DNA from: Microbacterium sp.
Lineage (GTDB): Bacteria > Actinomycetota > Actinomycetes > Actinomycetales > Microbacteriaceae
Length of the DNA: 64,000 bases
Direction of reading: 5' to 3'
Assembly: GCA_048594675.1 (NCBI GenBank)
Contig: JBMDWQ010000018.1
Coordinates: 13,349-77,348 of the forward strand
Shown: piece after piece, positions 1-64,000 of the stretch
How positions within the stretch are numbered: position 1 is the first letter of the stretch
Layout: the number at the start of each line of letters is the position of its first letter
The notes under the pieces: model-generated
Database searches by the model: none
Seen by the model: the letters and a program-made list of their open reading frames with translations, nothing else
Told to the model about the DNA's origin: nothing
Program-made: the position numbers and the translations under genes

Positions 1-233
1 GTCAGATCCTGACGCTCCTGACCGAGTTGCAGACCGAGCTCGACCTCACCTACCTGTTCATCACGCACGACCTCGCCGTGGTGCGCCTGGTGGCCGACAA
101 CGTGTGCGTCATGCGCGCGGGGCGCCTGGTGGAGTCGGCGACGACCGACGAGGTGTTCGACCAGTCCCAGGATCCCTACACGCGAGAACTGCTCGCCGCG
201 ATCCCGGGTGCGGGCTTCGAGTTCGCCCAGTGA
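1..233 (+). CDS. Peptide ABC transporter ATP-binding protein, C-terminal fragment (runs off the window start)
   Basis: LFITHDL H-loop followed by the typical [11 protein letters not shown] tail; stop TGA at 231-233. Confidence 0.9.
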
Positions 234-775
234 CCGATCGACCAGAGGCGCGGTCGCCGCGCCCGACGGTGCTGCGCGCGACCTCGTCGCTCGTGGCGTT
301 CTGGGCCGTCGTCGGCCTGGTGGTCCTCCTCATGGCCGATGCGGCGCTGCGCGGCAGCTTCGACTTCCTGCTTCGCTGGTCCGCCGTCGTGGCTCTCGTG
401 GTCTGGGGCTTCTGGGTGCTGCTCTACCACTCGAGCATTCGGATCGAGCGGGATCACCTCGTCGTGGTCAATCTGCTGCGCGTACACCTGATCCCGTGGC
501 GGCAGGTCCGGGCGATCGTTGAGAAACCCCAGATCAGAATCGAACTCGCTGACGGCACGCGACGGGACTGCTGGGGCGCGCCGTTCGCCTCCCGACCGGG
601 TCTGCGGGGGCGCGAGACCGGTCCGAGCCAAGCCGTGCAGCTCTTGGAAAGCGCGAGGGAATCCGCCCCGGAATCCGGTGGCGCCCCGTCGTCGGGGTGG
701 GACGTGCGGGCCCTCGCCGTGGGGTGCATTCTGCTCGCCCTGGCCCTCCTCGCGCTGATAATTGTGCGTCCGTGA
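230..775 (+). CDS. Membrane protein with bacterial PH-like domain
   Basis: GTG at 230 overlaps the upstream stop (GTGA); two N-terminal TM helices, a soluble [13 protein letters not shown]...IPW segment and a C-terminal TM helix. Confidence 0.7.
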
Positions 776-832
776 TGTAAAGATCATGAAACGACATGTT
801 CAACACAGGGGTCCATTCCGTTCGACCTTTGT

Positions 833-838
833 TACCGT
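833..838 (+). promoter_or_regulatory. Candidate -10 box (TACCGT) of the peptide ABC operon
   Basis: TANNNT in an AT-enriched intergenic stretch; RBS AGAAAGGA precedes the GTG at 917. Confidence 0.45.
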
Positions 839-916
839 TGACGAGGCTGCGGGGCAGCGAGCGCGAGGCAAGCGCTCGGTCGAATCCCCTCGCCGTGAGA
901 AAGGACCCGACTCCGC

Positions 917-1900
917 GTGACGCTTTACCTCCTTCGTCGGGTCATCAACTACCTCATCCTGACGCTCGTGGCGACCTCGCTCGCCTACGTCCTGGCCAGT
1001 GTCGGACTGAACCCTGCTCGTCAGTTCGAACTGCGCAACCCTCCGGTGCCGAAAGAGACGGTCGATTCCATCCTCGATCGCCTGGGCGTCAACCGTGAGG
1101 TCCCGCTCATCGTCCGTCTGGGACGGTGGCTCTACAACCTCTTCACTCAGGGCTCCCTCGGGCTCACCGTCGGCAACCAGCCAGTCATCGACCAGATCTG
1201 GGTGCGCGCCGGCGTCAGCCTGCAGCTTCTGCTGATCGGTTCGCTCATCGGCGCGATCCTCGGCGTCATCCTCGGCGTCTGGGGAGCGGTGCGGCAGTAC
1301 CGGATGAGCGACCGCATCGTGACGATCGTGTCGTACCTGGTCTTCGCCACGCCGACCGTCGTCATGGCGATCCTGCTGATGATCCTGGCGACGAACTTCA
1401 ACCAGCTCGTCGGGTCACAAGTCATCCGGTTCAGCGGTCAGTACTCCCCGGGCATACCCGATGAGTTCTGGCCACAACTGGGAGACCGCCTCTCCCACCT
1501 CCTTCTGCCGACACTCGTGCTGATCCTCGCCGCGGCGGCCTCGTACAGCCGCTATCAGCGCAACGCCATGCTCGACGTCCTCGGCGCGGACTACATCCGC
1601 ACGGCGCGCTCGAAGGGGCGCACCCGCGGCTCGGCACTCGTGCGTCACGGCGTGCGTGTCGCGCTGATCCCGATGTCGACCTTCTTTGCGTACAGCTTCG
1701 GAACGCTCGTCGCCGGCTCCACCATGCTCGAAGTCATCTTCAGCTGGCACGGAATGGGGGAGTGGGCCATCCAGGCCGTGCGGCAGGAGGACATCAACGC
1801 CCTCGCCGGTTCCACCATGTTCGTCGCGGTACTCATCCTGTGCTCGTCGACGCTGTCCGAAGTGCTGTACGCAGCCCTGGACCCGAGAGTGAGGCGCTGA
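917..1900 (+). CDS. Oligopeptide/dipeptide ABC permease (OppB/DppB type)
   Basis: MTLYLLRR N-terminus; EAA-loop DYIRTARSKG; ends LDPRVRR. Confidence 0.93.
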   Translation: MTLYLLRRVINYLILTLVATSLAYVLASVGLNPARQFELRNPPVPKETVDSILDRLGVNREVPLIVRLGRWLYNLFTQGSLGLTVGNQPVIDQIWVRAGVSLQLLLIGSLIGAILGVILGVWGAVRQYRMSDRIVTIVSYLVFATPTVVMAILLMILATNFNQLVGSQVIRFSGQYSPGIPDEFWPQLGDRLSHLLLPTLVLILAAAASYSRYQRNAMLDVLGADYIRTARSKGRTRGSALVRHGVRVALIPMSTFFAYSFGTLVAGSTMLEVIFSWHGMGEWAIQAVRQEDINALAGSTMFVAVLILCSSTLSEVLYAALDPRVRR

Positions 1901-1901
1901 C

Positions 1902-2813
1902 GTGTCGTTCTCCCCCCAACAAGTCGAGCAGAGCCAGGAGCTCATCGAGGTCCGGCGCCCGCTTTCTCGCGCTCGCGTGGTGTGGCGCCGGCTCCGCTCG
2001 TCCAAGCAGTTCTGGATCGGCGGCGTGGTCCTCACCGCAATCGTCCTCTGGGCGATCTTCGGACCCATGCTGTGGCCGATCAGCCACACCGAGCGCGACT
2101 ACTTCGCCCTCAACCAGGCGCCGAGCCTGGCGCACCCGTTCGGCACCGACACACTGGGGTACGACATCTTCGCCCGAGTGATGGCGGGTCTTCGCATCTC
2201 GCTCATCGTGGGGTTCGTCGCGGGCCTTCTCGCCACGGCCATCGCGGCGATCGTCGGGTCGATCGCCGGCTACCTGGGCGGCTGGGCGGACAAGGTCATC
2301 GCCTGGTTCATCGATCTGCTGCTGGTGCTGCCGTCGTTCTTCATCCTCGTGCTGCTGTGGCCGTTCTTCCGCAGCGCCAGCTGGATCGTCATGACCTTCT
2401 TCCTCGCGCTGTTCGGCTGGATGATCATGGGCCAGGTCATCCGCTCACAGACGCGATCACTGCGCGAGCGCGAATTCGTCAAGGCGGCCCGCTACATGGG
2501 CTTCGGGTCCTGGTCGGTCGTCACGCGTCACATCGTCCCCAACGTCGCGTCGCTGCTCATCATCGACGCGGCCCTCGGGGTCGGTGCCATGATCCTCGCC
2601 GAGACGAGCCTCAGCTACTTCGGCTTCGGCGTCCCGGCGCCCGACGTATCGCTCGGTGTGCTCATCGCCGACGGCAACACCGCGGCAGCGACCCGTCCGT
2701 GGCTGTTCGCCTTCCCCGCCAGCGTCCTCGTGCTGCTGCTGCTGAGCCTGAGCCTGCTCGGCGACGCCCTTCGTGACGCCATCGATCCGACCTCGGGAGT
2801 CAACCGTGGCTGA
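1902..2813 (+). CDS. Oligopeptide/dipeptide ABC permease (OppC/DppC type)
   Basis: HPFGTDTLGYDIFAR; EFVKAARYMG; GDALRDAIDP. Confidence 0.93.
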   Translation: MSFSPQQVEQSQELIEVRRPLSRARVVWRRLRSSKQFWIGGVVLTAIVLWAIFGPMLWPISHTERDYFALNQAPSLAHPFGTDTLGYDIFARVMAGLRISLIVGFVAGLLATAIAAIVGSIAGYLGGWADKVIAWFIDLLLVLPSFFILVLLWPFFRSASWIVMTFFLALFGWMIMGQVIRSQTRSLREREFVKAARYMGFGSWSVVTRHIVPNVASLLIIDAALGVGAMILAETSLSYFGFGVPAPDVSLGVLIADGNTAAATRPWLFAFPASVLVLLLLSLSLLGDALRDAIDPTSGVNRG

Positions 2814-4887
2814 AAACTCCAACACTCCGCTCCTGGAGGTCAAGAACCTCACGGTGACCTTCCCGCAACGCGACGGGTCTCCCGTGCGCGCCGTGCGCGA
2901 CGTCAGCTACACGATCCACGAGGGGGAGTTCCTCGGAATCGTCGGCGAGTCCGGTTCCGGAAAGTCGGTGTCGTCGCTGGCGATCATGGGCCTTCTTCCC
3001 GACACCGCTCAGATCGAGGGAGAGATTCTCTTCCGCGGCAAGAACCTGCTCGAGCTCGACGACCGTCGGTTCTCGAAGATCCGTGGCTCCGAGCTCGCGA
3101 TCATCTTCCAAGACCCGCTCTCCGCCCTTACTCCCGTCTATACGGTGGGTGACCAGATCGCCGAAGGGCTGCGGTTGCACGACCGTCGCCTGAGCGCGCA
3201 GGCGGCTCAGAAGAGGGCCATCGAGCTGCTGAAGATCGTCGGGATCCCCGACCCCGAACGCCGTGTGCGGGCGTTCCCTCACGAGTTCTCCGGCGGAATG
3301 CGGCAGCGAGCGATGATTGCGATCGCGATCGCGAACAATCCGCGCCTCATCATCGCCGATGAACCGACGACGGCGCTCGACGTCACGATCCAGGCGCAGA
3401 TCATGGAAGTGCTCGAGGAGGCCAAGCGTCTCACGGGTGCTGCGGTGTCCCTCATCACGCATGACCTCGGCGTCGTGGCCGGTCACGCCGACCGTGTGGG
3501 CGTCATGTACGCGGGCAAGCTCGTCGAGATCGCCGATGTCGACACGCTCTTCAGCCAGCCGGCAATGCCCTACACGGTGGGCCTCCTGCGCTCCGTGCCC
3601 AACATCCGCACCGCCGGGACTGAGCGCCTCGTGCCGCTGGAAGGCCGCCCGCCGCAGTTGTCCGCGCTCCCACAGGGATGCCCGTTCGCCGACCGCTGTC
3701 CCGCCGCGATCGCCGTGTGTCGTGAGGTCGAGCCCGAGCTCGTTCACCCCACGGGCGTCGAAGGCCACCAGGCCGCGTGCCACCGCGCCGGCGAGATCGC
3801 GGCAGGCACGCTTCCCCGCGCCGAGATCTTCCCGCGGCCGCCGGCACTGCCCGAGTCCGTCAAGGCGGAGACGAGCGACGAGCCCATCGTCGAGGTCGAC
3901 GACCTCGTCAAGCACTTCCCGCTCACCCGCGGAGGGGTCTTCCGTCGGCAGGTCGGAACCGTCCGCGCCGTGGATGGTGTGTCCTTCGACCTCAAGCCGG
4001 GCCGCGTGCTGGCGCTGGTCGGGGAGTCGGGGTGTGGGAAGACCACGACGATCCTCGAACTCATGGAGCTGACGGCACCGCAGGGTGGCGACATCCGCTT
4101 CGAGGGACGTGACGTCAGCGGTCTCACCGCATCCAGCCGTCGAGCGCTGCGCAAGGACATCCAGATCGTCTTCCAGGACCCCGCCGCCGCCGTCGATCCG
4201 CGCCTGCCCGTCAGCGAAGTGATCGCCGAGCCACTGCTGGCGCACAAGGTCCCGCCTCGTCAGCGGGAGGCCCGAGTGATGGAGCTGCTGAATCTCGTGG
4301 GGCTCGACCCCGCCATGGCCGACCGCTATCCGCACGAGTTCTCCGGAGGGCAGCGGCAGCGCATCGGGATCGCGCGTGCCCTTGCGACCAATCCGAAGGT
4401 GCTCGTCCTCGACGAGCCGGTCTCCGCTCTGGACGTGTCGATCCAGGCCGGCATCATCAACCTCCTGCAGGATCTGCGCGACCGGTTGGGGCTCTCGATG
4501 ATCTTCGTCGCGCACGACCTCGCCGTCGTGCGCCAGCTGGCCGACGACGTGGCGGTCATGTACCTGGGGCGCGTGATCGAGGCCGGGCCGATCGCGGAGG
4601 TCTTCATGAATCCGCGGCACCCCTACACGCAGGCCCTCATGTCGGCGGCGCCGATCCCGGACCCCCGGATCGAGCGCACCCGCGAACGGGTCCTGCTCGA
4701 CGGGGACCTCCCCAGCCCGGCCGTCCAGATCGACGGTTGCCGCTTCCGCACGCGATGCCCGCTCTACAAGATCCTGGACGAGGCGTCGCAGCAGAAGTGT
4801 CGTACCGAGTACCCCGCTTTCGACGTGCGCGGCGATGTCGAGATAGCCTGCCACCACGTCGACAAGAACACCCTCGTCGCGGTCTGA
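2806..4887 (+). CDS. Fused double ABC ATPase (OppD-OppF type)
   Basis: Two Walker A motifs (GESGSGKS, GESGCGKT), two signatures (FSGGMRQR, FSGGQRQR) and two oligo_HPY Cys-containing tails; GTG at 2806 overlaps the upstream gene. Confidence 0.93.
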   Translation: MAENSNTPLLEVKNLTVTFPQRDGSPVRAVRDVSYTIHEGEFLGIVGESGSGKSVSSLAIMGLLPDTAQIEGEILFRGKNLLELDDRRFSKIRGSELAIIFQDPLSALTPVYTVGDQIAEGLRLHDRRLSAQAAQKRAIELLKIVGIPDPERRVRAFPHEFSGGMRQRAMIAIAIANNPRLIIADEPTTALDVTIQAQIMEVLEEAKRLTGAAVSLITHDLGVVAGHADRVGVMYAGKLVEIADVDTLFSQPAMPYTVGLLRSVPNIRTAGTERLVPLEGRPPQLSALPQGCPFADRCPAAIAVCREVEPELVHPTGVEGHQAACHRAGEIAAGTLPRAEIFPRPPALPESVKAETSDEPIVEVDDLVKHFPLTRGGVFRRQVGTVRAVDGVSFDLKPGRVLALVGESGCGKTTTILELMELTAPQGGDIRFEGRDVSGLTASSRRALRKDIQIVFQDPAAAVDPRLPVSEVIAEPLLAHKVPPRQREARVMELLNLVGLDPAMADRYPHEFSGGQRQRIGIARALATNPKVLVLDEPVSALDVSIQAGIINLLQDLRDRLGLSMIFVAHDLAVVRQLADDVAVMYLGRVIEAGPIAEVFMNPRHPYTQALMSAAPIPDPRIERTRERVLLDGDLPSPAVQIDGCRFRTRCPLYKILDEASQQKCRTEYPAFDVRGDVEIACHHVDKNTLVAV

Positions 4888-4902
4888 CGAGGATTCACAG
4901 AC

Positions 4903-4922
4903 TTCCGTCGCGTGCGACGGGA
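4903..4922 (+). other. Short intercistronic hairpin ahead of the substrate-binding protein gene
   Basis: ttccgtcg-cgtg-cgacggga inverted repeat (one G-U pair). Confidence 0.4.
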
Positions 4923-4943
4923 CACCAGAGAGGAAAAACGCAC

Positions 4944-6647
4944 ATGAACCGCAAGACAGCAGTTGCGGCCCTCGCCGTGCTCAGTGCCGGAGCGCTCTTG
5001 CTCTCGGCCTGCGCCGGCGGAGGGACGCCGACCAACACGTCTCCTGCGCCGTCCGAGCAGCCCACCTTGGCGACCGTCGCCTACGAGCAGGTGCCGGGTT
5101 CGGACGTGAAGCAGGGCGGCACGCTCAACCTGTCGATCCTGAGCACGCCGACCGACGAGGGTAACTGGAACCCCAACCACGCCAAGGCCGCCAACGTCGA
5201 GGTGCAAAACCTCCTCGCCCCGACGCTCGGCAACCTCGGCGAGGTGACCGAGGACGGCAAGGTCGTCGCGAACCCGAACTACGCCACGTCGGTCGAGCTC
5301 ACCAGTGAGTCGCCGCAGGTCGTCACGGTAAAGCTGAACGACAAGGCGGTCTGGGAAGACGGCTCGCCGATCACGGCCGACGACTGGAAGGCCACGATCG
5401 ACTCCGCCGGTAACACCGACGACGGCTACGAGGTCATCCCGTCCTCCGTCTTCGCGCAGATCGACAAGGTCGAGGTCGTCAGTGACGCCGAGTTCACGGT
5501 GAGCTTCAAGGCGACCTTCGCCGACTGGGCCAACCTCATGCTCGTCCCCGTCATCCCGGCTTCGATCGCCAACGACAAGGACGCGTTCAACACCGGCTAC
5601 ACCAACAAGCCGATCCCGACGGCGGGCCCGTACAAGCTCGACAAGGTCGACAACGACGCCGCCATCTACACGATGGTCCCGAACCCCAACTGGTGGGGCG
5701 AGGACAAGCCCAAGCTCGACTCGATCACGTGGAAGCGCATCGCGCAGGAGGCTCTGCCCCAGTCGTTCGCGAACGACGAGATCGACTACCTCGAGATCCA
5801 GACCCCGGACGCTCTGGCCACGGCTGAGTCGAAGGCGGGCGCGGTCATCCAGCGCTCGGGTGGTCTGACGTGGTCGCACCTGACGTTCAACGGCAAGTCG
5901 GCTCCGTTCGACGACGCCAACGTCCGCAAGGCCGTCGCCTCGGCGATCGACCGCGAGCTCATCGCGCAGGTGGCCAACACCCCGCTCGGCGCGCCGGCTG
6001 CCACGTTGGGCGACTGGATCTTCATGCCCGGCCAGGACGGCTACATCGACGCGTTCGGTGAGAAGTACCAGCGCAGCGAGGAGAAGGTCAAGGAGTACCT
6101 CGAGGCTTCGGGCTACACCAAGAACGGCCAGAACTGGGAGAAGGACGGCAAGAAGCTGACCTTCGCGATCATCGTTCCCGCCGGCACGCAGTCGAACATC
6201 AACCGTGCCCTGGGTGTTCAGGACGCGCTGAAGGAGTTCGGCATCGAGGTCACGATCGACGAGGCGCCTGCCGAGGACTACTTCGTCAACATCTCCGACG
6301 GCAAGTACCAGGCCGCCACCTTCGGCTGGCAGGGCACCCCGTTCCCGATCTCGTCGTCCGAGACGATCTACTACCCGGAGCAGGAGTTCGGCGACCAGAA
6401 CGGTCAGAACTACTCCTTCTTCACGGACGACCGTCTCAAGCCGCTGTTCGACAAGGCGAACGCTGAGCTCGACCCGGCCGCGCGTATCAAGATCGCGAAC
6501 GAGATCAGCGGTGTGCTCGCGGACTACCTGCCGAGCATCCCGATCTACCCCTACCCGGAGGTCGCTGCGACCGACGAGGGCCTGGTCAACTTCGGCAAGG
6601 CGACGTTCAAGTCGACCGACTGGTCGATCGTGGGCTACAAGGGCTGA
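4944..6647 (+). CDS. Family 5 ABC substrate-binding lipoprotein (OppA/DppA type)
   Basis: RBS AGAGAGGA; lipobox LLSAC; family-5 motifs (VWEDGSPITADD, GPYKL, VRKAVASAIDR). Confidence 0.92.
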   Translation: MNRKTAVAALAVLSAGALLLSACAGGGTPTNTSPAPSEQPTLATVAYEQVPGSDVKQGGTLNLSILSTPTDEGNWNPNHAKAANVEVQNLLAPTLGNLGEVTEDGKVVANPNYATSVELTSESPQVVTVKLNDKAVWEDGSPITADDWKATIDSAGNTDDGYEVIPSSVFAQIDKVEVVSDAEFTVSFKATFADWANLMLVPVIPASIANDKDAFNTGYTNKPIPTAGPYKLDKVDNDAAIYTMVPNPNWWGEDKPKLDSITWKRIAQEALPQSFANDEIDYLEIQTPDALATAESKAGAVIQRSGGLTWSHLTFNGKSAPFDDANVRKAVASAIDRELIAQVANTPLGAPAATLGDWIFMPGQDGYIDAFGEKYQRSEEKVKEYLEASGYTKNGQNWEKDGKKLTFAIIVPAGTQSNINRALGVQDALKEFGIEVTIDEAPAEDYFVNISDGKYQAATFGWQGTPFPISSSETIYYPEQEFGDQNGQNYSFFTDDRLKPLFDKANAELDPAARIKIANEISGVLADYLPSIPIYPYPEVAATDEGLVNFGKATFKSTDWSIVGYKG

Positions 6648-6661
6648 TCCCCTTCGCACCC

Positions 6662-6697
6662 GAACGGGGCGGGATTCTTCGGAATCCCGCCCCGTTC
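6662..6697 (+). terminator. Strong hairpin terminating the ABC operon
   Basis: Perfect 16-bp stem gaacggggcgggattc/gaatcccgccccgttc with a c(UUCG)g tetraloop, 14 nt after the stop; no U-tract. Confidence 0.8.
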
Positions 6698-6840
6698 CGC
6701 GTCCCGTCCGGACCCACGATCGGCGGATCGCGCGGCCCCGGGCGCCGCACAGGGTATCCTGGAACGTCGGCCGCGCGCGGATCTGCTGCGCGGGCTCTCC
6801 GACATCGACCTCATCGACACCCTCCGCAAGGACCACCTCT

Positions 6841-8751
6841 ATGGCGCATGCCCTCCGTCCGGATCTCCGAAACGTCGCGATCGTCGCACACGTCGACCAC
6901 GGCAAGACGACGCTCGTCGATGCGATGCTGCGCCAGACAGGCTCTTTCGGCGAGCACGCGCACGTCGAGGAGCGGGCGATGGACTCGAACGACCTGGAGC
7001 GTGAGAAGGGGATCACGATCCTCGCCAAGAACACCGCGATCACCTACAACGGCGCGCACACCGACGTGCCCGTCACGATCAACGTGATCGACACCCCGGG
7101 CCACGCCGACTTCGGTGGCGAGGTCGAGCGCGGGCTGTCGATGGTCGACGGTGTCGTCCTTCTCGTCGATGCCAGCGAGGGGCCTCTGCCGCAGACGCGA
7201 TTCGTCCTGCGCAAGGCGCTGGAGGCGAAGCTTCCCGTCATCCTGCTCGTCAACAAGACCGATCGCCCCGATGCGCGGATCGCCGAGGTCGAGGAAGAGG
7301 CGCACGATCTCCTGCTGGGTCTCGCGTCCGACCTCGTCGATGACGTTCCCGACCTCGACGTCGACGCCCTCCTGGACGTGCCGATCGTCTACGCCTCCGG
7401 CCGCGCCGGCGCTGCGTCGCGCAATCGCCCCGAGAACGGGTCGTTGCCCGACAACGACGATCTCGAGCCGCTGTTCGAGGCGATCCTCGCCCACGTTCCG
7501 GCACCCTCCTACGACGATGAGGCCCCGCTGCAGGCGTGGGTGACCAACCTCGACTCCTCACCCTTCCTGGGTCGTCTCGCGCTCCTGCGCGTCTTCAACG
7601 GCACGCTCAAGAAGGGTCAGACGGTCGCGTGGGTGCGTCATGACGGGTCCCACACCACCGCGCGGATCACTGAGCTCCTGAAGACCCGCGCGCTCGAGCG
7701 TTACCCGGCCGAGTCGGCCGGGCCCGGCGACATCGTCGCCATCGCCGGCATCGAGGAGATCACGATCGGCGAGACGATCGCCGATCCCGAGGATGTCCGA
7801 CCGCTTCCCGCGATCACGGTCGACGACCCGGCCATCTCGATGACGATCGGCACCAACACCTCGCCGCTCGTGGGCAAGGTCAAGGGTCACAAGCTCACCG
7901 CGCGAATGGTGAAGGACCGCCTTGACCGCGAGCTGATCGGAAACGTGTCGCTCAAGGTCGTCGACATCGGACGTCCGGATGCGTGGGAGGTGCAGGGTCG
8001 CGGCGAGCTCGCGCTCGCGATCCTCGTCGAGAACATGCGACGCGAGGGCTTCGAGCTCACCGTCGGCAAGCCGCAGGTGGTCACCAAGAAGATCGACGGA
8101 AAGACGTATGAGCCCTTCGAGCACCTGACGATCGATGCTCCGGAGGAGTATCTCGGCGCGATCACCCAGCTCCTGGCGACGCGCAAGGGCCGCATGGAGA
8201 CGATGACGAACCACGGCACCGGGTGGGTCCGGATGGAGTTCGTCGTCCCCTCGCGGGGGCTGATCGGCTTCCGTACCGAGTTCCTCACCACGACCCGCGG
8301 CACCGGCATCGCCAACGCGATCTCGCACGGCTACGAACCGTGGGCCGGTCACATCTCCACCCGTCAGAACGGGTCGATCGTCGCCGACCGCTCCGGCGTC
8401 GTCACTCCGTTCGCGATCATCGCCCTGCAAGAGCGCATGTCGTTCTTCGTCCAGCCGACCGAAGAGGTCTACGAGGGCATGGTCATCGGCGAGAACTCGC
8501 GCGCCGACGACATGGATGTGAACATCACGAAGGAGAAGAAGCTGACGAACATGCGCTCGTCGACGGCCGACTCCTTCGAGTCGATGACGCCACCGCGAAC
8601 GCTGTCGCTGGAGGAGTCGTTGGAGTTCGCGCGCGATGACGAGTGCGTCGAGGTGACGCCGGAGAAGGTACGAATCCGAAAGGTCGTGCTTGACGCGACC
8701 GAGCGTGGTCGTGCCGCCGCGCGGCTCAAGCGCCAGGACGCGAACGCCTGA
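6841..8751 (+). CDS. typA: Translational GTPase TypA/BipA
   Basis: [19 protein letters not shown]-like segment ([10 protein letters not shown]), DTPGH, NKTD, GRGEL and KLTNMRSS motifs; candidate -10 TATCCT at 6755. Confidence 0.97.
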
Positions 8752-8790
8752 TCCCACGTGCGGCCCCCGCCGTCGCCATGGCGTCGTCGC

Positions 8791-9135
8791 TCAGCGCCGG
8801 ATGACCCGATCGACGGCCTTGCCGCGAGCGAGTTCATCGACGACCTTGTCCAGCAGGCGGATGTTCCGCAGGAGTGGGTCCTCGATCTCCTCGACACGCA
8901 CGCCGCACACGACCCCGGTGATCGACGCGATCGTCGCCGGCGGCCTCGCGTCCTCGAAGAAGACCCGGAACGTCGACTGGGCATCGAGGTGCCGGTGGAT
9001 CTCCTCATCGTCGAGGCCGGTGATCCACCGGAGCACTTCATCCAGCTCGGCGCGGGTGCGCCCCTTCCGTTCGACCTTGGCCACGTAGAGCGGATACACC
9101 GACGCCAAAGTCATGCGCTCGATGCGACTGTTCAT
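8791..9135 (-). CDS. DUF2200 family protein
   Basis: SVYPLYVAKVERKGRT...ITGVVCGVRVEEIEDPL...LDKVVDELARGK matches the family pattern from memory. Confidence 0.85.
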   Translation of the reverse strand: MNSRIERMTLASVYPLYVAKVERKGRTRAELDEVLRWITGLDDEEIHRHLDAQSTFRVFFEDARPPATIASITGVVCGVRVEEIEDPLLRNIRLLDKVVDELARGKAVDRVIRR

Positions 9136-9150
9136 GAGGGCAGTCTGCCG

Positions 9151-9738
9151 TCAGCGCACTTCGGACACCAGCACCGCGGTGGTGTCGCGCTCCCGCGCCT
9201 CGAACACGTGCGGGGCGTCACCGCGATATCGCATGTAGTCGCCCGGATGGAGTACGACGGGTTCGCCGGCGGGGCCCACCGAGGCGCTGCCGCTGATCAG
9301 GACGACGTGCTCCGTGGTTCCCGATGAGTGGGGGAGCGAACGGCGGGGCTCTCCCGGCTGTGCTCGGAGGAGGTAGAGGTCGCTACGCGCGTGCGGAGCG
9401 CCGGCAGCGAGGAGGAACGCCTCGTAGGGGGCGTCGCTCGCGCGGATGCCCGGTCGGTCCGCTGCCCGCACGACGTGGGTCTGCGCGCCGGGGGCGTCGA
9501 CGAAGACCGAGAAAGGCACGTCGAGGGCCGTGGCGATCGCCCAGAGCGTCTCGACGCTGGGGTTCCCGGTGCCGGACTCCAGCTGTGACACGGTGGCCTT
9601 GGCCACCCCCGCCCGGCGCGCGAGCTCTGCTGCACCCAGCCCGGCGCGCTCCCGTTCTCGCCGGAGGGCGCGAGCGATCCGCGCGCCGAGGGTTGCTGCC
9701 TGGTTTCCCTCGGCGTCGTCCGTGGCTGTTTCGTCCAT
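9151..9738 (-). CDS. XRE-family HTH regulator with C-terminal cupin
   Basis: LARRAGVAKATVSQLESGTGNPSVETL HTH; HSSGTTEH...GDYMRY cupin; divergent from azlC. Confidence 0.9.
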   Translation of the reverse strand: MDETATDDAEGNQAATLGARIARALRRERERAGLGAAELARRAGVAKATVSQLESGTGNPSVETLWAIATALDVPFSVFVDAPGAQTHVVRAADRPGIRASDAPYEAFLLAAGAPHARSDLYLLRAQPGEPRRSLPHSSGTTEHVVLISGSASVGPAGEPVVLHPGDYMRYRGDAPHVFEARERDTTAVLVSEVR

Positions 9739-9739
9739 G

Positions 9740-9796
9740 CGTTCATTATGGCGAACGATCGGATGATTTGACGAACACTTCCGGACCGAGCATCAT
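9740..9796. promoter_or_regulatory. Divergent leaderless promoters and candidate XRE operator
   Basis: Minus strand: CATAAT-N6-ATG. Plus strand: TTGACG-N17-CATCAT-N7-ATG(9804). Inverted repeat CGTTC-N8-GAACG at 9740-9757. Confidence 0.6.
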
Positions 9797-9803
9797 GCTG
9801 ACC

Positions 9804-10538
9804 ATGCCTTCGTCCTCCCCGCCGGCCGATTCCGACGTGCGCCGCGCGCGTCGGGAGGCGGCCGGCGTCGCGATCGCGACCAGCGCGTACGGCATCTCGT
9901 TCGGAGCGCTGTCGGTCGCGTCGGGACTCGATGTCTGGCAGACCTGCGTCCTGAGCCTTCTGATGTTCACGGGCGGATCGCAGTTCGCCTTCGTCGGTGT
10001 GATCTCTGCGGGCGGACTCGCTGCGGCACCGGCGGCGATCGCCTCGGCCGGCCTCCTTGGCGCGCGCAACATCGCGTATGGGCTGCGGATGTCGCCGGTG
10101 ATCGGGCCGGGCCCCGTGCGACGCGCCGCCGCCGCCCACGTCACGATCGATGAGTCGACGGCGGTGGCGTTGGCCCAATCGACGCCGCGTGCGCGCGTGG
10201 TCGGATTCTGGGTGACGGGCATCGGCATCTGGATCGGTTGGAATCTGTCGACCCTCGCGGGCGCCCTTCTGGGGGATGTGCTCGGGGATCCCCGGACGTA
10301 TGGACTGGATGCCGCGGCGGCGGCGGCGTTCCTCGCTCTCCTGTGGCCTCGACTCCGGCGACGTCAGGCCGTTGCCGTCGGCATCGCCGCCGCGGTCGTG
10401 GCCACGGCGCTGACGCCCCTCGTGATGCCGGGTCTCCCCGTGCTCGTGGCGGCGGGAGTCGCCGTCGTCGTCGGCTGGCTCAATTGGTTCGGCAACGGTC
10501 GTGCCGACGGGACCCCGGCCGGGGGGAGGGCCTCGTGA
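9804..10538 (+). CDS. azlC: AzlC-family branched-chain amino acid exporter, large subunit
   Basis: YGISFGAL, MFTGGSQFA, TIDESTA, GLDAA motifs; start placed from promoter spacing (alternative ATG 9795). Confidence 0.88.
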   Translation: MPSSSPPADSDVRRARREAAGVAIATSAYGISFGALSVASGLDVWQTCVLSLLMFTGGSQFAFVGVISAGGLAAAPAAIASAGLLGARNIAYGLRMSPVIGPGPVRRAAAAHVTIDESTAVALAQSTPRARVVGFWVTGIGIWIGWNLSTLAGALLGDVLGDPRTYGLDAAAAAAFLALLWPRLRRRQAVAVGIAAAVVATALTPLVMPGLPVLVAAGVAVVVGWLNWFGNGRADGTPAGGRAS

Positions 10539-10849
10539 CGATGTGGACGGCCGTACTCGTGGCCGCGATCCTGTGCGTGGCGCTGAAGGGCATCGGGTAT
10601 CTGGTGCCGGCCCGGTGGTTCGATGCTCCCGCGCCCTCCCGGATCACCGACCTTCTCACTGTCGCGTTGCTCTCGGCGCTCGTGGTCGTGCAAGCCCTCG
10701 GTCTCGGACAGAGCATCGTGGTGGATGCGCGGGTCCCGGCACTCTTTGTGGCCGGAGGGCTGCTGGCGATGCGCGCTCCTTTCCTGGTCGTCGTGGTGGC
10801 GGCTGCGACTGTGGCGGCGGGACTGCGGGCCATCGGCTGGGCGGCGTGA
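10535..10849 (+). CDS. azlD: AzlD-family exporter, small subunit
   Basis: GTGA overlap with azlC; hydrophobic 104 aa with LKGIGY...ALLSALVVVQ...APFLVVV. Confidence 0.85.
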   Translation: MTMWTAVLVAAILCVALKGIGYLVPARWFDAPAPSRITDLLTVALLSALVVVQALGLGQSIVVDARVPALFVAGGLLAMRAPFLVVVVAAATVAAGLRAIGWAA

Positions 10850-10878
10850 TCTCCTGCGCCGACGCCTAGACTGACCGG

Positions 10879-11262
10879 GTGAGTATGCGTGTGTCCCGCT
10901 GGGGGTCCTGGATCGTGGCCCTCGTCGTCGGCATCGTCTTCGGCGTCGCCGGGACGATTGGGCAAGGCTCGATGTGGGGCAGCGTGCCGATCGGCCTCAT
11001 CGTGGCCCTCATCGGCACGACGGCGATCCTCCTCGGGGTTCGACTGCTCACCGGTGACCGATGGGCCGCGCTGGCGACCGGAATGGGCGCGATGATCGCG
11101 ACCCTCGTCTTCTCGGGACGGGGCCCTGGGGGATCCGTGGTGGTTCCGGCGCCGGCCGAGGGTGCCCTGTCCACGGGCATCATCTGGACGATCGGGGTGC
11201 CGATCGTCGTCGCCCTGGTCGTGGCCTGGCCGTCGCGCGCCGCCTTGCGCCCGCGGGACTGA
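10879..11262 (+). CDS. Four-TM membrane protein (DUF6113-like)
   Basis: Four hydrophobic helices, GPGGSVVVPA motif; leaderless TAGACT-N6-GTG. Confidence 0.7.
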   Translation: MSMRVSRWGSWIVALVVGIVFGVAGTIGQGSMWGSVPIGLIVALIGTTAILLGVRLLTGDRWAALATGMGAMIATLVFSGRGPGGSVVVPAPAEGALSTGIIWTIGVPIVVALVVAWPSRAALRPRD

Positions 11263-11357
11263 CCTCGCCCGCGCTGCAGAGCGAGAGCGGCGGGAGAGGC
11301 CGGACGCGCCCCCGCGGCATGGGCCGACCGTCGATGCTGACGAACTAGACTTGAGGC

Positions 11358-11678
11358 GTGACGTATGTGATCGCCCTGCCCTGCGTGGATGTGAAGGACC
11401 GTGCGTGCATCGACGAGTGTCCCGTCGACTGCATCTACGAGGGTGAGCGTTCCTTGTACATCCACCCCGACGAGTGCGTGGATTGCGGCGCATGCGAGCC
11501 GGTGTGTCCCGTCGAGGCGATCTACTACGAGGACGACCTGCCCGAGGAGTGGCAGGACTACTACACCGCCAACGTCGAGTTCTTCGAGGACATCGGATCT
11601 CCCGGCGGCGCGGCCAAGGTGGGCGTGATCGCCAAGGACCATCCCGTCATCTCTGCCCTCCCGCCCCAGTCGCACTGA
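11358..11678 (+). CDS. fdxA: 7Fe/8Fe ferredoxin
   Basis: MTYVIALPCVDVKDRACIDECPVDCIYEG...CVDCGACEPVCP; leaderless TAGACT-N6-GTG. Confidence 0.97.
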   Translation: MTYVIALPCVDVKDRACIDECPVDCIYEGERSLYIHPDECVDCGACEPVCPVEAIYYEDDLPEEWQDYYTANVEFFEDIGSPGGAAKVGVIAKDHPVISALPPQSH

Positions 11679-12781
11679 TGGGCGTCGCAGATCTCGACGA
11701 GTATCCCTGGGACGCTGTCGCCCCGTTCGCCGCACGTGCCCGTTCGCATCCGGATGGCATCGTCGACCTGTCGATCGGCTCGCCCGTCGACCCCACCCCG
11801 GAACTGGTCGCCCGCGCGCTGCGAGAGGCCACCGACGCCCACGCCTACCCGCAGACGACCGGTACCCCGGCTCTGCGCGAGGCGATCGTCGACTGGTATG
11901 CCCGGCGCCGGGGTGTTCCAGGACTGACTCCGGCGCAGGTTCTCCCCACTGTCGGCTCGAAGGAGCTCGTCGCGCTGCTGCCGCTCCTGCTCGGCCTCGG
12001 GTCGGGCGACACCGTCGTGCATCCCCGCGCGGCCTATCCGACCTACGCGGTCGGAGCGAAGCTGGTGGGGGCGCGCACCGTCGCGTCCGATGATCCGGGC
12101 GAGTGGCCCGAGGGAACGAGACTCGTCTGGGTCAACTCACCCGGAAACCCCGACGGGCGCGTGCTCGGGGTCGACGAACTGCGTGTCGCCGCCGCGCGTG
12201 CGCGCGAGCTCGGAGCCGTACTCGCATCGGACGAGTGCTACGCCGAGCTGGGCTGGGACGGCCCGTGGGCGCGGGAGCGGGTGCCGAGCGTGCTCGATCC
12301 GGCCGTCACGGATGGGGACCTGACTGGCCTGCTGTCGGTCTACTCCCTCAGCAAGCAGTCGAACCTCGCCGGCTATCGTGCCGCGTTCCTCGGCGGCGAC
12401 GATTCCCTGGTGTCCCGCCTGCTCACCGCACGCAAGCATCTCGGCCTCATGCTTCCGGCGCCCGTGCAGGCGGCGATGACTGCGGCGCTGGCCGACGACG
12501 TGCACGTCGCCCGGCAGAAGGAGCTGTACCGAGGGCGGCGGAACGTTCTGAAGCACGCTCTGGAAGCGGCCGGATTCCGCATCGATCACAGCGAGGGCGG
12601 TCTCTACCTCTGGGCGACGGCGGGCAAAGACGCCTGGGAATCGCTCGGCGCTCTCGCCGATCGGGGGATCCTGGCCGGCCCCGGTCACTTCTACGGAACC
12701 CACTTCCCGGATCACGTGCGTTTCTCCCTCACCGCGAGCGACGAGCGGATCGAGGCTGCGGCGCGACGCCTGCATGCTTAG
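11678..12781 (+). CDS. dapC: N-succinyldiaminopimelate aminotransferase
   Basis: DLSIGSPVDP, SDECY, SLSKQSNLAGYR (PLP Lys); TGATG coupling to fdxA as in other actinobacteria. Confidence 0.9.
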   Translation: MGVADLDEYPWDAVAPFAARARSHPDGIVDLSIGSPVDPTPELVARALREATDAHAYPQTTGTPALREAIVDWYARRRGVPGLTPAQVLPTVGSKELVALLPLLLGLGSGDTVVHPRAAYPTYAVGAKLVGARTVASDDPGEWPEGTRLVWVNSPGNPDGRVLGVDELRVAAARARELGAVLASDECYAELGWDGPWARERVPSVLDPAVTDGDLTGLLSVYSLSKQSNLAGYRAAFLGGDDSLVSRLLTARKHLGLMLPAPVQAAMTAALADDVHVARQKELYRGRRNVLKHALEAAGFRIDHSEGGLYLWATAGKDAWESLGALADRGILAGPGHFYGTHFPDHVRFSLTASDERIEAAARRLHA

Positions 12782-12883
12782 AGGAATCCTCTCGTGCGGC
12801 GGCCGTTCCTTTGGTGACGATCTGAGTAGGCCACAGAGCCCACTAGGCTGTAATGACGCCCAGTTCGACCGCAAGGAGGCTTC

Positions 12884-14179
12884 GTGAGCGAGTCGGGAAC
12901 CCCCCAGCAGGCCACCGTCACCATCGGTGACCGCACCGCCGAACTCCCCGTCCTGACGGGAACCGAGGGCACTCCGGCCGTCGACTTCTCGACGTTCACG
13001 AGACAGACCGGTCATACAGCCCTGGACTACGGGTTCGTCAACACGGCCGCCACCAAGTCGGCGATCACCTTCATCGACGGCGACGAGGGGATCCTGCGCT
13101 ACCGCGGCTACCCGATCGAGCAGCTCGCTCAGAACAGCACCTACCTCGAAGTGGCGTGGCTCCTCCTCTACGGCGATCTCCCCACGGCCGACCAGCTCGC
13201 CGAGTGGGACGAGAAGATCCGTCGGCACACACTGCTTCACGAAGACCTCAAGCGGTTCTTCTCCGCACTCCCGCACACCGCGCACCCCATGTCGATGCTC
13301 TCCGCGGCCACCGCGGCCCTCTCGACCTATTACGAAGGCCAGTCCGACCCGAACGATCCCGACCACGTCGAGCTCAACACGATCCGGCTGCTCGCAAAGC
13401 TCCCGGTCATCGCCGCCTACGCGCACAAGAAGAGCATCGGTCAGGCCTTCCTGTACCCGGACAACTCGTTGAGCTTCGTCGACAACTTCCTCAAGCTGAA
13501 CTTCGGCGTGCTTGCCGAGATCTACGACGTCAATCCCGTGACCTCCCGCGCGCTCGAGCGTCTGCTGATCCTGCACGAGGACCACGAGCAGAACGCCTCC
13601 ACCTCGACGGTGCGATTGGTGGGGTCGACGGGCGCCAATCAGTTCTCCTCGGTGTCGGCCGGCATCAATGCGTTGTACGGGCCCCTCCACGGCGGTGCGA
13701 ACGAGGCTGTGCTCGACATGCTGGCGCGCATCCGCGATTCCGGCGAGACCGTGCAGCGTTTCGTTGAGCGAGTCAAGAACAAGGAAGACGGTGTCAAGCT
13801 CATGGGCTTCGGGCACCGCGTCTACAAGAACTACGATCCGCGCGCGAAGCTCGTCAAGGAGTCGGCCGACGAGGTGCTGGCCGAACTCGGCGTGCACGAT
13901 CCCCTGCTGGATCTGGCGAAGGAGCTCGAGGAGATCGCGCTCAACGACGACTACTTCAAAGAGCGCCGCCTCTACCCGAACGTGGACTTCTACACGGGCG
14001 TCATCTACAAGGCGATGGGATTTCCCACCCGGATGTTCACCGTCTTGTTCGCGATCGGTCGGCTGCCGGGCTGGCTCGCCCACTGGCGTGAGATGCAGTT
14101 GGACCCGCAGACCAAGATCGGCCGCCCGCAGCAGCTGTACACCGGCTCCGCCGCGAGGAACTACCCCGGTCTCGGCTGA
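12884..14179 (+). CDS. gltA: Citrate synthase
   Basis: GILRYRGYPIEQL, LHEDHEQNAST, GPLHGGANE, MGFGHRVYK, PNVDFY; RBS AAGGAGG; -10 TAGGCT at 12844. Confidence 0.97.
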   Translation: MSESGTPQQATVTIGDRTAELPVLTGTEGTPAVDFSTFTRQTGHTALDYGFVNTAATKSAITFIDGDEGILRYRGYPIEQLAQNSTYLEVAWLLLYGDLPTADQLAEWDEKIRRHTLLHEDLKRFFSALPHTAHPMSMLSAATAALSTYYEGQSDPNDPDHVELNTIRLLAKLPVIAAYAHKKSIGQAFLYPDNSLSFVDNFLKLNFGVLAEIYDVNPVTSRALERLLILHEDHEQNASTSTVRLVGSTGANQFSSVSAGINALYGPLHGGANEAVLDMLARIRDSGETVQRFVERVKNKEDGVKLMGFGHRVYKNYDPRAKLVKESADEVLAELGVHDPLLDLAKELEEIALNDDYFKERRLYPNVDFYTGVIYKAMGFPTRMFTVLFAIGRLPGWLAHWREMQLDPQTKIGRPQQLYTGSAARNYPGLG

Positions 14180-14282
14180 AACCGCCTCCCGCCGGCGGCG
14201 GGGGATCGGCGTTCGTGACCCGGAGCTGCACGGCCGGATGACGCGAGTGACGCTGTCCGCAGCGGCGCGGTAGGGTGAGCGC

Positions 14283-14654
14283 ATGGGACCCGACGATCTC
14301 CCCGATATCGACGTCATCGACCCGGGCGTGGGGGATCCCGTCGCCGGGATCGCCGGCGGAATGGCCGGGCTCATGGGCCTGTTCGCCTTCATCGCCGTCG
14401 GCGTCATCGTGTTCGGCGTCTTCGTCGCCGTACGCAAGTACCGCATCCTCAAGGACGCGGGCATCGACCCGCTCGCCGTGGACGCGGAGATTGCGGCGAA
14501 GGTGATCAAGAGCGGCGCACTGGCCCCGTCGGCCGCGGCCGCGCCGATCAAGACCCTGGAGGAGCGGCTGCGCGAGCTCGACGACCTCCTCGCTCGCGGT
14601 GTGATCACCGAGGCCGAGCATCGTGACGCCCGCGCCGCCGCGCTTCGAGGCTGA
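14283..14654 (+). CDS. Single-TM protein with C-terminal SHOCT domain
   Basis: TM helix, then LEERLRELDDLLARGVITEAEH; leaderless TAGGGT-N6-ATG. Confidence 0.78.
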   Translation: MGPDDLPDIDVIDPGVGDPVAGIAGGMAGLMGLFAFIAVGVIVFGVFVAVRKYRILKDAGIDPLAVDAEIAAKVIKSGALAPSAAAAPIKTLEERLRELDDLLARGVITEAEHRDARAAALRG

Positions 14655-14656
14655 GC

Positions 14657-15469
14657 TCAGCTCGACGTCGCGCGCGCGATGACCTCGGCCGCGTAGTCGG
14701 GCACGTAGTTCTGGAGCTCGCGCGGCGGACGTTCGTAGCCTCCCGGCGCGGGACGTTCGGGGATCTCAATGGGCTCGCGCTCCACCTGCCGGTAAGGGAT
14801 CTGCGAGAGCAGATGGTGGATCATGTTGAGACGGCCCCGACGCTTGTCCTCGTTGTCGACCTCGTGCCAGGGGGACTCGGGGATGTCGGTGTGCACGAAC
14901 ATCGTGTCCTTCGCGCGCGAGTAGTCCTCCCACTTCGTGATCGACAGGACGTCGTTGGGGGAGAGCTTCCAGCGCCGCATCGGGTCGTCGTTGCGCGAGC
15001 GGAACCGCGCCTCCTGCTCGACGTCAGACACACTGAACCAGTACTTCAGGAGGAGGATCCCGTCTTCGACCAGCATGCGCTCGAAGATCGGCGTCTGGTG
15101 GAGGAAGCGGTGATACTCCGCGTTGGTGCAGTACCCCATGACGTGCTCCACGCCGGCGCGGTTGTACCACGACCGGTCCATCAGGACGATCTCTCCCGCG
15201 GCCGGCAGGTGAGCGATGTAGCGCTGGAAGTACCACTGTGACTTCTCGCGCTCGGTGGGCGTCGGCAGGGCGACCACGCGCGTGACGCGGGGGTTGAGGT
15301 ACTGGGATACCCGGCTGATCGTCGAACCCTTGCCCGCAGCGTCGCGGCCCTCGAAGATCACGACGATGCGGGCGCCCGTCGCCTGCACCCACGCCTGCAT
15401 GTCGACCAGCTGTGCTTGCAGCGCTTTGAGCTCGCGTTCGTAGATCTTCTTCGGCACCCGTGTCGTCAT
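14657..15469 (-). CDS. ppk2: Polyphosphate kinase 2
   Basis: FEGRDAAGKG Walker A, DRSWYNRAGVE, KYWFSVS, WKLSPND; leaderless TAGGCT-N6-ATG. Confidence 0.95.
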   Translation of the reverse strand: MTTRVPKKIYERELKALQAQLVDMQAWVQATGARIVVIFEGRDAAGKGSTISRVSQYLNPRVTRVVALPTPTEREKSQWYFQRYIAHLPAAGEIVLMDRSWYNRAGVEHVMGYCTNAEYHRFLHQTPIFERMLVEDGILLLKYWFSVSDVEQEARFRSRNDDPMRRWKLSPNDVLSITKWEDYSRAKDTMFVHTDIPESPWHEVDNEDKRRGRLNMIHHLLSQIPYRQVEREPIEIPERPAPGGYERPPRELQNYVPDYAAEVIARATSS

Positions 15470-15514
15470 GGCACGAGCCTAGGCCGTCGCGTCACCGCGT
15501 GGGGTTCGGAGCGG

Positions 15515-16459
15515 TCAGGCGTGGAGCGCCTCATTGAGCGTCACGCCGACGCCCGCGCGCTGTACGGCCTCGATGGCCCCGGTGACCGAGTTGCGACGGA
15601 AGAGGAGGCCATTCCGACCCGAGAGCTCGGCCCCCTTGACGGTGGGTCTGCTGCCGTCGGCGCGCGGCGGCTCACCGGCGAGCGTGATCTTCGAGCCGGC
15701 GGTCACGTAGAGCCCTGCTTCGACGACGCAGTCGTCTCCGAGCGAGATGCCGATCCCGGCGTTGGCGCCCAGCAGCGTCCGCGCTCCGATGGAGACTCGG
15801 TGGCTCCCGCCGCCGGAGAGTGTTCCCATGATCGACGCACCGCCGCCGATGTCGCTCCCGTCGCCCACGATGACGCCCTGCGAGATGCGGCCCTCCACCA
15901 TGGAACTGCCGAGGGTCCCCGCATTGAAGTTGACGAAGCCCTCGTGCATCACGGTCGTCCCGGGGGCGAGGTGAGCGCCCAGGCGCACGCGTGAGGCGTC
16001 GGCGATGCGTACGCCGGCCGGCACCACGTAGTCGGTCAGACGCGGAAACTTGTCGAGGCTCTGCAACTGGATTCCGGCGCGCACGAAGCCCGGCCGCAGG
16101 CGGGTGACGTCGTCGGGATGCACCGGCCCGGCATTCGTCCACGCGACGTTCGGGAGGTGTCCGAAGATCCCGGTGAGGTCGAGATCATTGGGTGCCACGA
16201 GGAGGTGCGACAGGGCATGAAGGCGGAGGTAGGCGTCGGAGGTTCCTGCCGGCGGTGCGTCGAGGTCGATCTCGACGACGACGACCTCGATCGTCACGCC
16301 ACGTCGCTCGTCTGCTCCGGCACCGGCGGCCACCGCGTCGAGGTCAGGGCTCTCGGGCGCCCGACCGCGCGCGGGCGACGGGAACCACGTGTCCAGCACC
16401 GTCCCGTCTCCGCTCCTCGTGGCAAGACCGGCACCCCACACCCAACGCGCGTCACTCAT
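15515..16459 (-). CDS. dapD: Tetrahydrodipicolinate N-succinyltransferase
   Basis: [24 protein letters not shown], hexapeptide [15 protein letters not shown]; start fixed by TACGCT-N6-ATG. Confidence 0.95.
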
Positions 16460-16549
16460 CGTTCCAGCGTATCGGCAGCGCGCCCAGACCCCCGTCGCGG
16501 CAGGTGTGCGGAGGGTGCGACGTGAGAGGCACTCACTAGACTCGTCGAC

Positions 16550-17626
16550 ATGCCCACGCTCGATCTGACCGCCTCCTCGGTGGAGCTCACCCGCGCTCTC
16601 TGCGACATCCCGAGCGTGTCCGATGACGAGACTGCGCTGGCGGATGCGATCTACGCGGCGGTATCGGCCTACCCCCACCTCGAGGTGGAGCGCGACGGCG
16701 ACACCATCATCGCGCGCACCTCACTCGGGCGCCCGCAGCGAGTGGCGATCGCCGGTCACATCGACACCGTCCCGATCAACGACAACCTCCCCACTCGCGA
16801 AGTCGAGGAGGACGGCCAGGCGTACCTTTGGGGCCGAGGCACGGTCGACATGAAAGGGGGAGTCGCCGTGCAGCTCAAGCTCGCCGCCGAACTGAACGAC
16901 CCCCGCGTCGACCTGACCTGGATCTGGTACGACCACGAAGAGGTGGATTCCGCGCGCAATGCTCTGACGCGTCTCGTCGCGAGCCGGCCGGAGGTGTTCC
17001 AGGCCGACTTCGCCATCCTCGGTGAGCCCTCCAACGGTCAGGTCGAGGGAGGATGCAACGGCACCCTCCGCGCGGTCGTTCGCACCCACGGCGTGAGGGC
17101 GCACAGCGCACGTTCCTGGATCGGAGAGAACGCGATCCACAAGGCCGCTCCGATCCTGACCCGACTCGCGGAGTACCGCCCCCGCAACATCGAAGTCGAC
17201 GGCCTCGTCTACCGCGAGGGGCTCAACGCGGTCGCCATCCGCGGAGGCGTCGCGGGAAATGTCATCCCGGACCTCTGCGCCGTCGAGGTCAACTACCGAT
17301 TCGCCCCCAAGCGCTCCGGCGAGGAGGCCGCCGCCCACGTGCGAGAGGTCTTCGCGGGGTTTGACGTGGAGATCGTCGACGTTGCCCCCGGAGCCCGCCC
17401 GGGCCTCGACGCGCCGCTGGCTCAAGAGTTCCTCGCGGCCGTGGGCGCCGAGCCGCGGCCCAAATACGGGTGGACCGACGTCGCGCGGTTCTCCGAGCTC
17501 GGCGTTCCCGCCGTGAACTTCGGGCCGGGCGATCCTCACCTCGCCCATCACGACAACGAGCGCGTCCCGGTGGCGCAGATCCTGGCCGTCGAAGAGGGCC
17601 TGAGAGCGTGGCTGACGGCGCGCTGA
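16550..17626 (+). CDS. dapE: Succinyl-diaminopimelate desuccinylase
   Basis: [36 protein letters not shown]; leaderless TAGACT-N7-ATG. Confidence 0.95.
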
Positions 17627-18828
17627 GCGCGCTGGCGTGGGGACGGCTGCGCGCTGCCCCTGCATTCGCGCGCATCGCTCTGGTCTACCTCGCCGCGCGG
17701 CTGATCACGACCGGCTTCCTGCTGCTGGCGGCGGAGCTCTCCGGACCTGGCTCCCGCTTCGGCGAGCAGGCCACGCTCGGCTCGTTCGTCATGGGCTGGG
17801 ACGCGGAGTGGTACGGCTTCATCGCCGGCCACGGGTACCCGAGCGATCTGCCGCGCGACGACAGCGGGAACGTCGCCACCAATCAGTGGGCGTTCATGCC
17901 GCTGTTCCCCTTGATCGCCCGGATCGTGGGTGCTCCCTTCGGCAACTACGGAGCGGGTGCCCTCATCGTCGCGCTCGTTGCGGGGTATCTCGCGGCGCTG
18001 GTCCTCCACGCGATCCTCCGGGATCGAATCGGTGAGGGCGCCGCGATGTGGGCCGTCGTGTTCTTCGTCAGCGGACCCCTTGCGGCGCTCTTCCAGGTCG
18101 GATACGCCGAGTCGCTCTTTCTTCTGTGGCTGTTGTGCGCATTGTGGTGCATCCAGCAGCGCCGGTTCGGATGGCTCTATCTGCTCATTCCCCTCATGGG
18201 ATACACGCGCCCCGGAGTCCTCGCCTTCTCACTCTTCCTGGCGCTTTTCGGAATCTGGAGATGGTGGCAGCGGCGCACAGAGCCGCTTGCCGTGAGAGAG
18301 GTCATCCACATCGTGACGCTGGGCCTCTGGGCCGCCGTCATCGGGTTCTCGTGGCAGTGGATCGTGGCGGCGGTGACCGGCGATCCCAACGGATACCTGG
18401 AGACGGAGCTGAGCTGGCGCCGCGCGTGGACGGGGGAGTCGGGTGGCTTTGTCCCGTTCGACGGGTTCATCCGGGCCGCCGGGATCTGGTTCCCGCTGTG
18501 GGGTCTGCCCGCGGAGTGGGGCTACGTCGCTCTCGGGCTCGGTGTCGCGGCCGTCGCGGGCCTGTTGATCTTCGCGCCGCATGTGAGGCGGCTGGGGGTC
18601 GAAGTACGGCTGTGGTCGGGGAGCTACGTCGTCTATCTGCTGGCCGTTTTCTTTCCGCAATCGAGCATTTTCCGGCTCCTCCTGCCGCTGTCTCCGCTGC
18701 TGGGCGCCCTCGCTGTTCCCCCGTCGCGGTTGTGGCGTGCCGCGGTGCTCGGGGCCTGCCTGTGCGGCCAGTGGTGGTGGGTCTACAACATGTATGCCGT
18801 CGCCTCCACGTATTACCAGATTCCGTGA
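17608..18828 (+). CDS. Polytopic GT-C fold glycosyltransferase (PIG-V / mannosyltransferase-like)
   Basis: WDAEWYGFIAGHGYP, AFMPLFP and YAESLFL motifs plus about 10 TM helices; overlaps the dapE 3-prime end by 19 nt. Confidence 0.68.
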   Translation: MADGALSALAWGRLRAAPAFARIALVYLAARLITTGFLLLAAELSGPGSRFGEQATLGSFVMGWDAEWYGFIAGHGYPSDLPRDDSGNVATNQWAFMPLFPLIARIVGAPFGNYGAGALIVALVAGYLAALVLHAILRDRIGEGAAMWAVVFFVSGPLAALFQVGYAESLFLLWLLCALWCIQQRRFGWLYLLIPLMGYTRPGVLAFSLFLALFGIWRWWQRRTEPLAVREVIHIVTLGLWAAVIGFSWQWIVAAVTGDPNGYLETELSWRRAWTGESGGFVPFDGFIRAAGIWFPLWGLPAEWGYVALGLGVAAVAGLLIFAPHVRRLGVEVRLWSGSYVVYLLAVFFPQSSIFRLLLPLSPLLGALAVPPSRLWRAAVLGACLCGQWWWVYNMYAVASTYYQIP

Positions 18829-18877
18829 ACGCGCGGAGGAGCGACAATTCGCGGCTCGACGACCGTCCGAACCGAGG

Positions 18878-18899
18878 TGTCGGCCGGGACGGGTAAACT
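18878..18899 (+). promoter_or_regulatory. PafBC-type (RecA-independent DNA-damage) promoter of the DUF3117 gene
   Basis: TGTCGG(18878-83)-N10-TAAACT(18894-99), an exact match to TGTCGG-N10-TA-N3-T. Confidence 0.7.
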
Positions 18900-18928
18900 T
18901 GTCGGGTACACGACGAAAAGGAGCCGCA

Positions 18929-19102
18929 ATGGCAGCCATGAAGCCGCGAACCGGTGACGGACCTATGGAGGCCGTGAAGGAGGGACGCCTGATCATCGTG
19001 CGCGTTCCTCTGGAAGGCGGCGGACGTCTCGTCGTCTCGGTGAACGACGACGAGGCGAAGGAACTCCACAGCGTTCTCGGTGAGGTCGTCGGCGCCGCCT
19101 GA
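18929..19102 (+). CDS. DUF3117 small protein (57 aa)
   Basis: MAAMKPRTGDGPMEAVKEGRLIIVRVPLEGGGRLVVSV is the conserved actinobacterial family sequence; RBS AAAGGAG. Confidence 0.92.
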   Translation: MAAMKPRTGDGPMEAVKEGRLIIVRVPLEGGGRLVVSVNDDEAKELHSVLGEVVGAA

Positions 19103-19113
19103 CCTCCCCCGCA

Positions 19114-19147
19114 GACGAGAGGCCGGTCTTCGGACCGGCCTCTCGTC
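19114..19147. terminator. Bidirectional hairpin terminator
   Basis: Perfect 15-bp stem gacgagaggccggtc/gaccggcctctcgtc, c(UUCG)g loop, between convergent genes. Confidence 0.8.
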
Positions 19148-19190
19148 GTGTCTCGGCCGAAGGGCCGGGAGTGAGGCCGCGGCTACCGCG

Positions 19191-19838
19191 CTAGCGGCCC
19201 TCGGCCGAGGTCGTCGTCAGCTGCAGGAGGCCCTCTCCGACGATCGACAGTGCGCCGAGCACCGCGGGAGAGGACTGCGTCTCTTGGATCAATGATCGAT
19301 AGGCGCCGGTGACGCTGTCGCGACGCACAGGGTCGGCGACCGCACCGCCGTTGAGGACGCGGGGCACGAGCACGGTGCCACCGGCGCGGACGAGCCGGAG
19401 GCCATGCTCCACGTACTCGATCACCCCGTCGGGGTCTGCGTCGACCAGGACGATGTCGTACGACGCCTCGTTCATGCGGGGGAGGACATCAGCAGCGCGA
19501 CCCGCGATGAAGCGAGCGCGCGCGGGCGGGATCTTGGCGTCGGAGAAGGCGGAGCGCGCCGCGGCGAGATGCTCGGGCTCGACATCGATCGTCGTCAGCG
19601 TCGCTCGTGGCGACCCGCGCAGGAGCCAGAGACCCGAGACGCCGCCTCCGGTCCCGATCTCGACGATGTTCAAGGCGGCCGTGGCGGCCGAGATGACGGC
19701 GCACTGCGCACCGACGGCGGCGCTCACAGGGTCGGCGCCGAGCTCGAGAGCGTGCGAGCGCGCGCGGGCGATGGTCTCGGGCTCCATCGTCACCTCGTCC
19801 GAGAACCGTCGGACCGCCTCAGCATCGTTGTCGCGCAT
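19191..19838 (-). CDS. SAM-dependent O-methyltransferase (Rv1220c-like)
   Basis: VEIGTGGGVSG SAM motif, TTIDVE, YDIVLVDA; RBS GGAGG. Confidence 0.88.
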   Translation of the reverse strand: MRDNDAEAVRRFSDEVTMEPETIARARSHALELGADPVSAAVGAQCAVISAATAALNIVEIGTGGGVSGLWLLRGSPRATLTTIDVEPEHLAAARSAFSDAKIPPARARFIAGRAADVLPRMNEASYDIVLVDADPDGVIEYVEHGLRLVRAGGTVLVPRVLNGGAVADPVRRDSVTGAYRSLIQETQSSPAVLGALSIVGEGLLQLTTTSAEGR

Positions 19839-19911
19839 TGCCTGCACCTCCACTGCAAGCGTACGGTCCGCGGCGGCGCGGGGCGGCGAGGCGCACGGGT
19901 AACCTTGACCC

Positions 19912-20334
19912 ATGTTCTTCGGGATCGACATGGAGAAGATCGTCATCATCGCGGTGGTGGCTGCCCTTCTTCTCGGCCCCGAGAAGCTGCCGCATTACGC
20001 CGAGCTGCTCGCGAAGTTCACGGTCCGCGCCCGTGACTGGCTCAACGGAGCCCGCTCTCGCGTCCGCGACGAGATGGGCGAGGACTTCGACGAGATCGAG
20101 TGGCGAAAGCTCGACCCGCGGCAATACGATCCACGCCGGATCATCCGCGACGCGCTCCTGGAAGACTCCCCGGCCGCCCCTGTGGCGACGTCGACCGCTG
20201 TCGCCGCCCCCGTCAGCTCCGCGTCGACCTCCGCCGTCGATGTCCCGGCGCCGGCCGATACCGCCGGTGACCCGGCACGCACGTTCCGGCCGGGCTCGGC
20301 GGACCGCGTTCCGTTCGACTCCGAGGCGACCTGA
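19912..20334 (+). CDS. tatB: Twin-arginine translocase subunit TatB
   Basis: MFFGIDMEKIVII...LLGPEKLP...KLDPRQYDPRRII...PFDSEAT; leaderless TAACCT-N6-ATG. Confidence 0.9.
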   Translation: MFFGIDMEKIVIIAVVAALLLGPEKLPHYAELLAKFTVRARDWLNGARSRVRDEMGEDFDEIEWRKLDPRQYDPRRIIRDALLEDSPAAPVATSTAVAAPVSSASTSAVDVPAPADTAGDPARTFRPGSADRVPFDSEAT

Positions 20335-20389
20335 CCGGAGCCTCAGGGCGCTCCCCGCGGTAGGAGCGGCTCCGCCGCATACGCCCGGC

Positions 20390-21598
20390 TCAGGTCACGG
20401 TGAGGGGGAGTTGCCGCGCGCGCAGGCCTCGGGGCCGAGAGGAGAGCCGCGTCGCGATGTCCTCGAGCACGCGCGCCGCCGGGTCGTCGGGATCGCTCAC
20501 GACAAGGGGAACGCCGCTGTCGCCGCCTGAGCGCACGGCGGTGCTCAGTGGCACAGATCCCCACACCTCCACAGGGTCCGGGGTCGCTCCCGCCGTTGCG
20601 TCCGCCTTCGTGGCGCGTTCCGCTGCGGAGGCGTTGAGTGCCCTGGCGACCGTCTCCCCGCCTCCGTGCCCGAACAGGTCGAGCCTCGTGCCGTCGGGGA
20701 GCGTGAGTGGGCCCATGTTCTCGATCACGCCGACCACTCGCTGACCGGTCTGGCGGGCGAGCAGCCCGCTGCGCACCGCGACCTCGGCAGCGGCGGCCTG
20801 TGGCGTGGTGACGACCACCACCTCGGCGTGTGGCAGCAGCTGTCCCACGGTGATCGCGATGTCCCCCGTCCCGGGTGGCATGTCGATCAACAGCACGTCG
20901 AGGTCGCCGAAGAAGACCTCGGTGAGGAACTGCTGGATCGTGCGGTGGAGCATCGGACCGCGCCAGGCGACCGCGGCGGGCGCGCCGGGAGGAAGGAACA
21001 TGCCGATCGAGATGGCTTTGACACCGAATGCGACCGGGGGGAGCATGAGGTCGCCCACGCGGGTGGGCTGCGGGGGGAGGCCATCGTCGCCCACGAGACC
21101 GAGGAGCGCGGGGATCGAGAACCCATGCACGTCCGCGTCGATCACTCCGACGGCGAGCCCGCGCGCGGCAAGGGCCACCGCCAGGTTCGCGGTCACGGTG
21201 GATTTGCCGACGCCGCCCTTGCCGCTGGTGATCGCGATCACCCGCGTGAGCGAATCGGGTCCGAACGGCATCCGTCGGGTGCCGCCGCGCAGGCGCTCGA
21301 CGAGGGCGGTGCGCTCCGCGGGACTCATCACGCCGACCTCGACATCGACCTCGTCGATGCCGGGGACGCTGGCGGCCGCGGCGCGCACGTCACGTTCGAT
21401 GCGATCGGCGGCCGGGCAACCGACGATCGTCAAGGCGATCGAGACGGTCGCCCGTTCCCCCGAGACGTCGATCGCTCGGACCATGTCCAGCTCTCCGATC
21501 GGCCGACGCAACTCCGGATCCATCACGGCGGCGACCGCGCCGCGGACCGCCGCGACCTGCTCGTCGTACGGAGAGGGGGACGTGGGGCCGGTGCTCAT
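20390..21598 (-). CDS. mrp: Mrp/NBP35 (ApbC) Fe-S carrier ATPase with N-terminal DUF59/MIP18 domain
   Basis: VMDPELRR, TIVGCP, SGKGGVGKST, DADVHGFS, WRGPML, DMPPGTGD, ENM. Confidence 0.93.
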   Translation of the reverse strand: MSTGPTSPSPYDEQVAAVRGAVAAVMDPELRRPIGELDMVRAIDVSGERATVSIALTIVGCPAADRIERDVRAAAASVPGIDEVDVEVGVMSPAERTALVERLRGGTRRMPFGPDSLTRVIAITSGKGGVGKSTVTANLAVALAARGLAVGVIDADVHGFSIPALLGLVGDDGLPPQPTRVGDLMLPPVAFGVKAISIGMFLPPGAPAAVAWRGPMLHRTIQQFLTEVFFGDLDVLLIDMPPGTGDIAITVGQLLPHAEVVVVTTPQAAAAEVAVRSGLLARQTGQRVVGVIENMGPLTLPDGTRLDLFGHGGGETVARALNASAAERATKADATAGATPDPVEVWGSVPLSTAVRSGGDSGVPLVVSDPDDPAARVLEDIATRLSSRPRGLRARQLPLTVT

Positions 21599-22152
21599 GC
21601 CCGGGCGTCGCCGGTCGGCGCGTCGAGCGGGGAGTCCGCCGCCGCCCGGGCATCGAGGTGGTCGATGAGCCGCGCGAGCTCCTGGCGGAGGGTGTCCTTG
21701 CTGACCAGCTCGTCGGTCAGGTGAGTCAGGCTCATCCGGAGTGCGACGACCTCGCGCGCCAGGTACTCGGTGTCGGCGAGGTTTCGCTCCGCACGCTGCC
21801 GGTCCTGCTCGATCTGGACGCGGTCGCGATCGTCCTGACGGTTCTGCGCCAACAGGATCAGGGGTGCGGCGTACGACGCCTGCAGCGACAGGATGAGCGT
21901 GAGAGCGGTGAACCCCAGCGCTGCCGAATCGAATCGCCACCAGCCGTTGGCCTCGGCGACCACGGTGTAGGTCATCCACAGAGCGCAGAACAAGGTGAGC
22001 AGCAAGAGGAACGTCGGGGTTCCCATCGCGCGCGCGATCCACTCCGTGAATCGGCCGAAACGGTCACGGGAGGGCTGAGGCGGCCGTGCCCGCAGGGCGG
22101 TGCGGCCCAAAGGAGCGTCGAGGGACGCCTGACGCGTCGTGCGTGCCATCAT
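21595..22152 (-). CDS. DUF1003 membrane protein
   Basis: FGRFTEWIARAMGT, LSLQASYAAPLILLAQNRQDDRDR; ATGA overlaps on both sides. Confidence 0.88.
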   Translation of the reverse strand: MMARTTRQASLDAPLGRTALRARPPQPSRDRFGRFTEWIARAMGTPTFLLLLTLFCALWMTYTVVAEANGWWRFDSAALGFTALTLILSLQASYAAPLILLAQNRQDDRDRVQIEQDRQRAERNLADTEYLAREVVALRMSLTHLTDELVSKDTLRQELARLIDHLDARAAADSPLDAPTGDARA

Positions 22153-23417
22153 CGCCTCCCCGCTGTTGCCGTAGCCGCCTGCTCGCCGTCGTTCGAGCGC
22201 CAGTCCTCCGGCAACAGGTAGTCCAGCACATCGTCGACGCTCACCACCCCGACGAGCCGATGTGCCGCATCGACCACGGGCAACGACACGAGGTTGTAGC
22301 TGGCGAGCAGTCGCGCGACCTCTGCGGCGGAACCGGTCACCGGCACCGCGTCGGCGGTGTCGTCGATGATCGCGCCGAGCCGCTCATGCGGGGGGTAGCG
22401 GAGCATTCGCTGGAAGTGGACCGTCCCGAGGAGCCTGCCCGTCGGGGTCTCGTAGGGCGGCAGCGTGACGAAGACGGCGGCAGCCAGGGCCGGATGCAGC
22501 TCGTGTCGCCGGATGAGGGCCAGAGCCTCGGCGACGGTCGCGTCTGCCGACAGCACGATCGGCTCGCTCGTCATGAGGCCGCCGGCGGTGTCGGGGCCGT
22601 ACTTCAGCAGCTCGCGGACGTCTTCGGCCTCTTCGGGCTCCATCAGCTCCAGCAGCTCTTCGCGCTGCTGCTCGGGCAGCTGGGCCAGGACGTCGGCGGC
22701 GTCGTCGGGCTCCATCTGATCGAGGATGTCGGCGGCACGCTCGTCGCCGAGCGCTTCGAGGATGTGCACCTGGTCGTCCTCGGGCATCTCCTCGAGGGCG
22801 TCGGCGAGACGTCCGTCCGGCAGCTCTTCGGCCACTTCGAGCAGGCGCTCCTCCGGGAGATCGAGGAGTGTGTTCGCCAGATCGGCCGGCTTCAACTCGG
22901 AGTAGCTCGCCACGAGCTGCTCTGCGGACTGGGCCTGGCCGGGTGTCTGCTGCTCGCGCACGTCTCGCCACTGCGCGAACGTCGTCGGGCCCTTCGCGAA
23001 GGGGGACGCGCTGGTCTTCGGCTTGCGGAGGAACAGCTGACCGATGTCCCACTCGCCGAGGCGGTTGCGCTCGATGGCGACGTCTTCGATCACGCCTTCG
23101 CCGGAGCCGTCACGGAAGTACACCTTGCGCCCGAGGAGCTCCGCCATCACGCGCACCTCGCCGCCACGCTGCTGGAATCGACGCACGTTGATGAGTCCCG
23201 TCGTGATCACCTGACCGGTCGCGATCGAGGTGACCCGTCCGATGGAGAGGAAAACGTGACGGCGTCCGGGGATCTCCACCACGAGCCCGACGACTCGAGG
23301 CGGATCGTCTTTTCGGAAGATGACGACGACATCCCGGACCTTGCCGAGCCGGTCGCCGGCGGGGTCGAAGACGGCGCACCCGACCAGGCGCGCGACAAAA
23401 ACCCGCTGCGTACTCAC
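22149..23417 (-). CDS. Soluble PRC-barrel / MgtE N-domain / CBS-pair protein (no MgtE membrane domain)
   Basis: VFDPAGDRLGKVRDVV PRC, ADLANTL...MEPDDAADVL MgtE_N, TAGGLMT and CBS pair ending VSVDDVLD; leaderless TACGCT-N6-GTG. Confidence 0.85.
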   Translation of the reverse strand: MSTQRVFVARLVGCAVFDPAGDRLGKVRDVVVIFRKDDPPRVVGLVVEIPGRRHVFLSIGRVTSIATGQVITTGLINVRRFQQRGGEVRVMAELLGRKVYFRDGSGEGVIEDVAIERNRLGEWDIGQLFLRKPKTSASPFAKGPTTFAQWRDVREQQTPGQAQSAEQLVASYSELKPADLANTLLDLPEERLLEVAEELPDGRLADALEEMPEDDQVHILEALGDERAADILDQMEPDDAADVLAQLPEQQREELLELMEPEEAEDVRELLKYGPDTAGGLMTSEPIVLSADATVAEALALIRRHELHPALAAAVFVTLPPYETPTGRLLGTVHFQRMLRYPPHERLGAIIDDTADAVPVTGSAAEVARLLASYNLVSLPVVDAAHRLVGVVSVDDVLDYLLPEDWRSNDGEQAATATAGRR

Positions 23418-23526
23418 CCGTCCAGCGTAGCCCGCACCCACGGCGCCCGGCCGGTCCCGCGCCGCCCGCGGGCGAGGGACGCGGGGAGCCTTTGGTCCTG
23501 CTCCTCCGGTGGCGTGGCGTGCGAAG

Positions 23527-24153
23527 ATGGACGGTGTGAGCATGATGGGTGGTGCGCCGCAGGAGCACGGCGAGACGATCGCCGAGTTCTCCTCCTATGA
23601 GGGCGCGCAGAAAGCGGTGTCGCAGCTCATCGCGAGCGAGGTTCCCGCCAAGGACATCGCGATCGTCGGCCGGGGGCTTCGTTCGGTGGAGACCGTGACG
23701 GGCCGGCTCGGCTATGCGGCGGCCGCCCGCACCGGCGCGATCAACGGCATCCTCCTGGGTCTGCTGTTCTCGGCGATCTTCGTCCTGGGAACCCCCAACG
23801 CCGCGATCCAGTTGTTCGTCGGGGTGATGTTCGTCGGCATCGCGATCGGCATGCTCATGAGCATCGTCACCTACTCATTGCTCCGTCGTCGGCGGGACTT
23901 CACATCGATCACGCAGGTCGTCGCCGATCACTACGAGGTCACGGTGCTGCCCCGTTCGCTGCCGCGGGCGCGTGAGATCCTCGGAGCGCGGGCCCGTTCC
24001 TCCGCACCGGTGGCACCGCCGGTGGACGCGCCGCTTCCTCCGCCGAAGTACGGAGAACGCATCGACCTGCCGGCGCCGACGTCCGACGCCCCGGCCTCCG
24101 GGACCGACGACTCCGGAACCGACCCCGCGCCGGAGCAGAAGCCCGCGACGTGA
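23527..24153 (+). CDS. General stress protein (YflT/17M-like domain) with two TM helices
   Basis: IAEFSSYEGAQKAVSQL...IAIVG...VETVTGRLGY, RRDFTS...YEV; start uncertain (23527, 23536 or 23542). Confidence 0.75.
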   Translation: MDGVSMMGGAPQEHGETIAEFSSYEGAQKAVSQLIASEVPAKDIAIVGRGLRSVETVTGRLGYAAAARTGAINGILLGLLFSAIFVLGTPNAAIQLFVGVMFVGIAIGMLMSIVTYSLLRRRRDFTSITQVVADHYEVTVLPRSLPRAREILGARARSSAPVAPPVDAPLPPPKYGERIDLPAPTSDAPASGTDDSGTDPAPEQKPAT

Positions 24154-24830
24154 CCTCGGTCCTCGTCGAGCTGCCCTCGGGAGATGTCGAGGTCCGCACC
24201 GCGGTCGACCCCGCTCGCGGTCGTGCCGGGAGCCCGCGGGGGATCATCGTCCTCGCCCACGGCGCCGGGGCAGGCATGGATCATCCTTTCCTGGCCGGCG
24301 TCGCCGACACGTTTGCCGGGGCCGGCTTCGATGTCGTCCGGTTCGCGTTCCCCTACGCGCAGCGGGGTCGACGGATGCCCGGGCCGGCTGCTCACGCGGT
24401 CGCGGCCTGGCGTGCCGTGTTCACTGACGCGGCGCGGCGTCAGCCCGATGTTCCGGTGATCGCGGTCGGTCGATCGTACGGGGGACGAATGGCGTCGATG
24501 GCTGCCGCAGAGGGGGTCATCGCTCCGGCCGCGCTGGCCTACCTCGGGTACCCGCTGCATCCCCCTGGTGCACCCGAGAAGCTTCGTGCTGACCACCTTC
24601 CTGCCATCGCAGCGCCGCAGCTCTTCGTCTCGGGAACCGCCGATCCCTTCCTCCAACCGCTCGAACAGTTCACGGCCGTGGCGGATGGATTGTCGCGGGC
24701 GAGCATCCTCTGGGTGGAGGGCGCGCGGCACTCCTTCGAGGTGAAGGGCGCGACGCGCGAGTCCGCGGTGATCGGTGCGGACATCGCCCGACTCGTCGAT
24801 CCGTGGTTGGCGGAGGTGCTGGGCGTGTAG
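24150..24830 (+). CDS. Alpha/beta hydrolase (KANSL3-like / Abhydrolase_11)
   Basis: LAHGAGAGMDH, GRSYGGR nucleophile elbow, GYPLHPPG, GTADPF, GARHSF. Confidence 0.85.
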   Translation: MTSVLVELPSGDVEVRTAVDPARGRAGSPRGIIVLAHGAGAGMDHPFLAGVADTFAGAGFDVVRFAFPYAQRGRRMPGPAAHAVAAWRAVFTDAARRQPDVPVIAVGRSYGGRMASMAAAEGVIAPAALAYLGYPLHPPGAPEKLRADHLPAIAAPQLFVSGTADPFLQPLEQFTAVADGLSRASILWVEGARHSFEVKGATRESAVIGADIARLVDPWLAEVLGV

Positions 24831-24888
24831 AGCGCCCAGGTTCTCGGGTCGGGGTCTCGTCGGGCGGGACGGCGAGAGGGCAGCCCCG

Positions 24889-26703
24889 TCACCGTCCGGC
24901 GGCGTAGCCGGCCTGGCCTCGCGGGTTCGCGGCGGCCCAGAGCCTGGGCGCCTCGTCGGTCGACCCGGGTTCACGCCCGACGGCGCTGAGCCGGCCGAGG
25001 CTCCAGCCGCCGGCCACGGTCACGTCATGGCCGCGCGCCCGAAGTCCCTCGATCACGTCGGTGCCGAGTCGCTCTTCGAGCGTCACCCCGGCCGGTTCCC
25101 ACTGGCGGGGCCAGAACGAGTCCACGAGCGCGGTCGTGTGAAGAGTCGGCGCGTCGATCGCCTCCTGAGCGTGGTATCCGCCGACCAGCATGCGTAGGAG
25201 CATCGGCAGCTGCCACTGCTCCTGCTGATCGCCTCCCGGAGTGCCCATCGCGATGACCGCTCCACGCTCCGAGAACACGAGCGTGGGGGTCAGGGTGGTG
25301 CGGGGGCGCCTTCCGGGGCGCAGCGCCGAGGGCGACGACTCATCGAGCCAGCACATCTGCAGCCGCGTGCCGAGGCAGAAGCCGAGCTCCGGCACCGCGG
25401 GGGAGGACTGTAGCCATCCACCCGATGGTGTGACCGAGACGATATTCCCCCACCGGTCGACCACGTCGATGTGGCAGGTGTCACCGCGGGTCGATCCCGA
25501 CGCGTCGACGGTCGGCTCGCCGGCCCCCGGTGTCGGCCGGGACGCCGCGGTCCGCGTCAAGGGTGGACGAAACGGCGTGAACCCCGCGGGCGAGCCGGGC
25601 CGCCACTGCCGGGAGGCGCGGTCGCCGATGAGGTCCCGCCGCTGTGCGATGTAGTCCTCGTCGAGGAGCGCAGTGACATCGACTCCGTCGCCGAAGTGCG
25701 CGTCGCGGTCGGCGAGCGCGAGCTTCAGGGCCTCGACGATCCTATGGGCGCCGTCGGGCGTGGCCGGATCGATCTCGTCGTCGGAGAAGGGTTCGAGGAT
25801 CTTCAGCGCCTGCAGGAGCGCGGGTCCCTGCGTCCAGCTCCCCGCCTTGAAAACCGTCGCACCGCGGAACGACGCGCTGACGGGATCCTCGTACCCGGCC
25901 CGGAAGGCCTCGATGTCATCCCGGCTGAGAACGCCCGCGTGGTCGCTGCCCGTGGAGTGCCGGTGCGGCTGCGCGACCAGATCGACGGCATGCCCGAGCA
26001 GTTCCCGCCAGGCGCGCCGGGCTGCATCGATGCGATCGGCACGGCGCGTCGCACCGCCTTCCTCTCCCTGGGCCGTGGCGGACGCGGCTGCGCCGAGGTG
26101 GTCGAGAACGTCGGCATAAGCGGGATTACGGACGATCTCGCCGGGAGCCGGAACACGCCCATCGGTGAGCCACCGCGCGGCGGAGGTCGGCCAATGATGC
26201 TGGAACAGCTCGCGCACTCGGCCGATCGTCTCCGCGGCGGAGGGCAGGAGCGGGTGTCCCGCGCGTGCGTAGGCGATCGCCGGCGCCAGGACGTCGGAGA
26301 GCTCCCACGTGCCGTGATCGCGGAGAAGGAGCAGCCAGGCATCAACGGCCCCGGGAACGGCTGCCGCCAGGCCGCCCGCGCCCGGGACGAGGTCGAGTCC
26401 CTCGGAGCGGAAGTGCGCGATGGTCGCCCGCGACGGCGCGGGGCCCTGGCCCATGAGCACGCGCGTCGAGCCCGAGTCCGCGGTCGTGAACAACCCCACC
26501 AGGTCGCCTCCGGGACCGTTCAAGTGGGGCTCGACGACGTGGAGCACGAATCCTCCCGCCACGACGGCGTCGAACGCATTGCCGCCGCGCTCCAGCACCG
26601 ATTGGGCGGCACCGGTGGCGAGCCAATGGGTGGAGGCGCTGAAACCGAACGACCCCTGGAGAAGGGGCCGGGTCGTCGCGGCCGGCGGCGGCGTGTAGGT
26701 CAC
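24889..26703 (-). CDS. ggt: Gamma-glutamyltransferase family Ntn-hydrolase
   Basis: GGNAFDA, EPHLNGPGGD, nucleophile GD-TCHIDVVD, RPRTTLTP, GTPGGDQQ. Confidence 0.9.
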   Translation of the reverse strand: MTYTPPPAATTRPLLQGSFGFSASTHWLATGAAQSVLERGGNAFDAVVAGGFVLHVVEPHLNGPGGDLVGLFTTADSGSTRVLMGQGPAPSRATIAHFRSEGLDLVPGAGGLAAAVPGAVDAWLLLLRDHGTWELSDVLAPAIAYARAGHPLLPSAAETIGRVRELFQHHWPTSAARWLTDGRVPAPGEIVRNPAYADVLDHLGAAASATAQGEEGGATRRADRIDAARRAWRELLGHAVDLVAQPHRHSTGSDHAGVLSRDDIEAFRAGYEDPVSASFRGATVFKAGSWTQGPALLQALKILEPFSDDEIDPATPDGAHRIVEALKLALADRDAHFGDGVDVTALLDEDYIAQRRDLIGDRASRQWRPGSPAGFTPFRPPLTRTAASRPTPGAGEPTVDASGSTRGDTCHIDVVDRWGNIVSVTPSGGWLQSSPAVPELGFCLGTRLQMCWLDESSPSALRPGRRPRTTLTPTLVFSERGAVIAMGTPGGDQQEQWQLPMLLRMLVGGYHAQEAIDAPTLHTTALVDSFWPRQWEPAGVTLEERLGTDVIEGLRARGHDVTVAGGWSLGRLSAVGREPGSTDEAPRLWAAANPRGQAGYAAGR

Positions 26704-28124
26704 GACGACAGGCGCGCGATCCAGGCCTCGACCTCGTCGGCCGTCCGTGGGATCCCCGCCGACAGGTTCACCGGGCCGTCGGCCGTCATGACGATGTCGT
26801 CTTCGATCCGGACACCGATTCCGCGGTACTCCTCCGGGACGGTGAGGTCATCGATCTGGAAATAGAGGCCCGGCTCGATCGTGAACACCATCCCGGGCTC
26901 CAGGATGCCGTCGTAGTACATTTCGCGGCGCGCCTGCGCGCAGTCGTGGACGTCGATCCCGAGGTGGTGACTGGTGCCGTGGACCATGTACCGGCGGTGC
27001 TGGCCGCCGAGGTCTGCGTCCAGGGCCTCCTCCGCGCTGACCGGGAGCAGGCCCCACTCCGCGACGCGCTGCGCGATGACCGACATCGCCGCCTCGTGGA
27101 CGGTACGGAACTTGACTCCGGGGCGGGCGGCCGCGAATGCCGCGTCCGCTGCTTCGCGCACCGTCTCGTAGATCCGGCGCTGGATCGGCGTGAAGGTCCC
27201 CGAGACCGGGAGCGTCCGGGTGATGTCGGCGGTGTAGAGGCTGTCCACCTCGACCCCGGCGTCGATCAGGATCAGGTCCCCGGGGACCACCGGCCCGTCG
27301 TTGCGAGTCCAGTGGAGGTAGCAGGCGTGAGGCCCCGACGCCGCGATGGTGTCGTATCCTTCTCCGTTGCCGTCGGTCCGGGCCCGCAGGTGGAACACGC
27401 CTTCCACGACGCGTTCGCCACGTTCGGTCGCGATGATGCGGGGCAGGTCGGCGACGATGTCGTCGAAGCCTCGGGCCGTCGCGGCGACGGCCTCGCGAAG
27501 CTGGCCCAGCTCGTAGTCGTCTTTGACGAGACGGAGCTCGGAGAGGAACCTCGTCAGGTCGGCGTCGTCTTCCAGACGCACATCATCGTCGTGGGCCTCG
27601 AAGGACGCGAGGTGCTCGGTGTCGATGCCGAGGTCCGCGGCGACGCCGGCCAGCGACGGCCGGGGACCGATCCAGAACTCACCTACGGAGGCATCGGCGT
27701 AGAACTCCGCGGTCGTCCGATCGGCGCGCTCGCGAAGATAGAGCGTGACCCGATGGCCGTCATCCGTGGGGTCGAAGACCAGTACCGAGTCGGGAACCGT
27801 GTCGGCGGCCCACCCCGTGAGGTGGGAGAACGCGGAATGTGCGCGGAACGGATAATCGGTGTCGTTCGAGCGCTGCTTGGCCGACCCCGCCGGGATCACC
27901 AATCGACGGCCAGCGAATGCGGCGGACACGGCGGCGCGCCGGGCAGCGGTGAAGGCCGACTGTGCGCGGGCGGGGGAAGGAGCCGTCTCGCGGTCCGCCC
28001 ATCCCTCCGAGATCGTCTCCAGGAAGCCTTGCGGGAATGGCTGCTTGCGGTTGGTGTTCTCCGCCGGCGTCGTCTCGGTGTCGACGGGGGTCTCCGCGAT
28101 CGTGTCGCTGTCGCTCGTGGTCAT
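26700..28124 (-). CDS. pepP: Xaa-Pro aminopeptidase (aminopeptidase P)
   Basis: IDAGVE, TADITRT, HGTSHHLGIDVHD, TIEPGLY, RIEDD metal-ligand motifs. Confidence 0.92.
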   Translation of the reverse strand: MTTSDSDTIAETPVDTETTPAENTNRKQPFPQGFLETISEGWADRETAPSPARAQSAFTAARRAAVSAAFAGRRLVIPAGSAKQRSNDTDYPFRAHSAFSHLTGWAADTVPDSVLVFDPTDDGHRVTLYLRERADRTTAEFYADASVGEFWIGPRPSLAGVAADLGIDTEHLASFEAHDDDVRLEDDADLTRFLSELRLVKDDYELGQLREAVAATARGFDDIVADLPRIIATERGERVVEGVFHLRARTDGNGEGYDTIAASGPHACYLHWTRNDGPVVPGDLILIDAGVEVDSLYTADITRTLPVSGTFTPIQRRIYETVREAADAAFAAARPGVKFRTVHEAAMSVIAQRVAEWGLLPVSAEEALDADLGGQHRRYMVHGTSHHLGIDVHDCAQARREMYYDGILEPGMVFTIEPGLYFQIDDLTVPEEYRGIGVRIEDDIVMTADGPVNLSAGIPRTADEVEAWIARLSS

Positions 28125-28162
28125 GGCACCAGTCTCCCACCCCGTGTCGCGCTGCGGGGTGT

Positions 28163-29197
28163 TCAGCCCTCGGAGCGCTCGAACTGCACGACGACGGGAC
28201 GATGGTCGCTGCCGGCGCCGTCGAGCGAACCGATCACGACCGATGCGCGGGGCGTCCAGGCCTCTGTCGCCATGATGTGATCGATCGGGGCCCCCAGCAG
28301 TCCCGGCCAGTCGGTGGACCAGGTGCCGATGCCGCCGGTGCCGGTGGCGGAGGCCGCGTCGAGGCACTTGCCGAGCGTGCCGCCGTCGGTGCCGAGGCGG
28401 TCCATGTGGTCGACCGTCGCGTTGAAGTCGCCGGCGAGGATGACGTTGTCGGCGGCGCATTGATCGGCGATCCATTGCAGGTCGCTGCGCCAGGCCTCCA
28501 TCGCGTCCTGCCGAGGCGCGACGGCGTGAACGGCGACCACGATCGGACCGTCTCCGTCGACGGGCATCGCGACGACGCTCGGAACGGCCGAGGTGTTGCT
28601 GGCGCCGCCGGCGGTCGACTCGACCAGCGCGTAGTCCCCGAGGTCGGGGGAGATGAGAAGCGTCGTGGAGTTCGCATCCCAATCGGGATAGTCCTCACGG
28701 TCGCCGAAGTTCTCGTGGTGGGCCCACATCGGGTGTCCCATCTCCCGCATCGCGACGGCGACCTCCTTGCCCGACTCGATCGTGGTCTCGGGGAGCGCGA
28801 CGATGTCGGCGCGCATGGCGACGGCGGTCTGGGCGATGACCGCGGGATCGGTCGCCGATCCCGCGGTGTTCCAGGTCATCACGCGCAAGGAGTCCGCCGT
28901 CTTTTCCGGAAGCTCGGTCCCGCCGATGCCGCGCGAGATCAGGATGGCGGCGTTTGCGCCACCGGCGGCGACCGCGATGACCAGGAGCGACGCGGCGAAC
29001 GCCCGCGCGGAGCGGGCGAGCAGAAGCAGGAGCGAGAGCAGCGCGATCACCGCGAATGCGGCGACGAGGGCGCCCCGCAGCGAGACGATCTGGGCGACGG
29101 GGAACGTGCGTTCGAGGCGGAAGAACTGCGGCCAGGTGATGATCGCGGCGGCGATGGCGAACAGCACCGTCACCAGGACTCCGAACGCACGCACCAC
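28163..29197 (-). CDS. Membrane-anchored endonuclease/exonuclease/phosphatase family protein
   Basis: Three N-terminal TMs; TWNT, LPET, AGDFNAT, IDHIM, SDHRPV; leaderless TAGAGT-N7-GTG. Confidence 0.85.
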   Translation of the reverse strand: MVRAFGVLVTVLFAIAAAIITWPQFFRLERTFPVAQIVSLRGALVAAFAVIALLSLLLLLARSARAFAASLLVIAVAAGGANAAILISRGIGGTELPEKTADSLRVMTWNTAGSATDPAVIAQTAVAMRADIVALPETTIESGKEVAVAMREMGHPMWAHHENFGDREDYPDWDANSTTLLISPDLGDYALVESTAGGASNTSAVPSVVAMPVDGDGPIVVAVHAVAPRQDAMEAWRSDLQWIADQCAADNVILAGDFNATVDHMDRLGTDGGTLGKCLDAASATGTGGIGTWSTDWPGLLGAPIDHIMATEAWTPRASVVIGSLDGAGSDHRPVVVQFERSEG

Positions 29198-29254
29198 GCG
29201 CCCGACTCTATGTCAGCAGCCTGGGAGTTCTCGGCATCGCGATACCCTCTGAGG

Positions 29255-30145
29255 ATGCAGTGGGACGGCGAGGGGCGTGGCGCATCCGGCGTCCCGTTCG
29301 CCGGTCCGGGAGACCTCCACTTGCACTCCGACTGGTCCGATGGCACCGAGCCGCCGGCCGACGTGATGCTTGCCGCACACCGTGAGGGACTGCGCTGCGT
29401 CGCCCTGACCGACCACGACACCACCGAGGGATGGGCCGAAGCGGCGGAGGCCGCTACCTCCCTCGGGATGACCTTCCTTCCGGGAATGGAGCTGTCCGCG
29501 CGATACGAGTGGCGCAGCGTCCACGTGCTCGGCTACTTGTTCGATCCCGACGACGAGCGCATCCGGGCCCTGACGAGCCGGATCCGGGACTCTCGCCTCA
29601 CGCGTGCCCGCACCATGACCGACCGGATCTCCCGCGACTACGACGTGGAGTGGGCCGACATCGTAGCCCAGACCGTCGACGGCGCGACGGTGGGGCGCCC
29701 GCACATAGCCGACGCGCTCGTGGCGAAGGGGCTCGTACGCGACCGCGGCGAGGCGTTCGCGGGCATCCTCCACCCCCGGAGCGACTACTACGTCGATCTG
29801 TACGCGCCCGACCCCGTGACCGCCGTCGCCGCGATCGCGGGCGCGGGTGGCGTGCCGATCATCGCGCACCCCGCGGGCCGGACCGGTCTGTTGCCGGCAG
29901 GCCTCACCGCGCAGATGCTCGAGGCGGGCCTGGCCGGATTCGAACTGGGTCATCGGGAGAACGTCGAGCCGGCGCTCGGCCGACTCCGACGCCTCGTCGA
30001 GCGTGAAGACCTGATCGTCACGGGCTCGAGCGACTACCACGGCGTCGGCAAGCCGAACGTGCCCGGCGAGAACACCACGAGTGTCGAGATGATCGCGCGG
30101 ATCATCCAGCAGGGACGCGGCAGCTCGCCGGTCTTCCCGTCCTGA
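29255..30145 (+). CDS. PHP-domain phosphoesterase (TrpH/YciV type)
   Basis: DLHLHSDWSDG, TDHDT, GRPHIA, IAHP, SSDYHG; leaderless TACCCT-N6-ATG. Confidence 0.9.
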   Translation: MQWDGEGRGASGVPFAGPGDLHLHSDWSDGTEPPADVMLAAHREGLRCVALTDHDTTEGWAEAAEAATSLGMTFLPGMELSARYEWRSVHVLGYLFDPDDERIRALTSRIRDSRLTRARTMTDRISRDYDVEWADIVAQTVDGATVGRPHIADALVAKGLVRDRGEAFAGILHPRSDYYVDLYAPDPVTAVAAIAGAGGVPIIAHPAGRTGLLPAGLTAQMLEAGLAGFELGHRENVEPALGRLRRLVEREDLIVTGSSDYHGVGKPNVPGENTTSVEMIARIIQQGRGSSPVFPS

Positions 30146-30150
30146 TCGGC

Positions 30151-31662
30151 TCAGGCTCCGGCGACCGGCGCGCCCGATCCGCCGCGACGCCGGCGCCGAC
30201 GGCGGGCCGGAGCGGGCTTGCCGTCGTGGTGTTCCTTACCGGCCCCGTCGTGCGTCCCGGCGCCGTCTTCGGAGCGGGGTGCGGATGTCGACGTCGCCGA
30301 TGCGGAGGAGTCTCCGTCCGCGCTGGATCCGTCAGCGAAGGTGGAACCGACGCGGCCTTCGTTCGCACCGCTACGCCGACGACGACGGCGACGAGTGCCG
30401 CCTTCGGCCGTCCCCTCTGCGGCGGCGTCCGCCGCGCGAGCAGGGGCAGCCGTGCGGACGGCCTGAGTCTTGGGCGCCGTCGTGATCCGTCCCTTGGTGC
30501 CGGCCGGGATGTCCAGGTCGCTGTAGAGGTGGGGACTCGACGAGTAGGTCTCGACGGGCTCGGGCTGGCCGAATTCGAGCGCACGGTTGATGAGAGCCCA
30601 CTTGTGCAGGTCTTCCCAGTCGACGAAGGTGACCGCGATGCCGGTCTTGCCGGCGCGCCCGGTCCGACCCGCGCGGTGCAGATAGGTCTTCTCGTCGTCG
30701 GGGATCGTGTGATTGATGACGTGAGTGACATCGTCGACGTCGATCCCGCGGGCTGCGACGTCGGTCGCGATGAGGATGTCCTTCTTGCCCGCCTTGAACC
30801 CCGCCATGGAACGCTCGCGCGCCTCCTGGCTCATGTCGCCGTGCACCGCACCCGCGTTGAATCCGCGGTCGTTGAGCTCGTCGACGAGGCGCTGCGCGGC
30901 GCGCTTGGTCCGGGTGAACACGACCGTCTTGCCGCGTCCCTCCGCCTGCAGGATGCGGGCGATGACCTCGTCCTTGTCCAGCGCATGGGCGCGGTAGACG
31001 AGGTGACGGATGTTCGCCTGCGTCAGGCCCTCGTCGGGATCGGTGGCGCGGATGTGAATCGGGTTGGACATGAACCGCCGCGCGAGAGCGACGATCGGGC
31101 CCGGCATCGTGGCCGAGAACAGCTGTGTGTGGCGAATCGCGGGGACCTTCGAGAAGATCTTCTCGATGTCGGCGAGGAAGCCGAGGTCGAGCATCTTGTC
31201 GGCCTCGTCGAGGACGACCTCGGTGGCGTGGGAGAGATCCAGCAGCCGCTGATTGTTGAGGTCGATGAGGCGCCCGGGGGTGCCCACGACGATCTGCGCG
31301 CCGGCTTTGAGCTGATCGATCTGACCTTCGTAGGCCTTGCCGCCGTAGATCGCCACGACACTCGTGGAGCGGTTCGAGGTGAGCATGTCCATGTCCTCGT
31401 ACACCTGCACCGCGAGTTCGCGCGTCGGGACGACGATGAGAGCCTTGACGCCGGGAGCCGGGTCGAGGCCGAGACGCTGGACCACCGGGATGCCGAAGCC
31501 GAACGTCTTGCCGGTTCCGGTCTTGGCCTGTCCGATGATGTCCTGGCCGGGAAGCCCCAGCGGGATCGTCTGCTCCTGGATCGGGAAGGCGTCCACGATG
31601 CCGCGCGCCGACAGCGCGTCGACGATGTCGCTGTCCACCCCGAGTTCGACGAATGTCGTCAC
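30151..31662 (-). CDS. DEAD-box RNA helicase (RhlE/Rv3211-like)
   Basis: Q motif, AKTGTGKT, PTRELA, DEAD, SAT, HGDM, ARGID, HRAGRTGR; Arg-rich tail; alternative GTG at 31719. Confidence 0.95.
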   Translation of the reverse strand: MTTFVELGVDSDIVDALSARGIVDAFPIQEQTIPLGLPGQDIIGQAKTGTGKTFGFGIPVVQRLGLDPAPGVKALIVVPTRELAVQVYEDMDMLTSNRSTSVVAIYGGKAYEGQIDQLKAGAQIVVGTPGRLIDLNNQRLLDLSHATEVVLDEADKMLDLGFLADIEKIFSKVPAIRHTQLFSATMPGPIVALARRFMSNPIHIRATDPDEGLTQANIRHLVYRAHALDKDEVIARILQAEGRGKTVVFTRTKRAAQRLVDELNDRGFNAGAVHGDMSQEARERSMAGFKAGKKDILIATDVAARGIDVDDVTHVINHTIPDDEKTYLHRAGRTGRAGKTGIAVTFVDWEDLHKWALINRALEFGQPEPVETYSSSPHLYSDLDIPAGTKGRITTAPKTQAVRTAAPARAADAAAEGTAEGGTRRRRRRRSGANEGRVGSTFADGSSADGDSSASATSTSAPRSEDGAGTHDGAGKEHHDGKPAPARRRRRRRGGSGAPVAGA

Positions 31663-31838
31663 TTTTCCATGCCTGTCTGGCGGTGAGAAGCCGCCGGTGA
31701 TGAGGTCCACGCCCTTCACTCAGCCACAGGCGCGGGGTCCCGATCCGTCGCCGGGACCCGACCAGCCTACCGGAGGCGCCGTCGCCGCTCGGGGTCATGG
31801 GCCGTGTCGTCACGCGCCATGCCTCTAGGCTGGTGCCC

Positions 31839-32555
31839 GTGGTGAGGTGGTTCTGGCAGCGCGGGCGCACGCCCGAACGGACGTTGCGCCTGCGGTCGCG
31901 CGGGGAGCTGGGCGACGTCTCCCGCGTGGACTTCGAGGAGCTCGCTCCCGATATCGACACCTTCCTCGGGCAGGCCGCCTACCTCCAGCTCGGCTACTTC
32001 GAGACGCTCAGCGAGCTCATCGCGCCGACACCCGACCTCAATCAGAAGGAGTCGCTGTCGCTCGCCGCCGGCGCCGCGCTCCTCAAGCACCGCGAGCTGG
32101 TCGGCGTGATCCGTGAGCGCGGCGACGATCCGCTCGACCTCATGCTGCCGTTCCGCGAGCCGCTCGACGCGTTCCGTCGGGCCACGCACGGTGCGCGTCC
32201 CCTGGAGACCATGCTCTCAGTGCACATCACGGCCGGGATGCTCGACGACTTCTATCGGTCGCTGTCGGCCAGCTACGCATCGACGGGTCGACGTGTCGCC
32301 GACATCCTCGACCGCGACGATGACCGCGACGCGCTCGTCGGGATCATCACGTCCGCCATCGCGAGTGACTCCGAGTGGCGCTCGCTACTGGCGCTGTGGG
32401 GACGACGACTGGTCGGTGACACCCTCCTGATCGCGCGGGGCGCGCTGCGGCCCCAATCTCTCGACGCTGCGGAGGAGAAGCGCGTCGAGCCGGTGTTCAC
32501 CGAACTCCTCGGTGCACACTCGCGGCGGATGACCCAGCTGGGCCTCGACGCCTGA
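31839..32555 (+). CDS. Ferritin-like fold protein (MiaE_2 / Rv3210c-like)
   Basis: Helical protein with DDFY, LALWGRRLVGD, HSRRMTQLGL; position next to the DEAD helicase; leaderless TAGGCT-N7-GTG. Confidence 0.78.
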   Translation: MVRWFWQRGRTPERTLRLRSRGELGDVSRVDFEELAPDIDTFLGQAAYLQLGYFETLSELIAPTPDLNQKESLSLAAGAALLKHRELVGVIRERGDDPLDLMLPFREPLDAFRRATHGARPLETMLSVHITAGMLDDFYRSLSASYASTGRRVADILDRDDDRDALVGIITSAIASDSEWRSLLALWGRRLVGDTLLIARGALRPQSLDAAEEKRVEPVFTELLGAHSRRMTQLGLDA

Positions 32556-32632
32556 CACGCAGCGGGCTCAGGGCGGATCGGGACTCAGGACGGGGCTCGG
32601 GAGGAGCCCGGTCGGTGCGTCACGCCGAGGTG

Positions 32633-32923
32633 TCAGGCGATACCGAGTCGGACGCGCTCACGGTCGTCGTGAGCGGCTCGTGCGCGGGTGAGCGCCGCGA
32701 GGGCCAACGGAACGACGACGAGGGGCGCGGCGAGGGAGATGAGCCACAGCCACGGGTCGAGCGTCGTCTGGCCCGCCCACGTGAGCGCGAGCCACACGAC
32801 GCCGCCGGTGAATGCTCCCAGGATCGGCGCGAGAGCGACGCCACGCAGGGCGCGTCCGGCCTGAAGAAAGTGGAGCAGCCCACCCACCGCGGCCCCGAAG
32901 ACGAGGGCGATGACGATCTGCAT
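32633..32923 (-). CDS. Small three-TM membrane protein
   Basis: Hydrophobic 96 aa starting 1 nt after the DUF3107 stop. Confidence 0.7.
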   Translation of the reverse strand: MQIVIALVFGAAVGGLLHFLQAGRALRGVALAPILGAFTGGVVWLALTWAGQTTLDPWLWLISLAAPLVVVPLALAALTRARAAHDDRERVRLGIA

Positions 32924-32924
32924 G

Positions 32925-33149
32925 TCAGGCGACGAAGCCGACGCGACGCGACTGGTCGGTGCCGACCTCGACGAAGGTGATCGCGGTGGTGGGGACGACG
33001 TAGGAGTTGCCCTTGGCGTCGGTGAAGCTCAAATGGCCGGTGCCCGACTCGAGCGCGTCCGTGACGGTCTTCTTGACGGCCTCCGCCGTCTCGTCGGACT
33101 CGAAGCTGAGCTCGCGCGCGGTGTTCGCGAGGCCGATGCGGATCTCCAC
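32925..33149 (-). CDS. DUF3107 family protein
   Basis: MEIRIG...RELSFES...DAKG...FVEVG...RRVGF; RBS AGGAAAGG region; -10 TAAAGT at 33192-33197. Confidence 0.9.
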   Translation of the reverse strand: MEIRIGLANTARELSFESDETAEAVKKTVTDALESGTGHLSFTDAKGNSYVVPTTAITFVEVGTDQSRRVGFVA

Positions 33150-33267
33150 GATGATTGCCTTTCCGGCCCGGGCTTCCGGATGCCTGCTTCGACTTTACGA
33201 CACGCGAAGGGGTCGACGGCCCGGCTGCCGCGACGCCCTGCCGACAGCGGCGTCGAGCGTGACGTGA

Positions 33268-33289
33268 TGTCGGCGCAGAGCATTAGCGT
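33268..33289 (+). promoter_or_regulatory. PafBC-type (RecA-NDp) leaderless promoter of adnAB
   Basis: TGTCGG(33268-73)-N10-TAGCGT(33284-89)-N7-ATG(33297). Confidence 0.78.
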
Positions 33290-33296
33290 GGGGGAC

Positions 33297-36200
33297 ATGT
33301 CGATCGGTCCGTCTCTGCGTGCAGAAGAGGCGGACGCGGTGCAGAGGGAGATCATCTCACTGCCTGCCGACGCATCGGGCACCGTCGTGGGTGCCCCCGG
33401 AACCGGCAAGACGGCGACGATCGTTGCGCGCGCCGCCACGCTGGTCGCCGCGGGTACGTCGCCGGATCACATCCTCGTGCTCACGCCGACGCGACCTGCC
33501 GCGACGGCGCTTCGCGACCATGTCGCGGTGGCGGTCGGGGCGGCCACCACAGGCGCGCTCGTCAGGTCCGTCGCCGCCTTCGCCTATCAGGTGGTCCGTG
33601 CCGTGTCGGTGCATCGGCGGGCCGAGACGCCCCAGCTGTTGACGGGGCCGGACGAGGACCGACTGATCGAGGATCTCCTGGCGGGCGATGCCGAGGACGA
33701 GCGCGACGGCATCCGACGGTGGCCCGCCTCCCTCCCTGCCGAGGTCAGGGCGACCCGCGGTTTCCGCGCCGAGGTGCGCGCGTTCCTCGCCGAGATGACA
33801 AGCCTCGGACTGACCGAGGCCGAGCTGTCCCACCGCGCCCGACGCGACGATGTCGAGGTGTGGGAGTCCATGGCGTCGTTCGCGCGGGAGTATCACGGCG
33901 TCCGGTCGCGGATGCGGGGCGCGCACCGCGATGCGGCCGGTCTCGTGCGCGAAGCCGCGGAGCTCCTCGCCGACATCCCCGTCGGTGCGCCGGAGTGGGG
34001 TGCGCTGTCCGATCTCGAGGTCGTCATGGTCGATGACGCGCAGGAGCTGACGGCCGGCGGGATCGACGTTCTCGAGGCCCTGCGTCAACGAGGAGTGTCC
34101 GTCCTCGCCTTCGGCGATCCCGACGTCGGCTCGGGAGCGTTCCGCGGCGCGACACCGCAGAACTTCGCGCGGCTCTCGGCATCGGGCCCGGTCTATGTGC
34201 TCGGGCGACCGCACCGGGGGACGCCGCCGCAGCGCGACCTCCTGGCCGAGGTCACCTCGCGTATCGGCGCGGGGGGTGTGGTCGCGCATCGACAGCGGCC
34301 CACCGGCGCTGATCCTGACGGTTCCGTCGCTGTCTTCACGTTGCGCTCGGTCGCCGAAGAGTACGACACCATCGCACGGCTGCTGCGGGAGCGTCACGTC
34401 TACGACGGCGTCCCGTGGGAAGAGTGCGCGGTGATCGCGCATGACACTCGTCAGGTGGCGGCGCTCGAAGACGAGCTCGCGGCGCGCGACGTGCCGACCG
34501 GTGCCACAGGCCCCGCGCGAACGTTGGCGTCGTCGGCCACCGTGCGGGACCTGCTGCGCATGGTGGACATCGCCGCGACCGACCCCGACTCGTGGGACCT
34601 CGAAACGGTGCACGACGCTCTGCGCGCGGCCGGGATGGACATCGTCGAGGCCCGACGGCTGCGCTCGGCGCTGCGTCATGCCGCCGTCCGCCGTGACGGA
34701 GAGGACGCGGCGACGGCGGCGGCATTGCTGGTGTCCGCCCTGCGGCACCCCCTGGAGTTCGAGCTCATCGACACGCGAGAGGGTCGCCGCGCGGCACGCG
34801 TCGCCGACACTCTGGTCCAGCTCGGCGCGGGACTGCGCGACGGGGCCACGGCACATGAGCTGTTGTGGACGGCATGGGAGCGCTCGGGGCGTGAGCGGCA
34901 TCTGGTCGAAGCGGCGCGCGGCAGCGGCGTTCTGGCCGATCAGGCCGGTCGCGACCTCGACTCGGTCGTCGATCTGTTCCAGTCCGCGAAGCGGCACGGA
35001 GAGCGCGCCGACGGCACCTCTCCGATCGACTTCATCCGGGGGGTACTCCACTCCGATGTGGCCGAGGACCGACTGAGCGTCGCGGCGCGCGACGGTGTCG
35101 TGCGCGTCATGACGCCCGCCGGGGCGCTCGCGACCGAGTTCGACACCGTCGTGGTCGCCGGGCTGCAGGACGGCGTCTGGCCCAATCTCCGTGTTCGCGG
35201 GGGGCTCCTGGAGACGTGGCGACTCGGGGCGGGCGAGGGCGTGACGGCCGATACGCTCGACCGTCGGCGCGACGTGCTCCACGACGAGCTGCGCCTCTTT
35301 GCGCGCGCGATCTCTCGTGCGCGGTCCCACCTCGTGATCACGGCGGTGGACGATGACGACAACGGGCCGAGCGTCCTGTTCGAGCTCCTTCCTTCCTCCT
35401 CGCCCGTACCGGCGTCGGCCGATCACCCGCTCTCCCTGCGGGGTCTCGTCGCCGAGCATCGACGGACGCTCACCGCGCTCCACGCCACCGAAGAAGACAA
35501 GGCGCATGCCGCGGACCAGCTCGTGCTCCTCGCGGAAGCCGGGGTCCCGGGCGCGGATCCTTCATCCTGGTACGGCATGGCCGGGCCCTCCTCGGCGAGT
35601 CCTCTGTTCGATCTGGAGGTCGAGCAGGCCCGCCTCTCGCCCTCCAAGCTCCAGGCGATCGAGGACTGCCAGCTCAACTGGGTGATCGGTGAGCTCGGCG
35701 GCGACGGCGGTGGAGTGGTCGCCGGGGTCGGGACGCTCATCCATGCCGCGCTCGAGACCGCCGAAGGTCACGACGAAGAGTCGCTGTGGACCGCTGTGGA
35801 GCGCCGGTGGGGGGAGCTGGAGTTCGACGCCGACTGGATCGAACGCACGGAGCGCGCGCGTGCGCGTGACCTCATCTCCCGCCTGTCGCGCTATCTGCGT
35901 GATGTCGAGGCCGACGGCGTGCAGCTGGTCAGCGCCGAACCGCGATTCGAGTGCGAGGTCCCCGTCGAGGGCCTCGCTCGCCCGGCCATCCTCAGTGGCA
36001 CGATCGACCGTGTCGAGCTCGCCCGCGACGGGTCGGTGGTGATCGTGGATCTCAAGACGGGCCGCAGCGAGTCGACCAGTCCGCGGGCGGCGATCACCCA
36101 TCCGCAGTTGAGCGCCTACCAGCTGGCGGTGGAGTCGGGAGCCATCGCAGCGGTGTCCGGACGCCCCTCGGGAGGCGCGAAGCTGCTCGTCCTCAAGCCG

Positions 36201-36401
36201 ACGCGGGGAGCTCCATACGCCACGCCGACACAGCCCCCCTTCGACGACGAGACCCGCGCCGCGTTCCTCGCCCGTGTCCGCGACGCGGTGGAGGTGGTGG
36301 GGGGCTCGCAATTCTTGGCTCCCTACGAAGCCCACTGTCGTGACGACCACACCTTCGGACTGTGTCGGATCCACACCGTCGGCGCGGTGAGTGCCTCATG
36401 A
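33297..36401 (+). CDS. adnA: AdnAB helicase-nuclease subunit A
   Basis: GAPGTGKT, DDAQE, GDPD, RLFARAISRA; PD-(D/E)XK nuclease GTIDRV...DLKTG...QLSAY. Confidence 0.88.
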   Translation: MSIGPSLRAEEADAVQREIISLPADASGTVVGAPGTGKTATIVARAATLVAAGTSPDHILVLTPTRPAATALRDHVAVAVGAATTGALVRSVAAFAYQVVRAVSVHRRAETPQLLTGPDEDRLIEDLLAGDAEDERDGIRRWPASLPAEVRATRGFRAEVRAFLAEMTSLGLTEAELSHRARRDDVEVWESMASFAREYHGVRSRMRGAHRDAAGLVREAAELLADIPVGAPEWGALSDLEVVMVDDAQELTAGGIDVLEALRQRGVSVLAFGDPDVGSGAFRGATPQNFARLSASGPVYVLGRPHRGTPPQRDLLAEVTSRIGAGGVVAHRQRPTGADPDGSVAVFTLRSVAEEYDTIARLLRERHVYDGVPWEECAVIAHDTRQVAALEDELAARDVPTGATGPARTLASSATVRDLLRMVDIAATDPDSWDLETVHDALRAAGMDIVEARRLRSALRHAAVRRDGEDAATAAALLVSALRHPLEFELIDTREGRRAARVADTLVQLGAGLRDGATAHELLWTAWERSGRERHLVEAARGSGVLADQAGRDLDSVVDLFQSAKRHGERADGTSPIDFIRGVLHSDVAEDRLSVAARDGVVRVMTPAGALATEFDTVVVAGLQDGVWPNLRVRGGLLETWRLGAGEGVTADTLDRRRDVLHDELRLFARAISRARSHLVITAVDDDDNGPSVLFELLPSSSPVPASADHPLSLRGLVAEHRRTLTALHATEEDKAHAADQLVLLAEAGVPGADPSSWYGMAGPSSASPLFDLEVEQARLSPSKLQAIEDCQLNWVIGELGGDGGGVVAGVGTLIHAALETAEGHDEESLWTAVERRWGELEFDADWIERTERARARDLISRLSRYLRDVEADGVQLVSAEPRFECEVPVEGLARPAILSGTIDRVELARDGSVVIVDLKTGRSESTSPRAAITHPQLSAYQLAVESGAIAAVSGRPSGGAKLLVLKPTRGAPYATPTQPPFDDETRAAFLARVRDAVEVVGGSQFLAPYEAHCRDDHTFGLCRIHTVGAVSAS

Positions 36402-39400
36402 CGACCGCCGACGAACTGCTCGGGGTTCCCGAGTCCTCGTCCGTGCCTCCGCGGAGGCTCATCGGACCGCACGCCCTCGCGGCGGCGCTGGGACAGTTTC
36501 CGCCGACCGACGAGCAGGCCGCAGTGATCGCCGCGCCGCTCACGCCGGCGCTCGTGGTGGCCGGTGCCGGCAGCGGAAAGACTGAGACGATGGCGGGCCG
36601 GGTGGTCTGGCTGGTGGCGAACGGGCTCGTCCGCCGTGACCAGGTGCTGGGTCTGACCTTCACCCGCAAAGCCGCGGGCGAGCTTGCCGAACGCATCCAG
36701 AACCGCCTGGAGCGGCTGGTCGAGCTCGAGGAGCACGGTCTTCTCGACCGGTTGGAGGAGCTGCACGGCGCCGGCGCGCTGGACACCTTCCGTGTGCTCC
36801 AGCAGCGCGGGGCGTCCTCAGCCGAGCGGCGTGCGGCCTTGCGGGCTCTCGGTGGGCACAGCGCTGCGTCATCGTTGCCGGGCGATGCGATCCTCCATCG
36901 TCCGACGATCGCCACCTACAACGCATTCGCCGACGGCATCGTGCGGGAGAATGCGATCCTCCTCGGCCGGGATGCCGACGCGGCGGTGCTGACCGAGTCC
37001 GCCGCGTGGCTCCTCATGCGTCGGGTCGTGCACGAGAGCGACGACCCTCGCCTGGAGACGGTGGAGTACCGGCCGAGCACCATCATCGACGCCGCTCTCC
37101 AACTGGCACGCGACGCCGTGGACAACCTCGTCGACCTCGATGAGCTCGCAGCGTTCGCCGCTGACTTCTCCGATGTGCTGGAGCGGCCCTCGCGCGACAA
37201 GCGCACCACTGTCTACGCCGAGGTGCGTACCGCGGCGGCGCGGGTGGGGGGCCTCGATGTGCTGAGCGACCTCGCCCGTCGCTACGACGAGCAGAAGCGG
37301 CGCGCGGGCCTCATCGACTTCTCCGACCAGGTTGCGGGAGCACTGCGGGCCGTTCGTGCTCATCCGGGCATCGGCGCGTCGATGCGCGACCGGTTCCGCG
37401 TCGTGCTCCTCGACGAGTACCAGGACACCTCCGTCGTGCAGACCGACCTGCTCGCGGCTCTGTTCGCCGACACACCGGTGATGGCGGTCGGTGATCCGCA
37501 CCAGTCGATCTATGGGTGGCGCGGCGCAAGTGCGGGCAACCTCGGCGGTTTCGCCCGCGCCTTTGCGGGCACGCGGCCCGGTGACGGCGCCTCGGCCGCC
37601 GAGTACAGTCTCCTCACGAGCTGGCGCAACAGCGCGCGGGTGCTGGAGGCGGCCAATGCGATCCTCGCCCCGCTCGCCGAGACGGCGCCGGTTCCGGTCG
37701 GCCGATTGCGCGTGCGGCCGGGTGCCCCCGACGGGGCGGTGGAGATCGGGTTCGATCCGGACATCGACGCCGAAGCCGACCGCGTGGCGGGCTGGTTCGC
37801 CGAAGTGCGCGACGCGCGTGCGGCGCGCGGTGAGACGACCTCAGGCGCCTTGCTCTTCCGCGCCAAGAAGCACATGGTTCGCTTTGCCGACGCGCTCGCC
37901 CGGCGCGGCATCCCGCATCGGATCCTGGGCCTCGGAGGGCTCCTCAGCACGCCCGAAGTGGTGGACGTGGTGGCCGCCCTCCGGGTGATCAGCGACCCGC
38001 AGGCGGGTTCCTCATTGCTGCGGCTCCTCGCCGGGCCGCGATGGGAGCTCGGCCTCGCCGATCTTCGCGCGCTCGCCGCGCTGTCGCGGCGGCTCACGCG
38101 TCACGACGCTTCGCTCCAGGCGCTGGAGCCGCACGTGGTCGACCACCTCCGCCGATCCGGTGGAGAGGCCGGGTCGCTCGTCGATGCGCTCGACTTCCTC
38201 GCCCGGCAGAAACCCGACCACGGCTGGCTGAGCGGCTTCACGCCCGAGGGCCTGGATCGCCTGCGCGAGGCGGGCGCGGTGTTCGAAGGATTGCGCCGTG
38301 CATCCACGCTCCCCGTACCCGAGCTCGTGCGGCTGATCGAGTCGGAGCTGCGTCTGGACATCGAGCTCGCGGCGAACGAGGCCCGCGGCCGGGCGCGTAC
38401 CGCCGGTGATCAGCTGCGCGCGTTCGTGGACGAAGTACAGAGCTTCCTCCAGACCGAGGAGAGCGGCTCCCTTCCGGCGCTGCTGGCATGGCTCGACCGC
38501 GCCGAGCGGATCGACGAGTTCGCACCGCGCACCGAACCGCCCGAACCCGACGTCGTGCAGCTGTTGACGGTGCACGGGTCCAAGGGACTGGAATGGGACG
38601 CCGTCGCCGTCGTGCGGATGGTCACGGACGAACTGCCCGCCAAGCCTCGCGACGGCCTGGGCTGGGCACGCTTCGGTGTCCTCCCTTACGACTTCCGCGG
38701 AGATCGGGAGTGGTTGCCCCGCCTGCGATGGCGACGTGAGGAGGCCCCGACGCAGCAGGACCTGCGTGACGCGCTGGGGGCGTTCCGCATCGACATCGCA
38801 CGGCGCCAGCTCGACGAGGAGCGCCGCCTCGCCTACGTCGCCGTCACCCGAGCGCGGGAGCACCTTCTGCTGAGCGGATCGTCGTGGTCGGGAACCCTCG
38901 CACCGCGCGATCCCAGCGCGTTCCTGCGCGAGGCGGCGGAGGCACTCGGTGACCCGATGGGGGAGATCGAGGCGGGCGAGAACCCCTATCAGGACGTCCG
39001 TCGGCTCTTGGCGTGGCCGCTGGATCCCCTCGGCATCCGTCGCACCCGGGTGGAGGAGGCCGCCGCCCGCGTGCGGAGGGCGGCAGAGGCACGACGAGCA
39101 GAGCCCTCGCGCGACCTGCGCCTGCTCCTTGCCGAGCGCGAGGAGCGTTCGCGACGAACGTCACCGCGCGCGCCCACCCGGATCCCCGCGTCGCGTTTCA
39201 AGGACTTCGCCATCGACTACACCGCGGCGGCCGCAGCCGCGGCGCGGCCTCTCCCGGAGCGGCCTTACCGGCAGACGCGCGTAGGCACGCTGTTCCACGC
39301 CTGGGTGGAGCAGCGTTCGGGGGTCAGTGGGCTCGGTCCCTCGACAGACGACGGACTGTGGGAGGAGACGAGCGATCCGGCGGAGGATGCGGGTGCGGAT

Positions 39401-39760
39401 CAGCGCACTCTCGGCGAGCTCAAGGAACGCTTCCTCGCCTCCGAGTGGGCGCCGTTGCAGCCGATTGCCGTCGAGACAGAGATCGACTTCACCGCTGACG
39501 ACCTGTTCCCCGAGGAGGTCGGCAGCGGCCGGCCGCACGTCGTGATCTGCAAGCTGGATGCCGTGTACGAGCGTGACGGTCGCATCGAGATCGTCGACTG
39601 GAAGACCGGTCGACCGCCGGGGACACCGCGGGAGCGTCGGGAACGGATGTTCCAGGTGGAGCTGTACCGACGCGCGTATCACGCGAAGTTCGGAACGCCG
39701 CTGGACCAGATCGATGTCGTCCTGTTCTACGTCGCGGACGGGGTCGTCCTCCGCGGGTGA
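36398..39760 (+). CDS. adnB: AdnAB helicase-nuclease subunit B (motor)
   Basis: AGAGSGKT, TFTRKAA, LDEYQD, GDPHQSIYGWRGA, TVHGSKGLEW, RLAYVAVTRA; nuclease KLDAV...DWKTG...QVELY; ATGA overlap with adnA. Confidence 0.92.
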   Translation: MTTADELLGVPESSSVPPRRLIGPHALAAALGQFPPTDEQAAVIAAPLTPALVVAGAGSGKTETMAGRVVWLVANGLVRRDQVLGLTFTRKAAGELAERIQNRLERLVELEEHGLLDRLEELHGAGALDTFRVLQQRGASSAERRAALRALGGHSAASSLPGDAILHRPTIATYNAFADGIVRENAILLGRDADAAVLTESAAWLLMRRVVHESDDPRLETVEYRPSTIIDAALQLARDAVDNLVDLDELAAFAADFSDVLERPSRDKRTTVYAEVRTAAARVGGLDVLSDLARRYDEQKRRAGLIDFSDQVAGALRAVRAHPGIGASMRDRFRVVLLDEYQDTSVVQTDLLAALFADTPVMAVGDPHQSIYGWRGASAGNLGGFARAFAGTRPGDGASAAEYSLLTSWRNSARVLEAANAILAPLAETAPVPVGRLRVRPGAPDGAVEIGFDPDIDAEADRVAGWFAEVRDARAARGETTSGALLFRAKKHMVRFADALARRGIPHRILGLGGLLSTPEVVDVVAALRVISDPQAGSSLLRLLAGPRWELGLADLRALAALSRRLTRHDASLQALEPHVVDHLRRSGGEAGSLVDALDFLARQKPDHGWLSGFTPEGLDRLREAGAVFEGLRRASTLPVPELVRLIESELRLDIELAANEARGRARTAGDQLRAFVDEVQSFLQTEESGSLPALLAWLDRAERIDEFAPRTEPPEPDVVQLLTVHGSKGLEWDAVAVVRMVTDELPAKPRDGLGWARFGVLPYDFRGDREWLPRLRWRREEAPTQQDLRDALGAFRIDIARRQLDEERRLAYVAVTRAREHLLLSGSSWSGTLAPRDPSAFLREAAEALGDPMGEIEAGENPYQDVRRLLAWPLDPLGIRRTRVEEAAARVRRAAEARRAEPSRDLRLLLAEREERSRRTSPRAPTRIPASRFKDFAIDYTAAAAAAARPLPERPYRQTRVGTLFHAWVEQRSGVSGLGPSTDDGLWEETSDPAEDAGADQRTLGELKERFLASEWAPLQPIAVETEIDFTADDLFPEEVGSGRPHVVICKLDAVYERDGRIEIVDWKTGRPPGTPRERRERMFQVELYRRAYHAKFGTPLDQIDVVLFYVADGVVLRG

Positions 39761-39761
39761 G

Positions 39762-41027
39762 TCAGGCGCTCTCCGTCCACCGGCGAAGGGCGTTCCGAGC
39801 CGCCTCGTCGATGTCCTCGTCTCGTGGCTCGGCGTCGTGTTCGGATCGCTGGGTGTCGTCGCCAGTGGTCGCGCCAGCACTGGTCGTGCCGGCATCTGCC
39901 CACCCTTCCCATTCGAGGGGCGCGGTCTCCTCGTCGGCAGAGGTGCGTGCGGGAGGCTCCGCGTCGTCCGCCGCGTACTCGCCGAGCGCCTCTGCGTCGT
40001 AGGTGTCGGTCTGCATCGAGGTGTCGACGGTTGCGGTGTCGGAGGCGACGCGCCCGAGGGCGGCGATCGCGTCGTCCACCGTGATCGAGTCCTGTGCCAG
40101 CGGCGGGGCATCCCGCACGCTCTCGTCGAGAGCCTCCAACAGCCCCACCGCGTCGGCGACGACCGATTCGGCGCCGGTTTCGTGCCCTTGGACGAGCCAT
40201 GCCGCGAACTCCAGCTCGGCGTGCAGCCGGGCCCGTTCCCACAGTGCGGCATCGGGTGCGTGCGATGCGGCATCGGTGTAGGCGTCGAGCACCGCGGTCC
40301 GCGCGTCGGGTGCGGAAGCCAGCCAGCGCAGGTCTTTCGCCGGGTCGCCCACGCTCAGTCCACCCCAGTGGAGGAGCCCGGTGACTCGGGGCACCCCCTC
40401 CGCATCGTCTTCGAAGAGGAATGATGCGGGGTCGACGCCACCGGCGGTCACGGTGCTCTCGAAGCGCCAGAGGGCGTCGGATCCCAGCGCCGTGCTCCAG
40501 CGGCGGAGGAGCCCGAACGGCAGGAGCCCTGTCGCCTCGCAGCGGTCGAGGAGGCGCTCTGCCTCGTCTCGCACCTGAGCCGCCGTCAGTAGCGGCAGGC
40601 CCGCATCCCGCACGATCGAGGCAGGCAACGCGTGGACGGCGGCGATCGCGGTGCCGAGGGCGGAGGCGATGCCTGGACCGGAGGGCACGTGTGCCGCATC
40701 GACGCGATACCCGGGGGACCACGTCTGCACGACAGCGTTGCGTCCGTCGACCGAGGTCTCACCCACGACGAAGGGGGCGTGGAACGGCAGGACGCTGCGA
40801 ACGCCCTGCGTGAGGGCGCTCAGGGCGCGCGCGTCGCTGCGAAGGTCGTTCTCGGCCGCGGCGTCGACCGGTACTCGGATGACGACCTTCGCGCCGTCGT
40901 GGAGCGTGGCCACGGCGGCGTCGTATCTCCCGCCCGCACCTTCCGACAGTGCGGCCACGCCGACGACCACCGCACCGGGCAGGGCCGAGGTCACCGACGC
41001 GGCTAGAGTGAGAGGTGAGCGTGCCAT
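39762..41027 (-). CDS. APH/macrolide-phosphotransferase-fold protein with degenerate catalytic motifs
   Basis: VIRVP, LGTAIAAVHALP and VGDPAKDL retained, but HGD is read as AGG and DW as HW; leaderless TACCCT-N6-ATG. Confidence 0.78.
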   Translation of the reverse strand: MARSPLTLAASVTSALPGAVVVGVAALSEGAGGRYDAAVATLHDGAKVVIRVPVDAAAENDLRSDARALSALTQGVRSVLPFHAPFVVGETSVDGRNAVVQTWSPGYRVDAAHVPSGPGIASALGTAIAAVHALPASIVRDAGLPLLTAAQVRDEAERLLDRCEATGLLPFGLLRRWSTALGSDALWRFESTVTAGGVDPASFLFEDDAEGVPRVTGLLHWGGLSVGDPAKDLRWLASAPDARTAVLDAYTDAASHAPDAALWERARLHAELEFAAWLVQGHETGAESVVADAVGLLEALDESVRDAPPLAQDSITVDDAIAALGRVASDTATVDTSMQTDTYDAEALGEYAADDAEPPARTSADEETAPLEWEGWADAGTTSAGATTGDDTQRSEHDAEPRDEDIDEAARNALRRWTESA

Positions 41028-41090
41028 GCCCCCAGGGTAGGCGGGGCACGTCCGGGCGCTACGGCGCCACGCCCGCAAGAGAGGTCCTCG

Positions 41091-41996
41091 ATGACGCCTC
41101 AGGACACACCTCAGCCGCCCGCTCTCTCGCGCGCGGCCCTCGACCGTGCCGCCGAGGAGCGAGAGGATCCGACTCTCGTCCCGCGGCTGCGTGCAGACCC
41201 ACGCACTCGGGTCGTCGTCGTCAGCGGTGACCGCACTCCGATCACCTCCGACCTGCGCCTGCGGACCTTCAGCCCGGCCGACGTGGCGTCGGAGGCGGAC
41301 TGGGGCTTCCTCGGGCGGGACACGGCAGGCAGCGCCCTGCTCGTCGCCCCGTGCGAGGAGACCGTGGCCGCCGCTATTCCCGCACGGGAGTGGGCGTCGT
41401 TGCGCGAGATCGGTGCGGCGCTTCCAGGGGACGACGCGGCAGCGCTCGTGGCGGCCGTCGCGCTCGGGCGGTGGCTTCGCGACGCACCGTTTTGCTCCCA
41501 CTGCGGTGCGCGCACGGTGGTGCGTGCCTCCGGCTGGGCGAGATCGTGCCCCGCGTGCGGACGTGAGCACTTCCCGCGCACCGATCCCGCCGTCATCGTC
41601 GCGGTCTCCGACGCCGACGGCGATCGGATTCTCCTGGGGCAGAACGCCCAGTGGCGCAGTCGAAACGTGTACTCGACTTTCGCCGGGTTCGTCGAGGCCG
41701 GTGAGTCCCTCGAGGCGGCCATCGTGCGGGAGATCGAGGAGGAGGCGGGAGTCCGCGTGTCAGACATCCGATATCGCGGATCACAGCCGTGGCCCTATCC
41801 GAGATCGCTCATGATCGGCTTCCACGCGACGGTCGACGATGCGTCGGCGGCGCGTCCCGACGGTGATGAGATCGTCGATGTGCGCTGGTTCACGCGCGCC
41901 GAGATCGCCTCTGCCCTCGACGACCGGGCTGATTTCGTCCTGCCCGGGGAGACCTCGATCGCACGCCGCCTGATCACGGATTGGGCCGCGGCGTGA
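41091..41996 (+). CDS. nudC: NADH pyrophosphatase
   Basis: CSHCG...CPACG zinc ribbon, FPRTDPAVI, Nudix box GFVEAGESLEAAIVREIEEEAG, SQPWPYP. Confidence 0.95.
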   Translation: MTPQDTPQPPALSRAALDRAAEEREDPTLVPRLRADPRTRVVVVSGDRTPITSDLRLRTFSPADVASEADWGFLGRDTAGSALLVAPCEETVAAAIPAREWASLREIGAALPGDDAAALVAAVALGRWLRDAPFCSHCGARTVVRASGWARSCPACGREHFPRTDPAVIVAVSDADGDRILLGQNAQWRSRNVYSTFAGFVEAGESLEAAIVREIEEEAGVRVSDIRYRGSQPWPYPRSLMIGFHATVDDASAARPDGDEIVDVRWFTRAEIASALDDRADFVLPGETSIARRLITDWAAA

Positions 41997-43726
41997 GCGA
42001 AGACGCCCTGGCCGGACTCGACGACGCGCAGCGGGAGGCAGCGAGCGTGCTGCGCGGTCCCGTGTGCGTGCTGGCGGGCGCCGGAACCGGGAAGACGCGG
42101 GTCATCACTCACCGCATCGCCCACGGCGTGGACACGGGCGCCTATTCGCCCTCCCGAGTGATGGCGGTCACGTTCACCGCCAAAGCCGCGGGCGAGATGC
42201 GGGGGCGCCTGCGGCGTCTCGGTGTGCCCGGGGTGTCCGCGCGCACATTCCACGCCGCCGCTCTGGCGCAGGTCAACCACTTCTGGCCTCAGGTCGCCGG
42301 CGACACCGCGCCGACGATCGTGTCCGGCAAGGTCCGCCTTCTCGGACAGGCCGCAGATGGCCTGCGCCTCCGCCTGGACGGTGCGACGCTCCGGGACATC
42401 GCCGGCTACATCGAGTGGCGGAAGGTCACGATGCGCTCGATCGAGCAGGCCGCGCGCGAGCGGCCGAGATCGATCGGCGGTGTCGGCCCCGACGCGCTCG
42501 CGGAGCTGCAGCGGGAGTACGAGAAGCTCAAGGACGAGCGTCGCCAGCTCGACTTCGAAGACGTCCTCCTGGCCTGCGCCGGGATGCTCGAGTCGGAGCC
42601 GCGCGTCGCTGCCCAAGTGCGCGAGCAGTACCGTCACTTCACGGTCGACGAGTTCCAGGACGTCTCGCCGCTGCAGTACCGACTTCTCGAGCTGTGGGTG
42701 GGGGACCGGCGGGATCTGTGCGTGGTCGGAGATGCGAGTCAGACGATCTACTCGTTCGCCGGGGCGGACCCGTCCTACCTCCTCGACTTCGAGGCGCGCC
42801 ACCCTGACGCCCGTCTGGTGCGGCTGGAGCGCAACTATCGATCCGCACCCGCCGTCCTCGATGTCGCCAACGCGCTCATGCGCGGACGGCCGGGGGCCCT
42901 TCGCCTCCAGAGCGCGGCGGGCCACGACGAAGTGCGTTCGCTGGGGTCGTCTGCTCCGCGGGAGTATGTGTACCCCGACGACGCCGCGGAGGCATCCGGC
43001 GTGGCCGAGCGCATCGCTGGCCAGTTGTCGGCCGGCGTCGCACCGCACGACATCGCGGTGCTCTATCGCGCGAACGCGCAGTCCGCGCCCCTGCTGTCCG
43101 CGCTGGCCGCGGCGGGGATACCGGCGACGGTGCTCGGGGGAACGCGCTTTTTCGATCTCCCCGAGGTGCGTCAAGCGCTGATGGCGCTGCGGGGCGCCGC
43201 CGTCGCGCCGATGGAGACCGGCTTCGTCCCCGCCGTCCGCGACGTGCTGCGCTCGCTCGGGCATACCGACGACGCGCCGCCGGCCGGAGGGGCGCTACGG
43301 GAGACCTGGGAGGCGCGGGCGGCGCTGCTCCGTCTGGCCGAGGAAGCGCCGGCGGACATGACGCTGCGACGTTTCGCCGACGAGTTGCACGCGCGCGCGA
43401 AGGATCAGCACGAGCCGTCGCTGCGGACGGTCACCTTGGCCACCCTGCACGCGGCGAAGGGCCTCGAATGGGACCACGTGCACATCGTGGGGTTCGCCGA
43501 GGGGCTGCTTCCGATCTCGTACGCGACGGGGCTGGAGCAGATCGACGAAGAGCGACGACTCGCCTACGTGGGAATCACGCGGGCCGCGCGAACCCTCGCT
43601 CTGTCCTGGGCTCGGGGGAGCGGAGGGCGGGAACGCCAACGGTCGCGTTTCCTTCAGGAGATCGGCACAGACACGTTGCGTGCGGGTGATGTGCGCGCCA
43701 CCGGCGACGCACGCTCGCGGCGCTGA
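41993..43726 (+). CDS. uvrD2: UvrD2-like SF1 helicase, C-terminally short (577 aa)
   Basis: AGAGTGKT, VDEFQD, GDASQTIY, RNYRS, TLHAAKGLEW, RRLAYVGITRA; GTGA overlap with nudC. Confidence 0.88.
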   Translation: MSEDALAGLDDAQREAASVLRGPVCVLAGAGTGKTRVITHRIAHGVDTGAYSPSRVMAVTFTAKAAGEMRGRLRRLGVPGVSARTFHAAALAQVNHFWPQVAGDTAPTIVSGKVRLLGQAADGLRLRLDGATLRDIAGYIEWRKVTMRSIEQAARERPRSIGGVGPDALAELQREYEKLKDERRQLDFEDVLLACAGMLESEPRVAAQVREQYRHFTVDEFQDVSPLQYRLLELWVGDRRDLCVVGDASQTIYSFAGADPSYLLDFEARHPDARLVRLERNYRSAPAVLDVANALMRGRPGALRLQSAAGHDEVRSLGSSAPREYVYPDDAAEASGVAERIAGQLSAGVAPHDIAVLYRANAQSAPLLSALAAAGIPATVLGGTRFFDLPEVRQALMALRGAAVAPMETGFVPAVRDVLRSLGHTDDAPPAGGALRETWEARAALLRLAEEAPADMTLRRFADELHARAKDQHEPSLRTVTLATLHAAKGLEWDHVHIVGFAEGLLPISYATGLEQIDEERRLAYVGITRAARTLALSWARGSGGRERQRSRFLQEIGTDTLRAGDVRATGDARSRR

Positions 43727-44417
43727 CGGCGACCGAGACACCCGGCCGCACGGCGCCACGAAGGAACCGGCCGGCGAGCGTGGCGGCATCCACGAGCACG
43801 GCGCGTGACGTGGGCGGCGCCGGGCGTCCCAACAGCTGACTCACCAGCAGGGGCCACTGCGGGTCACGATCGCGATGATGCGCAGCAATGCACGACAGGC
43901 ACGCGGTCAGGCCGGGAAGGATGAGGGGACCGACGATCGCTTTCGCCCCGGCGAGGACGATCGGCAGGTGCGGTACCCCATCGGCCATCAGTCTCGCGGC
44001 GTGCCTAGGCTCGACGAGGTGGTGGGCGACGATGATGAGCGGGGCGCGGCTGGTGTCCGGCCAACGGCGGACGTCGGCGACATCGACGCCGCAACCGTCG
44101 AGCGTCTCCTGAAAGAGGTCCGCATCGCCGGCCGGAAAGTCGGCCGGAAGCTCCAGGCTCGCCGGTCGGTCCCCGCCGCGGTCCTGAGTCAGGGCCGGGC
44201 CGATCGCCCGCACGAACTCCTCCGCGTCGGACCGAGACGCTCCGAAACTGCTCGCGAGGCCGACGAGCCTCCCTTCCGGGACCCCGCTCTCCAGCGCGGC
44301 GAGCACGCGCTCCTGCCAGGGTGCGACGTCGTGCAGGCGGGCCACGTCGTCGACGCCGAACTGCAGGTCGGAGGGCGTTCGCCACAGGGGCGGATGGGAC
44401 GGATCGAGCCGGAGCAT
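43575..44417 (-). CDS. ThiF/E1-like (cyclodehydratase C-like, Rv3196-type) protein
   Basis: GVPHLPIV...VGPLILPGLTACLSC...RDRDPQWP and C-terminal HPHATCLC; GAGAAT-N7-ATG. Confidence 0.72.
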   Translation of the reverse strand: MLRLDPSHPPLWRTPSDLQFGVDDVARLHDVAPWQERVLAALESGVPEGRLVGLASSFGASRSDAEEFVRAIGPALTQDRGGDRPASLELPADFPAGDADLFQETLDGCGVDVADVRRWPDTSRAPLIIVAHHLVEPRHAARLMADGVPHLPIVLAGAKAIVGPLILPGLTACLSCIAAHHRDRDPQWPLLVSQLLGRPAPPTSRAVLVDAATLAGRFLRGAVRPGVSVAVSAASVRRRWRAHHPHATCLCRSPEGNATVGVPALRSPEPRTERGFARPA

Positions 44418-44485
44418 GCGCTCGATTCTCGTGCGCGGCGGGTGCGTCGATGGTGCGCTGTCCACAAGCCGCCGCGCGCGGACGC

Positions 44486-45880
44486 TCACACCGGGCGCGG
44501 ACCCTCCGGCGGCAGCTCGTCGTCGGCACCATCGTCGGGACGGTCGTCGGTGGCTTCGGCCAGCAAGGCATCGAGCGCGTCGTCCATCGCATCCCGCTCG
44601 GGAGCCTCGCCGCGCTGTCGCGCCTGCAGGCGTTCCACGAGCGCAGCCGGGTCATCGATGTCGCCTGCCGTGGGCATCAGATCGGGGTAGTCCCACAGCG
44701 AGTCGCGCGCCGTCGCGCCCACCGCGTCGGTGACCGCACGCCACATCGCTGCCGCTTCCCGCAGACGCCGGGGGCGCAGCTCGAGTCCCACGAGGGAACC
44801 CATGGCGCGCTCGGCGGGGCCGCCCACGGTGCGCCGCCGTCGCACGGCCTCGGCGATCCGCGGCGCATCGGGGAGGCGGTGAGTGGCGTCGGCCGTGACG
44901 ACATCCACCCAGCCCTCGATCGTCGCCAGCAGGTTCTCCAGACGAGACAACGCGGCCAACTGGGCCTCGGAGCGCGTATCGAGGAGGGCTCCGCTCTGCA
45001 GCGCGTCGCGGAGCTCTTCGGGGGATGACGGGTCGAAGCGCGTCGCCATGTCCTCCAGCGCATCGGTGTCGACCCGCAGCCCGCGTGCGAACTCCGTCAC
45101 CTGCGAGATCACGTGCAGGCGCAGCCATCGAGCATGACGGAACAGCCGGGCGTGAGCGAGCTCGCGCGTCGCGACGTAGAGCGCGAGCTGATCCTCATCG
45201 ATCTCGAGATCCCTGCCGAAGTCGGCGAAGTTCTGGGGGAGCAGTGCCGCCTCGCCGTCGGGCATCAGTGGGATCCCGACGTCGCCCCCCGAAATGACCT
45301 CGAGCGAGAGGGCGCCGACCACCGAGCCCAGCTGCGCGGCGAACAGTGAACCGCCCACCGTCCGCATGACGCGTCCCGCGCTCGCCGCGGCGGCGCGCAT
45401 CTCCTCCGGCAGCTGCGTTCCGATCGCCTCTGTGAGCGCGTCGGCGATCGAGGTGGCCACCGGCTCGGCAAGCTCCTGCCACACGGGAAGCGTGGACTCG
45501 ACCCATTGCCCGCGCGTGACGGCGCGGGCGGGCGCGGGGAGCTCGGAGATCGCGGTCGCCTCGCTCAGCCAGAGGGTGGCCAGGGACACGGCCCGGTCGA
45601 GATCTGCCCGGACTGTGCTGTCGATCGCGTGACTGTCCTTGTTGGCGAGATGGAGCGCCTGTGTGCGCGCGGCCGACCAGTCGATCGACCCGTCCCCTCC
45701 CGCGGCGAACGCGCCCTGGAGCTGCCGCATCATCTGCTGCACCATCGCGGGATCGAGACCGAGCCCTCGCAACTGCTCCAGCTGCTCCGGATCCAGCCCC
45801 GCGAGGCCTCCTTGGCCCCCCAGCAGATTGCGGAGCATCTCGGCGAAGTCCTCGGGTTCGGGGCGGTCGTCGTCGCTCAT
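44486..45880 (-). CDS. Putative zinc-dependent hydrolase (DUF2342 / zincin-like, Rv3195-type)
   Basis: TRGQWVESTLPVW, RELAHARLF, LATIEGWV, RRRTVGGPAER, LRPRRLREA. Confidence 0.85.
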   Translation of the reverse strand: MSDDDRPEPEDFAEMLRNLLGGQGGLAGLDPEQLEQLRGLGLDPAMVQQMMRQLQGAFAAGGDGSIDWSAARTQALHLANKDSHAIDSTVRADLDRAVSLATLWLSEATAISELPAPARAVTRGQWVESTLPVWQELAEPVATSIADALTEAIGTQLPEEMRAAAASAGRVMRTVGGSLFAAQLGSVVGALSLEVISGGDVGIPLMPDGEAALLPQNFADFGRDLEIDEDQLALYVATRELAHARLFRHARWLRLHVISQVTEFARGLRVDTDALEDMATRFDPSSPEELRDALQSGALLDTRSEAQLAALSRLENLLATIEGWVDVVTADATHRLPDAPRIAEAVRRRRTVGGPAERAMGSLVGLELRPRRLREAAAMWRAVTDAVGATARDSLWDYPDLMPTAGDIDDPAALVERLQARQRGEAPERDAMDDALDALLAEATDDRPDDGADDELPPEGPRPV

Positions 45881-46003
45881 GTCAGGGGCCTTTCAGCAGG
45901 ATGATGACATCGCGTTCTACGCTAGTCGCACGCGTTCACGCCCCGTCCGGCGCGAGCCCGTCTCGTGTACGCCGGTCGCGAACGTCCGGCCAGGAAGGTC
46001 GCT

Positions 46004-47125
46004 GTGGCACTGTTCGAAGACCGCGACGTGGTCGCGCCCGCCCCCCGTCGTCGGCTGCCGCGGTCGGCGGTGGCCGGTATCTGGGCGGTCACGGTCGCCC
46101 TGGCGGCCCTTCTCGCGCTGACCGTGCTGCCGACCTCGTTCGTGATCCAGCAGGCGGGTCCCGTCTTCAATACTCTCGGAACGGTCCAGAATGCGGACAA
46201 GGAGGATGTCCCGCTCATCTCGATCAAGGGAGCGGAGACGTATCCCACGGCGGGATCGCTCGATCTCCTCACCGTGCAGGTGGTCGGCAATCGCGAGCGC
46301 ACTCCCTCGTGGTTCGAGCTCGCCACCGCGTGGTTCGATCCCTCTCGCGCGGTGATCCCGATCGATCAGGTCTTCCCGGCGGGAGAGACCACCGAGCAGC
46401 GAAACGAGCAGAGCGCAGCGATGATGGTCGACTCGCAGAAGGAGGCGACGGCGGCGGCGTTGACGTCCCTCGGATACGACGTGAAGCCGGTGGTCCGGGT
46501 CTACGCCCTCACCGATGATTCCCCGTCCGAGGGTCTCCTGGAGCCCGACGACGTGATCCGTCGGGCCGACGGGAGAGAGATCACCGACGTCTCGGAGCTC
46601 CGCAAGGCCATCAACGACGCCGACGGTGCTCCCGTCGCCTTGGATGTGGATCGAAACGGCACGGCGGTCTCGGTCAAGGTCACCCCCGCCCGCGCGAACG
46701 TGGACGGGGAGACCTCGTGGGTCGTCGGCATCACCGCGATGCACGACTACACCTTTCCCATCGACGTCACGATCCAGCTCGACAACGTCGGAGGCCCGAG
46801 CGCCGGAATGATGTTCGCCCTCGGGATCATCGACACGCTCACGGCGGGGGAGCTCAACGGCGGGCTCGATGTCGCGGGCACCGGCACGATCGATGCGGCC
46901 GGCACCGTCGGGCCGATCGGCGGGATCCGCCAGAAGATGTACGGCGCGGTGCGAGCGGGAGCCGATTACTTCCTCGCCCCCGAGAAGAACTGCGACGAGG
47001 TCGTCGGGCACGTGCCCGACGGACTGCGGGTGTTTTCGGTCGCCACCCTCGACGACTCTCTCGCCGTGTTGTCGGCGCTGCGCGATCACGGCGACCTGGA
47101 CGCGCTCCCCACCTGCCGCTCCTGA
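46004..47125 (+). CDS. Membrane-anchored PDZ + Lon-type (S16) protease (YlbL/SdrC type)
   Basis: N-terminal TM, PDZ, VGGPSAGMMFALG (Ser), GPIGGIRQK (Lys); RBS AGGAAGG. Confidence 0.9.
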   Translation: MALFEDRDVVAPAPRRRLPRSAVAGIWAVTVALAALLALTVLPTSFVIQQAGPVFNTLGTVQNADKEDVPLISIKGAETYPTAGSLDLLTVQVVGNRERTPSWFELATAWFDPSRAVIPIDQVFPAGETTEQRNEQSAAMMVDSQKEATAAALTSLGYDVKPVVRVYALTDDSPSEGLLEPDDVIRRADGREITDVSELRKAINDADGAPVALDVDRNGTAVSVKVTPARANVDGETSWVVGITAMHDYTFPIDVTIQLDNVGGPSAGMMFALGIIDTLTAGELNGGLDVAGTGTIDAAGTVGPIGGIRQKMYGAVRAGADYFLAPEKNCDEVVGHVPDGLRVFSVATLDDSLAVLSALRDHGDLDALPTCRS

Positions 47126-47131
47126 CGGTCC

Positions 47132-47182
47132 GGGGCGGCCGCGGTGACCGCCGATCCTCGGCGCTCACCCAGACGGCCCCCG
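47132..47182 (+). terminator. Long imperfect hairpin after the Lon-PDZ gene
   Basis: ggtga-c-cgccga-tcc-tcggcg-c-tcacc core with outer ggccg/cggcc pairing, directly before the UPF0182 -10 box TAGGAT. Confidence 0.5.
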
Positions 47183-47196
47183 CTTAGGATGGAGGG

Positions 47197-50118
47197 GTGA
47201 CCACGACCTCAGCGCCGAACCAGGCCACGCCCAGTACCCTCCGCCGAGCGATCGGCATCACGCTCGCGGTGATCGCCGCGCTCGTGGTGGCCTTCTTCAC
47301 CTTCGCGAGCCTGTTCGCCGATTGGCTCTGGTACGAACAGCTCGGCTTCGACGGGGTGCTCGTCACGCAGTGGACCGCGCGGGTCGTCATGTTCCTCGTC
47401 GGATTCGCCGCGATGGCCGTTCCGGTGTTCGTCGCCATCCAGCTCGCTTACCGGCTGCGCCCGGTCTACGCGCGTCTGAGCTCGCAGCTCGACCACTACC
47501 AGGAGGTCGTGGAGCCGCTGCGTCGCCTCGCCATGTGGGGCATTCCCGTCTTCTTCGGCGCGTTCGCCGGCTTCGCCGCCTCCGCGCAGTGGGAGACCGC
47601 GTGGTTGTGGATGAACCGCGTTCCCACGGGCGACCTCGATCCCCAGTTCGGTCTGGACACGAGCTTCTATCTGTTCGAGCTCCCCTTCTATGGCTCTGTC
47701 GTCGGGTTCGCCTCCGCGGTGCTCCTGGTGTGCCTCGCCGTGACCGTGATCGTGGCGTACCTCTACGGTGCGATGCGGGTCGGCCAGCGCGAGCTGCGGA
47801 TCTCCAAGTCGGCCCGCATCCAGCTCGCCGTCATCGCCGGTCTCTATCTCGCCGTGCAGGCGGTCAGCCTGTGGCTCGACCGCTACAAGACGCTGCTGTC
47901 GGAGGGTGACCGCATCACCGGCGCCGGCTACACCGACGTGCACGCGATCATCCCTGGCCTCACGATCCTCGCCATCGTGGCGGCGATCGTTGCGGCCCTG
48001 TTCTTCGTCACCGCGGTGATCGGACGCTGGCGCTTCCCGCTCATCGCGACCGCGCTGCTGATCGTCTCATCCCTCGTCGTGGGTGTCGCCTATCCCTGGT
48101 TTGTCAACCAGTTCCAGGTGGTACCGAACCAGGAGCGGCTGGAGAGCACGTACTACCAGCGCAACATCGACGCCACCAAGAAGGCGTACGGCATCAATGA
48201 CCTGGAGAAGATCGACTACAACGCTGTGACGACCGCCGAGTCCGGGCAGTTGCGCGCCGATGCCGAGACCACGGCGTCGATCCGCATCATGGACCCGGCC
48301 ATCATCCCGCCCACGGTGCGTCAGCTCGAGCAGTACCGCTCGTACTACAAGTTCGCCGATCCGCTGGACGTCGACCGCTACGAGATCGACGGCAAGACGC
48401 AAGACGCGGTCGTCTCGGTGCGCGAGCTCGACCTGCCGCAGCTCGGTCAGGCGGCGTCCTGGTACAACACCACGCTCGTCTACACCCACGGGTACGGCAT
48501 GGTGGCGGCGAAGGGTAACGACCGGACGGCCGACGGCAACCCCGTCTTCATCGAGCGCGGCATCCCGACGTCGGGACAGCTGACCACCGAGGAGAAGTAC
48601 GAGCCCCGCGTGTACTTCGGCGAGTCGTCGCCGACCTACTCGATCGTCGGCGCGCCGGAAGGCACCGACGACATCGAGCTGGACTATCCTCGCGGCACCG
48701 AGGACGGCGCGGCACAGACCAAGACGACCTTCACGGGTGACGGCGGGCCGGACATCGGGAACATCTTCAACCGCCTCATCTACGCGCTGAAGTTCCAGTC
48801 GACCGACATCCTCTTCTCCGACGCGGTCAACGAGAAGTCGCAGATCCTCTACGACCGCGACCCGCTCACGCGCGTGCAGAAGGCGGCGCCGTACCTGGAG
48901 CTCGACAACGACCCGTATCCGAGTGTCGTGGACGGGCGCATCGTGTGGATCGTCGACGGCTACACGCTGAGCGCCAACTATCCGTACTCCTCTATCGTGA
49001 GCCTGCGACAGGCGATCAGCGACTCGACGACGAACGTATCCCGGCTTGCGCTGGACAACGTCAACTACATCCGCAACTCGGTCAAGGCCACCGTCGATGC
49101 CTACGACGGCTCGGTCACGCTGTACGCGTGGGACGAGACCGACCCGCTGCTGAAGGCGTGGCAGAAGGTCTACCCGAACACGCTGCGGCCGATCTCGGAC
49201 ATGTCGGCACAGCTCATGAGCCACGTGCGCTACCCGAGCGACCTGTTCAAGGTGCAGCGGGCTATGCTCGGCACGTATCACGTCGACGACGCGGCGTCGT
49301 TCTACGCTCGCGACAACGCGTGGAAGACCCCCAACGACCCGGTCTCCAAGAACGACGTCCTCCAGCCGCCGTACTACCTCACGATGCAGATGCCGGGCCA
49401 GGACGAGCCGACGTATTCGATGTTCAGCTCCTTCATCCCGGCCTCCGAAGGCACGGGGGCGCGCAACGTGCTCATGGGATACCTGGGCGTGGACGCCGAC
49501 GCCGGAAACCAGAAGGGCGTGCGCGGGGAGGGTTACGGCAAGCTCCGCATGCTCGAGATCAGCGCCGACCAACCGGTCCCCGGGCCCGGTCAGGTCCAGA
49601 GCCGCTTCAACTCCGACGAGGTCATCTCCTCGCAGATCAACGTGCTCAAGATCGGACAGTCCGAGGTCCTCAACGGCAACCTGCTGACCCTCCCCGTCGG
49701 TGGAGGATTCCTCTACGTGCAACCGGTGTTCGTCCAGCCGGCCAGCGGGACACAGCTGCCAGCGCTCCGGAAGATCCTCGTCGCGTTCGGTGACGAGCTG
49801 GCGTTCGAAGACACTCTGCAGGAGGCGCTCGACTCCCTCTTCCAGGGTGATTCAGGGGCCAGCACCGGCGACGGCGACGTGACTCCGACGCCCAACCCGA
49901 GCCCCTCGCCCGGAGCGACCGAGACGCCCGGTGGCGGCACCCCCGGTGGCACCGACACCAACGTGGCCTACCAGGCGGCGCTCAACGATGCACGACAGGC
50001 GATGCTCGACCGCGATGCGGCGCTCAAGGCGGGCGACCTCACGAAGTTCGCCGAGGCGGACGCCCGACTCACGAAGGCCGTCGAGACGCTCCTGGAGCTC
50101 AGCCCGAGCCAGGGCTGA
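47197..50118 (+). CDS. UPF0182 family membrane protein
   Basis: FADWLWYEQLGF, DPQFGLDTSFY, GAGYTD, YTHGYG, PRVYFGE, NYIRNSVKA; leaderless TAGGAT-N6-GTG. Confidence 0.93.
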   Translation: MTTTSAPNQATPSTLRRAIGITLAVIAALVVAFFTFASLFADWLWYEQLGFDGVLVTQWTARVVMFLVGFAAMAVPVFVAIQLAYRLRPVYARLSSQLDHYQEVVEPLRRLAMWGIPVFFGAFAGFAASAQWETAWLWMNRVPTGDLDPQFGLDTSFYLFELPFYGSVVGFASAVLLVCLAVTVIVAYLYGAMRVGQRELRISKSARIQLAVIAGLYLAVQAVSLWLDRYKTLLSEGDRITGAGYTDVHAIIPGLTILAIVAAIVAALFFVTAVIGRWRFPLIATALLIVSSLVVGVAYPWFVNQFQVVPNQERLESTYYQRNIDATKKAYGINDLEKIDYNAVTTAESGQLRADAETTASIRIMDPAIIPPTVRQLEQYRSYYKFADPLDVDRYEIDGKTQDAVVSVRELDLPQLGQAASWYNTTLVYTHGYGMVAAKGNDRTADGNPVFIERGIPTSGQLTTEEKYEPRVYFGESSPTYSIVGAPEGTDDIELDYPRGTEDGAAQTKTTFTGDGGPDIGNIFNRLIYALKFQSTDILFSDAVNEKSQILYDRDPLTRVQKAAPYLELDNDPYPSVVDGRIVWIVDGYTLSANYPYSSIVSLRQAISDSTTNVSRLALDNVNYIRNSVKATVDAYDGSVTLYAWDETDPLLKAWQKVYPNTLRPISDMSAQLMSHVRYPSDLFKVQRAMLGTYHVDDAASFYARDNAWKTPNDPVSKNDVLQPPYYLTMQMPGQDEPTYSMFSSFIPASEGTGARNVLMGYLGVDADAGNQKGVRGEGYGKLRMLEISADQPVPGPGQVQSRFNSDEVISSQINVLKIGQSEVLNGNLLTLPVGGGFLYVQPVFVQPASGTQLPALRKILVAFGDELAFEDTLQEALDSLFQGDSGASTGDGDVTPTPNPSPSPGATETPGGGTPGGTDTNVAYQAALNDARQAMLDRDAALKAGDLTKFAEADARLTKAVETLLELSPSQG

Positions 50119-50147
50119 TCGCGTGGTTCGTGTCGGCCGGCCCGCGG

Positions 50148-51017
50148 TCAGGCCGACACGAACCACCACCAGATCGCCAGGAGCGTCGTGCCGAAGCCGG
50201 CGATCTGGTTGAGCCACAGGAAGCGGTTCCATCCCGCTGTCGCCTGCGTGCAGTCCTCGTCGCGCAGACTCCGCGACGGCCACGCGTTCACGATGTAGGG
50301 AACGACGAGCACGGCCGCCAAGGGTCCGGGCCACGCCGTGGCGAGAAGGGCGACTCCGGCCAGCACATAGGCAGCCAGCGCGATCCGGACCGTGGTGCGG
50401 GCGCCCAGGACGGTCGCGATGGAGGCGATCCCGGCCTCCCGGTCGGCGAGGATGTCCTGCACGGCCCCGAAGGCATGCGAGGCGATGCCCCAGAGCGCGA
50501 AGGCGATGAGGACGAGCACGAGGCCGCCCGTCCACGTCGCGTTCGCGAGGACGAGCCCGAAGACGGCCGGGGAGAAGAAGTGGATGCTGCTGGTCACAGA
50601 ATCGGCGAACGGGCGCTCCTTCAGACGCAGCGGCGGCGCGGAGTAGAAGACGACGAAGAACAGGCTCAGCGCAAGGACGAGCGTCGACAGCGGCGATCCC
50701 CAGAGGACGAGCAGCACCACGAACGGCGCGAGGCTCACGGCGGAAGCCCAGAGGGTGATGCGGTGGAAGCGTCGGTCGAGGACCGAGCCGTGGGTCCCGC
50801 CCTTACGCGGATTGCGCAGGTCTGACTCGTAGTCGAAGACATCGTTGATCCCGTACATCGCGAGGTTGTAGGGGATGAGGAAGAAGAGCGTACCGACCAC
50901 GAACGGCGGGTCGATCTGTCGAGCGGTGAGGAGGTAGGCCAGAGCGAACGGGTAGGCGGTGTTGATCCAGCTCACCGGACGGGAGGCGACGAACAGCTGC
51001 ACGAGGATCTGCGTCAT
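50148..51017 (-). CDS. crtEb: Lycopene elongase (UbiA-family prenyltransferase)
   Basis: SRPVSWINTAYPF, YGINDVFDYESDLRNPRKGG, YSAPPLRLKERP, GAVQDI. Confidence 0.9.
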   Translation of the reverse strand: MTQILVQLFVASRPVSWINTAYPFALAYLLTARQIDPPFVVGTLFFLIPYNLAMYGINDVFDYESDLRNPRKGGTHGSVLDRRFHRITLWASAVSLAPFVVLLVLWGSPLSTLVLALSLFFVVFYSAPPLRLKERPFADSVTSSIHFFSPAVFGLVLANATWTGGLVLVLIAFALWGIASHAFGAVQDILADREAGIASIATVLGARTTVRIALAAYVLAGVALLATAWPGPLAAVLVVPYIVNAWPSRSLRDEDCTQATAGWNRFLWLNQIAGFGTTLLAIWWWFVSA

Positions 51018-51319
51018 TCGGGTCGTCTTTCGGGAAGGAGGGCGAACACGGCGGGGACGAGGAAGGCGGCACAGATCGGGTAGGCGAAGTCCTCGATGGG
51101 TGCCAGTCCGATGCGGACACCGCTGATGAGCTCCTCCGGGTAGGTGAACAGCCCCGCGGCGATCATCAGGTTGTCGAAGACGGCCGTCAAGACGACGAGC
51201 ACCGCCGCCGCGATCCCGGAGGCAAGGAGGCGCTGCCGAGCGCCCGGTCTGCGCCACGACCAGGCGGTGACGGCGAGGGTCACGATCAGGAACGGCACGA
51301 CGATGACGGGGTAGCTCAC
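51014..51319 (-). CDS. crtYf: C50 carotenoid cyclase subunit
   Basis: FDNLMI...IGLAPIEDFAY lycopene-cyclase domain; position in operon. Confidence 0.85.
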   Translation of the reverse strand: MSYPVIVVPFLIVTLAVTAWSWRRPGARQRLLASGIAAAVLVVLTAVFDNLMIAAGLFTYPEELISGVRIGLAPIEDFAYPICAAFLVPAVFALLPERRPE

Positions 51320-51687
51320 GACGGGCTCCTGTCATCGGTGTGCGGCGGGGGCGGGATGGTCAGGTCGATGTGTCGGCGACGACGGATGCGTCGGAGAGCT
51401 GCCTGCCAGACGACGAGGCCGAGGTAGCAGAGGAACGCGAGGAAGACGGGCTCTTCGACGGGCAGGTGCGGGGCGAGGTCCCAGCCGAGGAGGAGGGGGC
51501 TGGAGCCCTTGACGAACACGCCCGAGGCGATCCCGACGGCGTCCCACGCGAGGAAGAACGCGGTTCCCCCTGCGACGGTGATCGCCGTTCGCGCACGGGC
51601 AGGGGGGAAGGCGAGGCGAAAGCGGACGTCGAGCGCCGCCACGCCCGCGACGGAGAGCAGGAGGAAGACGAGGTAGAGCCCGGGCAT
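51316..51687 (-). CDS. crtYe: C50 carotenoid cyclase subunit
   Basis: LDVRFRLAF...WDAVGI...PHLPVEEPVFL; position in operon. Confidence 0.85.
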   Translation of the reverse strand: MPGLYLVFLLLSVAGVAALDVRFRLAFPPARARTAITVAGGTAFFLAWDAVGIASGVFVKGSSPLLLGWDLAPHLPVEEPVFLAFLCYLGLVVWQAALRRIRRRRHIDLTIPPPPHTDDRSPS

Positions 51688-51688
51688 C

Positions 51689-53251
51689 TCAGCGCCGAGG
51701 TGTCAGCGGGGCGGGGATGCGGCCCGCGCCACGTTCCCCGCGCACGCGCTTCAGGACGAGCTCGGCCGAGATGAGACACATCGGGAGTCCGATGCCCGGG
51801 AGCACTGAGCACCCGGCGTAGAGGAGGTTCTTCACCTTCTTCGAGGCGTTGCGGGGTCGGAAGACCGCGCTCTGACCGAGGGTGTGGGCAAGGCCCAGAG
51901 AGCTCCCACGCCAGATGCCCAGATCGGCTTCGAAGTCGGCGGGCATGATGGTCCGTCGCACCCGGATGCGCTCGGCGAGGTCGGGTGTCGCCGTCCACGC
52001 GGCGATCTGGGCGATCACGCGGTCGGCCAGCTCCTCGACGCGTGCGTCGCCCGATCGATCCTCTCCGCCTCGACCCAGGGAGGGGTCGGCGGGGATCGGC
52101 ACCAGGACGAAGAGGTTCTCGGCGCCCGGGGGTGCGACGGTGGGGTCTGTCGCGGACGGGCGGCAGATGTAGAGCGACGCCGGATCGGGAACGCGGGTCT
52201 TCTTCCCGAAGATCGCGCCGAAGTTCTCGTGCCAGTCCTCGGCGAACAGGAGCGTGTGGTGCGGGAGCTGGGGGAGTTCTCCGTCGACCCCGAGGAGGAG
52301 CAGCAGCGCGCCGGGACTCGGTGTTCGCCGCCGCCACCAGCGTTCCGGGTAGGAACGCAGCGCAGGCGGCAGGAGCCGGGTCTCGGTGTGGTGGAGATCG
52401 GCGCCCGACACCACGAGGTCGGCCGCAGAGACCGTGCCGTCCGCGAGTCGGACGCCGGTGGCCCGGCCCTCCTCGACGAGGATCTCCTGGACGGCGCTGG
52501 AGGTTCGCACCTCCACCCCTCGTTCCCGCGCGATTCTCTCGATCGCTTGGATGAGCTCGGTGAAGCCTCCCTGCGGGTACAGGACGCCGTCGTCGAGGTC
52601 GAGGTGACTCATGAGGTGGTAGAGACTCGGGGCGCGGTAGGGTGACGCGCCCAGGAAGACCGCGGGGTAGCCCAAGATTTGACGAAGCAGCGGATCGCGG
52701 AACGATCGAGCCGCGTGCCGGGCCAAGGGGCGCAGAAGGAGCGGGAGGAGCTCGGGGAGGCGACGCAGCACACGGCGGTCTCGAAGCCCTTCCGTGGTCT
52801 CGTAGGTGTCGTAGAGGAAGCGTGACACGGCGAGGTCGTAGGCGTCGGCGGCGGAGTCCAGGTAGGCGTCCACTCTGGCGCCGGCACCCGGCTCCCGCGA
52901 CTCGAAGAGCGCGCGTGCATGGTCTCTGCCCGAGACGACGTCGACGGGCTCCGCGGGCCCCGCGGCTGTCGGCTGGCCGTACACGCGGTAGGCGGGATCG
53001 AGGCGGACGAGGTCGAGTTGCTCCTGGACGGTGGTCCCGAGGAGGGCGAAGAAGTGCTCGAAGACCTCGGGCATGAGGTACCAACTCGGCCCGGTATCGA
53101 AGCGGAACCCGTCGCGCTCCCACGATCCTGCGCGTCCACCGACCTCGTCTCGCGCCTCGAACACGGTCACCGTCGCGCCGTCCTGAGCGAGCAGCGCGGC
53201 GGTGGCGAGCCCGGCGATGCCGCCGCCGATCACCGCGACCGTGTCGTTCAT
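51689..53251 (-). CDS. crtI: Phytoene desaturase
   Basis: VIGGGIAGLA FAD motif, GFRFDTGPSWYLMP, PGIGLPMCLISAE. Confidence 0.95.
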   Translation of the reverse strand: MNDTVAVIGGGIAGLATAALLAQDGATVTVFEARDEVGGRAGSWERDGFRFDTGPSWYLMPEVFEHFFALLGTTVQEQLDLVRLDPAYRVYGQPTAAGPAEPVDVVSGRDHARALFESREPGAGARVDAYLDSAADAYDLAVSRFLYDTYETTEGLRDRRVLRRLPELLPLLLRPLARHAARSFRDPLLRQILGYPAVFLGASPYRAPSLYHLMSHLDLDDGVLYPQGGFTELIQAIERIARERGVEVRTSSAVQEILVEEGRATGVRLADGTVSAADLVVSGADLHHTETRLLPPALRSYPERWWRRRTPSPGALLLLLGVDGELPQLPHHTLLFAEDWHENFGAIFGKKTRVPDPASLYICRPSATDPTVAPPGAENLFVLVPIPADPSLGRGGEDRSGDARVEELADRVIAQIAAWTATPDLAERIRVRRTIMPADFEADLGIWRGSSLGLAHTLGQSAVFRPRNASKKVKNLLYAGCSVLPGIGLPMCLISAELVLKRVRGERGAGRIPAPLTPRR

Positions 53252-54099
53252 GATGTGCTCCGAGGGGAGAGGCGAATGAGAGATCGTGCCGCGATCAGCG
53301 CCTTGACGCGCCCGGGGACGCTCACGCGAGTGTCGGGGTCGGCGGTCTGCAGTCGCTCAGTGAGCTCGGCGAACAGGCCGTGCGCCACAGTGACCGCCCG
53401 GCGACAGTCGCGGGGGAGACGGGGGATCACCGCTGCGGCGGCATCCAGGTCACCGCGAATGCGCTCGAGGACGTCTTCTCGGGTGTTCTCGCCCGTAGAC
53501 AGTCCCAGGTAGTCGCGGCCGAGGCGCTCCGCGTCGTCGGAGCGGTCGCGGAGGAAGTTGATGTCCTGGAACGCCGCCCCGAGTCGGCGGGCGCCGTCCA
53601 CCAGCTCTGGAGCGGGTGCGGTCGGATGCCGGGAGCCGGCGTTCACGAAGATCTGCAGGCACATGAGACCGATGACTTCCGCCGATCCGTAGACGTACGC
53701 ATCGTGGGAGGCCCCGTCGTGGAGCGAGGTGTCGAGATCGGTGCGCATCGATGCGAAGAACGGGACGATGAGGTCCTCGCCGATCCCGCACGCCCGTGCC
53801 GTGAGCGCGAAGGCATGCACGACGAGGTTCGTGCTGAACCCGTCCGCGACGGCGTGCAGGGTCTCCGCCTCCAGGGCGTCGAGCATCGCGCGTTGCTGTT
53901 CGACAGTGACCCCGGCCGCATCCGCCGTTCCGTCGACGACCTCATCGGCGATGCGGACGAGGGCGTAGACGCAGCGCACGTCCTGCCGGGCGCGCGTGCC
54001 CAGCAGGCGGCAGGCCAGAGCGAAGGAGGTCGAATAGGCGCCGATCACGACCGAAGCGGCCTCCCGTGCGCAGCGGTCGTAGAGGGTGGCGGCGCTCAC
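53248..54099 (-). CDS. crtB: Phytoene synthase
   Basis: YSTSF, RIADEVVD, YVYGSAEVIGLMC, AFQDINFLRD. Confidence 0.93.
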   Translation of the reverse strand: MSAATLYDRCAREAASVVIGAYSTSFALACRLLGTRARQDVRCVYALVRIADEVVDGTADAAGVTVEQQRAMLDALEAETLHAVADGFSTNLVVHAFALTARACGIGEDLIVPFFASMRTDLDTSLHDGASHDAYVYGSAEVIGLMCLQIFVNAGSRHPTAPAPELVDGARRLGAAFQDINFLRDRSDDAERLGRDYLGLSTGENTREDVLERIRGDLDAAAAVIPRLPRDCRRAVTVAHGLFAELTERLQTADPDTRVSVPGRVKALIAARSLIRLSPRSTS

Positions 54100-55151
54100 G
54101 GGATCCGCGCTTCGATGGCGACGGCAAGGCGTTCGAGCAGATCGACCGCGGGTGCGGGAAGTGCCGGCGAACTCGCATGCAGCCTTGCCCGGGCGAGGCT
54201 CTCCGACACCATGCGTTCCAGTTCGCCGCGTGCGCCGCTGGCCTCGATCGCCCGCTGCGCCCGTCTGACGGCGATCGGTCCGGTGTGGGCGACGGCCAGG
54301 GCCGAACTGACCCGCGGCCACTGGGGCGTCTCCCGGGCGAGCGCGATCAGAGGCGTGCGCTTGGACTCGCGGAGATCCGCGCCGGGCTCGCGCCCCGCCT
54401 GACGCCGGGTCCCGAACGTGCCGATGAGGTCGTCGACGAGCTGGAAGGCCAGGCCGAGCTCGGCGGCCGCCTCTGCGAGCGGCGCGTGGGAGGGGGCGCC
54501 GGCGAGAATCGCTCCCGCGCGCAGCGGAGCACGGAACGAGTAGACCGCGGTCTTGTCGTGCGCAGCCGCGAGGAGGGCGTCGGCATCGGGATACTCCGCA
54601 CGCGACGCGTGCTCCGCATCGGCGAGCTCACCCACCGCGGAGACGAGCACCGCCTCCTCCAGTACATCCGTGAGCGCCGCACGGGTGGCCTCGTCGACGG
54701 AAGCGGCGGCGATGATCCTCGCGGCCTCGAACAGCAGCAGGTCGCCGGCGAGCACCGACGCGGCGTCGGCGACGACCTGCGCTCCCCGCTCGTCAGCGCC
54801 CTCGGACAGGGCGCGGGCGCGAAATCTCCCTGCCACGTTCGGCATGCCTCGGCGTTCGACGTCGCGATCGATGAGGTCGTCGTGGACGAGGAACGCCGTG
54901 TGCAGGATCTCGAAAGCCGCGGCGACCTGCCACAGCGACGGAACGTCCGACTCGCGCCCGCCGAAGGCCGTGAAGGCCGCCACGACCAGGGCAGGGCGAA
55001 ACCGCTTGCCATCGGCCGTCGCGGCGGCCAACGCCTCGCCCAGAGCGCGAGCACCCTCGCCGAGGGTGGAGGTTCGGGCGCGGAGCCTGTGGACGGACTG
55101 GTCGATCGCGGAATCGATCGCAGATCGTTGGTCGGAGGTGAGATCGATCAC
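54096..55151 (-). CDS. crtE: Geranylgeranyl diphosphate synthase
   Basis: GKRFRP, FARM HDDLIDRD..RRG, KTAVYS, SARM FQLVDD. Confidence 0.92.
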   Translation of the reverse strand: MIDLTSDQRSAIDSAIDQSVHRLRARTSTLGEGARALGEALAAATADGKRFRPALVVAAFTAFGGRESDVPSLWQVAAAFEILHTAFLVHDDLIDRDVERRGMPNVAGRFRARALSEGADERGAQVVADAASVLAGDLLLFEAARIIAAASVDEATRAALTDVLEEAVLVSAVGELADAEHASRAEYPDADALLAAAHDKTAVYSFRAPLRAGAILAGAPSHAPLAEAAAELGLAFQLVDDLIGTFGTRRQAGREPGADLRESKRTPLIALARETPQWPRVSSALAVAHTGPIAVRRAQRAIEASGARGELERMVSESLARARLHASSPALPAPAVDLLERLAVAIEARIP

Positions 55152-55699
55152 GAAGCCCTCTTGCGGGCGTCGCCGTCCTCGAACAGTCCCAGCTGCTCGG
55201 CTTGCAGCACGAGCCACGGGCTGAAGGCCCAGGGTGTCGCTGCGATCCCCGCGCCCAGTTCTTCCGGCGCCACCCAGCGCGCCTCCGCGACCTCGCGCGG
55301 GTTGAGGTCGGGCTCGTCGTCGGTGACGGCGAGGTAGACCGGGCACACCTCGTGCTCGACCACACCACTCGCGTCCACGGCGCGGTAACGGAAGAGGGGG
55401 AGGGCCAGCCGAACGTCGCGCAGTACGATCCCCAGCTCATGCTCCGCGCGACGGTGAACGGCGGCGATCACGGGTTCTGCGGGGCGTGGATGGCCGCAGA
55501 ACGAGTTGCTCCACACCCCCGGCCACGTACCCTTGTCGAGTGCTCTGCGTGTGACGAGTGTCTCTCCGCGGCGGTTGTACACGTGGCACGAGAAGGCGAG
55601 ATGGAGCGCGGTGTCGGTGCCGTGCACACTCGACTTCGGAGCGGTACCGATCTCTTGGCCGTCGTCATCGAGGAGCACGACGAGATCGGTCACAGTCAT
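55148..55699 (-). CDS. idi: Isopentenyl-diphosphate isomerase, type 1
   Basis: LHLAFSC, WPGVWSNSFCGHP, EHEVCPV; RBS AAGGAG. Confidence 0.95.
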   Translation of the reverse strand: MTVTDLVVLLDDDGQEIGTAPKSSVHGTDTALHLAFSCHVYNRRGETLVTRRALDKGTWPGVWSNSFCGHPRPAEPVIAAVHRRAEHELGIVLRDVRLALPLFRYRAVDASGVVEHEVCPVYLAVTDDEPDLNPREVAEARWVAPEELGAGIAATPWAFSPWLVLQAEQLGLFEDGDARKRAS

Positions 55700-55713
55700 G
55701 TCATCTCCTTATT

Positions 55714-55745
55714 GCTAGTTTAACTAGCGATTTTCAGCGATACTA
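55714..55745. promoter_or_regulatory. Candidate CrtR operator and crt operon -10 box
   Basis: Perfect inverted repeat GCTAGTT-T-AACTAGC (55714-55728); minus-strand TAGTAT at 55740-55745. Confidence 0.68.
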
Positions 55746-55769
55746 CATAAGTGACGAGAGGGTGTCCAC

Positions 55770-56267
55770 ATGGTTGACCAGCGCTGGGTTCCCCAGAGCC
55801 CCCGTGAGGAACTGGTCCTCGATGTGATGCGCTCCCTGCGTGCCTTCTCCGACGCGATGGATCACATGCACGGAGGCATCCGCGGGGAGATGGATATGAA
55901 TGCCAGCGACTTGGCGGCCCTGCGCATGCTCATCGTGCGCGAAGGCCGAGGAGAGCTCGTCTCGCCCCACGACATCGCCCGGCACCTCGCGATCTCGACG
56001 GCCTCGACGACCAAGCTGCTGGATCGGTTGACCGCCAGCGGTCACCTCGAGCGGCAGCCGCATCCGCACGACGGCCGTTCCCGCGTCGTGGTCCTGTCCG
56101 AGGGTGCGCGAGTGGACTTCTACCGCCACTTCGGTGAGCGCATGAGGCGGATGCGCGAAGCGATGGTGAGCTACACCGACGACGAACTTCGGGCGATCGC
56201 GCGGTTCCTCGGCGACATGGAACTCGTGGTGGGCGACTCGTCCTCGCGGGATCGCGCAGAGGCCTGA
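55770..56267 (+). CDS. crtR: MarR-family regulator divergent from the crt operon (CrtR-like)
   Basis: MNASDLAALRML, IARHLAISTASTTKLLDRL...HPHDGRS winged helix; arrangement as in C. glutamicum. Confidence 0.82.
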   Translation: MVDQRWVPQSPREELVLDVMRSLRAFSDAMDHMHGGIRGEMDMNASDLAALRMLIVREGRGELVSPHDIARHLAISTASTTKLLDRLTASGHLERQPHPHDGRSRVVVLSEGARVDFYRHFGERMRRMREAMVSYTDDELRAIARFLGDMELVVGDSSSRDRAEA

Positions 56268-56302
56268 CGCGACGAGGCGTGACCGCCGCGCGCCGGGAAC
56301 GC

Positions 56303-56334
56303 GAAGAAGGCGCCCCATGAGGGACGCCTTCTTC
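56303..56334. terminator. Bidirectional terminator between crtR and the tRNA
   Basis: gaagaaggcg-c-ccc-atga-ggg-a-cgccttcttc followed by tctttgttg on +; the mismatch is a G-U pair on the - strand. Confidence 0.75.
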
Positions 56335-56340
56335 TCTTTG

Positions 56341-56414
56341 TTGCGGGGACAGGATTTGAACCTGCGACCTCTGGGTTATGAGCCCAGCGAGCTACCGAGC
56401 TGCTCCACCCCGCG
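56341..56414 (-). tRNA. Initiator tRNA-fMet (CAU)
   Basis: CGCGGGGUGGAGCAGCUCGGUAGCUCGCUGGGCUCAUAACCCAGAGGUCGCAGGUUCAAAUCCUGUCCCCGCAA; C1:A72 mismatch, three G-C pairs in the anticodon stem; CCA not encoded; -10 TAGGCT at 56427-56432. Confidence 0.97.
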
Positions 56415-56505
56415 GCACAAGAAGATAGCCTAGCACGCTCTGAGGCAGGGGGCGAATCGGCGCGGATTCTTGCCTCGGCGAGAGGCGGAGCAGGAAGATG
56501 AAGGC

Positions 56506-57027
56506 ATGACCGAAGCGGCGACCAGAGGCGATGCGGCGGACGCGCGCCCCGGCGATGGGCGTGCCGAGACGGTCAACGAGCGAGCGGACCGCAACTGGAG
56601 CGAGGTGCTGCAGGAGTTGCGCGTCCTGCAGACCGGAACCCAGATCCTCACGGGGTTCCTCCTGGCTCTCGCCTTTCAACCCGCCTTCGCCGATCTCGAT
56701 GGCCGCCAGCGCATCTTCTACCTCGTCCTGGTCATGCTCGCCGCCCTCAGCGCCATCGTGGCGCTCGCTCCCGTCGCGTTGCACCGCGTGCTGTTTCGAC
56801 GCGGCGCGAAACCGATGATCGTCGCCTTCGGACACGCGGCGCTGATCACCGCGCTGTTCACCGTCTCGCTCATGATGATGGGCGTTGTCGCGTTCGTCTT
56901 CGACGTGGTCGTGGGTTCGGGCGCCGCGTGGCTCGCCGGCGGTGCCCTGGGCGTGGTCATCGGCACGCTGTGGATCGTCGTGCCCGGGTTGATGGCGGCA
57001 GCACGCGAGTCGGCGGACGCGCCATGA
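56506..57027 (+). CDS. DUF6328 family membrane protein
   Basis: ETVNERADRNWSEVLQELRVLQTGTQILTGFLL...APVALHR. Confidence 0.85.
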   Translation: MTEAATRGDAADARPGDGRAETVNERADRNWSEVLQELRVLQTGTQILTGFLLALAFQPAFADLDGRQRIFYLVLVMLAALSAIVALAPVALHRVLFRRGAKPMIVAFGHAALITALFTVSLMMMGVVAFVFDVVVGSGAAWLAGGALGVVIGTLWIVVPGLMAAARESADAP

Positions 57028-57851
57028 CCGCGTCGGTAGGGGTGGCGGTCGGACAGTTCGCACCTTCGGCCGATCGCGGAGCCAATCTCGAGACCATCGG
57101 CGATCTCGCCCAGCGCGCCAACGAGCGCGGAGCCCACCTCCTGGTGCTCCCGGAGTACGCGAGCTACTTCGTGGATCCGTTCGATGCGTCACTCGCCGAG
57201 AACGCCGAGCCGCTCGACGGGCCCTTCGTCGCCGCGCTCACCGGTCTCGCCGGACAGCATGGTCTCATCATCGTCGCGGGGCTCCTCGAGCGGGCCGGGC
57301 AGGGGAGGGTGCGCAACACCGTCGTGGCCGTCGATGGTGAAGGCCTTCTCGCGCGATACCGGAAGCTGCACCTGTTCGACGCGTTCGGACAGCGCGAATC
57401 AGACTGGATCGAGCCGGGAACTCTGGAGGAACCGCAGACCTTCCAGGTCGCCGGGATGGTCTGCGGTCTGTTGACGTGCTACGATCTCCGCTTCCCTGAG
57501 GTGGGGCGGCTGCTGGCCGATGCCGGAGTCGAGCTCGCCCTCGTGCCGGCGCAGTGGGTGAGGGGGCCGCTGAAGGAGCATCAGTGGCGGACCCTGCTGC
57601 ACGCGCGAGCCATCGAGAACACGTTCTTCGTGGCGGCGGCCGACCATCCGCCGCCATTGGGCGTCGGCGCCTCCATGATCGTCGACCCCGTCGGCGTCGA
57701 GGTCGCCGGTGTGGGCACGGCGACTGAGGTCGCCGTCGCTCATCTGGACCCCGCAGCGGTGACGCGCGTGCGCCGCATCAACCCTGCGCTTTCCCTGCGA
57801 CGGTTCGCGGTGATCCCGAGGGGGAGCGAGACGCCTCGTCCCCCAGAGTGA
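57024..57851 (+). CDS. Carbon-nitrogen hydrolase (nitrilase superfamily, Nit1/Nit2-like amidase)
   Basis: Triad LVLPEY / YRKLHLFDAFG / TCYDLRFPE, ARAIEN. Confidence 0.9.
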   Translation: MTASVGVAVGQFAPSADRGANLETIGDLAQRANERGAHLLVLPEYASYFVDPFDASLAENAEPLDGPFVAALTGLAGQHGLIIVAGLLERAGQGRVRNTVVAVDGEGLLARYRKLHLFDAFGQRESDWIEPGTLEEPQTFQVAGMVCGLLTCYDLRFPEVGRLLADAGVELALVPAQWVRGPLKEHQWRTLLHARAIENTFFVAAADHPPPLGVGASMIVDPVGVEVAGVGTATEVAVAHLDPAAVTRVRRINPALSLRRFAVIPRGSETPRPPE

Positions 57852-57869
57852 TGCACGGCGCGCGCGGAG

Positions 57870-59105
57870 CTACGCACGCGCGATCGCAGCCAGCCGCTCT
57901 GACGCGTCGGTGATGACGTCGAGGCGCTTGCACGCCGCGAAACGCACGAGCCTGGAGTAGTCGTCGCGGTGCTCGGCAGTGACGAAGGCCGTCACGGGGA
58001 TCGCCACGACCCCCGCAGCTTTCGGAAGCCATCGGCACAGGTCGTCCGCGTCCCTTCTTCCGTGCGCCTCGCAGAGTTCCCGGGCATCGGCGATCGTGAA
58101 GTAGCCGGCCTGCGGCGCGATGACGGAGAACCCCGCGGCGTCGAGTCCCGTCGCCAAGAGGGTGTGCTTGTCGTGGAGGGTCGCCGCGGCGCCGAGGAAG
58201 AACTCGTCGGGCAGGCGCAGCCCGACGGCGACCGCCGGCTGGAAGGGCGCGCCGTTGACGTACGTGAGCCACTGCTTCACGGCGATGACGGCGTCGATGA
58301 GATGCGCCGGGCCGGTGATCCAGCCGACCTTCCACCCGGTGACCGAGAACGTCTTGCCGGCGGACGAGATCGACAGGGTGCGCTCGCGCGCGCCCTCGAG
58401 GGTGGCCAGCGGCACGTGAGGGGAGTCGAAGATGAGGTGCTCGTACACCTCATCGGTCACGATGATGGCGTCGTGCTTCTCCGCGAGGCGCACGATCTCG
58501 TCACGCACGTCGGCATCGAAGGTCGCTCCGGTGGGATTGTGGGGGTCGTTGACGAGGATGAGGCGAGTTCGATCCGTGACTGCGCGCCGCAGCTCCTCGA
58601 TGTCCGGCTGGAAGAGAGGCGGCCGCAGGGGGACGGGCACCGGGATCGCGCCGGCGAGCGCGATGAGTGCGGAGTAAGCGTCATATGTCGGCTCGAAGAC
58701 GACGACCTCATCGCCGGGACCGTCGACGAGCCCGAGGAGCGTCGCGGCGAGGGCCTCCGTGGCGCCGACGGTGATCAGCACTTCGCGATCGGGATCGACC
58801 GCGAGCCCGTAGAAGCGGCGCTGATGTTCCGACACGGCCTGGCGGAGATCGGGTTCGCCACGCCCGGGCGGGTACTGGTTCCGCCCGGTCGAGATCGCCT
58901 CTCGTGCCGCGTCGAGCACCTCGACGGGACCGTCTTCATCAGGGAAGCCCTGCCCCAGGTTGATCGCGCCGGTCTGAACGGCCAGGGCGCTCATCTCGGC
59001 GAAGATCGTCGGCGCGCTCGTGCCGTCGGGCGCCAGCAGCCCTGCTCCCCGCGCGGCCCGCTGCCAGGCTCCGGGCAGTGGCGGCGTCGACGGAATGCGC
59101 TGCAC
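57870..59105 (-). CDS. Class I/II PLP aminotransferase (YbdL / glutamine-transaminase type)
   Basis: AINLGQGFPD, NDPHNPTG, TDEVYEHL, SAGKTFSVTGWKVGW; leaderless TAGCCT-N6-GTG. Confidence 0.9.
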   Translation of the reverse strand: MQRIPSTPPLPGAWQRAARGAGLLAPDGTSAPTIFAEMSALAVQTGAINLGQGFPDEDGPVEVLDAAREAISTGRNQYPPGRGEPDLRQAVSEHQRRFYGLAVDPDREVLITVGATEALAATLLGLVDGPGDEVVVFEPTYDAYSALIALAGAIPVPVPLRPPLFQPDIEELRRAVTDRTRLILVNDPHNPTGATFDADVRDEIVRLAEKHDAIIVTDEVYEHLIFDSPHVPLATLEGARERTLSISSAGKTFSVTGWKVGWITGPAHLIDAVIAVKQWLTYVNGAPFQPAVAVGLRLPDEFFLGAAATLHDKHTLLATGLDAAGFSVIAPQAGYFTIADARELCEAHGRRDADDLCRWLPKAAGVVAIPVTAFVTAEHRDDYSRLVRFAACKRLDVITDASERLAAIARA

Positions 59106-59199
59106 CGGGTCAGGCTACACGCATAGGCTGATCGAGGCTTCGCCATAAGGAACGCACAGCATCGCGAGTCAAGCTGAGGGTGTCTCGAAAGGAACCGCC

Positions 59200-60705
59200 A
59201 TGAGCACTTCATCACCGGAAGACCACACCTCCGTCCCCGACGCCGGGTCGTTCCCGAACGGTGCGAGCGACGCGGCGTCCGACACCGCCGCCTCTCACAC
59301 CGAGTCCGCCCCCGCGGCGTCCGAGTCCGCCACCGCGGCACCCGACACCGCCGCCGGCGAGGCCGTTCCCCCGCGTCCGCCGCTGCCGTACGGCGGTGCG
59401 TTCCACACTCAGCCCACGCAGCCGTACGCCCCGGGCCCCTACACCTCGGCGCCGGGTCAGCCCGGGCCGGTGCCGCCCGCGGCCGAGCATGCGGGAGCGG
59501 AATCGTCCGGGCGCGTCGGCGCGGGCAAGATCGTCGCCATCATGGTCGCCGCCGCCCTCGTCGGGGGCGCTGCCGGTCTCGGCGCGTCGGCCGCCGGCGG
59601 GTCGTTCTTCGCCGCAAACGGCTCGACCGTCGTGACCTCCGGACCGTCCACCGTCACCGTCAACAACCGCGAGTCGGTCAACCAGACCACGGCGATCGCG
59701 GCGAAAGTCCTTCCGAGCGTCGTCACCATCGCGGCGACGTCCGGCTCCGGCGGCGGCACGGGTTCCGGGGTCGTTCTCAGTAGCGACGGCTACGTCGTGA
59801 CCAACACCCACGTGGTCACCCTCGACGGTGCCACCGGGGACGCCGCGATCACGGTGACGACCTCTGACGGCAAGGTCTATCAGGCCACGGTCGTGGGCAC
59901 CGACCCGACCTACGATCTGGCCGTGATCAAGCTCAAGGATGCGAGTGGTCTGACACCCATCCAGTTCGCCGACTCGTCGTCGCTGAATGTGGGGGATCAG
60001 ACCGTCGCGATCGGCGCGCCGCTCGGGCTCTCGAACACCGTCACCACGGGCATCGTAAGCGCGCTCAACCGCTCGATCCAGATCGCCTCGTCCGCCGCGC
60101 CCGACGGCGGCGCGGACGACGACTCGCCGCAGGGTCAGAACGAGTCGCCGTTCCAGTTCGATTTCGGGCAGGGCCAGCAGCAGCAGTCGCCGAAGAGCTC
60201 GATCTCCATCGCCGTGATCCAGACTGATGCCGCCATCAACCCCGGAAACTCCGGCGGCGCCCTCGTCGACGAGGCGGGGAAGCTGATCGGCATCAACGTC
60301 GCGATCGCCTCCACCGGGGGATCCAGCTCGAGCCAGGCCGGCTCCATCGGCGTCGGCTTCTCGATTCCGTCGAACGTCGTCAAGCGCATCACCGACGAGC
60401 TCATCGACACCGGGGCGGCCACCCACGGACTCCTCGGGGCGATGGTCGGCGACGCCGCTTCGCAGAAGGGTGCGACGACCGCGGGCGCCTACATCAGCGA
60501 GGTGTCCTCCGGCGGCGCGGCAGCCAAGGCCGGGCTCAAGGCCGGCGACGTCGTCACCTCGTTCAACGGGGTCCCGATCACCGACGCGACCGACCTCACC
60601 GCGCAGGTGCGTGCGCTTGCGGCGGGAAGCACGGCGACCGTCGTCTACGTGCGTGACGGCGCCACCGCCTCGGTCGAGGTGACCCTCGGGACGCTCTCCG
60701 ACTGA
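59200..60705 (+). CDS. htrA: Membrane-anchored HtrA-family serine protease with PDZ (PepD-like)
   Basis: TM helix; VTNTHV, YDLAVIK, DAAINPGNSGG; C-terminal PDZ; RBS GAAAGGA. Confidence 0.92.
   Translation: MSTSSPEDHTSVPDAGSFPNGASDAASDTAASHTESAPAASESATAAPDTAAGEAVPPRPPLPYGGAFHTQPTQPYAPGPYTSAPGQPGPVPPAAEHAGAESSGRVGAGKIVAIMVAAALVGGAAGLGASAAGGSFFAANGSTVVTSGPSTVTVNNRESVNQTTAIAAKVLPSVVTIAATSGSGGGTGSGVVLSSDGYVVTNTHVVTLDGATGDAAITVTTSDGKVYQATVVGTDPTYDLAVIKLKDASGLTPIQFADSSSLNVGDQTVAIGAPLGLSNTVTTGIVSALNRSIQIASSAAPDGGADDDSPQGQNESPFQFDFGQGQQQQSPKSSISIAVIQTDAAINPGNSGGALVDEAGKLIGINVAIASTGGSSSSQAGSIGVGFSIPSNVVKRITDELIDTGAATHGLLGAMVGDAASQKGATTAGAYISEVSSGGAAAKAGLKAGDVVTSFNGVPITDATDLTAQVRALAAGSTATVVYVRDGATASVEVTLGTLSD
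59272..59355 (+). repeat. Four degenerate 21-nt tandem units in the htrA N-terminal region
   Basis: gcggcgtccgacaccgccgcc / tctcacaccgagtccgccccc / gcggcgtccgagtccgccacc / gcggcacccgacaccgccgcc. Confidence 0.7.
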
Positions 60706-60711
60706 CAGCTC

Positions 60712-60756
60712 AGAAGGACGCCACCCCGCGATAGGCTCGCGAGGTGGCGTCCTTCT
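60712..60756 (+). terminator. htrA terminator hairpin overlapping the next gene's promoter and start codon
   Basis: 14-bp perfect stem + C/A mismatch + 5-bp stem, loop TAGGC, followed by ctttc. Confidence 0.75.
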
Positions 60757-61973
60757 CTTTCGGTGCGGGAAACGTCGCCAAGCTGGTGCGGATCCCGCTG
60801 TATGTCGCCGGACGGCTGGCCACGTTGATCGTCCCGCGCTCCTCACGCGAGTGGGTGTTCGGGTCCGCGGCCGGCGTCGCCGACGGTGCCCTCGCCCTCT
60901 GGCGTGTCGCGTCGGCTGCGGGGGAGCAGACCGTGTGGCTCGTCGCCGATGTCGAGCAAGAACGAGCGGCCGCTGCGGAGGGCATCCCGACCGTGCGGAA
61001 AGGCAGCGCCCGTGCCTTCTGGCGGACCGCGCGGGCGCGGGTCGTCGTCGTGACGCACGGCTTCGGCGACGTCGATCGCTACGCGACGACGGGCGCGGTC
61101 GTGGTCCAGTTGTGGCACGGCATTCCCCTCAAGCGCATCGGACTCGACTCGCCGGCCACGGTGCGCGCCCCTCTTGCGATCCTCCGGCCGCTCATCGCCG
61201 CGCTCTATCGGCGCACGCAACGACGGATCCGATTGATCCCGGCGGCATCGCATCTCGTGCGGGGGCGTCTCGAGTCTGCTTTCGCGCTCCCCGACCCGAG
61301 TGTTCCGGTGACGGGCGAACCACGCGTCGACGTGCTGTCGGCGGGACGGGCGGAGGACCGGCACGACACGGCGCGTGCCGAGATCGCGCGCGTCGTCGGT
61401 CCGATCGGCGATCGCGCGCTCGTGCTGTACGCGCCGACCTGGCGCGACGGCGCTCCCGACCCCGCCGTGCCCGATGCGGCGCAATGGCAACGCATCCTCG
61501 AGGTCCTGGAGGAGCGGGATGCGGTGCTGCTGATCCGCTCTCATCCGCTCGGGGCGGGCGACTATGCCGCCGGTGTCGGCGATCGGGTGCGTCTGCTCGG
61601 CAGCGATCTCGTCGCCGACGTCACGCCGTTGCTCCCGGCGCTGCGGGCGCTCGTGACGGACTACTCCTCCCTGATCTTCGACGCGTCGCTCGTGCCCGTC
61701 CCCGTGGTGTTCCTTGCTCCCGACCTCGAGTCCTACCGTGCCGAGCGCGGCTTTTACGGGCGATACGAGGACGTGTCCGGCGGAGACCACGCCGGCAGTT
61801 GGAGTCAGGCAGCGGACCAGCTCGCCGCCGTCCTCGTCGACGGAGCAGAGCGGGACCGGCGGCTGGGATGCGCGCGCACGCTCGACGCGAGTGTGCACGC
61901 CTTCCGAGACGGTCGGAACACCGAACGCGTGTACGCGCGCATCTGCGAGATCCTGGAAGGACAGCGGCGATGA
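60744..61973 (+). CDS. CDP-glycerol glycerophosphotransferase family protein (TagB/TagF-like)
   Basis: VQLWHGIPLKRIG, GEPRVD, LYAPTWRD, RSHP, TDYSSL; TAGGCT-N6-GTG. Confidence 0.88.
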   Translation: MASFSFGAGNVAKLVRIPLYVAGRLATLIVPRSSREWVFGSAAGVADGALALWRVASAAGEQTVWLVADVEQERAAAAEGIPTVRKGSARAFWRTARARVVVVTHGFGDVDRYATTGAVVVQLWHGIPLKRIGLDSPATVRAPLAILRPLIAALYRRTQRRIRLIPAASHLVRGRLESAFALPDPSVPVTGEPRVDVLSAGRAEDRHDTARAEIARVVGPIGDRALVLYAPTWRDGAPDPAVPDAAQWQRILEVLEERDAVLLIRSHPLGAGDYAAGVGDRVRLLGSDLVADVTPLLPALRALVTDYSSLIFDASLVPVPVVFLAPDLESYRAERGFYGRYEDVSGGDHAGSWSQAADQLAAVLVDGAERDRRLGCARTLDASVHAFRDGRNTERVYARICEILEGQRR

Positions 61974-63415
61974 TCCAGGCACGCTTCACACCGCACGCCG
62001 CTCTCGAACTCACCGGTCGCGGCGAACGACCCCGCCGCGTCGAGCTGCGCGGCCCCCGCGCGCGCGTGCAGGGCCAGATCACCGGACGAGGAAAGACGTG
62101 GCGGGCGGTCATCCCGCTGGAGGCGGCGCGGTGGGAGGGTCCGACTCTTCCGCTCCCGTCCGGCGACTACCTCGTGGAGACAGCGTTCGACGGCGACGCG
62201 GCGGCAGAGGAACTACCTGCGCTCACCCTGACGCAGTGGCCCTCGCTGCGGGCTGAGCTGCGCGACGGGGTGCTCCGGGTGGGGCCGCCCATCGATCCCG
62301 CCTACGACTCGGGCGAGGGCCAGGACGCTCTGGAACGCCGGTACGCGACGCGGCCCCAAGGGCTCGAGAACGCCGTGTTCTTCGAGAGTTTCTACGGGCG
62401 AAGCGCCAGCTGCAACCCGAGGGCGATCGATCGCGAGCTCGCGCGGCGGGCTCCGAACGTCACCCGTTACTGGAGCGTGGTCGATCTGTCGGTGCAGGTG
62501 CCCGACGGGGCGATCGCGGTCGTGGAGGGCAGTCCGGAATGGTGGCGGGCGCGCGGTGCGGCGCGGCTGCTCGTGGTCAACGACTGGTTGCGCCGTCGAT
62601 TCTCGCGACGACCGGGGCAGATCGTGCTGCAGACCTGGCACGGCACGCCCCTCAAGCGCCTCGCACTGCATCGCCCGGGTTTCGATCCGCGACGCGCGCT
62701 CGCGGTGCTGAAGGAGTCACGGCGGTGGAACGTGCTTCTGGCGCAGAACCACTATGCGGCGCGGGTCTTACGGGGTGCCTACGCGTTCCGTCGCCGTCCG
62801 ATCTGGATCGAGGGATACCCCCGCAACGACGTCCTCGTGACGGGCGAGGCCGGTCCAGTGAGGCGTCGCCTCGGGATCGCCGACGACGAGCGCGTGGTCC
62901 TCTACGCGCCGACGTGGCGAGACGATCGCGCGGACATCGTCGACTTCCTCGATCTCGAACGGTTGGCGTCGGTCACCGGCGCGATCGTGCTCGTGCGTGG
63001 CCACTCGCGAACTCTCGCGGGGGGCGACGACGCGGAGGGCGCCCGCGTCGTCGACGTCACGTCATACCCCGACGTGTCCGACCTGCTGCTGGCCGCAGAC
63101 GTCCTGATCACCGATTACTCCTCGGTCATGTTCGACTTCACGGTGACCGGGAAGCCGGTCTTCTTCTTCGCCCCGGACATCGATCACTACCGCGGCGAGC
63201 TGCGGGGGTTCTCTTTCGACCTCCTCGCCGAGGCGCCCGGACCGATCAGCGTCACACAGGACGAGCTGGAGGCTCATCTCGCCGACGGCGACCTCGTCGA
63301 CGGCTTCGCGGAACGCTACCGCGCGTGGCGCGGGCGGTTCAACGCGCGCGACGACGGCGCGGCGGCCCAGCGCGTCGTGGCCCGGATCCTGGATCAGGGG
63401 TTCGTCGAACGCTGA
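61970..63415 (+). CDS. CDP-glycerol glycerophosphotransferase family protein with N-terminal beta-rich extension
   Basis: FFESFYGR, QTWHGTPLK, GYPRND, YAPTWRD, ITDYSSVMFDF; ATGA overlap. Confidence 0.9.
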   Translation: MIQARFTPHAALELTGRGERPRRVELRGPRARVQGQITGRGKTWRAVIPLEAARWEGPTLPLPSGDYLVETAFDGDAAAEELPALTLTQWPSLRAELRDGVLRVGPPIDPAYDSGEGQDALERRYATRPQGLENAVFFESFYGRSASCNPRAIDRELARRAPNVTRYWSVVDLSVQVPDGAIAVVEGSPEWWRARGAARLLVVNDWLRRRFSRRPGQIVLQTWHGTPLKRLALHRPGFDPRRALAVLKESRRWNVLLAQNHYAARVLRGAYAFRRRPIWIEGYPRNDVLVTGEAGPVRRRLGIADDERVVLYAPTWRDDRADIVDFLDLERLASVTGAIVLVRGHSRTLAGGDDAEGARVVDVTSYPDVSDLLLAADVLITDYSSVMFDFTVTGKPVFFFAPDIDHYRGELRGFSFDLLAEAPGPISVTQDELEAHLADGDLVDGFAERYRAWRGRFNARDDGAAAQRVVARILDQGFVER

Positions 63416-63460
63416 CCGGCGGTGCGTGCCTGCGTCTGGGCGGTCGTGCCGCCACGGTGG

Positions 63461-64000
63461 TCACGGCAACGGCGTGTTGCGCTCCAGCCGCGAGGTGTCG
63501 ACGGTCTCCCGGGCGCCACGCAGCAGTCCCCACACGAACCCCGCCCCCCACGCAAGGTGCATCGAGGGAAGGACGGCGAGGCTCCACAGCCGTTCCCGCC
63601 CGCCACGCCCCCTCCCGGGAGCGACGGCGAAGGCGAGGACGAGGAGGACGTAGACCGCCAGTGGCGCGTAGACCACGCTGGCGACCAGTGCCGCGGGGCC
63701 GGTGATCACGCGGGAGGCCTGCAGCACGCCGACCACGGCCGCAAGCGCGACCAGCATCACGAGCAGGGGAGGGGCGAAGTAGCGCAGTGAGTTGCCGGAT
63801 CCATAGCGCCGCACCAGTTCCCCTCGCCACGTGCCCGTCGCGCGGAACTGGCGGACGAGCCGCGTCCACCTCTCGCGGGGCCAGTAGGTGACCGAGAGCG
63901 CCGGGTCGAACCACACGCGGTAACCGGCGCGCCGGATCCGGAGGTTGAGCTCCCAGTCCTCGCCGCGGCGGATGGACTCGTCGAACAGGCCGACGTCCTC
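63461..64000 (-). CDS. Family 2 glycosyltransferase, C-terminal part (runs off the window end)
   Basis: GLFDESIRRGEDWELNLRIR...WFDP...YWPR...QF, then C-terminal TMs with MHLAWGAGF. Confidence 0.85.
   Translation of the reverse strand, partial: EDVGLFDESIRRGEDWELNLRIRRAGYRVWFDPALSVTYWPRERWTRLVRQFRATGTWRGELVRRYGSGNSLRYFAPPLLVMLVALAAVVGVLQASRVITGPAALVASVVYAPLAVYVLLVLAFAVAPGRGRGGRERLWSLAVLPSMHLAWGAGFVWGLLRGARETVDTSRLERNTPLP

Follow-up and report, generated by a model that had tools for sequence, protein, structure and literature searches.

The closest described counterparts of the promoter analyzed here are the PafBC-dependent (RecA-NDp) promoters of mycobacteria, of the recA P1 type, which carry the same bipartite element, tGTCgg-N10-tA(N3)T, and no -35 (PMC8635444; PMC6789036). 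The published PafBC consensus, tGTCgg(N10)tA(N3)T, acts by sigma adaptation, and in its logo only GTC exceeds 50% conservation (PMC8635444), so that variants such as TGTCGC and TGTCCG may also work; both occur among the PafBC candidates of M. tuberculosis (PMC8151990). The M. tuberculosis candidate lists also take in rpsR, rplI, and fmt (PMC8151990), and because PafBC regulons hold ribosomal-protein and other housekeeping genes, membership in such a regulon is weak evidence of a repair function.

The closest described relatives of the protein are Rv1211 of M. tuberculosis and MSMEG_5081 of M. smegmatis, which belong to the same Pfam family, DUF3117, and share with it the invariant N terminus (MAAMKPRTGDGP), the GGGRLVV core, small size, abundance, and a single copy per genome. 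Two published claims about the family are absent from the first-pass annotation of our locus: Rv1211 has been described, from biochemical assays, as a "calmodulin-like protein" or CAMLP (PMC4215301), and infection by several phages reportedly requires MSMEG_5081/MAB_1350, escape mutations mapping to the tail spikes (conference abstract, PMC12908700), which points to the cell surface. One identical DUF3117 sequence is found in 73% of 929 Streptomyces genomes in a pan-proteome study (PMC13118837), MSMEG_5081 yields a MALDI-TOF peak in M. smegmatis (PMC11912119), and Rv1211 is among the most abundant proteins of M. tuberculosis, its LFQ intensities being about 2-6e9 and those of its neighbors 1e7-1e8 (PMC8151990 supplement). 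Mitomycin C does not induce Rv1211 in wild-type M. tuberculosis (log2FC -0.33), the values in a recA mutant go from +0.20 to -0.23, and the lower level in a pafBC knock-down with mitomycin (-1.63) was unflagged by the authors and may be indirect (PMC8151990).

In mycobacteria, the DUF3117 gene lies directly 3' of Rv1209-tagA, and the order TagA, DUF3117, GT4 glycosyltransferase (Rv1210-Rv1211-Rv1212c) is also that of a Mycobacterium-type locus in our sample (L099). Of the Rv1209-tagA pair, the first gene is marked as a PafBC candidate and both are up with mitomycin C (PMC8151990 Table S7); we note this neighborhood as a second, independent link to PafBC-type transcription, with Rv1211 itself showing no measurable induction. 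The supplement describing the M. smegmatis PafBC regulon (PMC5656591) makes no mention of MSMEG_5080-5082.

The DUF3117 locus and its promoter region

The window, by which we mean the whole 64-kb stretch of DNA that was analyzed, comes from a draft Microbacterium genome (3.3 Mb, 69% GC, 93% complete). It contains a gene of 57 codons plus stop (18929..19102, +) whose product matches Pfam DUF3117 (PF11314) over its full length (E 1e-25, 89.6 bits against a gathering cut-off of 25, profile positions 1-50 of 50), is closest to proteins of Microbacterium species, and has no model in NCBIfam. A phylum-wide sample had DUF3117 in every one of its 23 Actinomycetes genomes, whereas the approximately 278 genomes from other classes had none, and DUF3117 looks like a class-defining mini-protein of Actinomycetes; residues 1-12 and the GGGRLVV stretch (G30-V36) are invariant across the class in the alignment.

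Upstream of this gene, a PafBC-type -26 element, TGTCGG (18878..18883, +), matches the tGTCgg of the published consensus exactly and is separated by 10 nt from the -10 box TAAACT (18894..18899, +), which recurs as TA[AG]ACT and forms the conserved core of the Microbacterium DUF3117 promoter (TGTCGG-CCGGGACGGG-TAAACT, 18878-18899, +). The first-pass annotation had read TGTCGG-N10-TAAACT as a PafBC promoter motif, and the element does fit tGTCgg(N10)tA(N3)T (PMC8635444); the motif therefore stands, and only the distance from TAAACT to the start codon has to be corrected, from 30 nt to 29 nt, because the ATG lies at 18929. The start of transcription is predicted at approximately 18905-18906, and a Shine-Dalgarno sequence, AAGGAG (18918..18923, +), lies 5 nt upstream of the ATG, where GAAAGGRGN is kept in nearly all DUF3117 orthologues. 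We note that a second copy of TGTCGG (18900..18905, +) immediately follows the -10 box, forming a direct repeat of the -26 box at the predicted transcription start, with no TANNNT at N10 after it. This second copy is common to the sister species G498 and the relative G336, the latter of which has no upstream box.

At its 3' end, the gene is followed, nine bases past the stop codon, by a terminator-like hairpin (19111..19151, +) with a perfect 15-bp stem (arms 19114-19128 and 19133-19147), a UUCG loop, and 3 further pairs. The free energy over 19095-19165 is -43 kcal/mol (z = -3.96 against shuffles), in agreement with the earlier description of a 15-bp UUCG hairpin closing the gene. No U-tract follows the hairpin in the sequence; the hairpin itself is strong and its position is conserved, as a strong hairpin of differing sequence lies at the same position in 70 of 79 orthologous loci. 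Hairpins without a U-tail are common in high-GC actinobacteria. The hairpin sits between convergent genes, the neighbor being an O-methyltransferase gene on the opposite strand. Just 5' of the DUF3117 unit, we also note a gene for a 452-aa multi-pass membrane protein (17470-18828) that belongs to no Pfam family and whose sole match is a weak, sub-threshold one to a "cell surface glycopolymer formation protein" model.

PafBC genes and PafBC-type sites in the genome

The same motif occurs once more in the window. A search for TGTCRG-N10-TANNNT returned two sites in the 64 kb, against 0.10 expected, and none of 100 shuffles contained at least two. The second site (33268..33289, +) is a nearly leaderless PafBC-type promoter, separated by 7 nt from the downstream start codon (ATG, 33297) of a 1034-aa AddA/AddB-like ORF, which is followed by a 1132-aa UvrD/AddA-like ORF, so that the two constitute an adnAB-type pair. 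The first-pass annotation had named adnAB as the only other exact match in the window and used it as an internal positive control, which therefore holds.

The presence of pafBC in the genome, on which the promoter reading had been made to depend, was borne out by tandem WYL genes adjoining tatC (contig C57:25972-27932). Their products correspond to PafB and PafC of known structure: E values of 1e-26 to 1e-41 were obtained against the two halves of Arthrobacter PafBC (crystal structure 6SJ9) and against the PafB and PafC chains from M. smegmatis in 7P5X. A Pup ligase (PafA/Dop family) was not detected in the 93%-complete assembly, and this genome appears to have kept PafBC without pupylation.

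Genome-wide, the motif occurs 37 times, and about 25 of these sites lie 6-7 nt ahead of a gene's start codon; we estimate that chance accounts for about 5 of the 37, of which roughly one would be at a true promoter. Approximately 25 classical repair and replication genes have the motif upstream, and a profile search confirmed 10 of the targets as DnaE, RadA, exonuclease III (XthA), an SRAP/YedK-like protein, SbcD, LigA, UvrB, UvrA, HolB, and AdnA. Because the start codon lies 6-7 nt past the -10 at almost all of the PafBC-type sites (for example, on C55, C64, C248, and C269), the damage regulon would be essentially leaderless. The motif is likewise abundant in relatives, with 11-112 matches per genome in all 25 tested against 0-17 with a reversed control. 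As an aside, the identical motif TGTCGGACCCGGAACCTAGACT, that of the ligA promoter, lies near the ends of two contigs (C202:102 and C235:33094), which is probably an assembly overlap or duplicate.

Compared with the mycobacterial promoters, then, this genome is alike in having pafB and pafC and in that the motif drives repair genes, and it differs in having no detected Pup ligase. The DUF3117 site itself departs further from that model. It is among the few leadered PafBC-type sites of the genome, with a 5'UTR of about 24 nt and a Shine-Dalgarno sequence; its -10 is TAAACT and not TAG/TAC-N-CT; and, as described below, this -10 is conserved independently of the box, which only a few percent of species possess.

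Distribution of the box among relatives

The prediction that the motif would be conserved before DUF3117 orthologues did not hold. No PafBC motif was found within 150 nt upstream of DUF3117 in 80 orthologous loci, mostly of Microbacteriaceae, or within 200 nt upstream in 22 other Actinomycetes from the phylum-wide sample (Streptomyces-sized and Mycobacterium-type genomes among them), even when NANNNT was accepted as the -10. Within Microbacterium, 6 of 401 species genomes carry exact TGTCGG at N10, and their spacers are of five different kinds; base composition predicts about 0.14 such genomes. Close relatives with the same -10 and 5'UTR read TGTCGG (G498), TGTCGC (G622), TATCCG (G336), or TCTCCG (G407) at the box position, and 93% of the Microbacterium species and every other lineage sampled are without the box. 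Because most relatives lack it, the box says little about the function of the DUF3117 protein.

The -10, by contrast with the box, is widely kept: TA[AG]ACT lies 25-40 nt ahead of the ATG in 94 of 101 Microbacterium genomes (about 93%), and this conserved housekeeping core of the promoter works without the box in nearly all relatives. Other Microbacteriaceae have GATAAT (GGGATAAT) at the -10 position, with a TT at -24/-23 that resembles a -35. We also observed that GGGATAAT is common to distant Actinomycetes; it is situated about 30 nt from the ATG in Microbacteriaceae and about 70-100 nt from it in the distant loci L086, L092, L093, L101, L103, and L104, and it recurs farther upstream in Streptomyces-sized genomes as well. 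In these six loci, GGGATAAT is followed on its 3' side by a conserved long 5'UTR (GAAGCAATGTGTTCGATGCCGGTG...), possibly a regulatory leader. We considered an RNA hairpin around GATAAT/TAAACT in place of a promoter, on account of inverted repeats that were apparent by eye, and rejected it when RNAalifold gave no consensus structure for 37 sequences. Around the DUF3117 -10, neither a further conserved element nor an RNA structure was detected.

When the requirement was relaxed to TGTC, a positional signal emerged in the genus. TGTC lies at N10 upstream of the DUF3117 -10 in 30 of the 401 Microbacterium species genomes (26 distinct sequences), at N9 in 13, and at N11 in 11, whereas 16 control spacings gave a total of 21, or about 1.3 each, close to a composition expectation of 1.15. 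TGTC is thus about 25-fold commoner at the exact PafBC spacing than at control spacings in Microbacterium; these counts are of species and not of independent events, as several of the TGTC bearers form small clades. Most of the TGTC-bearing promoters read TGTCGT, TGTCTC, TGTCCG, or TGTCCC instead of TGTCGG. The sharp peak at the canonical spacing indicates that PafBC input at the DUF3117 promoter is probably real but labile.

Predicted fold and interpretation of the locus

The first-pass annotation had likened the protein to PC4/Whirly-type single-stranded DNA binders, and the predicted structure does not bear this out. The AlphaFold2 model, built on a 20-sequence alignment (pLDDT 84.8), has a flexible N terminus, β-strands at residues 14-18, 21-27, and 33-38, and a helix at 40-55. 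Foldseek searches of the PDB, run with two models, returned no match at E <= 0.001. The best E-values, 0.2-0.4, were for FlaG, Sso7d, and Mop/TOBE proteins, all non-significant; Pur-alpha appeared once (probability 0.15, rmsd 14 A), and neither PC4 nor Whirly was among the matches listed. Moreover, the protein has no Phe, Trp, or Tyr and is slightly acidic, which makes it a poor fit to a PC4-like single-stranded DNA binder. It does resemble the small β-proteins Sso7d/Sac7d and Mop/TOBE in having a three-stranded β-sheet packed on a C-terminal helix (TM 0.47-0.56), but with non-significant E-values of 0.2-1 and no sequence similarity, and we claim no membership in these families.

Nor did the sequence return a relative of determined structure. 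A PDB sequence search with the DUF3117 protein gave nothing at E <= 10, so the solved ribosome and RNAP complexes show no member of the family. With regard to the calmodulin-like activity published for Rv1211, no EF-hand was detected in the window protein, for which a Pfam scan at E <= 0.01 gives DUF3117 alone, and the predicted β3-α fold is not helix-loop-helix. The mycobacterial gene differs from ours in its setting as well, as it lies between tagA and the GT4 glycosyltransferase gene; the 200 nt searched upstream of it contain no PafBC box, and mitomycin C does not raise its expression.

We propose that the DUF3117 unit would be a monocistronic housekeeping mini-gene of about 240 nt, made up of a sigma-A promoter that has a -10 only, a short leader (about 24 nt) carrying a strong Shine-Dalgarno sequence, the ORF, and a hairpin terminator. 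Its product belongs to the Rv1211/MSMEG_5081 family, whose members are highly conserved and normally abundant. This strain and its sister species have TGTCGG at the exact PafBC position, -28 to -23, in the spacer ahead of the conserved -10. PafBC, activated by single-stranded DNA, would most likely dock at this TGTCGG and adapt sigma-A, and the docked protein would add a DNA-damage boost over an already high basal expression. We infer both PafBC binding at the site and damage induction there from the sequence, and we put the probability that the exact box confers some damage-responsive boost in this strain at roughly 0.55. The PafBC input would be a labile, lineage-specific add-on, present in roughly 8-13% of Microbacterium species and absent in all other Actinomycetes sampled.

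The main competitor to a damage-responsive boost is chance juxtaposition, in which TGTCGG falls by accident in the spacer of a -10 that owes its conservation to something else, expression of the gene is wholly constitutive, and PafBC does not act on it. Several observations agree with this: the -10 is kept whether or not the box is present, the box itself is missing from all 80 and all 22 orthologous loci searched and is replaced in near relatives by TATCCG or TCTCCG, the site is atypical among the PafBC sites of the genome, the M. tuberculosis orthologue Rv1211 is not induced, and by our composition estimate roughly one TGTCGG per genome should fall by chance at a genuine -10. Pure chance does not, however, predict the peak of TGTC at N10 (30 genomes against about 1.3 per control spacing) or the recurrence of exact TGTCGG in 6 genomes with different spacers against about 0.14 expected, and we regard chance juxtaposition as possible but rather doubtful. 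Alternatively, TGTC at -26 may belong to another regulator or promoter feature of Microbacterium that only mimics a PafBC box, as might be suspected from the predominance of TGTCGT, TGTCTC, TGTCCG, and TGTCCC and from the enrichment at N9 and N11. Such variants still fit PafBC, however, given that only GTC is conserved above 50% in the published logo, and the surroundings of the -10 offered no further conserved element or RNA structure; we therefore consider a mimic improbable.

The first-pass annotation had gone further and proposed DUF3117 as an unrecognized, damage-inducible repair factor of the PafBC regulon, binding single-stranded DNA in the manner of PC4/Whirly. The exact motif, the recurrence of the box within the genus, the position of the mycobacterial gene directly 3' of the PafBC-candidate Rv1209-tagA operon, and a weak, non-significant likeness to Sso7d (TM 0.47, E 0.4) all lean toward that proposal. 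It is opposed by the lack of conservation of the box and by the behavior of Rv1211, which is constitutively very abundant and not induced by mitomycin C. Further, the structural analogy fails for want of a significant match, of PC4 or Whirly among the matches listed, and of any aromatic residue in a slightly acidic protein; no DNA-repair genes are syntenic with DUF3117 in the window; and the published phenotype directs attention to the cell surface, since phages need the protein to infect and escape through tail-spike mutations. We conclude that a role of DUF3117 as a repair factor is unsupported and very unlikely. A broader and more speculative idea is that the -26 box has been repeatedly gained or retained at the Microbacterium DUF3117 promoter because extra DUF3117 benefits the cell after DNA damage. 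Together with the mycobacterial Rv1209-tagA neighborhood, this would link DUF3117 to the LexA-independent damage response, with the protein serving, for instance, as an adaptor of the nucleoid or the envelope that cells need while they recover; we hold this to be rather unlikely.

Overall, few small proteins of the class Actinomycetes are as conserved and abundant as DUF3117, for which a regulatory handle would be useful. The PafBC handle described here is confined to a few Microbacterium lineages, and the finding does not identify a new repair factor. What the case mainly illustrates is that changes in six bases can readily bring a -10-only promoter into the PafBC regulon or remove it, a point of modest interest for regulon evolution.

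What the first reader, a model, noticed from the sequence alone, without database searches (positions are those of the whole stretch)
60712..60760. One 45-nt palindrome is terminator, promoter and start-codon trap for the wall-polymer operon
Seen: AGAAGGACGCCACC-C-CGCGA-TAGGC-TCGCG-A-GGTGGCGTCCTTCT followed by CTTTC, 6 nt after the htrA stop. The -10 box TAGGCT (60732-37) fills the loop, and the GTG start (60744) with the first codons (MASF) forms the 3-prime arm. Inference: htrA read-through RNA would terminate or bury the GTG, whereas a leaderless transcript starting at 60744 lacks the 5-prime arm and is translatable. This would insulate the glycerophosphotransferase genes from envelope-stress htrA transcription. 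In supercoiled DNA a cruciform would expose the -10 box as a single-stranded loop. None of the other leaderless promoters I located here has this layout.
Basis: partly seen in the sequence, partly recalled or inferred. Interest (0 to 1): 0.62.

Follow-up and report, generated by a model that had tools for sequence, protein, structure and literature searches.

The report
Terminator hairpin holding a leaderless promoter
In Microbacterium, the hairpin that most likely ends the htrA protease gene also carries, in its loop and descending arm, the promoter box and start codon of the next gene (a wall-polymer TagF-like enzyme); this compact overlap is conserved across the genus and is a new variant of known terminator-promoter overlaps.

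Summary
Window 60712-60756 is a 20+5+20 palindrome with one C.A mismatch (RNA dG -36.5 kcal/mol). It lies 6 nt after the htrA stop, is unique in the genome, and is far beyond chance.

Comparative data support two overlapping functions.

1. htrA terminator. All 30 same-genus genomes with the htrA-tagF junction keep the hairpin. It shows compensatory and wobble changes and frozen synonymous sites in tagF codons 2-3. Six Microbacterium genomes have no tagF after htrA (five were searched and have no TagF-like gene at all). They still have a 16-22 bp hairpin there, but the TAGGCT loop, and in at least one the GTG, have decayed.

2. Leaderless tagF promoter. TANNNT-N6-RTG is the genome's dominant promoter signature: 282 cases at spacing 6 against a background of about 10-20. 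TAGGCT is its commonest hexamer. TAGGCT (once TAGAGT)-N6-GTG/ATG is invariant wherever tagF is present.

A few species have split the two modules by duplication. One other genus has the same layout with an unrelated stem.

The "start-codon trap", stress insulation and cruciform ideas remain inference. The closest known cases are interoperon terminator-promoter overlaps (tufB-secE) and the T4 gene e hairpin with an internal promoter. This scan has noted similar layouts in phages and Patescibacteria.

Verdict: real, neat, moderately interesting.

The parts
59200..60705 (+). htrA-like secreted serine protease gene (Trypsin_2 + PDZ), the upstream transcription unit
   Evidence: ORF list. Pfam PF13365 at 9e-32 and PF13180 at 5.5e-16. 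It has its own TAGGCT -10 at 59124-59129 and a leader of about 64 nt with a Shine-Dalgarno AAAGGAA.
60706..60711 (+). Spacer between the htrA stop and the hairpin. Relatives differ here in both length and sequence.
   Evidence: Alignment of 30 same-genus loci.
60712..60731 (+). 5' arm of the hairpin. It is non-coding. The core GGACGCCACCCCGCGA (60716-60731) is conserved genus-wide only through its pairing with the 3' arm.
   Evidence: Compensatory changes are seen at 4 pairs (13 cells; 0 of 500 shuffles reach this).
60732..60737 (+). TAGGCT, the predicted sigma-A type -10 hexamer of the tagF promoter. It fills the hairpin loop and supplies the first base of the 3' arm.
   Evidence: TAGGCT is the commonest -10 among 282 TANNNT-N6-RTG sites in this genome. 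The hexamer is invariant (TAGAGT in one of the 30 unbiased loci) wherever tagF follows. It is absent from the loops of htrA hairpins in species without tagF downstream.
60737..60756 (+). 3' arm of the hairpin. It comprises the promoter discriminator TCGCGAG followed by codons 1-4 of tagF (GTG GCG TCC TTC T).
   Evidence: Synonymous third positions of codons 2 and 3 are frozen (30/30 G and 28/30 C), whereas four-fold sites outside the stem have entropy 1.3-1.8 bits.
60744..60746 (+). GTG start codon. Its first base is the predicted transcription start of a leaderless mRNA.
   Evidence: It lies 6 nt after the -10, which is the genome-wide peak spacing. GTG is replaced by ATG in 4 of 30 relatives. 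The N-terminus M-x-x-F-[ST]-F-x-x-G-N is conserved in orthologues of other genera.
60753..60761 (+). U-rich tract TTCTCTTTC (codons 4-6, Phe-Ser-Phe) following the conserved 16-bp core stem. This is the likely termination zone for htrA transcripts.
   Evidence: Read directly from the sequence. T makes up 15% of the genome. T-rich tails are kept after the hairpin in species lacking tagF. No 3' ends were mapped.
60744..61973 (+). tagF1: CDP-glycerol glycerophosphotransferase family gene (409 aa)
   Evidence: Pfam PF04464 at 9.1e-48.
61970..63415 (+). tagF2: second PF04464 gene. Its start overlaps the tagF1 stop in an ATGA, which suggests translational coupling.

Best explanation
The palindrome is a bifunctional junction between two transcription units.

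As RNA on htrA transcripts, it forms a 16-20 bp GC-rich hairpin followed by UUCUCUUUC. This acts as the intrinsic terminator and 3'-end stabiliser of the htrA-like protease gene.

As DNA, its loop carries the -10 hexamer TAGGCT of a promoter with no -35 element, of the type used by hundreds of genes in this genome. Transcription would start 6 nt downstream, on the G of the GTG start codon in the descending arm, giving a leaderless mRNA for two translationally coupled TagF-like glycerophosphotransferase genes. That mRNA lacks the 5' arm, so its start codon is free.

The rare htrA read-through transcripts carry the GUG internally, without a Shine-Dalgarno sequence and buried in the stem, so they should not express tagF.

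What is shown: the structure, its conservation, the covariation, the match to the promoter signature, and the linkage of the -10 box to the presence of tagF.

What is inferred: that termination and initiation actually occur at these positions.

The overlap itself most probably arose by compaction. The Phe-x-Phe codons at the tagF N-terminus supply a rare U-rich tract in a 69% GC genome. The overlap then locked the two units together.
For: Structure.

Terminator role:
- Of 173 hairpins of 12 bp or more in this genome, 91 lie within 80 nt after the stop of a long ORF. The long ones have the same AGAAGG...CCTTCT style.
- All 30 same-genus genomes with the junction keep the hairpin, while the stop-to-hairpin spacer is unalignable.
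- Six same-genus genomes without tagF downstream still have a perfect 16-22 bp hairpin plus a T-rich tail after htrA. Five of them were searched and have no TagF-like gene at all. Some of the hairpins are evident relics: L154 GACGCCACCCCGCGA-CACGC-TCGCGGGGTGGCGTC, and L156 with GTG changed to GCG and compensated in the 5' arm.
- Covariation: 4 pairs show changes on both sides, 0 of 500 shuffles reach the observed values, and slid controls are far lower.
- Codons 2-3 have frozen synonymous sites.

Promoter and leaderless role:
- The spacing histogram TANNNT-Nd-RTG peaks at d=6 (282) and d=7 (115) against a background of about 10-20.
- TAGGCT is the top hexamer, and there is no -35 signal genome-wide.
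- The hexamer is invariant, or TAGAGT, wherever tagF follows, and is lost from all hairpins that do not abut tagF.
- GTG and ATG interchange at the start.
- The N-terminus is conserved across the family, and orthologues in other genera are often leaderless too.

Separability of the two modules:
- In class C species a full hairpin without TAGGCT is followed 30-60 nt later by TAGGCT-N6-GTG.

Recurrence:
- G124, in another genus, has TACAGT in the loop and GTG in the 3' arm of an unrelated stem.
Against: - There is no transcript 5' or 3' end data for any Microbacterium.
- The U-tract is weak by E. coli standards, and the consensus terminator scan did not flag the site.
- L031-L150 were selected with a pattern that fixes most of the loop and 3' arm. 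Only L001-L030 are an unbiased sample for those positions.
- Covariation cells are not independent events, because the species are related.
- In this strain the C.A mismatch makes the + strand RNA hairpin slightly weaker than the minus-strand one.
Confidence: 0.7

Rival explanations
1. Selected regulatory coupling. The overlap is kept because htrA transcription directly tunes tagF initiation. Either elongating or terminating polymerases occlude the embedded promoter (as at tufB-secE), or post-termination polymerases re-initiate at it. Protease expression would thereby be linked to wall-polymer synthesis. This builds on the best explanation rather than excluding it.
For: - Every htrA transcript must cross the tagF -10 and TSS before terminating, as the geometry shows.
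- The overlap is kept in 30 of 30 junction-bearing same-genus genomes and in at least 120 species' contigs.
- It recurs independently in another genus.
- There is experimental precedent for regulation by a terminator-promoter overlap (PMC6735719), and a theoretical paper proposes that sliding polymerases couple nearby operons (10.1101/2023.02.10.528045, listed).
- htrA and the tagF pair are neighbours in most genera of the family.
Against: - In most other genera the two units are convergent rather than tandem, so the neighbourhood does not require this coupling.
- Some Microbacterium lineages split the modules by duplication and others lost tagF altogether.
- No expression data are available.
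Confidence: 0.15
2. Terminator only. The hairpin ends htrA, the TAGGCT in its loop is fortuitous, and tagF is expressed by read-through or from a start codon or promoter elsewhere.
For: - Strong hairpins follow htrA even where tagF is absent.
- No TSS data exist.
- One other genus (G113) appears to express tagF from a Shine-Dalgarno sequence directly after htrA, without a hairpin.
Against: - The loop is invariant as TANNNT exactly 6 nt before GTG/ATG in all 30 unbiased relatives. It decays (CACGC, ACGT, AATG and others) whenever tagF is missing.
- The spacing signature is about 20-fold above background genome-wide.
- There is no Shine-Dalgarno sequence before the GTG.
- The first 10 residues are conserved across the family.
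- Read-through would have to pass a -36 kcal/mol hairpin that also buries the start codon.
Confidence: 0.08
3. DNA-level element. The palindrome is an operator for a dimeric regulator, or a cruciform that controls the tagF promoter, rather than an RNA hairpin.
For: - It is a near-perfect 45-bp palindrome centred on the -10 box.
- In this strain the mismatch is C.A on the + strand but G.U on the minus strand.
- Symmetric changes in both half-sites could also arise from co-evolution with a binding protein.
Against: - Pairing, not sequence, is what is kept. Species without tagF have different stems at the same place after htrA, and G124 has an unrelated stem.
- Pairing runs uninterrupted to a 5-nt loop, which is atypical for operators.
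- Uncompensated changes are mostly G.U in + strand sense: 29 cells against 11 non-pairs in the 16-bp core. Wobble-producing transitions appear at 7 of 11 C/A positions of the 5' arm, and uncompensated changes at 0 of 4 internal G positions (my own hypergeometric estimate gives p about 0.05).
- Species with split modules keep the promoter without the palindrome.
Confidence: 0.05

Closest known systems
[quoted passage not shown]
   Same: The terminator of the upstream unit physically overlaps the promoter of the next. The overlap is conserved over long evolutionary time and tied to contiguity of the two units. Loss of the overlap goes with rearrangement or loss of the neighbour.
   Different: - Here the downstream mRNA is leaderless, so the -10 box, the transcription start and the start codon all lie inside the hairpin, and the U-tract is coding sequence.
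- The setting is Actinobacteria with promoters lacking a -35 element.
- The genes are an envelope protease and wall-polymer transferases, not translation-machinery operons.
- A regulatory effect has not been shown here.
Phage T4 gene e (lysozyme), I-TevI and related genes: an inhibitory hairpin over the translation initiation region, with a late promoter inside its 5' part (reviewed in PMC3014915)
   Same: Long transcripts from upstream fold a hairpin that hides the start site. A promoter inside the structure gives a shorter mRNA that lacks the 5' arm and can be translated.
   Different: - In T4 the hairpin is not a terminator and the long transcripts are abundant. The mRNAs have a Shine-Dalgarno sequence, and the switch is temporal (early versus late sigma factor).
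- Here the hairpin should terminate most upstream transcripts, the mRNA is leaderless, and no temporal switch is known.
PeSL cassettes (promoter-early stem-loops) of T4-type phages (Arbiol et al. 2010, PMC2839356)
   Same: A compact cassette combines a sigma-70-like promoter and a stem-loop that terminates transcription.
   Different: PeSLs are repeated, mobile cassettes with the promoter beside the stem-loop. The element here is single-copy in the genome, vertically inherited, and its promoter lies inside the hairpin.
Actinobacterial leaderless promoters (TANNNT 6-7 nt before A/GTG; for example 22% leaderless mRNAs in Streptomyces avermitilis, PMC8780764)
   Same: The hexamer, the spacing and the purine start match. 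This genome has roughly 350-400 such sites.
   Different: Ordinary leaderless promoters are not embedded in the upstream gene's terminator. This site is the most structured of the 397 candidates in the genome.

Membership tests
Intrinsic (Rho-independent) terminator | Stable GC-rich stem-loop shortly after the stop codon of the upstream gene | tested here: met
   The stem has 19 paired bases with one C.A mismatch (20-nt arms) and starts 6 nt after the TGA. dG is -36.5 kcal/mol, z -7.6.
Intrinsic (Rho-independent) terminator | U-rich tract directly 3' of the stem | tested here: inconclusive
   The tail is UUCUCUUUC (6 U in 9) after the conserved 16-bp core. After the full 20-bp stem of this strain it is only CUUUCGGUG. 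The consensus scan did not call the site. Weak U-tracts are usual in this genome and in Streptomyces Term-seq data (PMC8780764).
Intrinsic (Rho-independent) terminator | Hairpin maintained by compensatory change, independently of the downstream gene | tested here: met
Intrinsic (Rho-independent) terminator | RNA 3' ends map to the tail | not testable with these tools
Actinobacterial leaderless promoter | TANNNT hexamer ending 6-7 nt before an ATG/GTG that opens a real gene, with no Shine-Dalgarno sequence | tested here: met
   TAGGCT-N6-GTG is present. The genome-wide spacing peak is 282 at d=6 against about 10-20 background. TAGGCT is the top hexamer. Start-codon position agrees with family-wide N-terminal conservation.
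Actinobacterial leaderless promoter | Primary 5' end on the first base of the start codon | not testable with these tools
   No RNA data could be reached, and no paper mapping transcription starts in Microbacterium was found.
Interoperon terminator-promoter overlap (operon concatenation) | The upstream terminator and downstream promoter share bases, and the arrangement is conserved together with contiguity | tested here: met
   Sharing of bases follows from the two predictions above. The arrangement is present in 30 of 30 junction-bearing same-genus genomes, and the -10 is lost when tagF is lost.
Interoperon terminator-promoter overlap (operon concatenation) | Transcription load on the terminator changes output of the overlapped promoter | not testable with these tools
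   This needs expression experiments.
T4 gene e type 'promoter inside an inhibitory hairpin' | The hairpin in long transcripts sequesters the start site, and the internal promoter yields an mRNA without the 5' arm | tested here: inconclusive
   The geometry fits. The 5' end of the predicted leaderless mRNA is not unusually structured (z -1.14). Species with split modules show that sequestration is dispensable. No data exist on translation of read-through RNA.
Palindromic operator or cruciform | Sequence, not merely pairing, of the half-sites is conserved and tied to the regulated gene | tested here: not met
   Different stems occupy the same place in species lacking tagF and in G124. G.U is tolerated in + strand sense.
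Known Rfam RNA family | Match to a curated covariance model | tested here: not met
   Only sub-threshold miRNA-like chance hits were found.

The most novel reading that the evidence does not exclude
The overlap is a selected coupling device. Because every htrA transcript must run over the tagF promoter before it terminates inside tagF's first codons, htrA transcription would set the initiation rate of the wall-polymer genes, either by occlusion or by recycling of terminated polymerase. That would make it a protein-free link between envelope proteolysis and teichoic-acid-like polymer synthesis. It is kept across a whole genus and was re-invented in another.
Probability: 0.15. Interest if true: 0.6.

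Novelty: new variant of a known kind. Interest (0 to 1): 0.45.

Why it matters
**Regulatory packing.** The locus shows how far signals can be compacted in high-GC Actinobacteria. One 45-bp element would encode a terminator stem, a -10 box, a transcription start, a start codon and four codons, with the terminator's U-tract supplied by Phe codons.

**Annotation and Term-seq pipelines.** Terminators may end inside the next gene. Pipelines that allow only about 10 bp of invasion into the downstream gene (PMC8780764) would miss them. Start codons buried in strong hairpins need not be mis-calls.

**Synonymous-site constraint and gene order.** The layout explains strong synonymous constraint at the start of a gene. 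It also offers a mechanism for holding two transcription units together, as proposed for operon concatenation.

**Synthetic biology.** It is a ready-made natural insulator-plus-promoter part for Microbacterium and possibly other actinobacteria.

**Limits.** Each component is ordinary on its own, and no function has been measured.

Tried and rejected
- **RNA-seq, Term-seq and TSS evidence.** A literature search for Microbacterium TSS data found nothing relevant.
- **Rfam.** No family matched; only miRNA-like chance hits appeared.
- **Dispersed repeat or MITE.** Rejected. The palindrome and its 14-nt arm occur only here in the genome.
- **Consensus promoter/terminator scan.** It did not flag the site, because its criteria are E. 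coli-like. This is uninformative for this genome, where no -35 signal exists and U-tracts are weak.
- **Downstream start codon.** Rejected. The first 10 residues are conserved in orthologues of many genera, and the start switches between GTG and ATG.
- **Apparent separation of htrA and tagF in G013.** This is a contig break at the palindrome, not a rearrangement.
- **MFE test of start-arm pairing.** It works for the unbiased set (30 of 30). It is confounded in the duplicated class C loci, where the duplicate 3' arm can pair with the upstream 5' arm, so those were judged by inspection.
- **Not attempted.** I built no species tree, so the number of independent compensatory events is only a lower-bound impression: at least four pair positions, in several lineages. 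I did not use the large protein searches or structure prediction, because the proteins are not the question.
Full report
**1. Observation**

- The htrA-like gene (59200-60705; Trypsin_2 + PDZ) ends with TGA at 60703-60705.
- Six bases later an inverted repeat begins. Its arms are 60712-60731 and 60737-60756 (20 nt each, one C.A mismatch) and its loop is TAGGC.
- TAGGCT lies at 60732-60737.
- GTG at 60744 opens a 409-aa ORF of the CDP-glycerol glycerophosphotransferase family (PF04464, 9e-48).
- A second PF04464 gene follows. Its ATG overlaps the first gene's TGA at 61970-61973.

As RNA the 45-mer folds at -36.5 kcal/mol (z = -7.6, 0 of 200 shuffles as stable). The 101-nt context gives z = -5.35. 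The sequence is unique in the 3.3-Mb, 69% GC genome, so it is not a dispersed repeat. No Rfam family matches.

**2. Organism and relatives**

Nearly all are labelled Microbacterium.

In an unbiased draw of 36 same-genus genomes:
- 30 have the htrA-tagF junction.
- 1 has a contig break exactly at the palindrome.
- 5 or 6 lack tagF after htrA.

In the 30 junction-bearing loci the stretch CGCGATAGGCTCGCGGGGTGGCGTCCTTCTC is almost invariant. The spacer between the htrA stop and the hairpin cannot be aligned and varies from about 6 to about 45 nt.

**3. The hairpin is selected as a hairpin, and it belongs to htrA**

(a) *Covariation.* I aligned 86 distinct simple-layout sequences.
- The 16-bp core pairs in nearly every cell.
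- Four pairs show changes on both sides (13 cells).
- No shuffle out of 500 reaches the observed values, and sliding the partner by 1-3 columns collapses pairing to 37-55%.
- Examples: GTG changed to ATG with CAC changed to CAT; GCG to GGG with CGC to CCC; TCC to TCG with GGA to CGA; TCC to TCT with GGA to AGA.

(b) *Synonymous constraint.* The third positions of tagF codons 2 (GCG) and 3 (TCC) are G in 30 of 30 and C in 28 of 30. Four-fold sites just outside the stem have 1.3-1.8 bits of entropy.

(c) *Persistence without tagF.* Six Microbacterium genomes have no tagF downstream of htrA. Five of them (99-100% complete) were searched and have no TagF-like gene at all. All six still have a perfect 16-22 bp hairpin with a T-rich tail right after the htrA stop. 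Several are recognisable relics of the same element:
- L154 reads GACGCCACCCCGCGA-CACGC-TCGCGGGGTGGCGTC.
- L156 has lost the GTG (now GCG), with the matching change in the 5' arm.

(d) *Genome context.* Of 173 hairpins of 12 bp or more in this genome, 91 lie within 80 nt after the stop of a long ORF. The long ones share the purine-rich 5' base and pyrimidine-rich 3' base seen here.

Together these make "intrinsic terminator / 3'-end hairpin of htrA" the best reading. The U-tract is only moderate: UUCUCUUUC after the conserved core. That is normal for this genome and for other high-GC actinobacteria (PMC8780764).

**4. The loop and 3' arm carry a leaderless promoter for tagF**

I counted every TANNNT followed at distance d by an ATG/GTG that opens a high-GC3 ORF of at least 150 codons. 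The counts are 282 at d=6 and 115 at d=7, against about 10-20 at other distances.

Among the d=6 sites:
- TAGGCT is the commonest hexamer (66 of 282).
- There is no -35 signal.
- GTG makes up 44% of starts.

The tagF site (TAGGCT-N6-GTG) is therefore the consensus leaderless promoter of this organism.

The hexamer is invariant in the 30 unbiased relatives, except for one TAGAGT, which keeps T-A...T. It is always 6 nt before a GTG or ATG.

By contrast, every htrA hairpin that does not abut tagF has a loop without TANNNT. This holds for the six tagF-less species and for the upstream hairpins of the split-module species.

The start codon is supported in two ways. GTG and ATG interchange at that position. 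The motif M-x-x-F-[ST]-F-x-x-G-N is conserved at the N-terminus of orthologues in many other Microbacteriaceae genera, several of which also have TANNNT-N6/7-RTG.

No Shine-Dalgarno sequence precedes the GTG.

**5. Natural variants**

- *Class B.* Three or four of the 30 unbiased loci, and more in the pattern-selected set, have a 20-30 nt insertion in the loop that forms its own small hairpin. The outer 5' arm still pairs with the start-codon arm.
- *Class C.* L031, L062, L116 and L144 all belong to one clade that shares the N-terminus MASFSFRAGN; its relative L131 has the simple layout. They have a complete upstream hairpin with loops CGCCG, CTCCG, CGCGG or GGACA, followed 30-60 nt later by TAGGCT-N6-GTG. 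A duplication of the 3' arm has apparently separated terminator and promoter. So the two functions are separable, and burying the start codon is not essential.

Across the family, htrA and the tagF pair are usually neighbours but convergent. They are tandem in Microbacterium and a few other genera. Among those tandem cases:
- G124, in a different genus, has the same layout built from an unrelated stem: ...CACTCACCCGCTCC-GGCTACA-GTGGAGCGGGTGAGTG..., with TACAGT in the loop, then N7, then GTG in the 3' arm.
- Its congener G209, and also G146 and G164, have a hairpin immediately followed by TANNNT-N6/7-RTG.
- G113 instead has a Shine-Dalgarno sequence and GTG with no hairpin.

The merger of terminator and leaderless promoter is thus one end of a continuum of compaction, and it has arisen at least twice.

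**6. RNA or DNA?**

Uncompensated changes are mostly G.U in + strand sense: 29 cells against 11 non-pairs in the core. Wobble-yielding transitions occur at 7 of 11 C/A positions of the 5' arm, and uncompensated changes at 0 of 4 internal G positions. My own hypergeometric estimate gives p of about 0.05.

This, together with the retention of pairing rather than sequence, argues for + strand RNA and against an operator or cruciform. In this strain alone the single C.A mismatch would be G.U on the minus strand (-41.3 against -36.5 kcal/mol).

**7. Mechanism**

Shown here: the structure, its conservation and covariation, the promoter signature, and the linkage of the -10 box to tagF.

Inferred: htrA transcripts terminate in codons 4-7 of tagF. 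Sigma-A holoenzyme initiates at 60744. The leaderless mRNA lacks the 5' arm, and its 5' end is not unusually structured (z = -1.14). Read-through RNA has the GUG buried and internal.

The "trap" follows the logic of T4 gene e and I-TevI (PMC3014915). Here it is probably a by-product, since an internal GUG without a Shine-Dalgarno sequence is a poor start anyway and class C species do without it.

Because terminating polymerases must cross the tagF promoter, occlusion or recycling could couple the two units, as shown for tufB-secE (PMC6735719). This is possible but untested.

**8. Novelty and score**

All the components are known kinds: intrinsic terminator, actinobacterial leaderless promoter, terminator-promoter overlap, and promoter inside an inhibitory hairpin. 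The combination appears to be an undescribed variant in cellular genomes: the -10 box in the terminator loop, the leaderless start codon in the descending arm, the U-tract made of Phe codons, genus-wide conservation with synonymous-site constraint, and an independent recurrence.

Earlier notes of this scan report related hairpin-embedded promoters in phages and Patescibacteria (e1-3469101, e1-3549392, e1-2049961). No look-alike of this sequence had been noted before.

Without transcript mapping the functional claims remain predictions. Interest: 0.45.

Noticed in passing
L227 (G124:C1:2210500-2210900, minus strand), a genus other than Microbacterium: An independent instance of the same layout with an unrelated stem. 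After the htrA stop comes a hairpin of about 19 bp with TACAGT in the loop, then 7 nt, then the GTG of the tagF orthologue in the 3' arm. The congener G209 (L228) has the hairpin and TAGCAT-N7-ATG side by side instead.
   Followed up: partly
Own genome contig C130, minus strand, start codon at 9316 (outside the window): The second most stable hairpin around a leaderless promoter candidate: GGGAGTCATCCCTCCA-CGGTAGCC-TGGAGGGGTGCTCTCC, with TAGCCT in the loop region and GTG in the 3' arm (-39.5 kcal/mol for 70 nt). Whether it also ends an upstream gene was not resolved.
   Followed up: partly
L162, L165, L169, L171, L172, L178-L181, L183, L185, L186, L188 (tagF orthologues of other Microbacteriaceae genera): A conserved motif GTG(A/C)CAGAATCG lies 8-60 nt upstream of the tagF start in many genera. 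Sometimes it is close enough for a very short leader; sometimes a Shine-Dalgarno sequence follows it. It could be an extended -10 type promoter (TGnCAGAAT) or a regulator site specific to this gene.
   Followed up: no
Family-wide synteny: htrA and the pair of PF04464 genes are neighbours in most Microbacteriaceae genera sampled. Usually they are convergent (htrA -> <- tagF2 <- tagF1). In Microbacterium the pair is inverted into tandem orientation directly behind htrA.
   Followed up: partly
G013 contigs C59 (end) and C2 (end): L151, L152: The assembly breaks exactly at the palindrome, with htrA at one contig end and tagF at another. This shows that the hairpin can fragment short-read assemblies and mimic a rearrangement.
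   Followed up: yes
L081 (JACEFY010000049.1, labelled Stenotrophomonas maltophilia strain P13): A 10-kb contig in a Stenotrophomonas assembly carries the exact Microbacterium htrA-tagF junction motif. It is probably a contaminating Microbacterium contig.
   Followed up: no
window 59124-59199: htrA has its own TAGGCT -10 box, a leader of about 64 nt and a Shine-Dalgarno AAAGGAA. It is therefore a leadered gene, unlike its downstream neighbour.
   Followed up: no
window 61970-61973: The tagF1 stop and the tagF2 start overlap in an ATGA, which suggests translational coupling of the two glycerophosphotransferase genes.
   Followed up: no
L148 (pattern-selected Microbacterium locus): TAGGCT-N6-GTG and the tagF start are present, but no matching 5' arm or upstream hairpin was visible in the 120 nt shown. 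The upstream gene was not identified.
   Followed up: no
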